Notes: generated by a model from the letters alone, not told the origin. Counted from the stretch's first letter, positions 1-64,000 are shown. The stretch is 64,000 bases of DNA from Elsinoe ampelina (GCA_010093995.1 ML992503.1:1293234-1357233); one strand, 5' to 3'. Made by a program: numbers and translations.

Positions 1-703
1 CCCTTTTTGCTAGTATCAATTTCCTCAAACACCTATTGACATATGATTCCCCCCCTGATTTCCATTCGTGCTGCACTGCAATTCTTTACATATCATCCCA
101 TTCGTTTCGGTTCTGTGTCTCGAAGTGTCCACTGGAGTGCTTCCTCCACGTAGTCAATGCCTTTGAATCCACCAGACGAGCACGAGCCTCGGCCAGGCCG
201 TGGTTTAGTCTTTGTTTCTATGTGGAGAGATGTTCAATTTCGACCTTTCGCAAAGAGTCGGTCCTTCCGTCGATTCCCAAGCCATGGTAGCTTCCTCACT
301 CAATCACAAGCTCTGTTTAGGATTCTGAGACAGTGGTTGGTAGTGACAAAGGGCTACACAAAGCGTTGTTCCACCATGACAAAGGTGCTATTCACATAAC
401 AGGCGCTCACAGATCTCATCAAAGAATGTTTGCACAGCAATGAAAGAGAGGCGAGACAATGTTAGTACGGTGAAAGGCTCGCACAAAGAACAGCGGTGCA
501 AGAAATCTCAGGCAGCTTGGGATTTTCTGTTTCACTTCATCCATATAAGCTGACAAGATGTCGCTATCAACGTCCTTCCTCTCTCCAAGCTCTGGACCAC
601 GTACGCCTCTGCTTCCGCCCCGACAGTACGTAACCCCATCTATCCTCTCAACCCACGACAACACTCTCTCAACACTCTTGGGCCGGTCCCATCATCTTCC
701 GTC

Positions 704-2284
704 ATGTCATCCATCTGCCCTGTGTGCAACACTCAACATGGGGACGTCGATACGATGGTAGCTCACATCATGCAGGAACATGATGCCAACCGCCCCTTCT
801 TCTGCACGGTATGCCCTAGGCACTTCAGCACAGCCGCAGCCCGTAACAAGCACGAAGTCGAGCACAGCCAATCCTCCAGCTCTGACTCTAGCAGCAGCTC
901 TGGTAGCAACAATGCTTCTTCAGGCCTCTCGTCGGTCCACACCACCCCTGAGCCACAGCCAGGGTTCATGGGTACGACTCGTGCTCGAGCGCTCGCTGAA
1001 GTCTTGTCGCGCATTGCACCAGCTCTTCCTCCGAACCGTGGGTTGATTCCTCACCACATTGATTCACCGCAGCGTGACGCCCTGGACGCTGCTGCAAGGA
1101 CCTTGGCCGACATCTATGGTTTCCCCCACGTTCTTCGAGTCCAAGACTTGGATCAGCACATGGCCACACTGGATGAGGCTCTGCTCCAAGTCCGTGAAGA
1201 CCCGATGATTCGTACCATGCCTGCCATCCTGGACCGTCTTGCCCGTCTGCACGGCCGATGGATCAAGCTCCGTCAACTCCTTCTGACTCAGCTTGGCCAT
1301 GACTTCCACTCCACCAGGGGTGACATCCGCGACATTATGGTCGAGCTCAGTGCGATCGCTCGTAACCTGGACTTCAACAAAGATGATGTCGACGACGAGT
1401 CTGATGATCTCGCACAGTACGAGTTCACTCTGTACACCATCTACTTCTTCCGCATCATCTTCCTGGACATGCCGGAAATCGCCACTGGGAATGCCGGTGT
1501 CGCTGAGACGCTTGCTGACGCCGCACCCGGTGCCGAGCAGTATGCCGGGGAGAACCAGATCGACGAACAAGGTGAGTTTGCTCCTGACCCATTCGCTGAC
1601 GCTGTAGTTCATCAAGCTGTAGCCGAGCCTGCAGCCGACCTCATGCCGACCCTCACAGCGGGATTCCGCCCACAGCTCCCTGACCGTATGGACACTTTTG
1701 GGGACCTAGAACCCGTGCTTTTCCGCGTCAGGTCTGCGAACCCGACCACTGTTACCAATCAGAGGGATCCCTTGACCGCAGGTATGCTGCAGTGTCTGCT
1801 CGCCGCTTTGCCAAGGGCGCAGTACGAACAGTTCCGGAACCAGCGGGAGTGCATGCACGCTCTCTACCGCGCCGACGGGCTGCTGCTCCATGTTCCATAC
1901 ACCAACGAGCCGTTCGCCTGCGACGTCTGCCGAACCGGCTTCCCTGACCTTGAGCACTTCCTCCGCCACATGCACGGCAACCACATGGTTGGACCTACCC
2001 TCCACTGCCTCTGCGGTGTCTGCACGACTGTTTTCAGCGGTCAACATGATAACGTTCAGGCGGCACTGAACGAGCTCTACCAGAGGTGGCTTGCCATCGA
2101 CCCTCTTGCTCTACAGAAGGGTGCGGATGGTGTCGAGAACATGGCTGTGCCACTGTTCGCCCAGCCCGACGGTGGCGTAGCCCTGGGCCTTCGCGACAGG
2201 CTCTTTGAGCAGCTGCAAGACACTGCGCTGAGTGCGCTCTGGGGCATCAACACTGATCCATTTGGGCGTGCTCCGCGAGAGTAA
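704..2284 (+). CDS. Lineage-specific C2H2 zinc-finger protein (526 aa, apparently intronless)
   Basis: Two N-terminal fingers (CPVC..HIMQEH; CTVC..HEVEH), a Ser-rich linker and a third finger near the C-terminus (FACDVCRTGFPDLEHFLRHMHGNH); long ORF with C/G-ending codons. Confidence 0.75.
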   Translation: MSSICPVCNTQHGDVDTMVAHIMQEHDANRPFFCTVCPRHFSTAAARNKHEVEHSQSSSSDSSSSSGSNNASSGLSSVHTTPEPQPGFMGTTRARALAEVLSRIAPALPPNRGLIPHHIDSPQRDALDAAARTLADIYGFPHVLRVQDLDQHMATLDEALLQVREDPMIRTMPAILDRLARLHGRWIKLRQLLLTQLGHDFHSTRGDIRDIMVELSAIARNLDFNKDDVDDESDDLAQYEFTLYTIYFFRIIFLDMPEIATGNAGVAETLADAAPGAEQYAGENQIDEQGEFAPDPFADAVVHQAVAEPAADLMPTLTAGFRPQLPDRMDTFGDLEPVLFRVRSANPTTVTNQRDPLTAGMLQCLLAALPRAQYEQFRNQRECMHALYRADGLLLHVPYTNEPFACDVCRTGFPDLEHFLRHMHGNHMVGPTLHCLCGVCTTVFSGQHDNVQAALNELYQRWLAIDPLALQKGADGVENMAVPLFAQPDGGVALGLRDRLFEQLQDTALSALWGINTDPFGRAPRE

Positions 2285-3765
2285 GAGTGTGCAGCATGAC
2301 ACGACGCACCGGGGGGCATTCATGTGACGGATGTCCCTGACTGATGAACTGTACTGCGATGAAAACGCGATGAGATGCTAGGAAGCGTCGAGGTGAGTGA
2401 TGATACTGAGCTGACAGTTCACAGCAGATCTGAGGATCCATGGTGTGTCATGGTAAGTGGTATGTCTGTTTCTTTCTCTCTTTGCTGGTGGGTATTTTTG
2501 TACTTTTAGCCAGCTCTCTGTAGCTATCTTCCGATGATAATGCCGGATGAACAATGAAAAATGTCTGCCTTGATGGCGACTTACTCAACCTGATGGTCCC
2601 TTTCCCTGCCTTGCCAATGTGATTACTATCGATCGACCTACCTTGCACATGTAGGATGGCTTATGTCATCCAAGACCGCTGACTCTGAATAATTTCTCCG
2701 CCGCACTGTATCGCGATCGAAGCAGAGATCGATTCTCTCGGCGTGACTTGGACCGAGCTGCGAGATGAATCCTTCGCACATGCCCACACACACGGCAGGA
2801 CGGCACGGCCATTGAAACGATGCACAAGGTGCACAATGTGGGCAAGTCGATTTCATCACATCTATGCAGTGCTTCGTCCTATCTTATTTGCTCTGTCTTG
2901 TATCTTCACAAATGTTTGCATCATGGTTTTCACACTGACAGAGGTCGTCGGGGCAGCCCTCAAAATGACGTCGTTCAAGCTTTTCATACAAGGTAGGCTT
3001 GCGGGTGGCGTCCCGCCGACGACACCCATCATCCATGGCGCAAATTGGCTCACAACAAGATGAAAGGAACTCTGTCAATTCCTGAACCACAGAGCACGCT
3101 GCCGCGATCCGGATTATGCCTTCTCTCTGATCTTCTCAAGCCGCCATCCGGCATGCACTCATCCCGTTCCAACAACACCCATGGTTCCTCCAATGACGCT
3201 TGCACCATTCCAGCATTGCGAGTATTCGCGTCATCTTTCCATGCCATGCCATGCAGGTGAGCTGCGGGGTCCGGGGCACTTGTGTGCTACGACATCCATG
3301 CTCCGTCTGCAGCTTCGATGGCCTTCTCCACTACCAGCACAGTGCAGAAGCAGCTCCACCTTGTCAACAACCAATGAAGCATTCCAATCCCATCCAAGAG
3401 CGGGCGCGGGCGCGGCACCCGGACATGGGCCTTGTTTTCCAGCACGTTACACCGAACCACACGATCTGCATTCCTCCTGCCTGTCACGCCAACCAGCTCC
3501 AGCCTGACACGGACGCTAAACGACGTCGAACCTGACCCGAGCTGCAGCCCTCGCTGTCACTGGTCGCTTGCGCATGGTCATGTGCGGACTCGCGGTCACT
3601 TTTGCGATCAACACCTGCGTGCTTGTTGTTCAGGGGTGGAGAACGTAGGCCAAGTGGCAGCGGCTGAGGTAGGTTCATAAACCCGGGTTTGTGCCCGATC
3701 TTGAATAGGTCGTGTTTGTTCATACTCTTTGCACTGTCCGCTGGCTTTTGGGAAGTGCAGCAATC

Positions 3766-5540
3766 ATGTACAAGACGGGGAATATCTATGTCATCACGGC
3801 CATCTCCATTATTGGAGGTGCGCTGTTTGGCTTTGATATCTCGTCCATTTCGGCGATTATCGCGACGCAGTCGTACAGATGTTATTTCAATCAGCAGGGT
3901 TTAGACGATGCTGGACAGTGTCTGGGGCCTCGGCCTGATGTGCAGGGTGGTATCACGGCGTCTATGGCGGGTGGTTCGTGGTTGGGTGCGCTCATCTCGG
4001 GCCTGATTTCGGATTACTTTGGTCGTAAGACTACGATTCAGATTGGGGCTGTTATCTGGTGGGTGGACACATTCAGAGGGTACTATTCGGATGACTTTGC
4101 TGACAGTGAGTAGGATCATCGGCTCTGTCATCTCCGCCGCCAGTCAGAACATCGCCATGCTCATCGTGGGTCGTATCATCAACGGTCTCTGCGTGGGGAT
4201 CTGCTCGGCGCAAGTCCCTGTCTACATCGCTGAGATTGCGCCTCCCTCCAAGCGAGGCAGACTCATTGGCGCTCAGGTATGCAGCTTTGATGACTACCAG
4301 TACAGAGACTGCTGACTAGTCTCCAGCAATGGGCCATCACTTGGGGTATCATGATCATGTTCTACATCAGCTACGGCTGTGCCGCGACACTGACAGACGA
4401 CCGGGTCTTCCGCATCCCATGGGGTGTCCAAGCTGTCCCCGGTTTCTTGCTTCTGATCGGCATGTTCATCCTTCCAGAATCGCCCCGTTGGCTGGCAAGC
4501 AAAGACCGCTGGGAGGAATGCGAATCAGTACTTGCCCTCACCCACGGCATGGGCGACAAGAATAGCCCATTCGTCCGCCGCGAGTTCGAGGACATTCGCG
4601 AATGGGTCAGGTTGGAGAAGGAGGCTGCCAGCGTTTCCTACCTGGAGCTCTTCAAGCCTCGCATGATCAACCGCACACACATTGGTCTCTTCACTCAGAT
4701 CTGGTCTCAGTTGACGGGTATGAATGTTATGATGTACTACATCACGTGAGTCCATCTATATATTGTATCTCCACGTCCATCCCACTAACCACCACTAGCT
4801 ACGTCTTCGCCATGGCCGGCTTGACCTCAAACGCCAACCTCCTCGCATCCTCGATCCAGTACGTCATCAACGTAGTCATGACCGTCCCCGCCCTCCTCTT
4901 CATGGACCGCTGGGGTCGTCGCCCTACACTTCTCGTCGGCGCCGCCCTGATGGCCACCTGGCTCTTCGCCAACGCCGGCATCCTCGGTCGTTACGGAACC
5001 TACCCCGGCCCAGGCGGTGTAGGTGGCATCCCCGAAGCTTCGACGGAAGTACGAGGCGCTGCCTCCAAAGCCGTCATCGCCTGCTCCTACCTCTTCGTCG
5101 CCTCATACGCCCCAACCTGGGGACCCGTCTCCTGGACTTACCCACCAGAGCTCTTCCCCAACCGTGTCCGTGGCAAGGCCGTCGCGCTCGCTACCTCCGG
5201 TAACTGGGCATTCAACTTCGCTCTAGGCTACTTTGTCCCTCCGGCTTTTGTCAACATCCGTTGGCAGGTGTACATCATCTTTGGCGTTTTTTGCGTGGCC
5301 ATGTTCGTCCATGTCTATTTCATGTTCCCGGAGACGGCTGGAAAGCGTCTTGAAGAGGTCACTGAGATCTTTGAGGATCCTAATGGACTGCCATATATCG
5401 GAACACCGGCTTGGAAGACCAGAAACACTTGGGGTGCTGCAAGGGCTATGGAGAAGACTGGACATGGGTTGGAGAAGACGCTCAGCAACGATCACAGTCC
5501 GGAGAGGCATGAGACTACTGCTACGAAGGATATGGTTTAG
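3766..5540 (+). CDS. HGT1: MFS sugar porter, HGT1-like high-affinity glucose transporter; introns 4059-4113, 4277-4326, 4746-4798
   Basis: GGALFGFDISS, DYFGRK, GRIINGLCVG, PVYIAEIAPPSKRG, PESPRWL, QLTGMNVMMYY, DRWGRR and PETAGKRLEE motifs; three GT-AG introns join the ORF pieces in frame. Confidence 0.9.
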
Positions 5541-5998
5541 CGTGCGGAATAGAATGGTCGTGGAGATGGAGATTGACCATGTTGGTGGCAGGCAGTATTA
5601 TCAAGGGAGAGAAAGACGGCATAGTGAGTGTGTGCAACAGATACACCAAGCTCTAATGTTATTATCCTCTCTCCCCGAATGTTCTATCGCAAGTAAACGG
5701 CCTATTTGTGATATGCAAAGTGTTCAGTGCAAAGAACGTCGCCGCCTTGAAAGTCTTGGCATTGTTTGTATCACATGTCAGCCACGACCTATTGTCATCG
5801 CAGAACAATACCATCTCCCAAGCCCCACCAAATCATAAAACCACTTCTTCCTTCTTGCAACTACCTCTCCAATCCACCATCTTTCACGTCCAGCAAATCA
5901 CACTTCTCCACCACCACCACCAAACCCACCTCCCAGCAGTACCTCCTCCCCCTCCCTACCCCAATACCTACCATCCACTAACCCCCCCAGCTCACACC

Positions 5999-6598
5999 AT
6001 GGAGCGCACCATCCACGAAGTCCCCCCCACCATCCTCGTCACAGTCCGCGACCACCCGCGCCCCATCCCCTGGCCCTCCGCCTCCATCGACGGCATGGGT
6101 CTCCTCACCGAAATAACCACCACCGGCACCCTCAACCTCTCCCAGACCGGCCGCACCGCCTTCGAGATCATGGTCCGCTGGGCCGAAGACGGCACCGTCG
6201 CGCCCCACCTCGAGCGTCTCCCGTCCAAGACCAACGTGCCGCAACTCCTCGCCGATCTGGGGCAATTGTTCGGTGCGACGTGTGAGCCGTTCGGGGACGA
6301 GGTGGGCGGGGAAGTCAGGGCTTGGTTGTTGGGGAAGAGGGGGTTGACGGGGTGGGATTTGATGTGTTTGGAGGAGGTTTTTGAGGGGGGGGATGTGGTG
6401 GAGGAGAGGATGGAGGGGTTGATGGTGGATTGGTTTGTGAAGAATGGGTTGACGCCTTTGAGCGAGGGGGCGGTGAGGAGGTATGCGAGGCAGGCGCCGA
6501 GTTTCGTGGCGTTTTTGTTGTGTGAGTGTGTCAAGGAGGCGGGGTTTTTGCAGGGGAAGAAGGAGAGGATGGTGGGGGAGGGGTTTATGGTTGAGTGA
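5999..6598 (+). CDS. Divergent BTB/POZ-like protein, paralog of the next gene
   Basis: ATG at 5999 within ORF 5708-6598; TLNLSQTGRTAFEIMVRW resembles the BTB I.L.....AF..++.W segment; aligns by eye with 6851-7706. Confidence 0.6.
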   Translation: MERTIHEVPPTILVTVRDHPRPIPWPSASIDGMGLLTEITTTGTLNLSQTGRTAFEIMVRWAEDGTVAPHLERLPSKTNVPQLLADLGQLFGATCEPFGDEVGGEVRAWLLGKRGLTGWDLMCLEEVFEGGDVVEERMEGLMVDWFVKNGLTPLSEGAVRRYARQAPSFVAFLLCECVKEAGFLQGKKERMVGEGFMVE

Positions 6599-6850
6599 GA
6601 AAGGGGGATGGTATGGCGGTGTTCTGTGTAGGATGTGTGTCTGGTCGGAGGACGGGCATAGTGCTGCTGTTACTAGTGCTTTCAGGCTGTCGAAGCCGGC
6701 GAGCTGGAAGTGCGGGACAGTGGCGTCAGATGCCAGCACATAGTCGACGTAGCACACAATGGCATGTGAAAGACATACTCACGTGAGGGTGTCGAGCTTC
6801 TCTCACCTTCTCGATTCACCTTCAGCCCTCCTCCTTCACCGTTTGCGTTT

Positions 6851-7706
6851 ATGGACTACGACGATTACACAGATTGGTCATCAGCAAACACCATCGCACA
6901 AGAGATCATTGATATGATGGAGCCCAGTAAGTGCCCCGTGTTGTGTGCTCCATGTTCAGACTCACATCGTTCCAGTTCAGCGCACCCCGACCAAGACGTA
7001 CATGGCAGTCTACCTCAAAGATGAAGTCGACTACGTCAGCGTCGACCGCGCCACACTAGCGTCGACAAATCTCCTCTCGTACAGCGTGAGCGAAAAGGTA
7101 ATTGAACTGAACTCTGTCCCCAAAGCCGCTTTCGACGTTTTCCTCAACTGGGCCAATGGAGAGGATCCGAAGACCTGCGTTGAGACTGGATCGAACACTG
7201 GTGATATCGGCTACTTTCTTATCGACCTCTGGAAGTTCAAGGATCTGGTCGGGAACAAGTTCCACACCGCTGTCGTCCACGGCGTGGCCTCGTACCTCCT
7301 CAGGTACCGCGGACTCACAAGCAGCGATCTGGTCTCCATCAACCAGATCTTCTACAAGCAAGACAGCGAGTTTCACCACCTCAAAGTCATGGTCTGTGAC
7401 TGGATCATCAAGAAGAATCTGGTGCAGTACGATGATGAGGCGCTGATCAGGACTGTGAGGAAGGCTCCCCTGGCTGGAGCTTACATCATCAGGAGGATGA
7501 ATGAGGATCCAAAGTGGTTGGAGAAGCGCAAGGAGAGGTTGAAGAGCCACTTGGGCGACAAGGAAGAGAATTCACCAGCAAAGAAAGGACCTATCAGCCC
7601 AGAACCCTTTCAAGACGTTCCTGTGTCGGCGCAGAAGGGCAAGGGATTCAGGTCGGTTTCGATGACCACAGAGCCAGGCGGAGGGAACAGTCCGGCATTC
7701 ATATGA
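6851..7706 (+). CDS. Divergent BTB/POZ-like protein; intron 6927-6975
   Basis: ATG 6851 exon joins ORF 6945-7706 in frame through GTAAGT..CTCAC..CAG; VIELNSVPKAAFDVFLNW and LIDLWKF are BTB-like. Confidence 0.65.
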
Positions 7707-8199
7707 GTGGTAGTCATTGCCACAACTTACTACCAGAAGACGACCCGTCTGGTAGTATTTGAGCGGGATGGGCGCATGGTTCGATCCAGATAGGCATAGC
7801 AAATAGCAATGAAGCCACTTTGCAGTGTCTGGGAAGGATATCTCGACCTCGGCTAGAGCTACCTGTGCTCGGCTGTACCTGCCACTGCTCGCGCCACCTA
7901 AGTCACCACACCTGTAGTTTAACTTCACTCAGTCGACGTGCGGTGAGTTATTGCAGTACCTTGACTACATGCTTATGATATAGACCAAGTAGGTCGATCT
8001 TCAATGACCACGGGTCACGTGGCTTCGTGGTGTTGAAGAAGCGAATCTCACATGGTGACTTGACTTCATGTTTGCTTTTTCTTGGGCTCAGATACCCATC
8101 TCGAGTCACAAATGAGATGGCGTCTACATCCGTGTAGCTCAGCCTCAGAGAAATCATCATAGCATTGTCGAACTATTGCAATCAGATCTCTACAACAAC

Positions 8200-9632
8200 G
8201 ATGGGAGGTCAATCGCTACGTCGTCGCCCGCTGAGGCGAGATACGCCAGTCGGACGGCGAAGATCTACTCCAAAGGACTCTTCCATTCCGCGTGAAGATA
8301 CGGCGACGGATACCCAGACGATCAACAATGTCCAAAATGTTGACGCTTCCGCCATCCAAGAGTCACAAACATCGCCTGCCCCATTCGCATTCCAGTATGA
8401 TAACGGCCAAGGCACAACGTCAAGCACTCCATCGACGGAACAATATTCCACGCCAATGGCGGAAGCTTTTCACGCGGAACAGTATCCGCCAATCGAATGG
8501 GATATATCAACTCCCGAAGACCCCCCTCATCCACCGCGTAAAAGGGTCAAGACCACTCGCACGATCCACGATGTTGAAAGCATTGATGAACTCGGCCATG
8601 AATATCCAGGAACTTCGACCAGTTCATCGGCGATCCAGCATGACAGTGCATATGGTATTGCATCAAACACTCCACCAGGCGCAACAATTAACCTTACGAC
8701 CGAGCTTGATGCTCCTCCCGAAGCTTCCATATCGGCTGACTTTCTTCCCGATATCCCAACCCAAGCTCCCTTACCCGCCAGTCTTCTCCCAGTGAAGGCA
8801 GTCGAGCCAACACCACGCACCAGCACCGCGTCCCTGACCATCCGCCACCTCACGTACGTCACCCCTCCTCCACCCCCCCAGCCCCGTCACTAACAACCCC
8901 AGCCACAACCCCACCCAAGACTACATCACCATCATCGCCGGCGCCTCCATCCTCAACTCCACCGCGCTCATCCTCGCCCACCGCCCCAGCCTCACCCTCC
9001 TCTCCCCCTTCTTCACCCACCTCCTCGGCCCCCACCCCCCGGGCCCCCTCACGGTACACCTCCCCTCCGAACCCCCCTCCCTCATCGCCTCCTACATCGA
9101 CTTCACCCACTCCCACGTCCTCCCCTCCACCCTCCTCCCCATCTCCACCGGCCTCTCCACGACCTTCAAACACCTCGCTTCCATGTGGGTCTTCGGCGCA
9201 AAGACCTCCTCCGCGACCTTCTGCAACGCCATCGTCGACCGCATCATGTTGCTCCGCGTCATGGCCGAGGACGAACGTCTCGCGCCGGGCATGGGTAAGG
9301 GGTGGGACGAGGATACGTGGGGTTACATGGATGGTATCGCGCCGCTGGCGGGGAGGGTGGAAGGCGGGAATAAGTTGAGGATGTTGGTGAGGGAGTGGTT
9401 TTCCAGGGAGGTCAAGAGGGCCACGGGCGAGAGGTTGAGGTGGAGTAATGAGGGGCTTTGGAAGGCGATGCAGGAGGCGGACAAGGTCGGGGTGAGGTGG
9501 GAGGTGGATGGGAGGGCGGTGGGTGGGAGGCTCGCGGGGCCTGGGGAGGTGGAGTTGGGGAAGTATCATGTTAGGGAGGAGTGGTTGGGGGGTGGGGAGG
9601 TGGAGGTGAGTGTTGAACAGGGAATGATGTGA
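8200..9632 (+). CDS. Protein with disordered N-terminus and BTB/POZ-like domain; intron 8854-8902
   Basis: Intron GTACGT..CTAAC..CAG joins ORF 8165-8893 to the frame of 9183-9632, giving LAHRPSLTLLSPFF..VHLPSEPPSLIASYIDF..LASMWVFGAK..FCNAIVDRI, a fungal BTB pattern. Confidence 0.7.
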
Positions 9633-10274
9633 GATTCAAGCATTGCCGTCTTTGAACTGGGGACAGGCTCTCCGTGAAGGGAACATGAATGAATGATTGA
9701 CGAAGCATGGCAAGCCGCACCGCAGAAGCAAAGGAGGATTCAATAAATTTCATTCCGCCAGCGACTCGCGCTCGGCAACTTTACTTCAATCATGTTTGCT
9801 AGACCGCAACAAAACTATAATCAGACACGAAGGCGAGAGATCGCGACTAAGAGAGGGAGGTATAGTATCAGAAAGAGTCCCGAAAACGTACGCCGACGCC
9901 ATGACCATCGTGAATACCCCTCTTGCTTCCTTCCATCATGCAGGCTCTCCTTGCCCTTCCAGCCATCCTGTCCCAACGCCGTTATAATAGACACTAACTA
10001 ATTGTTCCGCGCATCCGAGCTCGGAGGAGAGTCGAATGACGCAGAGGAACGAACCGGTCGAAGCTGGGAACAGTGGTTGCGGAGAAGTCGGTATATTCTT
10101 GCTTCTCTTCTCGGAAAACTTGAAGATCCAGATCCATCAGAAATTATCGCAAAAGCCTCGCATGTCGATTTCGTGAGGCGGCTGGTTTGACAAAGGAAAA
10201 GGGTGGTCATGAACAGGTCGCATGGCGCGTTCTGGTATCAGACGGCCGTCAAAATTGGTGTGAGCACAGGCTCT

Positions 10275-12449
10275 CTAAAGGCTGGCAGGGTCGATGGTGC
10301 CATATTGCACGAACTGCTGCATCTCTTGCTCCTGTTGGTCGGCATCGTCCGGATTGGCCAACGGAGAATGATACGTCTGGTTGGCTGGCGTTTGGAACTT
10401 GCTCTGCATATTTTGGGTTGCAGGAGTCTGGTAATTCGAGCTGTCGCCCATTGGAGCAGGCGAGTGATACATGCTCGAATCGAAGGCGTTGTCCTTGGGA
10501 GTGTGAAACGCGTCGTGAGGAGATGTGAAGGAGATGCCAGAGTCCTGGTGATGCGCACTATGCGTCGGGGTCTGGTATGGCAACTGACCTTCGTGAGTGC
10601 GGAAAGGAAGCTCCATCTTGCCTGATGAAGGAGGAGGAGAGAAAGTGAATTCGTCGCTGAAAGTAGCGTTGTACTGGTACTCGCTGAGTGGTGACTTGAA
10701 GGCATGCATGGGTTTCGAAACGTCCAACGATAAGGCATCATCGGCAAGCGATGGGTGCTCGCCAGGAGTGCTGAAGATATCGGCAGACTGGCTGCGAACG
10801 TTGAAAGGCGGTGAGTGGTCAGCAATGACTGGATCTCCGCTCATGATCGAGAGAGGAGTGTTGCTGGTGCCAATCATGTTTGAAGCATCGACGTTCAAGA
10901 AAGAGCTGGTGACAGGCGTGCTGAAAGCTTGTGGCTCAGCTGGGTGACCACCGAAGAAAGCAGGAGTGCCAAATTCACTGGGCGAGTTGAGAGTGGTTGC
11001 AGACATCGGACCAGCGAAGTGTCTGAAATCCATCCCGTACTGTGCAGAAGTGTCAATGCTAAGGTTAGGACCAACAGGGCCTTGAGCAAAGTTGTGGTGA
11101 TGCTGAGGAATCGGCGCAAAAATGGCAGTGTCGTTCTGTGGTGCAGGAGTTTGAGGACCTTGCTGTTGCTGGATGACGAAAGAAGGCATTGGTTGACGGA
11201 GCATCGAGAAGTCGACCGCGACAGGCACGGATCGGGATCGCTGTCGCTTATGTCCACGCGGTGCAGGAGGTCCCATAAGACCGGGCTGGTGTTCTGGGAA
11301 CATCTGTTGCGGGTGTACCATGTGATTTGGCTGACTTGCTGGACGGTGTCCGATAGGCGATACTGGTGCCGAAAGGGTTAGAGCAGGGTTGAGCAAGTGT
11401 CGGTTCTGGAAAGCATCAAGAGAGACGAGCTTAGCCAGCTGACCACTGAGAATCTTTGATGGACCACCCAGTGTGTGTGTAAGGACACGACTGGCCTGTT
11501 GATCTTCAGTGAAATCACTGCACTCGTAGAATCCTCCACCACCAGATCCATCCATATAGAACTTGGGCGGGCGGTTGAGCTCGACCACAAGCGATCCCAT
11601 CTGTTGTGACGCGCCTTCAGCAGCTGTATTCATGTCACCCTGGACAAGGTTGATATTCCTGATCCAGGCAAAGGGGTACTCAATCTTGTAGCCGGCGGAG
11701 TCATTGTTGATGTAGTAGGTCACACAAGCCTTTTCGGGCGAGTAGAAGATGATCAAGTCCATCTGACTTTGACCCACGCGGCGCCACGAGCCAATCGATA
11801 GGGAACGGCAGTTGAAATGCTGGATGACTGGGAATTGTCAGATGTGTCTGAAGACGTTTAGCAAATATTCACTTACCAACTTTACCAGAAGAAGTGTCAG
11901 TGTTGAGGCTCATGGCACCATTGCCATAGCCAGCGAAGCCAGAGTTCATCATGCCTGGAAAGAAAGGCTTGCCAGATTCCATGGCCTGCATTGCCAGATG
12001 ACGGCGCATTGACTCGGGTATGCTTTCGCAATCCTCGCCATTTTCAATGCTCTTTCGCGCAATGTTCTTTATCTTTGCTCGTCTAGGAACTGTCAGTGAG
12101 TGATCCGAGAGGACGAGCGATGTACATACCGGTTCTGGAACCAGATCTGAACAGACCTTTCGGTCATGTTGATCTCGGATGCTATCCGTTCACGGACCAG
12201 GGCGGTCGGCGTGGGGTTCTTGTTGAATTCATGTTCTAGGGTGACCAATTGGTCTTGTGTAGCCCGCTGCCTCTTTGAATTCTTCTGCTGTTGTGTGAGA
12301 GTGCTCTTGCGAGGTGGTCTGCGGGGGTTCGATAGGCTTTGAATGGCGGGATTCGAAGGAGTAGGGGTGCCAGGTCCCTGCTTGATCTCTGGAGAGTCTG
12401 ACTGTACAGAGTCTGCAGGATCGCTCATGTTGTCCGAAACTGGGTCCAT
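10275..12449 (-). CDS. Homeobox transcription factor, Pho2/Hoy1-like; introns 12083-12129 and 11828-11876
   Basis: Homeodomain [39 protein letters not shown] across intron 1; conserved [27 protein letters not shown] region follows. Confidence 0.88.
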
Positions 12450-15428
12450 TGTGCCAGCACTGATCGGACTAGATGGTTGGTAGCTTGGTCTCGTTGGAAT
12501 AGACAGTAAGTCGTGTTTGGGTCGCTATAGCTGTACAGGTGTTTCAATGCTCGTTAATCGTACAGTGCGGCAGGAAGAGAATCGATTCAAAGGAGTGGAC
12601 GGGCGCCTGAAAGAGTGAAGGCGTCACCGGATGGGAAAAGATCGACTAAGGAGCGTGGTGAAGGCAATGAGCGACAAAAGGAGTGATGTCGTAGAATGTG
12701 TCGGGAACCAGAGAGACAGAGTGATAAAAGTGCCGGGCGTGCGCAATGGAAACGGGCACGTCAGAGGATAGTCAGAGAGATGAAGTGGTCGAGGAGTGAG
12801 ACTCGAAACAGAGAATGAGATGAGAAGGGCGTCGAGGCGCGGTGAAGGTGGAAAGGTGGGCGGACGGGAGAGTTTGGCCTAGTGCGGGTTCGTGGGCGCT
12901 GCGAAAAAAAAGGCCGGCGTCTGTGGGAAGATACACCAGGCACAAAGGAACAAGCACACGCTGCCGCTAGAGCACACCCCCTTGGCCCTGGTCTTCTCTG
13001 TTCTCTCACCCCCTCTCCCCGGTTCGCACGTCTGTGCGTTTCTGCATCCCGAGCCTGTGCCCTCGATGCAAACACGCGCTTCTACTGGCCCGAGAACTGC
13101 TCGTGCAACACCTGACAAACTCCACGCGTGGCGCCTTGCCCCCAAACAGTCTAGGACATGCAGCTGCATGCTGGACCATCTCACCGCATGTGGAGGACAA
13201 GAGGGCTAGCACCAGGAATCTCTGTCACGGGACGCGTTCTGTCTGCCCTCCCTTTCCGTCACCACTCGACGGCACTGATCGGCTGTTTCGTTTGTTTCTG
13301 GAAGGCACACACACGTACACTCGACCATGGCAGCAGACACAAAAAACTTGGTGCCCTCACACGCGGCGAGGGAAACTCCGGATGATCAGATCGGAGGCCT
13401 CGCCTTTGACGATAAGCATACACACAAGCCCTCATCCACCTTCTCAATCCAGCTTCTTCATGCACACTCGTTGAGCGGATGCACAGTCACGCACTTTGTC
13501 CCTGTCCGAGCTCAACGGCATTTCCTCATCGCACATCCAGACCTCTATCCATCTGCATGCTGGACGCTGGGGAAAAAGACCAGGACGTAGAGCTTTTAGA
13601 GTTCAAGCCCCTGTCGCCGACTGCATCAGCCTCACTCGACCCGTTCAGGTCCCGCACACGCCGCCCACAATCCGTTCAGGTACACCCGCCCTTGCAGATG
13701 CTCGTGCGTTTCGGATCATCCACTAATCTCACCACCAATCAGAAACTGTCTTGGCCGCGTTGTTTTCCTGCACCTCCAAAACGCTCGACTTTTTATCAAC
13801 AATCGATTCCCTCCCTATCCAACGACTTTTCGGGGGGATAGGAGTGATAGTCGAGCAACGTTACACCGACCGCTGGAGGATGCTCAACAGGACGAGTGGA
13901 CACGATCGGTATGTTCAGGTTGGTATACGGACCGGTGTCAATCGCCGCTTCAGGTTGGTCGGGGAGGACTCTCGGCTGTGACGGAGCAGCACATGGACAA
14001 GTCGCCTTGCCGTTTGAGTTGTGACACAACCCTCTTTTTCACTCGTCCGTCACAGGTGATCTTCTTGTGGCATGGCAGATATCGGTGTCACGACTCGTGG
14101 GAACAATGACGAGACCTGTCCATGTTCTTTTGCCCCGCCATCAGCAACACGGCGATCTGGACCTGAAAATAGTCCGTCCGAGACTGCACCGTTATGACTG
14201 GCCAAGAATCCCACTCCTCCAACAGCGCGCGAAGCTTCAGCTGTGTGCAGAAACCGTTTGAAGATCTGTGCCTGGTTGAATGTGATCCTCCTGATGGCTG
14301 AATCTGGATGCGAAACCAGCTCAGCCTCTGATGATGGAATGGACTTTTGTACAAGGATGGTCGTCCGGCCTTGGTCAAGAATATGGACGGACTACGCCTC
14401 CGCCACCTGTTTGGGCTGACGAATCCAGCTTGTCTGAGGTCAAGCTTCCGACGTGAACTGCTTCATAATACGTGATAAGGCTATTGCCAGATTAATCGTA
14501 GATCCCGAAGGATGTCCAGCATATATCCGCGTCAGGATTTTGCTACAGCCAAGCAACGCTATGGTGCATCTGCCACTTCATGGTGGAATACCTCGACTAC
14601 ACTGCATTATCTGCCTTAATGTAAAGCATGCTATCAAAGACCCATTTTCCGTGCGTTTGTTCCTGTGTGCAACTCTCCATAACCCCTGTGCGGCACGGCT
14701 AAATTCTGTGCCAAGGCCGATGTTCGGCGAGCAAAATTTGAGCAAGGAAGCTGCCTACCTTACGCCGCTTCCAACACCGACATGCCACGCAAAACTATAT
14801 CACAACCTTTACCATCCATTCAAAAGCAAAAGAATGACCACCTTTTTCAGGTGGAGCCGTGAATGACTGGCTGCGCCCGGAATGAACACTACCCCTACAC
14901 CACGCCTGTTGGGTGTTAGACCAGGCATTGTATGGAGAATTGGAGAACACGTACAACCGAGGTGAGATCTAACGGTGATCTGTTGAGGAGGAGAATTATA
15001 TGGAATATATCGCTTCTTCATCTTGATGTGGCTCTGCTGTGGTCAAGGCCGCTGTTGGAGATGTAGAAGCGGAGTGCCATGTGAGGATGACCCAGAATGA
15101 CTTACCTGAACAATACAGATGACTTCACCAGTCGCAAGAATGTATTGTGGTTGCTATCCTCGTCGCTGAGCTGTGGCCATCTCGATTACATCTTCACATC
15201 AAACCCGCTGAGCGTCGGAGCTAGCGCTGTGCATGTGTGGTTTGCCGTAGTAACAATGCATGCCACGTAGAAAATCACAAGCATGAGAGGATACGAGAAT
15301 AGGAGAGAATTCATCTTCACATTGCTGAGTACGTGGTCAAAGGTCAAAGGGAATCTCCTTGATCAACAGACGGCGTGACTAAGCGTGGCTGCCCTGAAAC
15401 GGCTTAGTGTCAATTAAGCACGTCACGG

Positions 15429-15449
15429 TCGCGTCTCCCAAACGCGCGC
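15429..15449. promoter_or_regulatory. MCB-like (ACGCG core) pair upstream of POL3
   Basis: TCGCGT at 15429-15434 and AACGCGCG at 15441-15448, 70-90 bp before the POL3 ATG; MBF control of replication genes is established in yeasts. Confidence 0.45.
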
Positions 15450-15519
15450 TGCTGTCTTGAGCTTCGTCCATCCCACTATTTGCACTTTCGCTTGCTACAT
15501 ACCTGACACGACAGCAACA

Positions 15520-18500
15520 ATGCCTGGAGTAGTACAAGCAGCACCCAAGGTTCCTGCAAAGCGCGTCCTACAAGATGCCCCCAAATCGAGATACAATGCA
15601 CAGACAAGCCCGGCGAAGAAACGAAAGCTCGAGACAAATGGATTCAAGCATCCAAATGGTACTGGGCCCGGCTCGAGTCAGCCTAAGAGCCAATTCGAAG
15701 AGGAGGTCCTGGAGAAGCTCACGCAGGACATCAGTGGGCTGAAGCGGAACAACGCTGAGCGAGATCAACAATGGGCTCGTCCGCCGCTTGACGACTTTGA
15801 TCCTCAGACCGAAAGCCTCTGCTTCCAGCAGATCGATGCCGAGGAAGGCACCCTTCATGGAGGCAAGACCACGGTCAAACTCTTCGGTGTCACACAGGTT
15901 TGTCTGGGTCCCACTATGGCAGGCCGCGCTGACTCCCACAGACGGGGCACTCGGTACTTCTCCACTGTACAGATTTCCTCCACTATCTTTACACCCCAGC
16001 TCCAGTATCATTCGAGAAGAAAGACTGCGATGGCTTCAAGACGTATCTGGAGACGCAAATGGCTATGCATCAGCCAGTCATCTACTCGGTACAGATGGTT
16101 CTCCGAGAGAGCGTCTTCGGCTTTCAGGGAAACACAAAAAGCCCGTACTTGAAGATCACAGTCACCGATCCGAAACACATCAACAAGCTGCGTACCACCA
16201 TCGAGAGCGGCAACGCGAACTACAAAGGCATGTTCAAAAGTGCGGATGGAGGTGTTGTCACATTCGACAACATTCAGTACGTACTGAGATTCATGATCGA
16301 CACATCCATCTCCGGCATGTCTTGGGTGGAGGTACCAACGCAGAAGTTCCACATGGTTCCACAGCGAGATCGACACTCGAATTGCCAAATTGAGGCATAC
16401 GTTCACTACCGGGACCTGATAGCTCATCCATCGGACGGCGAGTGGCTGAAGATGGCTCCGCTACGCATCCTTTCCTTCGATATCGAGTGCGCTGGTCGCA
16501 AGGGTATCTTCCCAGAACCAAATGTGGATCCTGTCATACAAATCGCCAATGTCGTCACACGCTATGGAGAAGAGAAGCCTTTCGTCCGGAATGTGTTCTG
16601 CATGGACACCTGCAGCCTGATCGTCAACACCCAAATCTTCGAGCATGATAGAGAAGAGAAGATGTTGCTTGCTTGGAGAGATTTTGTGGAAGAAGTTGAT
16701 CCTGACGTTATCATCGGCTACAACATTTCAAACTTCGACTTTCCCTATCTTCTGGACCGTGCGAAACATCTCAAGGTTGGCAAATTTCCCTTCTTATCAC
16801 GTCTGAAGAATGTGCAATCGCACGCAAAGGAGACGAACTTCTCCAGCAAGCAGATGGGCAATCGTGATACAAAGAGCACCAATACCAATGGTCGTCTGCA
16901 GCTAGATCTGCTTCAACTCATTCAAAGAGACTACCAGTTGAGATCATATACGCTCAACTCCGTCTGCGCACATTTCTTGAACGAGCAGAAGGAAGATGTG
17001 CACCACACGATGATTACCGAGCTGTACAACGGAACTCCAGAATCGAGACGTCGTCTAGCAGTATACTGCTTGAAGGATGCCTACTTGCCGCAACGACTGA
17101 TGGACAAGCTGATGTGTCTGGTCAACTACACTGAGATGGCACGAGTCACGGGAGTTCCGTTCAACTACCTACTCTCTCGAGGACAGCAGGTGAAATTCAT
17201 CAGTCAGTTATTCCGCAAAGCTCTGGAGCAGCAACTCGTCATTCCCAATCTCCGCAACGAATCATCCGAAGACCAATACGAAGGTGCCACCGTCATCGAG
17301 CCGACTCGAGGCTACTACAGCGTGCCTGTTGCAACCCTCGATTTTGCATCCCTATACCCCTCAATCATGCAGGCTCACAACTTGTGCTACACAACGCTGC
17401 TCAACAAGAATGCTATCGAAAAGCTTGGTCTTAAGAAAGACGACGATTACATTGTAACGCCGAACGGGGACATGTTCTGCACCGCCAAAGTCCGAAAGGG
17501 TCTCCTGAGTCAGATTCTCGAGGAATTGTTGAGCTCGCGAAAGGCGGCAAAGAAGGCCATGGGCACTGAAACAGATCCATTCAAGAAGGCTGTCCTCAAT
17601 GGTCGTCAACTTGCCTTGAAGATCAGTGCAAATTCTGTATACGGTCTAACAGGAGCGACGAACGGAAAGCTGCCGTGTTTAGCGATTGCCTCCAGTACTA
17701 CGTCTTATGGTCGTCAAATGATTGAGCGCACAAAAGAGGAGGTGGAAAAGAAGTACACGATCGCCAATGGATACTCTCACGACGCGCAGGTCATCTATGG
17801 AGATACGGATTCGGTCATGATCAAATTCGGACCTAACGATCTCAAAGGCGTCATGGCGCTTGGTGAAGAGGCAGCTGGATTTGTCTCCTCCAAGTTCGTC
17901 AAGCCCATCAAGCTTGAATTCGAGAAAGTCTACTACCCCTATCTTCTGATCAACAAGAAGCGCTATGCCGGTTTGTACTGGACCAACCCCGACAAGTTCG
18001 ACAAGATGGACAGCAAGGGTATCGAGACAGTCCGACGTGACAATTGCCGACTTGTCCAGACTGTCATCGAGACCAGTCTGCGAATGCTCCTGATTGACCA
18101 GGATGTTGAGGGAGCACAAGAGTAAGTGCTCCAAACGAGTGTACATGCTCGGTGCTAAAGATATCCCAGCTATGTCAAAGACACCATCTCATCACTACTG
18201 CAAAATAGGGTCGACATGTCCAACCTGGTCATCACCAAAGCATTGACGAAGAACGACTATGCAGCGAAGCAAGCTCACGTCGAGCTGGCTGAGAAGATGA
18301 AGAAGCGTGATGCGGGTTCCGCACCGGCACTCGGAGACCGCGTGGCATATGTCATCGTCAAGGGTGCAGGAGGCAGTAAGAACTACGAAAAGGCTGAAGA
18401 CCCCATATTCGTCCTCGAGAACAACATCCCTATCGATACCAAGTATTATCTCGACAATCAGCTCGCTAAGCCTCTTGGACGCATTTTCGAGCCAATCCTA

Positions 18501-18908
18501 GGAGAGAAAAAAGCTGCTCAACTGCTCACGGGAGAGCACACTCGTGCCATCTCGGTTGCTGCACCCACCATGGGTGGTCTGATGAAATTTGCCAAAAAGA
18601 CGGAGACCTGCATGGGATGCAAGAAGCCACTGACACTGGCCTCCGAGAAAGGCGGTGCTGTGTGCGAGAATGACCGCGAGCGCCTGGGCGAGCTGTACAC
18701 AAAGACACTCGGCAAGGTCGCAGAACTGGAGGTCAGGTTTGCCAGGCTGTGGACGCAGTGCCAGAGGTGTCAGGGGAGTATGCACAACGAGGTCATCTGC
18801 TCGAGCAGAGATTGTCCGATCTTCTACATGAGGATGAAGGCCAAGAAGGATGTGGAGGATGCGGGTAAAGAGCTGGGAAGGTTTGACAGGGATCAGGCGC
18901 TGTGGTAG
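15520..18908 (+). CDS. POL3: DNA polymerase delta catalytic subunit; introns 15898-15941 and 18122-18169
   Basis: Exonuclease SFDIEC and [11 protein letters not shown]; polymerase [28 protein letters not shown]-terminal CysB-type CQRC..CSSRDC. Confidence 0.97.
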
Positions 18909-19321
18909 TTCATCCGTATACGACCGCAACAAGAGGTAGGACGAAGGCCTTCAAGCACATGTCATCATGGGGAGAGCATTGCAATGCATATACGGTCTGA
19001 GGCAAGCAGGACATGCAGGAGTAGGTGCATGAGGTCACCACGAGGTTGACCATTGTATAAATAATGTGCATGATTTCAGATATTTACTACGGTCCATGAA
19101 GACTCATTCTCATGGAAGACACCACGGGCATGACCTCCGCAGAGCGATTGAGTGTCGGGTGCAACAGACCTGTCTCTACTTCTTCGACGGGTTTACAAGA
19201 AATCTTCCTCCACACTGAATTATACAGAATCCTCATGCCAACCGCGGTTGGTCTCCTTACCACGATCATAGTAATGCCCGAGTAGTCCGCGAGACCGAGC
19301 ACTTCCAGCCTCACCAGCAAC

Positions 19322-20200
19322 CTAGATGGCCTTACGTAAGTACAAAGGCACAGTCTCCCCGACATCACCCCCAATGAACCAGTCCCCGTCGTGACCAAAC
19401 AGCTCGTCCTGCTCGAGGTTGAAATGCAGCACACACGCACCCTTGCTTCTCGCTCTCTCCACGTACTCCGCAGCAGGGAAGACAGTCAGGGACGTCCCTA
19501 TCACCATCAACACATCCACTCGCGGGGCATGATCGAACCATTCGTCTATGAGACGCAGCTGGGACGGCGGGAGGGGTTCGCCGAAGAGTGTGATCCCTGG
19601 CCGGAGCAGGGAGGCGCAGATGGGGCAGTGAGGGAGGTCGCTGGGCGATAGCGGAGGAAGCGGTGTGCTTTCATCGGAGACATGGGCTGATGGGAGGAGC
19701 AATGCAGGTGTTGTTGGCGTGAAGGCATCATTGCTGGCTTCGCAGTTGCAGGTTTCGTTGGAGCAGCGCGTTGCCATGATGGAGCCGTGGATGGAGGCGA
19801 GCTGTTCTTTTGGGTGGTGTGCTTGTAGGAGAAGATCTGATGGCATCAGAGAGATCTGGTAAAGTGAAATGGTGGTTTCACCGTCTATGTTCTGGGAAAT
19901 GGTGAGCATGTGTGGTTTCTTCGTTGCAAGGTGGGCTAGTGCTTCGTGGGCTGCGTTTGGTTTGGCGAAGAGGATGGTGCGCCGTCTGTCTTCGTAGAAT
20001 TGCCAGACGAGGCCTGGGTCTTTTGTGAAGTGTGCATTGGTGGCTAGTGATTTGGATACGATGCCTCTCCAAGTGCTACCTGCATTTTGGAATGTGGGAA
20101 CGCCCGAGGGAGCAGAGAGTCCTGCTCCCACGAGGACTAAGATGTAGGTGGAGTTTGCCACGAGCTCTTCAAGGTGGAGTTGAGCTGGTGTACCTGCCAT
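19322..20200 (-). CDS. Sir2-family NAD-dependent deacylase, class III (SIRT5/CobB-like); probable in-frame intron 19837-19881
   Basis: GAGLSAPSGVPTF, WQFYEDRR, PNAAH, SQNID, IHGS, zinc-binding Cys pairs, LRPGITLFGE, IGTSLTVFPAA. Confidence 0.88.
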   Translation of the reverse strand: MAGTPAQLHLEELVANSTYILVLVGAGLSAPSGVPTFQNAGSTWRGIVSKSLATNAHFTKDPGLVWQFYEDRRRTILFAKPNAAHEALAHLATKKPHMLTISQNIDGETTISLYQISLMPSDLLLQAHHPKEQLASIHGSIMATRCSNETCNCEASNDAFTPTTPALLLPSAHVSDESTPLPPLSPSDLPHCPICASLLRPGITLFGEPLPPSQLRLIDEWFDHAPRVDVLMVIGTSLTVFPAAEYVERARSKGACVLHFNLEQDELFGHDGDWFIGGDVGETVPLYLRKAI

Positions 20201-20474
20201 TCCTACTGCCGAATGTCATGAGCAACGTCAAAGGATGATCTAACCCAACATGATCATCAGCTGTAGAGCTCCATTGAAGATGGCGATGGAACATTACCGA
20301 CCACTTGTACAGCACACGGCCCGGGAGGATATCCGCCCCGCACCTCCACGTCGCCCCCGCTTCCGGTGGTCCCCTGATCAGCATTATATCATGTACCCGG
20401 GCTTCCGTCTCAAGCAAAAACAGATGTCTTGTCATCGGCCGGCCAGGAACGCTCTCCTGACCAGCATCTGAACC

Positions 20475-22568
20475 ATGCATCTCCAATTCCACCACTCATC
20501 TTACCGCCCCGGCACGCCACCACCAATCAACCAACCCACCCCGCTTTCCAACCCCGCCACCCCAGACTCATCCCCAAACAACCTCCCGCCCCTCCTCCCC
20601 CTCCCCTCACAAGTCGACGTCCTCATCATCGGCGCCGGCCCCGCCGGCCTCTGCCTCGCCGCCCAACTCGCCCAATTCCCCGACATCCGCATCGCCCTCG
20701 CCGAGCAAAAACGAGACCGGCTCAAAGTCGGGCAAGCGGACGGCATCCAATGCCGGAGCATCGAGATCTTCGAGGCGTTTGGCTTCTCGGAGCGAGTGTT
20801 GCGGGAAGCGTACTGGGTGAATGAGACTGTGTTCTGGAAGCCGGTACGGACGGGTGGCGAGAGTGGGATCACGAGAGGGGGCAGGACGAGGGATGTGCCG
20901 GAGGGGGTGAGTGAGTTCCCGCATGTGATACTCAATCAGGCGAGGATTCATGATTTTTGGTTGGATACGATGGCGAGGGGGCCGAGGGGGGAAGTGCCGT
21001 ATTATGGGAGGGGGTTGGTGGGATTGAAGAGGGAGGGGGAGGGTGTGGAGGCGACTTTTGAGGTGAGGGAGGACGAGGGGAATGGAGCTGGTGAGGTGAG
21101 GAGGGAGATGGTAAGGGCGAAGTATGTGGTGGGATGTGATGGGGCCAGGAGCGCGGTTCGGTCGTCGCTGGGACTGGCCTTGGAAGGCGACAGCGCGAAT
21201 CAGATGTGGGGAGTGATGGATATCATCTGCAAGACTACCTTTCCGGACATTCGGTACAAGTGTGTCATCCAGTCGGATCAAGGGAACATTGTGATCATCC
21301 CACGAGAAGGAGGCTATCTCGTCCGGCTCTACATCGAGCTCGGGAACATGGAACCTGGAACCAGGGTCAGAGACCTGGACATTACCAAGGAGGATCTCAT
21401 CAAGAAAGCCCAAGGAATCTTCTTACCATTCTCGTTGGACGTCAAAGACGTCTTCTGGTGGAGCGTCTACGAAATCGGCCAACGACTCTGTCCCCAATTC
21501 GACGACAGCAAGATCGACGGCAGTAAAGACCCACGAATATTCATCATGGGCGATGCATGTCACACCCACTCGCCCAAAGCAGGCCAAGGCATGAACGTCT
21601 CCATGCAAGATGGCTATAACATGGGCTGGAAGATGGCCTCTGTCCTGCGCGGCCTCGCCCACCCTGATCTCCTCCGCACCTACTCAACAGAACGCTATGC
21701 CATCGCCAAAGAACTAATCGACTTTGACCGCCAACTCATCAAAATGTACGGCCGCCGCGCCAAAGAATCCGACAGCTCAGATGGCGTCGACCCGAAGGAA
21801 TTCCAACGGTACTTCACCAAAGCACTCATGTACACCAGCGGAGTGGGCTACTCCTACCCTTCCTCCAGCATCACCGCCGAACCGCTCTCCGCTCCCTACC
21901 AGCATCTCGCCACCGGCTTTCCGGTCGGCGAACGCTTCCATTCACACCCTGTCGTGCGCCTCCACGACGCCAAACCCATCCAGCTCGCCCAAACAGTCCG
22001 CGCAGACGGACGATGGCGTATCTTCCTCTTCAACGATGGCAGCTTGCCTTTTGTCCGGCAAGACCAGGCTCAGATGAATGGTGACACTACGAGATCCCCC
22101 TTCCTAGAAACCTGCGATTATCTCCTCACCTCCCCGTCATCGCCCCTGAACAAGTACCGCTACCCCTGCCCCCTCTCCGACGGCCAGACAAACGGCCACT
22201 CACACCCTTCGGCGCCCATTGACTCCACCATTGAAGTGCTCGCCGTCCTCCAACAGCCGCATGACGAGCTGCATTCTCTCCTTCTCGAATCAGGTGCCTC
22301 ATTGCCGGAAGTGCTGACGCCCCCGAAAGGCGTGCATGGTCTGATGAACGTGCATAATGTGTTTTGCGATGAGAAGCCGTACTATAACATCTGGGGCGCG
22401 ACTATGGAGTGGAGGAGTATTTATGAGGCGAGAGGGGTGAGTAAGGATGAAGGTGTAGTTGTCGTGGTGAGGCCGGATGGGTATGTGAGCGCTGTGCTGC
22501 CGTTGGGGGTGAAGGGCGGGAGGTGTGAGGGGCTGGAGGAGTTTTTTGGAGGGTTCATGTTGGGGTGA
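20475..22568 (+). CDS. FAD-dependent phenol / 3-hydroxybenzoate hydroxylase (MobA/PHHY family), intronless
   Basis: DVLIIGAGPAG, GQADGIQCRSIE, YVVGCDGARS, GDACHTHSPKAGQGMNVSMQD and C-terminal thioredoxin-like VVVRPDGYV. Confidence 0.92.
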   Translation: MHLQFHHSSYRPGTPPPINQPTPLSNPATPDSSPNNLPPLLPLPSQVDVLIIGAGPAGLCLAAQLAQFPDIRIALAEQKRDRLKVGQADGIQCRSIEIFEAFGFSERVLREAYWVNETVFWKPVRTGGESGITRGGRTRDVPEGVSEFPHVILNQARIHDFWLDTMARGPRGEVPYYGRGLVGLKREGEGVEATFEVREDEGNGAGEVRREMVRAKYVVGCDGARSAVRSSLGLALEGDSANQMWGVMDIICKTTFPDIRYKCVIQSDQGNIVIIPREGGYLVRLYIELGNMEPGTRVRDLDITKEDLIKKAQGIFLPFSLDVKDVFWWSVYEIGQRLCPQFDDSKIDGSKDPRIFIMGDACHTHSPKAGQGMNVSMQDGYNMGWKMASVLRGLAHPDLLRTYSTERYAIAKELIDFDRQLIKMYGRRAKESDSSDGVDPKEFQRYFTKALMYTSGVGYSYPSSSITAEPLSAPYQHLATGFPVGERFHSHPVVRLHDAKPIQLAQTVRADGRWRIFLFNDGSLPFVRQDQAQMNGDTTRSPFLETCDYLLTSPSSPLNKYRYPCPLSDGQTNGHSHPSAPIDSTIEVLAVLQQPHDELHSLLLESGASLPEVLTPPKGVHGLMNVHNVFCDEKPYYNIWGATMEWRSIYEARGVSKDEGVVVVVRPDGYVSAVLPLGVKGGRCEGLEEFFGGFMLG

Positions 22569-22656
22569 AACGGAGCCTGTAAATGGAATGACGATGCTGA
22601 TGACGAATAAGATGCCGTGCTGAGTTGAAGGTTGTCAGAGCTTGCTGGTGATTTGG

Positions 22657-24339
22657 TCACCTCTCCATTGTGTTTCTTCTGCTCCTGTCGCCTTTGGCCC
22701 CACGGCCTAGAACCATGCCCAGTGCTCCTCGGAGCGCTTCCGCGTCGTATCTGATCTCCCCTTGTTCTCGTCTGCCGTAAGTCTTGATCGTTTCTATACC
22801 GACGTTGCTGAGGGCAGGTCGATCTACCTTGGGCACGCCGTCGCCTTCAAGGTAGATGACGTGCGTCACATAGCTCCTCAGCTCAGACGTATTGGCCTTC
22901 TCCCTACCTTGACTTTGGCAGCATGCGTCGGCTATTGCCTGCACAAAGTCAAGAGCAGTGAAAGGCGACCAAGATGGTCCTGTCTCACGATCTGTGGTGC
23001 CGTTGAGGATGAGGATCTTGGACCGTATTGAGGACGAAGCAAGAGCCGCACCTACACCTTTGAGGATGAGGGACGGTATGATTGAGGTGTAGAGTGAGCC
23101 GATCGAGTAGATGACTGCGGAGGACAAGTTGAGTGCAGAGAGCACGCGAGAATTGGCGTCAAGGCGAATCTGCATGCCATAAGGGGAGATGTATGCCAAG
23201 TGTGTGATACGTGAAGTCAGGTCATCTGCGTTGTGCAGTAATTCAGAAGATCCATTGGAGGCGGCTAATGGGGTTGGCTTGGTGAAGTTGATTTGAGAAG
23301 CTCGGAGTGTGGGCAAAGTACCCGGCAGATTGGCATCCTCTACTCTATCGGTATCCTCGGTCGAGGGATGTGGTGGAAATGTCGAGTCAGACAGGGACAC
23401 ACGATGCCCAGGCACAGTATCGTAGCCTGTCGAGGGGTGAGAGATGTTATTCTGGCCCGCGATCACCGTACCATCCGCTAAAGTCGCTGAGATGTGGTGG
23501 GAGAAATTGGTGTTGATAGCGGGCAGTACAGCTATGGACGAGGGTACAGCGCAAATGCTGCTGAGTAGGTATATCGCAGATTCAAGAGATCCAGTAAACA
23601 GTCGAGCTCTGTAATGGTCAGTGAATGGTCTCACAAAGCCCTTAGCATTCCAGCATGGCCATTGCGGCAAAGACTGGTCAAGCCCTATTCGCCTTACCCA
23701 GTGATGAAGAGATTCCCTATGCTTGCCTTCGAGAAGTCAAAACGGGAGCTTGGTCTCAGACGTTTCACAATCTCCAAGTTGACTGTGATCAAGAAACTTC
23801 GAATGAGCTCCTTCTTGGGCGACGAGATATGGTACCATATGCTATGTTGAACTTCGACTATATCCAACCATTCTTGTCGAGCCGCACCGCCGTCATCTGG
23901 AAGCCTATGGTTGAACAATGCCTTGATTGCATGCGCTTCTGAACCAGGGTCGTCGGAGTCGGGTATCAGTCGCACCAGTCTGCCTTGAGGACAATCAGAT
24001 ACATGTTGTCATGTGATCTTGACAGTGATGCTTACTACGGAGATCACCGATGCCTGTTGCGAGTCAGCCAAACGTCTATGAAGAGCACCCTCGCCACTTG
24101 CCAGGTCCACCAAGAACACGAATCAACTCGCTAGTACTTCCGCCATTGTCGCTGATGGGTATGATGTAGCTCAAAGTGCCGGCATGCTGCTCAGCGATAT
24201 CATTGAAAGTGTCGACGAGATTGTTGGCTGCACTGCCTCCTGAAAATACGGAAATGCCCCTTCGAGGAGTTATATTGATGCGCGGCTCGTCTCCGCTGGG
24301 CACAAGTAGTCGACCTGGCCATGCTGTCTCATTTGCCAT
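22657..24339 (-). CDS. CofD/UPF0052 (YvcK, yeast YNL011C-like) protein; introns 24054-24101 (GC-AG), 23984-24035, 23609-23697
   Basis: VFSGGSAAN, PISDNGGSTSEL..GGPG-IGDLRSRL, ASIGNLFITGARLF, GQNNISHP and YSIGSLYTSIIPSL restored by the splice model. Confidence 0.85.
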
Positions 24340-24778
24340 TTGGAGTGCGTTGGTAGCATTCCTCGTGTCACATGCTACAGCAAGGTACTGTATTAACGTG
24401 ATGTCGAAAGCACATCTGTCACATGAGGTTGATGTCGTGTTATAGCGGGGGGAAAGTGGATGAAGAATGCGGCGTTTCCTGAATAGGGTCGGCCGGCGGC
24501 TCCGCTCTGATATCAAACAGCAGCACTGCCTCGCGATATCACGGTTTGGAAGGCTTGCGCCGCTAGTATTGCAACCAGACATGTCAATGATGATTTGTGG
24601 ACATTAACGTTTGTTCATTCACTGTAGAAGAGCCCTTGATGCGAAAAGGAGCCTCATGCAAAACTGATGCAGCTCATTCCTCGACTCTCCTTCGACCGAA
24701 GCGATGCAGTAGTCCGCGAGCAGTTGCAAAGGGTCCGATGCCTTCCACCACACAATTGACCTTGCCTCTACAAGGCCT

Positions 24779-25088
24779 TCATGCCGCCGCCCCCTCGACA
24801 CCTGCCAGTTCCGCCCTTTTCCGTCGTCTCTCAATGAGCCTTTCTCTTTGTTGTTCCAGAATTCGGTTTTGCTTGTCGTCCACACCCTTTAGCCAGTATC
24901 CGAATGCTGCGCCGACACCTCCGTATGCTGGGTAAGCCCAAAGTGCTTCTCTGTTAAAGAATGGTCGCATTTGAATGCCGAGCTGCCATAACCGGACGGC
25001 AACACCTAGAAAGTCAGTCAAAGCTCCAATTACCAGTGCCTTGATATGACTGACCGAAGCCTCCCCAAAAGAGAATCTTGTGAACCAT
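24779..25088 (-). CDS. NADH-ubiquinone oxidoreductase 14 kDa subunit (NDUFC2/B14.5b-like); intron 25006-25054
   Basis: MVHKILFWGGFG-VAVRLWQLGIQMRPFF..WAYPAYGGVGAAFGYWL matches the fungal complex I accessory subunit. Confidence 0.85.
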
Positions 25089-25413
25089 GCTGGAAGCTGT
25101 TTGTGGGTAGATGCTGCTGTGATGTTGGCAGGTGTCCGTAGGTGTTTGCGCTCTCGCTCTACAATGCTGAAAGCTACTCCTTTTGTTGACGATCTTCAAA
25201 ATCCCTTGACGCGTCCAGACGACTTCAATGGGTCAGCATGTGAACATCCAGTGGCCCGTGTGACTATCAACCAAGGATTGTAGTCAAGTGAATCTTGTTC
25301 ACGAGATGCAGTCCGGCCTTGGCAATTTCGGGAGAACTCCGGGGAGCGCGTCCTGCCTCTTTCGACCTTTCTCCGACGCGAAGGTCAACCGTAAGTCTAT
25401 CACAACATCAATC

Positions 25414-27020
25414 ATGGCCGCGGTAGAGGGTGTCCGTATTGGTGGAGATGATGGGCCAGTCAGAAAGAAGCCAAGGATCTCGGAGCTTCCAATATCGTCG
25501 GCAAAGAGGTCTTCTGTGGAGGGGCTACTACACATCTTCAAGAAGAAGGGAGAGTTCGACAGCTTGCGAAAGAAGATATATGCTCAATTCGAGTCAGGGG
25601 TATTTGATTCCACGCATTGTGGCTGGCGCCCAGTTGACTGTTCAAGGATTCAAAAGCGAACCTGCTCAAGGCATTGCAGACTTTCACCGACGACGAAATC
25701 GATAAGGATCCCATCAAGTATCTCGGCAAAGATCGAAGATTAGCTGCGCCACTACTGGAAGGTGCCGCTGCCCGTGCCAACATCTATCCGACCACGGAAG
25801 TTGAGATCAGCGACTACATCTCCAAATACCTGGAGCAAGCCGAGACTGCATTACGAGAGGTTCGAAACAAGGAGATTGGTGAAGATGCTGCAAGAGAGGA
25901 GCGTAAGAAAGGTGCCAAGTCAGATGAGGCGTATGCCGCCGAAGCGGAGGTTCGAAGACAAGGACGAGCAAGGAAGCATGCCGAGGAATTGAGGATCAAG
26001 AAGAAGAAGGAAGCAGAGCTGGCCAAGAAACGTCAACTCGAGGCACTCCAAGCTCGTGCGGCGGAGCTGTCGAAGGAGACGGAGCGATTGCAGCGCGAGC
26101 AGAAGAGACGTGCCGAGCGAGAGGCTGCACGCGCAAAGCAGAAACAGATGGAGGAAGAGAGGCGAAAGCAGTTCGCAGAAGAACGAGACCGGCGAGAGAA
26201 GGAGCAGGCAGAGACCGCGAAACGACTCGAAGAAGAGCGTGAGAAGCGGCAGAAGGAGCGTGAAGCTGCAGAAGCGAAGCGACTGGAGGAGGAAGCGTTG
26301 GCTCGCTTGATCCGTGAGGGCGGGAAGATGGCAGAGAAGCCAAGCAGCCGTGGTGATTACGATCGAGGTAACAGTCCTGAGCCACCGTCCAGACGCGGAG
26401 CTCCTGGTAGACCTTCAAGACTGGCAACAGAGGGCTCCCGTGGCGGAATCACCAGGTCACCTACACCAGAGCGCCTTCGTCGCGGTTCTCGGGCTGGTAG
26501 CCCTCCACGAAGGGCGGACGACGAGCGCTCGCAGCGAGCTCGTAGTCCCCGTCGCGAGTCATACCGCTTTGACCGCAGAGAAAGTGAAGCGCATCGATAT
26601 CGTAGTCGCAGTCCGCCACGGCGACGTCGCGATGATTCCCGAAGTCCACCACGTCGACGAAGCAGATCGAGATCACCGCCACGACGCACATATCGCGACA
26701 GGGATTATTCCCCACCCCGGCGCCGGGCAAGGTCCAGATCAAGAAGTCCGCCTGACATTGATCGATATGTACCTGGCGGAGGTGCTCGGCGAGAGGAACG
26801 TCGAGATGATCGCCGCGATGATCGCCGTGATCGTGACCGTGAACGGGACCGCGACAGGGACCGCGACCGCGACCGAGACAGGGACAGGGACAGGAGTAGG
26901 GATAGAAGAGACCGAGACCGAGACCGAGACCGAGACTACGACCGCGACAGGAGACGTCCAAGAGATTCGCCCGACCGCCGACGTAGCACCAGGGACCGCA
27001 CTCGATCACGCAGCCGATGA
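25414..27020 (+). CDS. COMPASS Shg1/BOD1-domain protein with coiled coil and RS/RD tail; intron 25600-25646
   Basis: LLHIFKKKGEFDSLRKK motif; spliced frame continues into ORF 25674-27020 with a charged coiled coil and RSRSPP/RD repeats. Confidence 0.75.
26803..26950 (+). repeat. Coding hexamer repeats (GACCGA/GACAGG/GACCGC) encoding an RD dipeptide run
   Basis: Directly visible tandem hexamers. Confidence 0.85.
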
Positions 27021-27971
27021 TGAACGACGCTAGTATTGTTCGACACTTTGCTGGATGAGATAATTTGTACTAGGATTGTTAGCATATGAGATACCCCACA
27101 ATATCAACTTTCACATTTCGACATGGACAATCCAGACACACTGTGATGGTATCAGAGGACAATATGGACATTTTTCAGCAACCACAATCGATTTGGATGT
27201 AGGTCTGGGTATAAGTACATCTACCTTGCCTGCATACGCTACCTTTTGTTTCTCAGTACAGCTTAGCAACTCTCAATCAAGCCTCATTACAGTCCGCGTC
27301 CAACAGCCAGCAATACCAGGCACCATATCAGATCGTCTTAAGCTCGAGATGTCTCCCGAGGAAATGGCATGTTCATCGTTCCCATTCGCCAAGTCAACTG
27401 GCTAATAACTACAGACCATCACTCTTCCTATCCGCACTAAGACGCCGAAGGCCCATCCCAAAAGTCCCACCATGGGTCTCTCCGACGTGTCGCTTCCGAA
27501 CGACTCTATCCTATTCTTTGCATGCGTCATCATGTGAGCTGCAACTATCACAAGCCAACTTCATCAATTCGATATGGTTCAAGGGGCAATTCTGCGTTGG
27601 GGAGACAAGGTGGCAGAGCGAGGTTGGCGCTGATCTTGGATACCAGATCTCAGGCGAAACCGCGGATTTGCGATCATATTCGCAGTATTTAGTATTACTT
27701 GACGAATACATGAAGGCGTCTCAGGGGCTGTCCACCGGCGCGCAGTGAGCTCATTTTGCCAAGATTTCTGATTTCTGACTCTGACTTCAATAAATTCCAA
27801 TGCGCCCTTGTGTGTCGCTGTGCCATGGACCGACTGCGCGCCAACACCACTGAGGGCTTTTCATATTGCAGCAGTGACAATTAGTCTGCTTCCTGGTCTT
27901 TGATAATTCGAGCCGCCTTGAATCTGACCGCGAGATCCTTCCGCGACACTCTGCACAATCAAAAGAACAAC

Positions 27972-29579
27972 ATGAGTGAATCGCAAGCCCCAGCTCCCGG
28001 GTCGTCCAGCACGTCGACCACGGCGCCCGTCAGCTCAGGGAGTTCAGGAACTGCTCAGCCTACTCAACAGCCCAATCCGAGCGCGCCAAAAGACTCAAAG
28101 GGCAAGAAGCCGCAGAAAGATGAAGCACCTTCAACCCCCGGAGTGGAGGGGGAACAAAAGCTATCCGGCAAGGATTTGAAGCTGAAGCAGAAAGCAGAGA
28201 AGCAAGCAAGACGAGCACAAGAGAAGGCAGCAAAGAAGGTCGGAAGTCCATCTACAGCACCCAATGGCGCACCATCCGGTCCCAAGCCAGCAAAGGGGAA
28301 AGCGTCAGCACAATCGCAACCAAACACACCCACCACAGCCAGTGGCTCACGGAATCAACCACAACACCGCCGAACAGGCTCACAATCACAAGCACAACGC
28401 CCCCTCCCCGTCCGACGGCGCAACTCCCAAACCGCCCCGAAAGAGCGCAAACCCATCAAAGAAGTCTCCCTCTTCAACCACCTCTACTCCACCCCGCGCC
28501 GCACCACCCTCGACTCCATCTCCCGCGAAGTCCACCCCTCAATCCTCGCCCTCGGCCACCAAATGTCATCCTACACCATCACGGGCTCCTCAGCCCGCTG
28601 CGTCGCCATGCTCCTCGCCTTCAAATCCGCCATCGCATCCTACACCACGCCCCCGACGACCTCGCTCGCCCGCCACCTCACGTCGCACTACCTCTCCCCT
28701 CAAATCGAGTACCTCAAATCCCACCGGCCCATCTCCGTGTCCATGGGCAACGCCATCCGCTGGCTGAAAGACTACATCATCCACATCGACCCGGACGTGC
28801 CGGAACACGAAGCCAAAGCCGACATCGCCGACGCCATCGACATGTTCGTCCGCGAACGCATCACGGTGGCGGACACGGCGATCGCGGCGACGGCGGCGCA
28901 GAAGATCCGCGACGGTGCGAGGGTGGTGACGTTTGGGAAGAGTAGTATCGTCGAGAAGACGCTGCTTCAGGCGCATGGTCAGGGGAAGAAATTCACTGTT
29001 GCGGTGCTGGATTCGAGGCCGTTGTTTGAGGGGAGGAATTTGGTTAGGGCGTTGAGTGCGGCTGGGTTGAGGGTGACGTATGCTTTGTTGCCGGCGGCGA
29101 GTCATGTGTTGAGGGACGCGGATGTGGTGTTGCTCGGGGCGCATGCGATGATGGCGAATGGGAGGTTGTACAGTCGGGCCGGCACGGCAGGGGTGGCCAT
29201 GTTGGCGCACGGGAGGGATGTACCGGTGATTGTGTGTTGTGAGTCGGTCAAGTTTACGGATCGGGTGGCGTTGGATAGTATTGTGCTTAATGAGGTGGCG
29301 CCGAGTGAGGAGTTGGTGTTGGAGGGGGAGAGGGTGGAGCGGGTGGAGAAGGTGGAGGAGAAGGGGAAGGGAGGTAAGGGGGAGAAGGAGGAGAAGAAGA
29401 CGACGGAGACGGGTTTGCAGGGGTGGAAGGACGTGCAGGGACTGCAGCTGTTGAATATCCTTTACGATGTCACGCCCGCGGAGTACGTGGATATGGTCAT
29501 CACGGAGTATGGGAGTTTGCCGCCGAGCAGTGTCCCGGTGGTGCACAGGATTAGTACCGAAAGGGATGTAAGGGCGTAG
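27972..29579 (+). CDS. GCD2: Translation initiation factor eIF2B delta subunit
   Basis: VSLFNHL, VHPSILALG, RPISVSMGNAIRWLK, DSRPLFEG, GAHAMMANGRLYSRAGTA, CCESVKFTDRVALDS, LYDVTP. Confidence 0.93.
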   Translation: MSESQAPAPGSSSTSTTAPVSSGSSGTAQPTQQPNPSAPKDSKGKKPQKDEAPSTPGVEGEQKLSGKDLKLKQKAEKQARRAQEKAAKKVGSPSTAPNGAPSGPKPAKGKASAQSQPNTPTTASGSRNQPQHRRTGSQSQAQRPLPVRRRNSQTAPKERKPIKEVSLFNHLYSTPRRTTLDSISREVHPSILALGHQMSSYTITGSSARCVAMLLAFKSAIASYTTPPTTSLARHLTSHYLSPQIEYLKSHRPISVSMGNAIRWLKDYIIHIDPDVPEHEAKADIADAIDMFVRERITVADTAIAATAAQKIRDGARVVTFGKSSIVEKTLLQAHGQGKKFTVAVLDSRPLFEGRNLVRALSAAGLRVTYALLPAASHVLRDADVVLLGAHAMMANGRLYSRAGTAGVAMLAHGRDVPVIVCCESVKFTDRVALDSIVLNEVAPSEELVLEGERVERVEKVEEKGKGGKGEKEEKKTTETGLQGWKDVQGLQLLNILYDVTPAEYVDMVITEYGSLPPSSVPVVHRISTERDVRA

Positions 29580-29625
29580 AAGGAGGACGGGAATGAACGA
29601 TCATGTCATGAGAGATGCGATGCAC

Positions 29626-30381
29626 TCATCCTGCGTCGTCTACTGCTTGCACCATCGCTTTGCGCTTCTTGCCAGAAACATCCATCAGCTTCTCGAGAAA
29701 ATGCGTCTCTTTCGGTCCTTCGAGATTCTTCCCGACTTCTTCACCTGTGTCTTCATCCTCGTCCTCTTCATCGCTGCTGGCGTCCCCTCGCTGCTCCTCC
29801 AGGACACCCAGCCCCAGATTCATCTCGATATACGCCTCCCCCTCGTCTACTTTGTCAATGGCTACCTCGTCCAATCTTCCCTGCTTCTTCAACCCATCCA
29901 GCTCTGCGTTTGATGCTTTGAAGTCCCGGAGTAGCGAGTCGAGCCGCGCACTTATGAGCTTGCCCTTGTTGAGCGTCTGGCTCAACGTCGCTGGAAGATG
30001 TCCTGGTCCAGTCCTTGTTCGTCTGTTTTCTGTGCTGAAGGAATCGATGTCTCCGGGTGGCAGCGATGCGCCGGATGCGGGTGAGGGAATGCCAGTGTCT
30101 GACGGTGTTGCATTGGCTGCTTGCCTGCCAGGACGGAGGAAGTCATCGCGAAGATGTGAGGTGGAAGTGGCATCATCAGAGTCGCCAGAGTCGTCAAAGT
30201 CTTCCTCTGAATCTTCTTCCTCTTCTGAAGTGCTGTCCATCGAGCTCTCCACGTCGCTGTCTTCGAAGGGGGAACTGTCGCTCGTAATGTCCGAGGGAGA
30301 GGGTGACGGTGGTGCTCCTTGTGCTTGCCTGACAGGCTCGTCGAGACGAATGCGCTTGGGATGAGCGCGACTTGGATCCAT
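29626..30381 (-). CDS. Acidic protein with DUF4598/NOPCHAP1-like motif
   Basis: RLDSLLRDFKASNAEL..YIEMNLGLGVLEE motif flanked by acidic low-complexity tracts. Confidence 0.65.
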   Translation of the reverse strand: MDPSRAHPKRIRLDEPVRQAQGAPPSPSPSDITSDSSPFEDSDVESSMDSTSEEEEDSEEDFDDSGDSDDATSTSHLRDDFLRPGRQAANATPSDTGIPSPASGASLPPGDIDSFSTENRRTRTGPGHLPATLSQTLNKGKLISARLDSLLRDFKASNAELDGLKKQGRLDEVAIDKVDEGEAYIEMNLGLGVLEEQRGDASSDEEDEDEDTGEEVGKNLEGPKETHFLEKLMDVSGKKRKAMVQAVDDAG

Positions 30382-31024
30382 TCTTTGTAGCAGTCTTCAA
30401 TGGTGTGGTATTTGGTGGAATGAGAAGATGCAAATTCATGGAATGGCTTTACATGCACAAGGTTCAGGGTTTGATGTGCGGGGAACTGGTGGGGCTCGCA
30501 GAGTCAATTGGCATCGTCACCAGCGACGAGGGCGGCAGGTCCTGGGATATCTACCTAGTCTTCGAAATACATACAGGTTCTTGGATGCCCGCCGAGAAGA
30601 GGCACGTTGCGCATGCGAAATGCTCTCGTGTTCGATGCAAGCAAAGACCCGTTATGCTGTGGTCCTGTGAAACACAGACTCCATGACGCCGCATTCCAGC
30701 GGAGAACGCTGAACCGATCGTCAACCGCCGCCTGTGCCTCAGACACTTCCAGCTGACGGTGATAAAGAGGGCGGTCTCTATCCTCTTTAGCATTACATTT
30801 CTTGACAAACACATTGACTTCTAGTCATCTGACACTGGACGCTCGCTTTGTTTCGGCACCAATTGGTTCTTTGTCCAGATGAACATGTGGCTTTCGAGGT
30901 AGACAGCTTCCCAACCTTGCATTCCAGCCGCGACCACCTGTCGCAACCAGTCAACCCGGATCGTATTTATAACAACACGACATCCCAAGTCTGATCACGT
31001 CTCACGCCGCGGCTCGCATCCATA

Positions 31025-31750
31025 ATGTCTTCCCTTCCTCGCTTGGAGGTCGAGGGTCTTCCAGCGGCCAACAACGATGAGCTTTCCGCTACGGCTTCGC
31101 CAGCTCGTGGCCGCGAAATGAAACAGAACCTCCTTTCCAAGCTCAGAGCTCCTCCTCTCGTACATTCATGGGACTTCTGGCATGATCGACAAGACCGTAA
31201 GCCCACATCAAGCTCGACTCCTGCCGAAGGTACAGACACGGGCTCCGAGGCAAAGTACGAAGATAGACTCATCCACCTTTCCGCCATCTCGGACGTCAAA
31301 GCTTTCTGGTCTACCTTCAACAACTTTGATGTCACAGTCTTGCCCATACGAGACAGCGTTCACCTCTTCCATCGCGGCGTCAAGCCTGTCTGGGAAGACC
31401 CTCGCAATGCTAAAGGTGGCTCTTGGACTTTCAGGGTACCAAAGGACAAAGCAAACGACTTCTGGAAGGAGATCTGCATGATGGCCATCGGCGAGCAGCT
31501 GCAGGCTGCCGTGGAGAGCAAGCGAATCACCTTCAGGGATGACATCTGCGGAGTCAGCTTGAGCGTGAGGTTCAACAGTTTCTTGATTCAGATTTGGAAC
31601 AGAGACGCGGAGCACAAGGAAGGCGTCGAGAAGATCCTGAAGACAGTGCTGGAGAATTTGCCCGAGGAGTTGAGACCTGCCGAGGAGAGGAGGTACTACA
31701 AGAAGCACAAGGAGCATGCTGGGTTCAGTCTGCCTGACGGCAAGCAGTAA
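31025..31750 (+). CDS. eIF4E-family cap-binding protein (non-canonical paralog)
   Basis: PPLVHSWDFW, FWSTFNN, HLFHRGVKPVWEDPRNAKGGSW, DDICGVSLSVR, IQIWN. Confidence 0.88.
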   Translation: MSSLPRLEVEGLPAANNDELSATASPARGREMKQNLLSKLRAPPLVHSWDFWHDRQDRKPTSSSTPAEGTDTGSEAKYEDRLIHLSAISDVKAFWSTFNNFDVTVLPIRDSVHLFHRGVKPVWEDPRNAKGGSWTFRVPKDKANDFWKEICMMAIGEQLQAAVESKRITFRDDICGVSLSVRFNSFLIQIWNRDAEHKEGVEKILKTVLENLPEELRPAEERRYYKKHKEHAGFSLPDGKQ

Positions 31751-32125
31751 GGAACGTCTGAGTAATTTGCATGTATGGGAAAGCAATTTCGGACGCCATC
31801 TAGCAGACTATAGGTCTCACGATTTGAAATGAAAGTTACTGAACATTGATCAAGTTGTCTGCTATACTTGGCCTTGTTGAATGTGGCACAGCGGTGACGC
31901 ACGTAGCCACGTGGAATAGCTTCAAGGCCGATCCCAAGCTTTCAATCATCCAACATTTTTCAGTGACAGATGAACACCCAATTCATTGTATTATTTTCAC
32001 TTGTAGCCTTCTAGAACGGCACACATTCGAACACTCGAGGCTCCGGATCGGTCGACGCAATACGAGTCCTCCATCGCTTGCAACCTGAGCCTGACCCAAT
32101 GCGGTAGAACAATACCTTCGTCCAT

Positions 32126-33734
32126 ATGGCGACCCTCGGGCGCGACGACTCGCCCTCGCCTAGCCGGAGACGGCGGAATGGCTTTGCGAAGAAGTTGGAA
32201 TACTGCTGCTGCAGTGTCTTCACATACTTTCCGCTCTTCTTTGTCTACGGCCTGACGACATGGGCATGTTATGTTGGGGTAGGCATTGGCTTCGAGCCAG
32301 GCAAACACTGGGCCGGTATGAGACGACAACATTCATGCAGCGCTGTGTCTGACGAGAGCTTCAGGTCTCTGGTCTTCCTTGCTCATCTTCGCCCTCTACG
32401 TCCTCCTGAACACGTCTTACACGATTGCTGTCTTCACGCCTCCAGGCAGCCCTCTCAACCCGCCTTCGACCTCTCGATCAAGCGGAGCAGGCTACTCTTC
32501 CCTCCCGACCCATGAGCCTGCAGCATCGAACACGTCCTTCTCGACCCTCACAACAAAGTCAAGCGGTCGCCCTCGATACTGCAAGAAATGTCAGCACCCC
32601 AAACCCGATCGTGCCCACCACTGCAGTACCTGTGGCAGATGCGTGCTCAAGATGGATCACCACTGTCCCTGGCTAGCCACCTGCGTAGGATTGCGGAACT
32701 ACAAGGCATTCATACTATTCCTCACATACACGTCGTTATTCTGCTGGGTGTGTTTCCTATGCGCGGCGCAATGGGTGTGGTACGAGATCAGCGAGTCGGC
32801 ACGGATGCAGAACGGTAGCATGACGGTCAACATCATCCTGTTGTCAGTATTGGCAGGCATAATAGGTCTGGTTCTCAGCGGCTTTACTGGTTGGCACATC
32901 TACTTGGCCGCGTCGGGGATGACCACAATCGAGTGTCTGGAGAAGACTCGGTATCTTTCGCCAGTTAAGAAGAGCATGGAGGCACAGATACAGCGGGACC
33001 GGGCGAGGGGTCATGATGGCGGGGAGCAAGGTCAGCCGCTGCTGGAACAGCTCAGGGAGATACACGCCAATGCGCTACCCGGAGTGACAAGACCGGAAGA
33101 GGGGGAGGAGAGGAACAGCAATTCGAGTACGCCAACGACTGCTGCCGGGCAATGGCAGAGTCCGGCGCAAGAGAGCTTGAGAAGGAGCTACGCGGAGATG
33201 GAGGAGAGGAGGGAGCGTGACCGGTACTTGAACTACCTCGACGAGAAGGACAGTGAAAAGCTACCGCATGCCTTTGACCTGGGCTGGAGACGGAACCTCG
33301 GACACCTATTTGGGGAGAAGTGGTACCTGTGGGCGGTACCCGTATGTAACACCACAGGCGACGGATGGAGATGGGAAGTCAGCGATGAATGGACTCGGAA
33401 ACGGGACGAAGTAGCCAGGGCTCGAGACGCTCGTCAGGTACAAGCAGAGCGTGACTGGCGAGACGGAGCAAGCAACGGATTCGGCATGGGCGGCGTAGGG
33501 ACCATGGGTTCGGGGAGACACTATGCGGCTCCCGCCCCACAAAGGGCTATGCAGATGCAGAACCTAAGAAGGGACAGGGATGGGGAAGACGTGGACGATT
33601 ATGATACCAGTAGTGACGAAGAGCGACGGACTCCTAGACCGGCCGCAGTACCCAAGAGCACGGGCAATTGGAATGACGTTCCGGAGGAATATATACGTAG
33701 ACCAGACAGTGGGAGTCGGCGGAAAGGGGACTGA
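32126..33734 (+). CDS. PFA3: DHHC palmitoyltransferase; intron 32316-32364
   Basis: [52 protein letters not shown]-terminal Cys cluster typical of Pfa3. Confidence 0.88.
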
Positions 33735-34276
33735 TGGGGTTTGTACAGTGTACTTTTAATTAACCGAAGAAGATGAAGGGATTCCAGAACGCGTTTGATG
33801 CGAACGTACGTCGTGGTGACAGAGAGGGAGACCTGAGCAAGAAACATCACGTGCCTGATGACTGATCACAGCACAAGCTCATTTTAGCTCGGGCCGCAGC
33901 GGGCAAGTCATGTGCGGAACAAGGTTTGACTCGTCCTTCTCCGCATCTCGTGTCGTGTCTCGACTGGTTTGTCTAGAAGGGAACCGGTTAATTTAGAGTC
34001 AAAGAATGGAGAAGCGAGTGAGGGGACCAGGACCACCTCGACGCAAAATTGCTGATCCCAGATCCTCTCGTCGGCTTCGAAAAAAAAGTCTGTCCTGTTC
34101 AAAAGACGACGATAGTCAGTCTCTTGGTCTCACTGCCGTCCTGGCATCTCCCCATCGGATAGCAGGCATCATCACCCACCGCACGCCGGCCTCGTCCTCG
34201 CCCCTCTGGTGCAGCGACGACGTCCGGGCCTGATTTGTATTGTCTTCCATATGAATCTGCACGACATCGGCCCATC

Positions 34277-37200
34277 ATGATCGCGTCCGAGACAGCTCCA
34301 TCTACGATCATGGACCCCATTGTCGACCCTCACTCATCAGACGAAAGCAACCACACCGCACCACCCACCGGAGCCAAGAGAAAACGCAGAGACACCGCCG
34401 GGACCATTGAGGACGACAAGGAACGACACCAATGTCCACATTGTGAGAGATCCTTCGGACGTGTCGAGCACATGAAACGTCATGCCGCCAGTCACAGCAC
34501 CGAACGTCCCTTCAAATGTCAAACATGCGACAAAGGCTTCCACCGTCTGGATACCATGCAAAGGCATGAACTGATTCACAGAGAACAAGAATCCGCAAAG
34601 CCAAAAGGCGCTCGTGCTTGCTCAGAGTGCGCACTCGCAAAAGTCCGCTGCCCCGGCGGCCAGCCCTGCAACCGCTGCGAGACTAAAGCTCTCGACTGCA
34701 GGTATCCTGACATTAAGCACAAAGACGGCAGTCCAGACATGGACGGCGACAGGTACACAGACGTGCCTCCTGTTAGGTCGCAGTCTATCAGTGGCGTCCC
34801 CTACTCTCCCGCGGTCTGGACTGAAGATCCGACTTCGCCTTCACAATGGCTGCCGCCGCCTCCGCCACCTGTTGACCTCACCGCCAGGCCGCCTGAATTT
34901 GAGCACACGACGCCCGCTCCTCGTCACCTCTCCTTCTCGTCAAATGGACATCGTCCGACAGGCTTGACGCCACTCACTGGCGACCCTTACTCCAACCTTC
35001 GACAGGCTGGTTTTGTGACAGCCACGTCGGACAATGCTTCCGTCAATGGTGGAGGGACGAGGAACTGGCTTGACACCTTACTGGCGCCGCAGTCCATCGA
35101 CGCTAGAGACGCCAGTACACCCGACACTGGCTCGCACAAGACAGCCAGCATGTCCGAGACCTATCTTGACGGTGACGGCGCTCGACTGCCAAAGATTGGT
35201 ATCCATCGACGGTTCAATCTCCGTCCGTCGCTTCCACTTCCGACTCCTGGCATTCCTGTCCCTACTGGCCCTCCCACGTATGGCTTCCCGACTCGTTTCA
35301 CTCAACCAGAGCTAGACATGAAGACCACTTCGGAACGGCGCATCATCGACGAGGTTGTCTACAACGAAATTCGTCGAAACTTTGAGTCGGTCTGCGGTCC
35401 TAATTCATCCTACTCGCCCGTCTTCGAGTCGCCCGACTATCCTTCCTGGGATCACATGCAAATGTTCATCCAGATCTACCTCGACGAATTCCAAACTCTT
35501 GTTCCGATGCTGCATTTACCGACCCTCAACCTGTATTCTGCCCACTGGCTGCTGAGTTTGGCCTTGGCGGCCATGGGATGCCATTTCGCCGATTATCCCG
35601 AGGCAGAATATTGCGCACTGGGGTTGAACGAGCACTTGCGACGGGCAATCAACGACGTGGTGAGTCTACATATATATTTTTCCTTATCGTGCATCGCTTT
35701 GATTTCCGTTGAGCCACCCCCACCGGACTTCTACCCCCTCCCCCGTTCAGCCCTACACGCGATCATCGGTCGTCAACCCACCACATCCTTGATCCTGCAG
35801 CAACCATGCATGCAGCCATTCCCGCAATTTTTTTTTTACCAACGAACCAAGCTAACCCACATGTTCTCTAGCTCGAAGTCTCCGAACGCGAGATTGATCC
35901 CGTCCTCTTGGCTCAGGTTAAATTGCTCAACTGCATCGGTATGATTTACTCCGGTGACGAGCGGATGGAGCGCTTCGGATGGCGACATCACCACGATTTA
36001 GTGCGGTTTTGTCACACTCATTGGGTGAATGAAGACGAGGTAGGGTTGCCCGCTGATGCGGCTATGATGAGTGAGGTTGAAGTGCAGTGGCGGCATTGGA
36101 AGGATGTTGAGAGTCGGCGCAGGACAGGATATGGTATTTGGATGCTGGATTGCATGTGGTCGTACGGGTTTGGTGAGAAGACATTGCTGACACTGGAGGA
36201 TGCAAAAGTGCCTGTACCCAGCCAAGAGGTATTGTGGGAGGCTGAAAGCGCTCTTCAGTGGCAGCATGTCAAGAGCTATTCCGTCCGTGAGTATACCCTC
36301 GTCGCATATGCCAACAACCAGACTGACAGACCCAGCCATGCCTTCACTCGTCGCAGCAACCCACAGCGTATACATTGAGAAGCGCGTCGAGCCGACTATG
36401 GGCGAGTTCTCACGTATCTTGCTGATACACGCACTCTACTCTTCGTCCTGGTCCGTCCAAACCCACCTCAAGAATCCACTGACCCACTGGACACCCAAAG
36501 CATCCAAGACCGAGCTCTCTTCACTCTCCTACTTCCGGGAACCGATCTGGCTCCCCTCCGAACCTTCTTATTTCCGCTGGCGCAATGCAACTTGCGACTG
36601 TCTCGACATCCTCCATTGGCGCGCAAACTCCGTCACCGGCGCAGCCAGCGGCATCGAACACCCGACCCTCCTTCACCTGCATCTCGCCCGCATCATCCTC
36701 CTCACCCCCTTCCGCGAAATCTGCGACCTCGCCTTCGGCCTCACAAAAATCCACATGCACGCCACGACCAACATTCCCAGCGACCCCGCCACTCTCTCCC
36801 GCAACCGCGACGTCGTCCGCCGCTGGGCCGAACACGACCAAGCCAAAGCCCGACTGGCCATGTACCACGCCGGCGTCCTCTTTTGGCACGTCCGTCTCTA
36901 CAGCGCGAAAGGCTTCTACGAGCCCTCCGCCGTGCTGCTCGCCGCCCTCGCACTCTGGGCTTTCGGGACCTACACAACCAAGCACCCACACCCCAACTCC
37001 TCCTCGCCCATGGACGGCGCGACAACACCTTACGATCCCCCCGGCCCTATTCCCTTTGTAAACTCGGCGGACGACGAGGCTAGTTTCCCAACGAGTATCA
37101 ACATCGACAGACCCGCCGACGATGAGATTGTGCAGATGTACATAAGGCGGGGGGATAGGATGCAAGCGCTCATCGTAGGGGTGGGGGATATCAGATCGAG

Positions 37201-37336
37201 CAGTGGCCCGGGAAGGGTATTGGGGGAGGGGGCGAAATTGGTCAGCAGTTTGGCGAACTGGGGCCACTCGAGGAGGGTGATGCGGATTCTGGGGACGTTG
37301 CAGAGGGTGGTGAGGGAGACACCGGGTGTGCTTTGA
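34277..37336 (+). CDS. Transcription factor with two C2H2 fingers, a Zn(II)2Cys6 cluster and fungal TF middle domain; introns 35660-35871 and 36287-36335
   Basis: CPHCERSFGRVEHMKRHAASH, CQTCDKGFHRLDTMQRHELIH, ACSECALAKVRCPGGQPCNRCETKALDCRY, PMLHLPT, ESRRRTGYGIWMLD. Confidence 0.88.
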
Positions 37337-38135
37337 TGAATCGGTGTTCGAGCAGACGACCAATTACACAACCGCCAGTGCGGACTGGAAGCGACTGTCG
37401 AGGCACGGTCTTTGCGCAATTCTGCAAGCAACCGCCCGCTGTTTCTGCATCACCCGGCCTATACTGGATCGGAAGGCAGACAGCACCTCCGTTCCCAGCC
37501 AGGATGGCAGACAGCGCCGTCCACACCGCTGGAGCGCTGAGCATGCGACAGGGCCTTGGGCATATCGCATCAGCCGCAGTTCAAGCTACGAATCCATCAC
37601 AAGGACCCCAGCGGCGTAGTCGACAAAGACGAATGAGCAGATCACGCGGTCTGCCATCACTCTCATAGCGAAGAGGGCACCTCGAGTGCCACGAGCCGAC
37701 CCCATCGGGCTGGCATTGCCGCGAGCGACGTCTCAACACAACCATAAGCACCGCGGCTTCAGCAGAGTGCGGCACAGAATACGGCGCAGCGCCGTCATCA
37801 TTATACATCACACCATCACCGCTTGTTCACGATATGTCCATGTGTACACATCCACAAAAATCTAGCCCAGGAAAAAAAAGGAAACAGAACGTGAAAAAGG
37901 GAGGAATACAAGACCAGGAACCACTCGCTCACGCAAGGCACGCATGCATCTACAGCTTGATCGGTTGACGGCCACAAAAACTGCTAGGACATGTAATCTC
38001 TTTCTCGTCTTTTATCTTCTTGAAAAGCCAAAAAAAAAAAAACTGTACAGTCCGCGCAAGCGGAACCAACCTTCCACCCCTCATCTCCCCCTCCTTCATA
38101 CCCGTGACCATTTTTCCCTCCCGGTTCTCCCTCCC

Positions 38136-41100
38136 TCACGAATAAGCAGCCCACCCGGCGAACAAAACCGCCAAATTCCTCTCATCCCCCGCGACCTGCA
38201 CCAACTCACTCACCGTGGCCTTGACGCTCAACGCCCTGCCCAACTTCTTCTCCACCACGGCCAACGCCCGTTCCGCCTCTGCCGGCCCCTCGTCTTTCCC
38301 CTCCTTCCCCGCCTTGGCCGCCCCCCCGTCATCCATCATCCTCTTCGCCCTCAACGGGGACACGGTCCAACTGTACAGCGGATCGTACCGCAGGACGTTG
38401 AGGAGCGTCATGACGCCCCCTTTCTCTTCCCTCAAGGCTTGCAGGGTGAACTCGCAGCACCGTCGGAACACGCCTTCCACCCCGGAGACGCCCATCCCGT
38501 CGACAATGTCCCGCGTCAGTCGGAAGGGGACGACTTCGGGCACGGGCAACACCCGGCCCATCTCAAAGGCGACGCCGAGGTCGATGTGGATGACTTCGCC
38601 CGAGAGTTCGTCGAGGAGGATGTTGTGGCAGTGTCGGTCGCCGAGGCCGAGGACGTGGCCCAGGATGGAGATGGCGGCGGTGGAGCGCGCGTAGGCCGTG
38701 CGTTTCTCGAACCAGAGCTGGGGGGACTCGAAGCGTTCGAAGAAAAAGTGCCGGAGCACCGGGGAGTATTTGGATGTGACGTTTTGGTAGGCTTTGAGGC
38801 GGGCGTCGCGGGGGAGGTCTTGGGCTTTTTTGATCTCGGAACGGGCTTTGTCGGGGTGCAGATCCGAGGGGTGGTAACGTTGGTGGGCGGGGACGACAAA
38901 GTCGTGGAGGGGAAGGGAGTTGGGCACGAACTCGATGATGCCCGAGGTGTGGGTCAGGGGGAGGACGACGTAGGTTCTGATATGGAGGTTGCGGCGGCGG
39001 GTGTCGGTGTGGTTCCGCAGCATGGATGAGACGGAGGAGAAGACTTGTTCCATGATGGCGTCTTGTCGGAGATCGTCGTTGCCGCCTTTGAACAGCATCT
39101 TGTAGTCCTTACCATCAGAGCTGCGGGCGGTGACGACTTTGGGCGCGGATAGGCCACTGGCAATGCTCAATTCTTCTCTGAACCTTGCTATGTAGGGCAC
39201 ATCCTTGTAGTCTGCTCTGGGTCGCAATTTGAGACTCAATGTCGCTGGCGGGATGTGCATGGGTGGTATTCGTTTGTTCATCTCCCGAGCTGCTGGAACT
39301 TGCTGGATGCTGAATTTCATGGTTCGTCCGGTGTCGACCTTGGCGCTTGCTAGATTGTGATATAGACCATTCGCTGTCCAGACATTGCCCACCAGCTCGC
39401 CGGTCTTCTTACTCGCTTTCAACGTATGCGCAATCCTCTCGGCCGCTGACTTTCTCAATTTTGCAGCCGTATCGTTCGGACCGACCTTGACGTTGACGCT
39501 TGCGAACAGATGGTAGATGCTGTGATACGGATGCTCGCCACAGATTCGACTGACCAGTCCTGCAAGCAGTTTCTGAAAATGATCGTCCGTTGCTTGCAGT
39601 CGTGACATGATCTGGTTGAGGAGCGTTACGAACTTCCAGCTTGGGACATCTTTCAAGCTCTGCTCCACAGCTATCTGTGCCTCATTTGAATCATCGTGGT
39701 CGAGCCATAAAGCAAAGAATCGGACGACATAGGCATCGTACTGGTCCGATACTGCAAGGGCTCGAAGATAGTTGGCGAGCGCCTGTGTGACGAGCTCGTC
39801 ACGGACTTTCTTCATGCGGTGGTATTCTTGATTGTCCAGGTCGAGCCACTGCTTGGCTTTGTTGTACCTCCTTCGGACTTCGTGTCGCTCGTTCTTGTCC
39901 GAGAGTCGCTTGTCCAGTTCTCGTAATTCCTCTTGCTCCTTCTCTTTGCCGGCTTTGAGTGCGATGAGATTCTTGAACTCTTCCTCGTTGTCGGCACTTT
40001 TAAGTTGTTGATCACAAAACGAAGCGAACTCAAAGTAAACATTGGCAGCCTCTTCGGACGAACTAGACTTGCTCAAACTCTGCAGTGCTGGCTTGAGATA
40101 CGTATCAATGATATCTCCAGGTTTTTCTAATCTTGCCTCCGCAAGCTCGTGTCCCTAAAATTGTCAGCGTAATCGGTGGGTCTGTCCGGCAATTACTTAC
40201 TAGCTGCGACAGTAGACCAGCTCGGTCTACCGGAATGTCCTGTTTCTGATGATGATCTGAGACAAGTGATTGAAGCATCTGGATGGAGGCCTCAGGCTCA
40301 TCCTGCAACCATAAAACAGATGCCAACTCGCGAACTGCCGACGCATGTATCTGCAAACCCTGAGCCTCACATTGAGGTATCAAACGATTGAGGTATGTAG
40401 CCGCTGTCAAGGAGCCTTGCTTACCACCTAGGTCCCGATAAGCTTTAGCGGTCTGCAGCACCGCCCTGACTTCGAGCAGAAGTCCATCCCGCAGACTGAT
40501 CTTGAGGTCCTGCTGCAGTGCATCGTTGCGTCTGAGAGTCCCGAAGACGGACTCCCGATTGGAAACGAGGTCGAGGAGTTCAGCATACCTAATTATGTTA
40601 GTCAAGTCAAGCCTAGACCGCAGCACCCTTACTGTCCGACGTCCCATCCGCTCTGTAAAGAAGCAAGTTCTGCCTGTAGAGCTAGAGCACTTGATACACT
40701 TGTGCAGCCTGCCAGCATCTGAATGTCCGACACCAAGGTTAGAGCATGTAGGGCTGAAGTTGCGTTCTCTCTCGTCAGATCAGCGCTAGAGAGCTTCCCT
40801 AATGCTTGTGTGACAGGCTGAACGAGACGGGACTGCAGAATATAGGCCGTGGAGGAATTGTTCAAGTGCTGGAAAGCCCCAAAAATTGTGGAAGAAGACA
40901 TCTCATTCGTGTCCGGGAGCTGAATGTCCCATTCGTACAGCTTCCGTGATACGTGGATGGCGGTCTCGGATGTTTGAATGTCGTCCGTCCTGCTCTGTTT
41001 GAGAAGGATTTCCGATAGTGTGTTCAGATTCATCCCACTCATTGCCGAAAGGGTGCTTTTACTATGCTCAACGTCTGCTTCTTCTCCAGCCCTCTTCGAA

Positions 41101-44100
41101 GCGTCCATACAAGCAGAATGTAAGACCAAAGATTTATATGGATCCGCTTCACGATCGACCCGTTTGAGGATGTTGTCAAGGGATGGTGACCTCTCCACCG
41201 CATAGAACGAATCTGGATCGTCAATGATGTCGAAAATTGAAAGCAACAGATCATGTGGGACATCTGCATGCCCGGGTGAAGCTTGCGAAGAGGACCGCCG
41301 CGACGAACGTGTATGTTGAACAGCTCTTGGGGCAATCTCGGCCAGGAGCAGAGCATGCTTCGCCATTTTGCACCTTACTGCACATCTGGCAGCGGCAATA
41401 TAGTCAATTTCCAACCATTCAAGTCGCTCCATTCGAGTACCTTCCTTCTCTACTGGTTGACGGAGCAAATACAACAGCACGGAGATGGCGTGCTTGGCCT
41501 GGGAAGTTGAGGCTTGATTTCGGAAGGTAATGACCAGACTTTCGGATAGGCTTTGGCGAGCTACAAGAGCTGCATCGTCCCCGCCACAAAGTGCTAGATG
41601 ACAGAGTGGGCCGAGTACAGCCTCAGCAAAGCCTTCTATACCGTGAACAGCAGGGAGGATCGATCCGCTTATCGGTTCCGTGGGCGACAACTGGATTACC
41701 TGTTCAACCAGTGATACTATTGTACTTGAGGATCTGTCCAGAGATGGAGCCGATGCATTGGGAGCATCATTCAATTTCCACTTGGCGGATGCTTGCGTGA
41801 TAGAGGAGTCCAGGGCATGAAAGATGTGGTCAGGGAGGAGAGCTTGTATAGCTTCGACGTCGCCTGCGGCCCGAAAGGCGTCTATCGTGGACCGCAACGC
41901 CCTCTCGGCGATGGACGCAGTCTTGATCGATCGGTCGGCGAGCAATTCCGGCAATTTTCGGACTATTACATATCGAGATGTCTGAATGGCTTGCGCAGAA
42001 CTCTTAGGTCGTGCAAATGAATCGCTGTCGTCAAGTGGGATCATCCTACGGGTCTGTGCTGGACCAAGCATACTGTAAGAGCGTCCGAGAGCCCTGCCCA
42101 GCCATTGTGATACCTCAGGAGACAATGGGAGTGTCTTGACGGCTCGCCATATACCAGCGGCATACCGAGAGGCCGATGAGTGCTTCTGTAGTACATCATC
42201 GCCAAGTGGTGCCCCGGTTGAATTGCCGACGAGAGTGCGAATGAGCTCCGATCGATCCGACTCGTCCATGAATGGCCGGCTGGATTTGCTGTCATCTAAT
42301 AAAGCAATTAGATATGCTGACGCCTTTGTGTCTCGACGAAATTCGGCAGGGCACAGAACGTCCCCGAAGCTGGTCGATATCGCTTGGAAGACGGCTTTGT
42401 GTCGATCGTGGACTTCAGGCTCAAGCGTCGCAATGTATTCGACAAGCCAGGTGTGTAGTTTGCTCATGTTGGTCCTTGTCATTTGTGATTGACTGTTCAA
42501 TTCAATGCTCGGTTTGCTCCTTGCTCGCTTCAAGGTATCTGCTGTCAATAAGGCAGAGCTGAGAAGGCCAGAAATGTTCTCTGACTTTGCAGCCATGGCT
42601 TGCTTGCCGCGGTCGAAGACGTAGTACATGATGCCAGCGGTGTCATCGGCACTGATCAGATCTTCGAGCAAGGGCCGCAAGTTCCTGATGAGCATGTCTG
42701 CCGGATATCGCTGTTCTACGGCTTTGTCACCGAGGGCACAAAGCAGTCTTATCTTCTGTACTATTGAACGTGTGTGGAGCGATCCGAGACAGTCGTTCAT
42801 GGAATCGAAGAGACATCGAATGATTGTCACGAACAGCGGACCTGCGAAGAGATCCTGACTTTTGAGACCGACTCGCCTTGCGAGACGCTCCAGGAATTCG
42901 AAAAGATGCTTGATTCGAAATGATGGCTGAAGCAAGACCGCGAAATCTCTGGCGTCCTGCGCAAAGGACTTCATGCGTGCAAGAGACTGAGAGGCATGCT
43001 CCATGTGCGAGCGTTTGTCAAGCACTCTTTCCAGCGAAGCGTCCACATGAGTTGCGAGGATGATCTTCGCTGTCATATATGGGAGGGACTGCTTAATCAA
43101 GGATACTAGCTCGTCTTTGCTGAACAGCTCTCGCAGATTCTTCTCCTTGTTTGCAAGGTGCTGGTTCTGGGGAGTTTGAGAGACGTCGTGTGCTACGGCG
43201 TACGTGAAGGTTGTGATGAATGACTGCCGGATCAATTCGGGTTCTTCCAGCTGCAAGTCGTCTTTGATCAACGTCAAGTCGGCAACCTTTTCGAAAAGGT
43301 AGCACTGAGCGACAATTTCAGCAAGGTTGTCTTTGAGTAGTTTTTGCAGAGACTCGTATCCGAAGACACCGAAGGGCATTTCCGACAAGCTTCTCTCGGT
43401 CTGCCATGTGTACGTCAGCTGCGAACAAAATAGTCTGAACACTGCTGTCTCGTTTTGGAATCCGTGAGCTTGACAGATCCTCTGTATAGCTCGGACTGCA
43501 TGACCGATACATGCAGGGACCTGACCTGCTGCGTCAAAGATATGCCATACAGCTTTTCGTAATAAAGACTTGCATTCAGCCCCGAGACCAGCCAGGAAGG
43601 TAATCCGGATCGCAATGTCATCGACGGAATCTGCATTGTTGGGCAGACCCTTTTCAAGATCATCGTATAGAGCGTCGTGCAGAGGTACAGCATACGAGTT
43701 GAAGACCACGGGAACCTTTTCAGCCAGACAGTATTTTGCGAGCAATCGGCCATCCGATATTAATTTGATGACCGCCGAGCGAGGTGAAGGAGATGGTTCG
43801 GCGTCGGCTTGTGCATGCTGGTCGTGCTGGGCGAAGTTGTCATTGTGCTGCCATATTTTGACCAGCACATTCGACAGAACTACTTGCGCTTCCAGAGTCA
43901 AGGTTTGGTCGGAGAGACTGTGAAGGCAATCGTCGTATATGTCTACAGAGACGCCTTCGAGTTCGCTATGCTCAGTGAAGATCCACTGATCGTAGCACAT
44001 CGCCCAGAATTGCACAACAAAGGCCTTTGCTGAACCAGACCGACTTTGAGCATATGAATGCTGGAGGACCTCTTCGCACAAGTGGTCTAATATCTCGAAA

Positions 44101-47069
44101 GCTGATTCTGCAGTAAGTCCAGCCCCGAGTTCTGCTATACGACAGATGATATCTCTACCAGCCACTTTCTCATCCGAAGTCATTGACTGAAGCTCTTCTA
44201 TGAAAGGTTCGAGAGGATGTCCTTCGCCTTCTGCCAAGCCAGACATCAGTTTGGTGTAGAGCCGACCGCAAATCGTTCTGGAAAAATCTTTGGGCGCAGT
44301 GATAGTGACATTTTGCGATGCTTGACGGCTGTTCCCATTAATGCTTTTTCGTGGAGCTGACTCAAAGTCCGATTCATCGCCTATAACCAGGTCATCGTCA
44401 TCGATGATACTCTGTGAAAGATCGGATGCTTCAGAAAGGGGTAGCAGACTATATATCTGACTGTACCATCTACTGTCCAGTAGTTGAACGGTCCGGTTCT
44501 GCGTCGATTCATCGACTTGGTAGAGTGTTGTGAGGGCAACTTCCAGGAAAATTTCTGTTTTTGCTGGATGGCATTCGGAAGTAGCCAGATATTTCGTCAT
44601 GGCTGTCATGATAGTCCCAGAGTCCTTTGTAACGACTCCGTAAGTGGAGACTGATGCTGCTTCGACCCAACTGCACAGACGCAATAGTAGTATGGTCGAT
44701 TTTACGAAAGATGTCCCAGAGGCCGTTGCCAGTTGCGTGCCCGGTTCGATCCACTGTGCAAGTGTTCTTGCTAGATGTTTCTGACAGTGCTGCATCAACT
44801 GGTTCACGACGAAATCCCCTGCTTTTGGCTTGTTTCGGACATTGGTGATCGTCGCAGATTGAGGGGCAGGAGAGGCACAATTTCTGTCCGAATTTGAAAG
44901 TAGCAGGTAAGAAAGGATAACTCGGACTGATTCGTAATGTTTCCAACAATGGACAAGGTCATTCCTTCGGGCAAGCCATGGTTCTACTTCGACGTTCGAC
45001 TCTTGCAATGAAGTAGATACGAGACCAATGACATCCTGGAGTAACAGACTCTGGGGAATATGGAAGAGCTCTTGAGCGTCGTATGAGCCTTATCCGATCA
45101 GCGAGAGGCGAGCATGAGTCAAAGGGACATACCTGGGTTCCAGGTGCGGAACAACCAATTGATGGACGCAGATGCCAGAGGTTCGAAGATTGCCTGTCTA
45201 GCTGACTGTGCATACTTCAGTAGAGCTAGAACAAGACCGACAGCCGATTCGTCGCAGGACGCCGGACCGTGCAGGTCGAGAGTGTCTCGCATTGTAGAAG
45301 CGAAGCTGCTGAACAGCTGCGGGGATACCAATCGGAATGTGTGTAGCGTTGTCAGTAGATGGCAAGCTGTTCGACAGGTTGCTGGGGAACTGATGGCCCT
45401 AGTGCTCGCGGTCCACGCTTCGGACCATATCGTAGAGAGGTGCTCTGACTTGGCGTGCTTTTGAGAGGCGCAACTGACAGACTCAGCTCAGCAGACTCAA
45501 TTCACATTGCACAACTCACCCGGCAAGCGCCAGAGATCCCCAGGCGGCAACAGCTTGTCTTTCGTCATTGAGCAATGGGCTCAGATAATGTACCAGATCT
45601 GCCAATTCCTCAGCCTCTAAATCGATGACTTGGCAATTTAGCATGATCAGTTGGAGGCCAGCGATAGTCTTGGTCGGACCGGGACCCTTGCTGAACCTGA
45701 TCAAAGCAGCACTCCGGGAGTCGGTCCGTTGGCGTTTTGATAGGCGTTCTTCTGTGTTTGAATTGTGAAGAGCTCGATTGCCAACTTCTATTATATCAAA
45801 CATCTGGACGGTAAGTAGCAGCATTGACCAATTCCGATAAGCATCATCGCTGTCAGATGCGAGGGACAGAATCGGCAAGTGGAAGGTATCAACGACAGAG
45901 CTGGTTGAAAGTCTAATATCGTCCATTGACAGTGAATCCTTGAGCGCGCGACCGGAATATTCTGTAAAGACATGATCGGCGATGCTACGAACATGCTGTG
46001 GCAGTTCGAGATCAGTATCATCAGCTCGGGGCGTCTCTGCTTCAGCCCGAATAAAAGGCAGCAAGAGTATCAGGGCATTCAAGAGCTCGTCTCTTAACGC
46101 AACAAGTCGACCAGGAAGTCGTGTCCACAGAAGCTCGATGATCCGTAAGAGCTCTGGCGTATTTTGCTTGATCAGGGGTGTGGCCTCGGTATCTGAACAG
46201 GTGAGGACGTGATTCAACGCTGCAAGCATGTCGACGTCTGGACTGCCGGGAATGCTGACATGACTCAAAGCACGAAGTAGTGATGCAATGAGCAAATCAG
46301 CCAGAGTGTAGACAGGTACTGCTGTTGAAGATGAGAGATACTTGAGCATCCTCGCAAACTCTGCGAGAAGGTGCTTCTGGGTGCTGGAATTCATGCGGCG
46401 AATCTGGGAGCTCTGTGATCCGCCAACAGAGTTGCTCGCCGACGAGGTGCGATTCCCCAGCGTCCGGGATCCAGAGCTGCTGACGTTGCCATTGATTGAC
46501 AAGGTAGATAGCTGGTCGAGATGCGAGGTAGCGAATCTGCATAGGGAGCGCCATAGCTTGGCTGGTATGTGCTCTAGATGGGGCCTGTACGACAAAATCT
46601 CGTTGATCGTTTTCGCATTATCTAGTGCGATCGGCTCGCAGATTCCATTCTGGTCGTCGGTGAACGAGTCGGTGAGATGCTCTAGACAAGCCCTAGTCTT
46701 CGACCAAGACAAGGACTTTCCACATACTTCTATCGAGAAGCGGTATGCTGCTGATGCCGCTGCTAGTCGTGAGAATGTTGTGGAGGCTGCTGTCTTGGTC
46801 GTAGACTTTGAGGATTTGAAGTACGCTGTTCGCTCGTTTGCAACGTTGTCGGCCAGTGCCTCGAACAAAGTCTGGTTGCCTTGGAGTTGTACTTCGACGA
46901 TCGCACGAGGATTACCTCTGCATTGCCGTAGGATGCGTTTGAGATCTTCATGACCTGCTTGACGTTCCTTCTGGAGACTACCATTGATGCGATCTGTGGG
47001 CGATCAGTTCTGTTCTCATTACAAACCTGACCTCATACCAAGAGCAGACTGCAAACTGATTTGACTCAT
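38136..47069 (-). CDS. TEL1: ATM/Tel1 PIKK kinase; introns 46994-47038, 45474-45519, 45089-45132, 40589-40632, 40155-40200
   Basis: N-terminal TAN-like QKERQAGHEDLKRIL, ARLEKP, KGGNDDLRQDAIMEQVF, LGLGDRHCHNILLD, HIDLG and FATC end LFAGWAAYS; all five introns restore frame. Confidence 0.95.
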
Positions 47070-47479
47070 ATTGGCCGGCGCCTCGAATAAAGCAATGCAC
47101 GTGACTTTTGCGGAGAGGCACGCATCGCCATGTCGTTCTCATTCCAAGGCTTGAACGGCGTTTGAGGCTAGAATCCAGGATCAAGTACAATTTCCGTATC
47201 CTCAGCGAGCGGCAGAGTTCGAGTATATGCTTCTCCACAATTGAAAACAGTTCAAGACAGTGTAAAGTCGGCCTTGATGAGGCGTGAGTTGATATGGAAG
47301 CCGCGCGAGAAGCTCAATCTCGGGCCGAGTCTTGTCCGTCGGGCCGATTTGCCGAAGATCATGTTTCACGCGTTGAAGCTCACTTCAAGCAACAATTTTG
47401 ATTCAGGCGCAAACAGTCGTCTGCACTCCAATCTCCACGGCCGAACCTCAATGGCCTTGTCGTCACTACACATCACCCC
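47070..47479. promoter_or_regulatory. Bidirectional promoter region TEL1/NUP192 with an MCB box (ACGCGT 47368-47373)
   Basis: 410 bp between divergent ATGs; a perfect ACGCGT plus CGCGCG near 47302. Confidence 0.45.
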
Positions 47480-50400
47480 ATGGAAGACTCAGATAGCCTC
47501 ACGCGGCTCCGCGGCCTCCAGGCTGACCTAGAGGCATTCTCAGAGTCCCGCCTTCAAAATATCGACCGGCTATGGGCAGAGCTACAGGAGAGCTTAGGAG
47601 ACTTTCGCAAGCTCCTTGACAAGCAGCAGAAGAATGAAGGAAGTAGGAAGCAGCTTCAAAATGACAAAATCACAGTCGATGAGGTGGACTATGCGATCAA
47701 TGAAGAGTTCCGGCAGGAAGCCATCCAGGTCGCAGAGGAGCTTGACCTAGATGAGCTCGATGCCGCCCGACTAGTTCTCGAAACACAAAGCGAGAGCGCC
47801 GACCTGGGCCGCCCCGTAGCTTTCGGCGCAATCATACACTTCCACGACGAGCGAGAGGCCACCTTGCTCGCCTTGAGCAGCCTCTTCCAGAGAGCGTGCG
47901 ACACTGATTTGGACGAGAATCGTGGCAATATTCAAAATGCAGTCGATATGATCATTCGGGACGACGTCGACAAGCCGCCGTCAAGGTCTTACTACTGGAG
48001 AAGATGCATCAAGGGCATGGAAGACATCGAGGGATGGATAAAGAGAACGCGCGACCGGATGGCTAGCATACAAGTCATTGGAGAAACGAGTGCCTACGTC
48101 GGTCTTATTCTCAACCACCAGCGCGGAAGTCTAGTCCGGCAGCACGAGAGTCTCGCAATCATTGCCAGGTCGCTAGTAAACCTTGGACATACTACGATTG
48201 ACGATTACAGACTTCTCACCACCAAGGTGGCTGCCCAGGACAGCTTCGATGAGATAGCAGTCCACTATGTACCGCTCCTGCTCGAATTTCCGTCGATATT
48301 TGGATCTGAGGGTCAAGCTTCGCTGCGGGATGTACGGAGCATGGATCAAACCTTCTCGGACAAGACAGATACAACGAGATGGAAACTGCCAGACTTCAAA
48401 GGAGCTGCCACCATATTCTGGCTCGCCGAGTACAGCGGCAGATATGCTGATGGCATTACTGGCTCGCCACTGCAAAATATCGACCTCGACAAGGAGAATC
48501 AATCACGGTCCGATCGAGCTATGGATGCACTTCAAGATGGTGCATTCCAATTCGTCCTCCTGGTGTGCTCGAAAATAAAAAAGCAGCTCTGGCATGATCC
48601 GGCTAAGACAGGACTGGTTCAATTCCTTCTGGCTGATTCACGTCTGGAAAGGGATGCTTATCTAGTCGTTACAGATGCGTTTAGCAAGCTGCTCTTGAAT
48701 CAGCTTCAGGTCTTTGTCGAGTCCCTCATCTCGAACATGCCAGACACAATACGTCGCTTGAAGGCCGAAGAAGACGACCAGAGACGCAATTTCATACTTT
48801 CGCAAGGCGAGCAGGAATTGACACTTCACCTCGAGCGATTCATGACCATCATCGGCTATGCTTACGAAGGATCTCCTGTGGAAGCATACGAGACTTTCTG
48901 GGAAGATCCAGAGAGCAACATGCACGGCTTTTTACAATGGTCTTCAAAAAGGCAATCAACCCCAAGAGCTGCTTCTTTCTGCGAAATGTTTCGTTCCATA
49001 GCTGAGGACGAGAAGTGTGCTAAGAAAGCGCATCTCTTCTTGTTAGAGGAGAGCATGGGTGCAAAAGGCACAAAGCTACAGCGCGGTACGTCGCTATGCT
49101 GGGACCTCATCTTCTCGGAATTGTCATACTACGCCGATCGCATGCGAGAAAGTGCAAGCACCCTCACTGCTTACAACGAGGGACCCGCAGCTCAGATTTC
49201 CGAGCCAGAGAGCGCCCTAATGCTGGAATGCTATCTGCGTCTGACGGCTCACATGTGCCGGAACAGTGCTGTCGTTCGCGACTTCATTCTCAGTCATGCA
49301 GAGTTTCGACTGCATGAGGTTCTTTTCGATCTTTGCCGGAGTGGAATTGAGACACGGTTCAAAGCATGCGCCTTCAATACTCTTGCGAGTCTTCTGACAG
49401 ACAAGACTATCGATGTATCTTACGGCATGTGGACAGCTGTGGACGAATGGATATGCGGCACCTCTACCAAGAGTGCTCCAAGCAAGCCATCGAATCAGCC
49501 TACCAGCGACTCCACTATGCTTACCCGGTTACGAGCCATAGCTGTCGGCTTCGAAGAGCCAAATGCCTTTGTTCGCTTCCTCCAAACTCTGGTCGAGCTC
49601 CCAATCGACCAGCAAGAGCTCAATGACAGCTTACCATTCCCTGAACAACTCGGTGTCAATTACAGGATGTCCGGGATTGGTCAGTACATCGATTTCATCT
49701 TCGGTACCATTGTCACTGGTATACTTCCGACATTGGACAACGAAGAGCAAATCTGGCAATTGAGATGCGCCTTTCTGGACTTTGCAAGAGTGGCACTTTC
49801 ATCGTTCAACGAGGATTTGGTCATCTTTGCGAACAGGACAAGCTTGAATGTCGACGAGGCCATCTCTACTTCAAGTCTCGTCACGTATGTCAAGCTCCAC
49901 CCTTTTGCTCGTGTGATTGAGTGGATGTTTAACGATGGCGTGGTCGACCAACTGTTCGCCGCTGCTCACGCAAACCCGGACATGTTGTCTGGCTCCGATC
50001 CTGATTCGCCGATGGTCACCTCTGTTGCACGCGCATTACAGGTGTTCGATTTGATCCTCAGACTTCAGCCCACTTATTTTGATGTCGTTAGACCAGTGAT
50101 CAAGACACAGGCAGCTGCACGAAGCAAGCAGGTTGCCAATCCTACTCTCGCATCTTTCGAGGATGCCATTCTCACACACCTGGACCTTGTAGTGGACTTG
50201 GGTCTTTATTGTTCGACTGCATTTGAGCATCTGACGACACTATCATTGCAGCTTCTGCAGCGCCTTGCTCAGTCACGCAAGCTGGCTGGGCCAGTCGCTG
50301 TCTTTCACGATGGTCATCCCCATCCAAGTCGATTATTAGCAGCTCTACAACAGGCAGACGAGGTTGATCTCATCACAGCCTCTTTCATCGCACCATTGCA

Positions 50401-52475
50401 GATCGACCCCCGAGAGATCGAATTGGGGACTGACACGCCAGGATTCAGTATTAAGGTCGCTATCCTGGACCTCCTCATCAAATCACTCGAGACGTCGCCA
50501 GCGCGACCGGCTCTGGCCCACTGTCTTTTGGGATTTCTCTGCACAGACCGCACGATCTCGATACCAGCAGAGGGCCGTTTCAGCAAAGGCAATTCCCTTT
50601 TCCATGCGATTGCTCGGTTTTACGCCGAGACTGCTTCACCTGACCCCCCTTTACCATCGCTCGCCATCATTCGTGGTAAAGCTTGCGAGATTCTGCGAAG
50701 ACTGTACAAATCCTCACTCACTAGTGAGATTATCCTCTCGGAGCTAAGGGACAGCGGCTTCAACGAAGTTGTGTCCATCACACAGACACCGGTCCTTGCT
50801 ACGACTCCTCCTGAGCTCCTTGAAGACGCCATCAATTTTCTCACGAACGAACCATCTACCATCTTCAAGGACTCGATAGCTGAAAAGGCCGCATACTTTG
50901 AGCACTTGGCGCTAGAAATCCGGTCGGCAACCTCAATGCAGTCCATGACCCTTCGAGACAAGACAAGGTCGTCGGCTCTTGGCTTGACCCTGTTGACAAG
51001 TGGGCAAGAGGTACCTCATACCAACATATTCGACCTCTTCGACTTCTACGATCGACAGCTGGTGCGTGAGCCTCCTCTCCCTCCGCTGTACTACTTCTCT
51101 GGAATGGACTTCACTATATGTCTGAGAGAAGATACTGCCGGCATCGTGACGACTGATACCCGGTCCGCAAAGGAGATGATGCTGCTGAAAATCGCCGATC
51201 TCCGGCAACAGGGTGCTCTTGGACCTTCCGACATCCCATTTGAGGACAACGAGCACTTGAGGGCATGCCACGCCGAAGCAGACACCATATTGAGCTCCTT
51301 CGAGGCCCAGAACCAGTTCGTTCACATTTGTGATACACAACAGTCTGCATGCAATGCGTGGGTGCAGCTCGTGTCAGTGCTCGTAGCCGAGGGTGGTCTT
51401 GAAGGCGTACAGAAAGCGACCTTCATCGTCAAGGCACTCGAGGTTGTCGTTCCCAAAATTGTCTTTGCTGGAGATGGCTCGACTCCCTTCCTCCCTCTCG
51501 TGAGATTGCTCCACATTCTCACAAAGCATGCAACGGTCAGTGCAAGCCCAGTGCCACCTGAGAGCTTATCCAGCGCTTTCCGCGCGGCTCTTGTATGCAT
51601 CACTCTTCTGGACAATTCAGCGCCGACTCTCCTCCGTGAGACAGCTTACCAAATTGCTGCACTGGTCCTAGACAACTCGACCGGCCCGCTAGCTCGAAGC
51701 ACACGAAAGGCCATCGAGTCTGCGGGCGACCGCCTTTTCGAGACTGCTACCGATGATGTTCTCGCCACAGCTCCATCACTGCGTGTGGCCGCACTGGTCT
51801 TCCTCTCGTCCACCGTATCTCTCTTCTCCGCCCAGAAGTCGCCGGCCGTCATCCGTCTCCTGTCCCGTCTCAATTTCATTACTACACTTGTGGACAACAT
51901 ACGCGCTGTTCCAGCCACGTTTGGCGAGTCGCGGCAGAGATCAGAACTGCATGATTTGCTGCGCTTGACACAAGCTAACCTTGCACTCCTGTTACGAATT
52001 GCAAAAGACCCCGAGGGTGCGACCAAAGTTCTCGAAGCTGGCATCTTCTCCGCGATCAGAGACAGTGGGCTCTTCTCCGCCGACCCGGAATTAGGCGGGG
52101 AACTGGTAGAAGGCGACGAGGCACTAGAGACGTTCTACACTTTGCTTTCCTCTGTCTTGAGGGTCATTGCGACCGTAGTCACCGTCAAGGGCGAAAGGAA
52201 CGAAGGTGTCGCAGCTGCAGGCAGACAATTCCTGGTCGAAAGCAGAGGTTGCTTCTTAGGTGTACTCAAAGGCGCGAGAAGGGAAGGGCTAGGCAAAGGA
52301 TTGGAGAAGGTGTTGGAGGAGGTGCAAGAGGGATTCGAGATAGTGTGCTGGGGCACGGGATTCTTGGAGGTGAGTGACCAATCACTACTCCTCTGCTCGA
52401 GACGCTAATGTTTCACAGTTTGATCAGAACCCAACCAAGGCGGCAAGAGGCCGAATGGGATTGGCATTTACGTGA
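47480..52475 (+). CDS. NUP192: Nucleoporin Nup192/Nup205; intron 52370-52418
   Basis: 1642-aa helical ORF with INEEFRQEAIQVAEELDLDELDAARL, ISNMPDTIRRLKAEEDDQRR and LHLERF; short last exon ends GLAFT. Confidence 0.9.
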
Positions 52476-52619
52476 TCGGATATCACTTGGCAGAGATAAC
52501 AATCTTGTAAAAGGTAGACACGAATCAAATCTTACTAAAGCTCGTTTCATCTCCCCTCTCTCCTCTCCCCTCATCCCCCCTCGTGCCCCCTTCTCGGATC
52601 ATGTACCAATAGACCACAA

Positions 52620-53400
52620 GCAGGGACCATCAGACCCCCCCCTGGCTCAAGATGGGATGCCAGCCCCGTCGGGCCCAGTCCGTCCATCAGCTCAGGCATG
52701 AATTCGTCATCACGGGTATGCTTTGGATCTGTGTACGGCGATCACCGCGTCATCCTGGTTCGATACTACATGGTTTGATTCACACTTTTGGTGACGGAAG
52801 TCTTTTTGCGAAACAGCCAGCGCGAGCCGGCCGGGGCTCAAGGCAGCGATTCCGCCCGTCGGAGGTGCTGCAGTATGTCCCCGGTAGGCTTGCGCTGGCT
52901 GTGGCCTCTGGTGAGGAGGTGGGAGGGCGGGCGGCGTTGCAGGCGAAGAGCGGGACCATGCTGTAGCTGGCTGGGTGGGAGGGGCCGATCGACCCGTACC
53001 ATGGCGGGCGCTGGCGGGGTGAGGGGGTGATGATGGCCTGGCGGGTGTACGTTCGTCCATGGCAGGGCCCGGTGGTGGTGGGATGAGGTCCGTTCGTCGC
53101 CAGCGCTGCGCCATGGGAGGGTGGACCGATCCTCCTCCTACCGCAGCCGGCTGCGTGGTGATCCTGCTGTTCGACTGCGATTAGCTACTCGCAAAGAGAG
53201 AGGGCTAGCTGCCACGAGAACGCCTCGAGACGGAGAATCAGTACGTCCACGCAGATTCTTTGTCGCTGCCGCGGACCATAGGATTGCTCGTCTCGTGGCG
53301 TCGTCGAGGCTGAGATATTGTTTGAAGCAGGGACCTCAGACCTCGTCCGCGCTTGTGATGGGATGCCGCCTCGTCAGGCTCAGTCCGTCCATCGCTGCGG
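52620..53400 (+). repeat. Pair of diverged ~75-bp direct repeats (52620-52696 and 53327-53400)
   Basis: gcagggacc(a)tcagacc...gatgggatgcc(a)gccYcgtcRggcYcagtccgtccatc occurs twice about 707 bp apart. Confidence 0.75.
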
Positions 53401-53570
53401 TGCTGGGGGTGTTCATCATTGGTTTGCTTGGGCCCAAAGGATCAATCGTGTTTCAACGAGACCGTGTTTCCTTGTTATGACTATTGTAACTGGCTTGGCT
53501 CCCCGTGTTGGGATTACCACTGTGGTGATAATCGGAATGAGGGAGGCAGATGGGAGGGCATGGGGTATAT

Positions 53571-54033
53571 TGTCACGAACCGTCCAAACACAGCCCACGC
53601 TAGTGGTCTGAGCTAAGCCGAGAACGAGGTAGTTCTGCTTCTATAGCAGTATAGCACTAAGGTAAGAGTCGGAGAAGGTATGTCTTGCAGATAATAAAGT
53701 ACGATTAGATAGTATTGCAAAGGCTAGCCTTAGCAATACTAGTGTTTGCTATCTAGACAAGGTTAACTATAGTACTTATATAAGGTAAGGACTGCTCCTA
53801 TATACATGTGTTCTTTACTATGTACTCTATGTGCTCTATATACTCCGTGGCAAGAGTCGGAGGCAACATAGAGTATATATCCGCTAGTAACCTATATACT
53901 CTATAGTCCCTAGAGTAGAGCTACTAGAGAAGATAGAGAACTAGGTAAATGTTAGGCTAGGTCACGTAATAACCCTAGTAGTTTAATTAGTCCTAGCGTC
54001 CCTACGCTTTAGCTGTCCTACTAGTTTGTAATA
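53571..54033 (-). repeat. 3' LTR (463 bp)
   Basis: Colinear with 60065-60527, differing by C/T and G/A transitions; adjacent to the PPT (minus strand AAGGGAGGAGAG). Confidence 0.93.
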
Positions 54034-54107
54034 TTACTCTCCTCCCTTAATTAAGTTATTCTAACAAGTAAGTATCCTTTCTTGTCCTTATGCGCTATAT
54101 ACTAAAT

Positions 54108-54656
54108 ATGCCTCCTAGTTGTCGAAGGCATAGTAAATCTAGTATATCTATACGAAAGAACCTCTTAAAGTTTATTAAATTGTTTAGAACTAACATACTA
54201 TAAGCTTGCTCTTGTTATAAGTTAAAAGAGTTAGACTATAAAGTCTATATTCGGTTAGGTATTTATAGCTAGTGTATCGTAAGTAACTACTTAGGTTATA
54301 ATATTTAGGTAATAAAATTAGAATAGTAGCGTCTCTAGTCTAAGTATATTTATTTGTAAAAGGAATTAGTTATAGCTAAGGCTACTAGAAAGAAAGCTAA
54401 AGAAGCTTATAAAAAGGCAAAAGAGACTTATTAAAAAGCTATAGGCAATAAGCTTTACCTATATAAAGAGATATAAAAGTTAAAGGACAAGGTAGAGGAA
54501 GTAATCTCTCTAGAAGAGACTCGTATTTAAGTCCTAGAGTAGGAGGAAATACTATTATTAGTGAATCCTGTCCTACTATAAGACTAGTAATTATTTATGC
54601 TTAACTCTAATTAGAGTTCCTTACTTAGCAACGATTAAGGTACTTCTATTAGTTAA
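54108..54656 (+). pseudogene. RIP-mutated antisense accessory ORF of the retrotransposon: Zn(II)2Cys6-like cluster plus coiled coil
   Basis: One frame from ATG 54108; Cys or TAT(from TGT) codons at 54207, 54216, 54237, 54264, 54273, 54297 give C-x2-C-x6-C-x8-C-x2-C-x7-C; all internal stops are TAA/TAG; K/E/A-rich helix follows. End point uncertain. Confidence 0.7.
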
Positions 54657-57600
54657 GTAATCTTCCTTAGGCGTCCTTGTTTTTGTTTAGTATTTAGAGT
54701 GCTAGGTCTATCTAGTTAGTTTACTTAGGATAGGTTCTTAATCTAGTAATCTAAGATTACTTACAAGGTAAGGTACTTCTCTAGTTTCTATATTACTTCG
54801 CTATACTAATGTCCCTTCTAGTAAATAAGATAGTAGCGTTTTTCTTTTATAAGTTTATAACGTAAAACTCTTTCGATCTTATACTATAGCTTCTATATTT
54901 CTTTATCTAGTTCGATAGGTCCGGGTATAGTATTCTATAGTACTTTCTCTAGTAGAGATATATAAAAGACTAGATAAATCCTTATATGTCTTAGTAGTTC
55001 TAGTTTGTATACGTTCTTGTTTTTCTTTTCTAGGATCTTAAAGAGTCCTAGCTTAGTATAGTTAAGTTTCTTACTTAGTTACTTTGTTTTAATATTTTTA
55101 CTAAGGAGGTAAACTTTCTCTCTCTCCTATAGAATTAGTTCTATAATTCTCTTCTAGTTAGCAAACTCTACTATTCTCTATAATATAAATACTATATCGT
55201 AGTATAGCTAGTTATATAGTTTCTTAATGTTAGCTACTAGTATATTAGCGTCCTTAGATATTAGCTTAATTCTAAGTGTATTATAGTATAGATCTAGGTA
55301 TATTCTATAGTTTATATAGAATAGTAAAATTCTATTTACTAACTTTCTATTATTAATAGCGAGCTCTACGAGTAGTAATAGTATCGCCTATAAGTCTTAC
55401 TTATAGTTTAGATAGTATTGTAGGTACTACTCTAGTACTTAATTTGCCCGTTTAGTTTGTCTATCTATCTATAGATAAAAGGAGGTTAATAGCTTATGTT
55501 TAACTCCTATTAGATCCATAAATAATTACTAGAATTATGATGTAAATAGCTTATCCCTATTAGTTATTAAGTCTCGTAGTACTCTATGTTATAAAACAAT
55601 TGTTCGGAGAAAGGTAAAGGCTATATCCTCGGTAGTTACTATTGTCTTATATAGTACAAAGTAGTAATACTTTATAAATCTATCTATTAGGACTAGAATA
55701 CTATTATACTTTACACCTATAAGAGGTTCTTCTAATAGTAGTAAAGGTTCTATAAAGTCTATTATAACCGATTACTATAGTTTATCTAGTAGTAGTAAGA
55801 GTTATAATAGGCTATATAGCTTATATTATAAGTACTTAGACTTGTAGCATATATTGTATGTAGTAATATATGTCTTAATATTGTTTCGAAGTCCTTTCTA
55901 TAGGTAGTTTTGTGTAATAAGTTTAATAGTCTTATTAATCCCGCTATGCCCTACTATTAGGTTATTATAGTGCATTTAAATAACTTCTTTCTTCTATTCT
56001 TATATAAGCTTCTAGGTAAGGCTATATAACTACTCTACCTTCGGGTACTTATAGACTAGAGCGCTGTCTTACTACTTTAGTATAGAGGCCTCTATTATTG
56101 TTATATTCTTTAAGTAATCTAGTTATCGGCTAAGAGCGTCTACTCTACTGTTCTCTAATCCCTTAATATAGTAGATCTAAAAGTTGTAGCTTATAAGTGT
56201 TTCTAACTATCGAATCTATTGTCTATTAAGAACCTTAGTTATTGTCTAATATAATAGGTTCTTATAGTTAGTGTAGACTTACATAGGTAAAGTTGTTCCT
56301 TCTAGGTATACTCTCTATTCGTAGAATGCCTCTATAATCGTAAGTAACTCTTTGTCGTATATATCGTAGTTAAGTTTAGGTCTAGTTATTTTTTATAAGT
56401 AATATACAATTAGGTAGCGTTATTCTTCTACGTTCTTCTACGCTAGATACGCTTCTATTATAAAGTCTAAGGCATCTATTTCTAGTAGTGCTTATTAGTC
56501 TAGGTCGAAGAGTACTAGGATAGGTACTATTATAAGTCTAAGCTTTAGCTCCTTAAAGGCTTACTTATATTTCTTATTAAAGACAAATCTAGTTTCTTTC
56601 TTTATAAGGTTAGATATTAGCGTAGCTACCTTAGAGAATCCTTTAACAAACTTATAATAGTAGTTAAAGAACTCTAGTAGCGCTTAAACCTCCTTAACTA
56701 TAGTAGGTTCTAGCTAGTTATTTACTAACTCGATCTTTTTTAAGTCGGGTCTAATGCTATTAGTAGATATAACATAGCTTAGAAATTGTATCTTATGTTT
56801 ATAAAACTTATACTTAAAGAGCTTTACTAGTAAGTCTTTTTCTTTTAGTTTCTATAGTACTTTATAAATATGTCCTACGTGTTTATTATATATCTTTAAG
56901 AAAATAACAATATTGTCTAAATATACTAAGATAAAGTTATTAAGGTATTCTTATAGAGTATTATTAATTAACTCTTAGAAGGTTATAGGAGCGTTAGTTA
57001 ACCTAAAGGGTATAACGAGGTACTTATATAGACTCTATTACGTCCTAAAAGCCGTCTTTTACTCCTTGCTCTCCTTTATTTATACTTAATAATAGACATT
57101 CCTAATGTTAATTATAGTAAACTATTTAGCTCTAAGTAGTCGGTCTTAAAGTTTATTAATCCTTAGTAGGGGATAGTAATTCTTCCTAGTAAGTGTATTA
57201 AGTTTCTAGTAATTAATATATATTTATAATGTCTTATCCTTTTTAGGTATAAAAAGTACTCCGTGCGTAATAGGTAATTTTAATAGTCGTATAAATCCTT
57301 TAAGTAAGTACTTATCGATGTAGTTCTTAAGGATATTCTTCTCTTGTTTTAATAGTAGTATAAGACCTTAATAGTGTATTAGGGATTTACTCTCTTTAAA
57401 GAGTATTTTATAATTCTATAGTTTATATTAGAGTAAGGCTACGATACCTTCCCTTTCTTTAAACAAGTCCTTAAAGTCTTTATATTCTAGCGGAAGTGCT
57501 TAATTACTTACGCTAGCGATAGCTCTAACTATTAGTCGTATCTATATTGTCCTTATAGTTAGTATCTGCGGAGCTAATTATACTCTCTATGTTCTATAAT

Positions 57601-58023
57601 TACACTTAGGGAATTCGAGTGTTTCTTTAATCTAGTCTATGTCTAGATTGTATTATTAAAGCTAGTCTATACTAAGTACTATATTGTACTATATGTCTAC
57701 TATATCGATTAATCGTTTTTCTATATATGTTTTAATTTTAATTATAACGTTTTATAGTTCCTAAGTAACTTTCCTATCCTTCCCTATAGAGGTTCTATCC
57801 GCTATAGTAAGTAGGTAAGGTAACTCCTTCTAGTGTTAATAAGGTTTAAGCTAATTAGTAACTATTATAGAGACGTAGCTATAGTTAGCTCCTAAATCTA
57901 TTATTGCTCTTACCTTACTCTCTTATATTTCGACTTCTAGTATAAAGTAGTTTAACGTGTAGCTCTTTATTATATTAAGGCTTTAGCTAGTGTTATTATT
58001 CTACCTTATTAGGCAATAACTAG
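54653..58023 (-). pseudogene. RIP-degenerate pol (protease, RT, RNase H, integrase, chromodomain)
   Basis: AIIDLGA (~57890-57910), KNYYPLLRI (~57160-57185), KTAFRT (~57041-57059), VYLDNI (~56909-56926), NYDIYDKELLTII (~56340-56372), GLFKI..YKLEL..IYLVFYISLLE (~54950-55050), YKIERVL..YYLIY*KGH (54767-54883). Confidence 0.9.
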
Positions 58024-60064
58024 CTAGTTTTTTGTTATTATAGCTCCTTAGATAAGTAGCTAATCCCTTCCTACACGTATCTACTATTAGTACTATATCT
58101 ATTAGGCAAGTTGTATTTTGTCGCTATTTGACATAGTAAGGTAAAATTCTAGCGCCTAAGTCCCTTAGTAACTATAAAGTCTAATAATTCTCTACTAGTT
58201 ACACTAAGTAGTATTATACACCTATATTAGTATAACTATTTCTTCTAGGTATAGCTAGGCGTTAGTATTAAAGACAAAAACAAGTTATATAGATTTATCT
58301 TATTATGTCCTATTCTAGTAGTAGGTGTATATTATTATATAATTCCTCTATATCCCTGTAAGGTATGCTTTAAGTCGTCTACCTAGTAGTAGTACGTCGT
58401 TGTTGTTGTTATTATTATTAGATAAGTTCTTATCTATGTTATTACATTATAGTTGTTTAGTGTATTCTTCGTTATATTTCTCTTCGTCGCTACTACCTCT
58501 AGCATAGTTATAGTTAGTAAGGCTATACTAAGTATATTCTCTTACTTAGCTATAGGGGATAGTACTACCTATTTTAATTACTAAGAAGTCTATAGTGTAT
58601 TTAAGACTAATAGCCTCTTCTCTAAGTATATTATGTAAGTAGATAGTATAGTACTATTTGTAATTTAGATTTATATATTTCTAAAGCGATATATAATATA
58701 CCTTTCCTTATAGTTTGCTATAAGAGCTAAAGGTAAGGCTACTATATTATTATATAGCGCTTATGTCCTAATACTTCGTCTTAATAATCGTATATTAGTA
58801 ATTGTCGCTAACTACCTTCTAAGGTTAGTTACTATTACTACTAATTATAGAGAGCTCTTCTAGGTCAAGTTTCTAGTCTAGCTATTTCGTTAGTTGCCTA
58901 CGCTTAGACGGCTTATATAGGAACTAACTAGATCCCTACTTGTCTAATAAGTAAATATAACAAGAGTTATTATAATATACTATCTATAATAGCATTACGT
59001 ATTAGCTTTGTTATTTACTATTAGTTATAGAGATATTAAGTATAACATCTAAAGAGGATTCTACTACCTCTCGAGTTATTATAGACTTCTTCTATATTTC
59101 CTTACCTACGCTAAAGGTTATTAGGTCTTCTATAGTAGTATTAGCCTTTTTCTCTACTAGCCTAGTAACTATTNNNNNNNNNNNNNNNNNNNNNNNNNNN
59201 NNNNNNNNNNNNNNNNNNNNNNNNNNNNNNNNNNNNNNNNNNNNNNNNNNNNNNNNNNNNNNNNNNNNNNNNNNNNNNNNNNNNNNNNNNNNNNNNNNNN
59301 NNNNNNNNNNNNNNNNNNNNNNNNNNNNNNNNNNNNNNNNNNNNNNNNNNNNNNNNNNNNNNNNNNNNNNNNNNNNNNNNNNNNNNNNNNNNNNNNNNNN
59401 NNNNNNNNNNNNNNNNNNNNNNNNNNNNNNNNNNNNNNNNNNNNNNNNNNNNNNNNNNNNNNNNNNNNNNNNNNNNNNNNNNNNNNNNNNNNNNNNNNNN
59501 NNNNNNNNNNNNNNNNNNNNNNNNNNNNNNNNNNNNNNNNNNNNNNNNNNNNNNNNNNNNNNNNNNNNNNNNNNNNNNNNNNNNNNNNNNNNNNNNNNNN
59601 NNNNNNNNNNNNNNNNNNNNNNNNNNNNNNNNNNNNNNNNNNNNNNNNNNNNNNNNNNNNNNNNNNNNNNNNNNNNNNNNNNNNNNNNNNNNNNNNNNNN
59701 NNNNNNNNNNNNNNNNNNNNNNNNNNNNNNNNNNNNNNNNNNNNNNNNNNNNNNNNNNNNNNNNNNNNNNNNNNNNNNNNNNNNNNNNNNNNNNNNNNNN
59801 NNNNNNNNNNNNNNNNNNNNNNNNNNNNNNNNNNNNNNNNNNNNNNNNNNNNNNNNNNNNNNNNNNNNNNNNNNNNNNNNNNNNNNNNNNNNNNNNNNNN
59901 NNNNNNNNNNNNNNNNNNNNNNNNNNNNNNNNNNNNNNNNNNNNNNNNNNNNNNNNNNNNNNNNNNNNNNNNNNNNNNNNNNNNNNNNNNNNNNNNNNGT
60001 AACTTAGAGCAAGAGTTACTTATTAACCTTATAGCGTGCTATACTATAGTAAGAGTAGTTAAAA
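58024..60064 (-). pseudogene. gag region and leader (RIP-degenerate, interrupted by assembly gap)
   Basis: Lies between the 5' LTR and protease; ends in AAAAAAC-TAG (58033-58024); no clear gag motif could be read. Confidence 0.55.
59174..59998. other. Assembly gap (825 N) inside the retrotransposon
   Basis: Run of N. Confidence 1.
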
Positions 60065-60527
60065 TGTTATAAACTATCTAAATATAGCCTATGCTAGTAG
60101 TCTAAGCTAAGCTAAGAACGAGGTAGTTCTACTTCTATAGTAGTATAGCACTAAGGTAAGAGTTAGAGAAGGTATGTCTTATAGATAATAAAGTACAATT
60201 AGATAGTATTATAAAGGCTAGCCTTAGTAATACTAGTGTTTACTATCTAGACAAGGTTAACTATAGTACTTACATAAGGTAAGGACTACTCCTATATATA
60301 TGTGTTCTTCACTACGTACTCTATGTGCTCTATGTGCTCCGTGGCGAGAGTCGGGGGCAATATAGAGTACACGTCCGCTAGTAACCTACGTGCTCTGTGG
60401 TCCCCGGGGCAGAGCCGCTAGAGAAGACAGAGAACCGGGTAAACGTCGGGCCAGGTCACGTGATAACCCTGGCAGTTTGATTGGTCCTGGCGTCCCCGCG
60501 CTTCAGCTGTCCTGCTGGTTCGTAACA
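60065..60527 (-). repeat. 5' LTR (463 bp)
   Basis: Matches 53571-54033; ends GGTTCGTAACA followed by the TATAT TSD. Confidence 0.93.
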
Positions 60528-60758
60528 TATATATACGGTGGTCTTTTGCTTTGTGGGACTGCATGAGTCAAAATCATACTTTGCTTTCCGTAAACTATAC
60601 TTTCTCCTTCTCGCCTCGATACTCCACTATCCGAAAGAAGATGCCCTGTCCTACAAGCGTAGTATGCCCGTACGTGATCCTGAATGTTGTACCCGCTATG
60701 CTTTATAACAGCCACTTGCGCAGTGGCGCTGCATGCCACATTCGACCGACCTCCAACC

Positions 60759-62817
60759 TCAGGACAACTCGCCACTCTTGTAGCTGTCGGCAAGAGCAAG
60801 GAACTTCTTCGCATCCATTCCGCGGAACCCGAAAATATCAGGCAGGGGTGTATCGCTATGGCTCTGGAAGAGTAGAGCTCTTTTACCGAGAGTTTCTCCA
60901 ACTATTGGGACCAGATCTTGGAGAGCTTGATTAGGACCATCCGTCCACATGTACCCTTTGACATTTTTGATCTCGATTCCGTCATCGGTCACGATGCATT
61001 GCTGCTGAGACAAGTCCCTGAAGATTCTAGCTGCGTCTTCGCAAGCCACCCTTGTCTCCCTGTCGGTCTTGGTAAGTATCATCTTGAGAATTTCGATGGG
61101 CAGGTTAGGAGATGTGGCAGGCTTAAGTCTGGACGAAAATTAATATTCCTCAGATGAATCGAGGCATTTGTTTACCTGTCGCGCATAGCAGTCTCGAACA
61201 GATGAGCGAGCGCCGCGAATGCATCTACAGATCTGTTCACTGTGATCTCCTCAGTGGTGCTGCGGACATCGAAGCCCGGTGCGGGATGATGATAGTCGTC
61301 CTGGTCGATGTCTGGATCGTTACAGTTGACAAGGCGATCGAGCTCTTGCGAGAGGACAAGCACATCCGAGTGCTCTACCTTTTGTCCTCCCTGAGAGACC
61401 CTGACGAGTACGACGTGAGACATGGAGATGAGTATCCCGTGAAAGGTCGACCGCCCTGTCTTACTACCCTCCGCGACAATTTTGGCTATTCCAGCCTTCG
61501 CCACGTCGGAATGACAAATGTTGTTGAGCGGCAATACTAAGACTGCTCGGAACCAGTAGAAGTCATCTTTTGGAGCATGGCGATTCGTCTTTCCTGGCAG
61601 GTGATATCTGGACCCGAAGAGAGGCATCACCTCAATCTCGACACGACCTTGGTTGAGCGTGGCTTGACGCTGCCAATCACGATGGCCGAGTTCATCATCA
61701 ATGTTGCGCTTCGTGAGTATGACGTTGTTTGGGAATCCGATGACCAATTGGAGGGTAAGCCAGACCACCTCTCGGAAGGACAAGTCCTGCTCATGGCTGA
61801 GGTGGACAGTGTTGCGGAAATCATGCTTGTGCTTGACCCACGACTGGTATAGACGGCTGCAGACCACAACGGACAGCTGGCGCCCTTGTGGGAGAGCAGT
61901 AAGGGTCTTGGGCGAGACTCTGACTGGCTTTGACTCATCATACCAGGAAATGAGACTTCCCAGTGGCGGACGCGCCCTGCGCATGCCCTCAGTTCCATCG
62001 GAAGTCCTTGTCCAGGCCATCATCTCAGCGAAACGGTTAGCGGCGAAGAACAATTTCCCTTCTGGATCCATCGTCTGATCTCTTGTTTCCAAGCTCACAC
62101 TTGCTGATACTTCTTTGCCGGTTTTAGTAGGTTTATCCGCAACAATATCACCATCACCCCTATGAGATACCTCCACAATTGGCGCGACGTCAACACTGCA
62201 TGCAGCAGCATCTTCAATGCGTAAGCCTCTCCTGTCAGGTCGAACGACCGGGACCTCGTGCTGACTCGTGAGAACATGGGAAAGTGCTTCGAATAAAACC
62301 TTGGGCATATTGGCGAGAGTGGCTGAGTATAGTCCGCTGGTCCCGTTGTCGAGCCAAAAGAGGCCATTGTCCAAATCGATGGTAATGCTTCGTTCTGGTG
62401 AATGCCCATCGTTGAAAGGCAAACAGACCGGCCACACCCGCGGCTCGGTCCACAACTTGTTTGTTTTGTGCCATGGGGCAATATGAGTTTCGACACCTCT
62501 GCTGAGGACCTGATCTGGCGTGATTGTGTAGTGTGCCGTAAGCGTAGAGTCCAACATCTCGATTTCCTTGCGTTGTACTTTGCACCAATTTTCGATCTCG
62601 GTGGGGCTAAGGTCAGCCTCCAAGTTCGGTACTTGCTCCTCAGTATCATATCGCCATTTGGTGTTGATGCTGTATGAAAACCCTTCAGACATTAGTTGCG
62701 CTCTTGCCTTTACAGCACGTGGATACCTTTGTGACGGTAGGTGACAAGAACACGTTCTCTCGTGACGATGAAGCCGCTTGCACCGCCCCGCGGGCCAGAT
62801 GTGGTGACTCGATCCAT
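60759..62817 (-). CDS. Fungal-specific protein with C-terminal F-box-like motif; probable introns 62683-62726 and 61129-61175
   Basis: ORF 61172-62692 joins ORF 60759-61082 through GTAAAC..CAG giving NLPIEILKMILTKTDRETRVACEDAARIFRDL; upstream exon from ATG 62817 joins in frame. Confidence 0.7.
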
Positions 62818-63014
62818 GTCGTAAGCCAGATTGAATGTATTTGAGATCGACGATCGAAGTTTCGACAGTGATAGATGTTATTTGGATCAGTTTCTGCAGT
62901 GCTCCACAGTGGGCTGTGCAGTTGTTACGAGTGGATGATAAGTGGCGACTCCTTACGGTGGTGCGAGGTTGTGAAAAATTCTAGGTGAGGTTGATATGAC
63001 AAGGTGAGGGCTCG

Positions 63015-63410
63015 GGAGGTAAGTGAGATATGTATTGAAGGCTTGTCATCATACGCCTTAATCACATGCCTGGTGAGCTAAGCACCAACTCCAACCGGCA
63101 AAGCGGCTAAAAGGTTTTTGTTCAGCCTAGTCAAGTTGAAGATGATGTGAGAAAGTGAAGTATCCAGGAGGTGAGAGAGATATGTATTGATGGCCTTTCA
63201 TCACGCGCCTGGAGTGAGCTTCCAGCTGGAACCAACAAAGTGGCAAAAAAGCTCTTGTTCACCTTGATCTAGTTGGAGACAACAAGTAAGAGTGAAGTCT
63301 TCAGGAGGTGAGAGGTATGTATCGAAGGCTGTCACCACATGCCTGAAGTGAGCTACCAGCTCGGTCGGACCAGCAAAATGGCAAAAAAGCTCTTATTCAC
63401 CTTAACAACT
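63015..63410 (+). repeat. Three diverged tandem units of ~140-150 bp (starts 63015, 63167, 63304)
   Basis: Each has ggaggtRag..tatgtatYga.ggc..tca.ca..gcc..gtgagct..caaa.Yggc.aaaa.g.t.tt.ttca.c.t. Confidence 0.8.
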
Positions 63411-63441
63411 AGACCGGTGTACCAGGGCTTCTCAACTCATT

Positions 63442-63582
63442 CCGAGGAGAACTTGATTTGAACCCGGGGCCTTTGCTCTGAGTCAGAGCTGCGCTGAAGA
63501 AGGTGATGGCCCAAACTCGGTCGACTGCTTGTGAGGGCAGAAGACTTGGTTTTACTACTTAACCACTTGAGCTACGCTCGCG
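63442..63582 (-). other. tRNA-like relic (Pol III A and B boxes); tRNA pseudogene or SINE head
   Basis: Minus strand GTAGCTCAAGTGGTTAAG (63575-63558) and GGTTCAAATC (63464-63455); T-stem and acceptor stem do not pair properly. Confidence 0.4.
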
Positions 63583-64000
63583 CGGTTGTTCGATGGGGGG
63601 GTAGCTGACAAAGTGACGTTATATAGTTAGTGATCTTGAAAGGGGACTTGATGGCATATGGTCGGAATCGAGGAAGGACTGAGAGAGAAATTCGTAGATA
63701 TTCACCTGAAAGCGATGGGTCATGCTTGCGTGAATCAAGGAAATCGAAATTATTACAACCTGTCGTGCTCGGAGTCTGCCCAACGTTCGAGGCTGGAGAG
63801 GATCGCAACAGGATCCTTCCAAGTACGCCGCTGCTCTACGTAGCCCCGTTCTCAAGCCTCGAGACACCACCTCACCCAAAGAGATTGGCGTTGTCCGGGT
63901 CGTTCCACAGCATAACCCTCTTGCCCTTCTCCCTTCCCAGCACCGGCACCATGTTGCCCTTCATATCAGCACCGGGTCCTACCACATCCGTCTTCCCGTC

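Follow-up and report, generated by a model that had tools for sequence, protein, structure and literature searches.

The closest described precedent for the gene reported here is brtn, which Boty-like elements of Botrytis and Sclerotinia carry in antisense orientation and which is credited to Zhao et al. (2011); in the passages that cite it, its function is stated as unknown (PMC8365987, PMC7264820, PMC4227169, PMC5987419). According to the same citing literature, a transcript from Monilinia resembles both a truncated Pol and BRTN. In plants, the LTR retrotransposons Grande, RIRE2, Retand and PvRetro13 carry antisense ORFs between pol and the 3' LTR. As summarized in PMC7264820, these ORFs are conserved within families, and a regulatory role has been suggested for them, with a nuclear location for some. 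The figure legend of a 2010 survey marks an 'additional ORF with unknown function' in fungal elements (PMC2864245). In the full-text literature, whose coverage leaves most subscription journals outside, we found no zinc binuclear cluster linked to a retrotransposon ORF.

The locus described here lies in a 64,000-nt stretch of DNA from Elsinoe ampelina, referred to as the window in this text. Between about 53.6 and 60.5 kb the window contains an AT-rich block of about 30% G+C, compared with about 52% in its surroundings. This block is a single RIP-degraded Ty3/gypsy chromovirus on the minus strand (53571–60527), and identical five-base target-site duplications, TATAT, are found at both of its ends (53566–53570 and 60528–60532). 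The 3' LTR (53571–54033, minus strand) measures 463 nt, is heavily RIPped and can be aligned without gaps to the 5' LTR (60065–60527, minus strand), the outer part of which, about 60340–60527, is far less RIPped. The LTRs differ from each other at 69 sites, in every case by a transition (39 at CpA/TpG, 28 at CpG and 2 at GG), and the TpA/ApT ratio is 1.89 in the element versus 0.52 in the flank.

The pol gene (54653–59173, minus strand) encodes protease, RT, RNase H, integrase and a chromodomain and is interrupted by many RIP stops. Pfam matches in its minus-strand frame from 59173 comprise RVT_1, RNase H, Integrase_H2C2 and the Tf2 SH3 domain; the chromodomain of the window copy was recognised by eye, and for the pol of the relatives a chromodomain is listed as PF00385. 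An N run occupies 59174–59998, within the element and at the expected site of gag. The best intact relative of the window pol is a 1054-aa polyprotein (P0001) that its source names as Elsinoe fawcettii, with 58% identity despite RIP. In sequencing runs from the same organism as the window, short contig pieces with a likeness of 80% or more number at least in the thousands, which shows that the element is highly repeated and its other copies are RIPped as well.

The polypurine tract (PPT) can be read directly at 54037–54048 on the minus strand (reverse complement AAGGGAGGAGAG) and is followed by TAA and the start of the LTR. An initial annotation, made from the DNA sequence of the window alone, had noticed about 600 bp between the end of pol and the PPT and, on the strand opposite gag-pol, an ATG 75 bp from the 3' LTR. 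Both distances agree with the anatomy of the element: pol ends at about 54653, and the ATG at 54108 is separated by 75 nt from the LTR end at 54033. The frame opened by this ATG, subsequently referred to as antisense accessory ORF (aORF), extends over 54108–54656 on the plus strand and meets pol tail-to-tail. It had been described as one frame of about 182 codons whose stops are all TAA or TAG. We count 183 codons including the last stop, read without a frameshift and with the sequence exactly as it had been quoted, and 17 stops, namely 9 TAA and 8 TAG but no TGA. A Zn2Cys6-like segment with six cysteine positions lies at 54207–54299 on the plus strand. Only two of these positions are still true Cys codons (TGC at 54207 and TGT at 54273), and the other four are the Tyr codon TAT (54216, 54237, 54264 and 54297). 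The segment is followed at 54315–54548, on the same strand, by the remnant of a long helical (coiled-coil) region that aligns to positions of about 66–134 of the family HMM described below.

Taken by itself, that is, without its relatives, the window frame goes only weakly beyond chance. One could argue that there is no gene at all and that both the frame and its 'reconstructed' Cys pattern arose by chance in AT-rich, RIPped non-coding DNA. The stop density of the frame is indeed ordinary for the block, where 183 codons contain on average 19.5 stops (sd 5.7) and 17 or fewer are found in 38% of such 183-codon intervals. A six-position pattern of 'Cys or TAT' occurs once in the 5.5 kb and six frames of the element, and at least one occurrence is seen in 4.3% of 300 Markov-simulated blocks of 5.5 kb. 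Moreover, the frame as it stands, with X or Q placed at the stops, has no Pfam match to Zn_clus. Against the chance reading stand the relatives of the element, to which we now turn.

We scanned metagenome contigs with an alignment of P0001 and P0002 and obtained 78 loci whose pol is 41–74% identical to P0001. Direct comparison of the window interval with these loci by blastn and tblastn gave nothing useful (best tblastn E 6.6), and the homology emerged only from inspection of the ORFs and from the profile. In the closest locus (L001), an intact ORF of 207 codons lies directly past pol on the opposite strand, with the spacing C-x2-C-x6-C-x8-C-x2-C-x8-C. Its PPT region has the same layout as that of the window, a purine run followed by TAA and then TGTTA, and its ATG is about 100 nt from the LTR. 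When all six frames of the 78 loci were searched for the six-Cys pattern, 49 of 50 matches fell on the strand opposite pol. A pol C-terminus was regarded as testable if at least 500 nt were available downstream, and an ORF was counted if it had at least 60 codons and lay within 1.5 kb; by these rules an antisense six-Cys ORF is present at 48 of 60 testable pol C-termini. The claim that the element carries its own antisense gene beside the 3' LTR is thus borne out by intact copies at the same position.

A family HMM was then used, built without the window sequence. It detects the gene in 59 of the 78 loci, with 68 of 69 domains in antisense orientation, and recovers it in 11 of the 12 testable loci that fail the six-Cys pattern, leaving only L074 without it. 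For the other HMM-negative loci, the downstream sequence is mostly missing. Complete ORFs of the relatives are mostly about 150–240 codons long, and shorter, truncated or degraded copies occur as well. Their stop codons lie between −148 and +396 nt from the end of the pol match. The distance from the Met to the Cys motif is mostly 22–40 residues (range 22–77), and a preceding Met is absent from five loci.

In the 64-kb window, 54108–54548 is the sole domain in six frames to which the family HMM gives a positive score. The match begins at profile position 1, that is, at the ATG. As a stand-alone protein, the window frame scores 19.0 bits, a value reached by none of 3000 Markov-simulated frames of equal composition (maximum 2.0), and the non-overlapping other frames of the RIP block score −1.1 bits or less. 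A phmmer comparison of the window frame with its closest intact protein, P0152, gave an E-value of 4.9e-21 when about 250 proteins were searched. We consider the chance reading refuted by these comparisons and by the recurrence of the gene at the same place in the related loci, and would leave it next to no probability.

The same comparisons speak to the way in which the window copy was damaged. It had been proposed that the four TAT codons were once TGT and that the stops stem from RIP of CAA, CAG and TGG. In an alignment with 31 relatives (A2), no row other than that of the window has Tyr at C36, C43, C52 and C64; the intact relatives have Cys there, and the two surviving Cys of the window occupy the remaining two Cys columns. 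The spacing in P0152 (C-x2-C-x6-C-x8-C-x2-C-x7-C) is the very spacing that had been reconstructed. The stops of the window sit on columns of Q, W or R, and the window also shows His-to-Tyr, Ser-to-Leu, Gly-to-Ser and Asp-to-Asn changes, all of the RIP kind. In other copies from the same organism, codon 84, a TAA in the window, reads CGA at about 75% depth (among 22 listed ORF variants). The middle letters of the four TAT codons (54217, 54238, 54265 and 54298) do not figure among the variants listed. Had the relatives kept Tyr at the four positions, or lacked an open antisense frame in this interval, the proposal would have had to be given up; they have Cys, and the frame is open. One suggestion of the initial annotation found no support: a segment GTAAGT..TAG (54068–54118) was thought to indicate a spliced, earlier start, but the 'MP' start conserved in the family aligns to the ATG at 54108.

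Two other explanations of the interval were rejected. A sense-strand ORF or a C-terminal extension of pol does not fit, as the intact pol of P0001 ends where the window pol ends. A captured host gene was discarded as well, since the target-site duplications enclose the ORF and the relatives carry it in the same position.

Taken as a whole, these data make it almost certain that 54108–54656 is a RIP-killed copy of a real, element-borne gene. The gene lies between pol and the PPT on the opposite strand, comprises about 185 codons and is a conserved component of a large clade of Ty3/gypsy chromoviruses of ascomycetes.

If the gene is real, its intact copies should show signs of selection, and an estimate of dN/dS had been proposed as a check. 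Among unsaturated pairs, four were informative and gave values of 0.05 (L015/L011, dS 0.66), 0.19 (L026/L062), 0.26 (L026/L028) and 0.37 (L028/L078b), which shows purifying selection. These values are not confounded by pol, because the ORF overlaps it only in its last codons. In 19 of 20 pairs pN was lower than pS; the exception consists of two adjacent copies on one contig with a dN/dS of 0.97.

The family is large. An exhaustive profile search of 1.84 billion representatives, clustered at 50% identity, returned 2246 proteins at E≤0.001, of which 1093 also pass a limit of E≤1e-10 and 68 one of E≤1e-30. Nearly all of the matched proteins are 140–310 aa long and match end-to-end. Two sets of 33 and 46 proteins from word-indexed searches carried no precomputed Pfam domain and no name beyond 'hypothetical protein', and the nearest clusters in a protein atlas are unnamed and belong to Ascomycota. 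The gene is real, widespread and unannotated; the window copy is a dead one.

With regard to position, brtn is the system most similar to the aORF. Both are extra genes that occupy, in antisense orientation, the interval from pol to the 3' LTR in gypsy elements of fungi with a chromodomain (about 6.4 kb in the case of brtn). The passages citing brtn mention neither a zinc cluster nor a coiled coil. Neither the name nor the sequence of BRTN was found among the database matches of the family. The novelty of the aORF is narrower than the initial annotation had supposed. If BRTN is a member of the family, the gene is already known, and the novelty would lie in its fold, range and behaviour as a cassette. 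The plant antisense ORFs agree with the aORF in position and orientation; they belong to another kingdom and, as far as they are described in the source cited above, are without a recognised DNA-binding fold.

Using the intact relatives, we examined the encoded protein for its likeness to known folds. In a further alignment (A5), none of the 29 relatives departs from Cys at any of the six positions. Among 150 representatives of the family, four Cys are invariant and the other two are conserved in at least 90%. The spacing in the relatives falls within C-x2-C-x6-C-x5-12-C-x2-C-x6-9-C, the pattern of the GAL4-type zinc cluster (Pfam PF00172, Zn_clus). Zn_clus is also the only Pfam family matched by more than four members. 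At E≤1 it is matched by 17 of 32 members (best 0.0013), and at E≤0.01 by 17 of 150 representatives (best 5.3e-4). No member was seen above the Pfam gathering cut-off of 21 bits; the protein of L001, for example, reaches 12.9 bits (E 0.12). A search of 177,635 PDB sequences with the family profile placed GAL4 on top (E 0.011, 0.012 and 0.025), followed by LAC9 (0.052) and PUT3 (0.054), with HAP1 and LEU3 lower in the list; these scores are marginal, and all six Cys are aligned in the PDB matches.

Structure prediction, which had also been proposed as a check, pointed the same way, at sub-threshold scores. An AlphaFold model of the L001 protein with 54 sequences had a pLDDT of 87, and a further model 81.5. 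The L001 model contains a helix at residues 11–25, two short helices (34–39 and 53–58), each starting from a CxxC, a single helix of about 100 residues (70–170) with block-mean pLDDT values of 90–99, and a tail of low confidence. In Foldseek comparisons, Zn2Cys6 structures account for 19 of 24 and 22 of 30 listed matches, at E-values of about 0.45 or more, the domain being too small for strong scores. The N-terminal helix of the family carries a nearly invariant Arg, and the disordered tail contains a conserved acidic, Trp-containing motif, which we take to be activation- or interaction-like.

The long helix is predicted to mediate homodimerisation. A model with two copies and zinc, computed without the family alignment, had an ipSAE of 0.37 versus 0.01 for the best control. 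In a calibration on microbial proteins, 21 of 30 solved homodimers attained the ipSAE mark and none of 23 monomers did; for eukaryotes the corresponding numbers were 17 of 29 and none of 30. The homodimer runs agreed in at least 62% of contacts, with a partner pLDDT of at least 75. The modelled interface covers residues 68–154 and is antiparallel (83 against 140), which would place the Cys domains at opposite ends of the dimer, unlike the short parallel coil of Gal4.

The initial annotation had read the protein as a GAL4-type cluster with a coiled coil. This architecture is supported by GAL4, LAC9 and PUT3 as top matches, at marginal E-values, and by the 100-residue helix in the model; all Pfam scores seen are below the cut-off. 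We consider that sequence matches and models support the protein as a divergent relative of the Zn2Cys6 class. It shares the six-Cys spacing and, as predicted, a dimerising helix after the cluster with Gal4, Lac9, Put3, Hap1, Leu3, Ppr1, Pho7 and Cep3, and GAL4-type factors are the best, if marginal, matches of the family in both sequence and fold. It differs from them in the sub-threshold Pfam scores, in an extra N-terminal helix and in the length and modelled antiparallel pairing of the long helix. It is also without the 'fungal_trans' middle region, has only about 190 aa and is carried by a transposon, not by the host.

In Gal4, the residues between Cys2 and Cys3 contact DNA. The corresponding residues of the aORF family are variable, and basic residues are not conserved there. 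It is conceivable that the six-Cys domain does not bind DNA and that the protein is instead a structural, RNA-binding or protein-binding factor of the retrotransposition cycle, for example in packaging or nuclear import, whose likeness to Zn2Cys6 proteins comes down to a shared small zinc knot. In addition to the lack of conserved basic residues, the fact that every Zn2Cys6 similarity score is sub-threshold and that the antiparallel dimer model is unlike known Zn2Cys6 dimers would be in keeping with such a factor. However, the six Cys match those of the Zn2Cys6 class in spacing, order and helical placement, and Zn2Cys6 structures come out on top by three different methods. We regard a function apart from DNA binding as improbable and continue with the reading of the protein as a Zn2Cys6-like DNA-binding factor.

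A further property of the gene became apparent when closely similar elements were aligned. Adjacent copies on one contig (L006, L009 and L021) are 89–93% identical through pol, and this identity breaks down precisely along the body of the ORF; a short block past the ATG is again similar in L006 and L009. The same collapse is seen in five of seven pairs from different contigs with a pol identity of at least 0.80, whose pol 3' ends are 83–92% identical at the DNA level. The borders of the collapse are the stop of the aORF on one side and the short conserved block beyond its ATG on the other. In the two closest pairs (L026/L028 and L011/L015) the alignment continues across the whole ORF at about 84%, and L078 also aligns through it. 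Over 276 pairs, identity in pol and identity in the aORF are related with a Spearman coefficient of only 0.14; a pol identity of 85%, for example, goes together with an aORF identity of 26%. It seems more likely that the ORF has been swapped between lineages than that it evolves fast by point mutation, because silent sites cannot outpace their flanks. Chimeric assembly of the metagenomes is a caveat on the cassette pattern; for it to be the cause, breakpoints would have to coincide with the ORF borders in every case.

The hypervariable or swapped ORF body favours the main alternative to our model, in which the gene, real and element-borne as it is, acts on the host and not on its own LTR. Its product might bind host DNA or chromatin and thereby steer integration, or it might antagonise or titrate a silencing or RIP-related factor in an arms race. 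The conserved acidic, Trp-containing tail could serve such a protein as an interaction motif. On the other hand, the chromodomain of the integrase is already a targeting module, no host partner is known, and recombination between lineages produces the cassette pattern without any conflict. The argument also relies on metagenome contigs that are possibly chimeric. A host-directed role seems unlikely to us, if less so than a function apart from DNA binding.

We prefer a model in which the product acts on the element itself. The ATG of the aORF is only 75–100 nt away from the LTR, and we therefore infer a promoter in the 3' LTR or at its edge; the antisense transcript would start in or just inside the 3' LTR. 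Its product would be a dimeric, zinc-dependent and sequence-specific DNA-binding protein, and it would regulate the element's own transcription from the LTRs, as activator or as repressor, the LTRs being the most economical target. The gene, its position and strand, its conservation, the purifying selection on it and its domain likeness are shown by the data, whereas zinc binding, DNA binding, the target, the promoter and the sign of regulation are inferred. For the complete chain, from a RIP-killed real gene through an antisense LTR transcript to a DNA-binding dimer that regulates its own LTRs, we see a slightly better than even chance.

Some observations sit uneasily with regulation of the element's own LTRs. 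The Zn_clus scores are sub-threshold and those from PDB and fold searches marginal; the residues between Cys2 and Cys3 vary, and the modelled dimer is antiparallel. Among similar elements, variation is much greater in the ORF body than at the flanking LTR edge, which is no obvious fit with recognition of the own LTR.

HTLV-1 HBZ is a bZIP protein whose mRNA is antisense and initiates in the 3' LTR. HBZ and the aORF product are alike in that both are small, combine a coiled coil with a DNA-binding region (predicted in the case of the aORF) and are encoded antisense beside the 3' LTR of a retroelement. Fold and lineage are unrelated and the antisense promoter of the fungal gene is putative. The likeness is one of analogy only. 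The most specific form of our proposal is that a whole clade of ascomycete chromoviruses encodes its own transcription factor of the Zn2Cys6 class, a class specific to fungi, expressed antisense from the 3' LTR and swapped between lineages as a cassette. Close relatives among these elements would then differ strongly in their DNA-binding proteins. We put this forward tentatively and would sooner expect one of its parts to fail than all of them to hold.

Irrespective of its function, a very large element-borne gene family that resembles a minimal Zn2Cys6 regulator escapes Pfam. A dedicated profile model would stop its members from being annotated as orphan host proteins, or from being omitted. 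The example also shows that genuine genes can be retrieved from dead copies when the effects of RIP are traced back. Should the protein bind DNA, the chromoviruses of fungi would possess an accessory gene for regulation, much as complex retroviruses do, and the variability of the cassette would point to changing specificity or to conflict with the host. To our knowledge, LTR retrotransposons are usually described as wholly dependent on host transcription factors. Should the reading as a swapped cassette encoding the element's own factor be true, these elements would be self-regulating, retrovirus-like 'complex' retrotransposons, and they could be a source or a sink for the Zn2Cys6 repertoire of their hosts.

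The body of the antisense accessory ORF (aORF), which lies between pol and the polypurine tract (PPT), behaves in sequence comparisons like a cassette that is swapped or hypervariable. In metagenome contigs carrying two adjacent element copies, as well as in pairs of loci from different contigs, a DNA identity of 83–93% runs through pol and ends at the aORF stop codon; past the aORF ATG there is a short block where identity returns. Among adjacent copies, the pattern is seen at 2460–3018 versus 8741–9315 in L006, 840–1701 versus 7081–8027 in L009 and 193–505 versus 6646–6949 in L021. The locus pairs that display it are L028/L075, L026/L075, L021/L067, L015/L048 and L011/L048. Pol identity and aORF identity were almost uncorrelated (Spearman 0.14, 276 pairs).

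Several of the metagenome contigs contain tandem or circularly permuted units (L006, L009, L021, L078 and the whole of L001, the locus closest to the window's element). Each unit runs pol, aORF, LTR, gag and recurs every 5.7–6.5 kb. Such contigs could be arrays in which neighbouring elements share an LTR, circles with a single LTR, or products of assembly collapse.

The order of purine tract, TAA spacer and LTR start (TGTTA...) is conserved between the window's element (54034–54052) and L001 (4905–4935), although the DNA between the two does not align. The LTRs of these two elements also share an E-box, CACGTG followed by AT. It is located at 60457–60462 in the window's 5' LTR, with a RIPped counterpart at about 53963–53968, and L001 has three copies inside ~40 nt (about 5009–5045). 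The motif is a putative host site of the bHLH type, conserved within the LTR.

In the 5' LTR, the outermost 190 nt (60340–60527) are almost without RIP changes, while the remaining element is saturated (60065–60339 compared); this boundary is a sharp RIP edge where the element borders single-copy DNA. Among the 69 differences between the two LTRs, RIP changes in CpG context (28) were nearly as frequent as those in CpA/TpG (39). At the expected gag position, the element contains an N run of 825 nt (59174–59998).

The homodimer predicted for residues 68–154 of the L001 aORF product (4207–4827, minus strand) is antiparallel. If the model is true, the zinc-cluster domains of the two chains would be separated by some 100 helix residues, in contrast to known Zn2Cys6 dimers.
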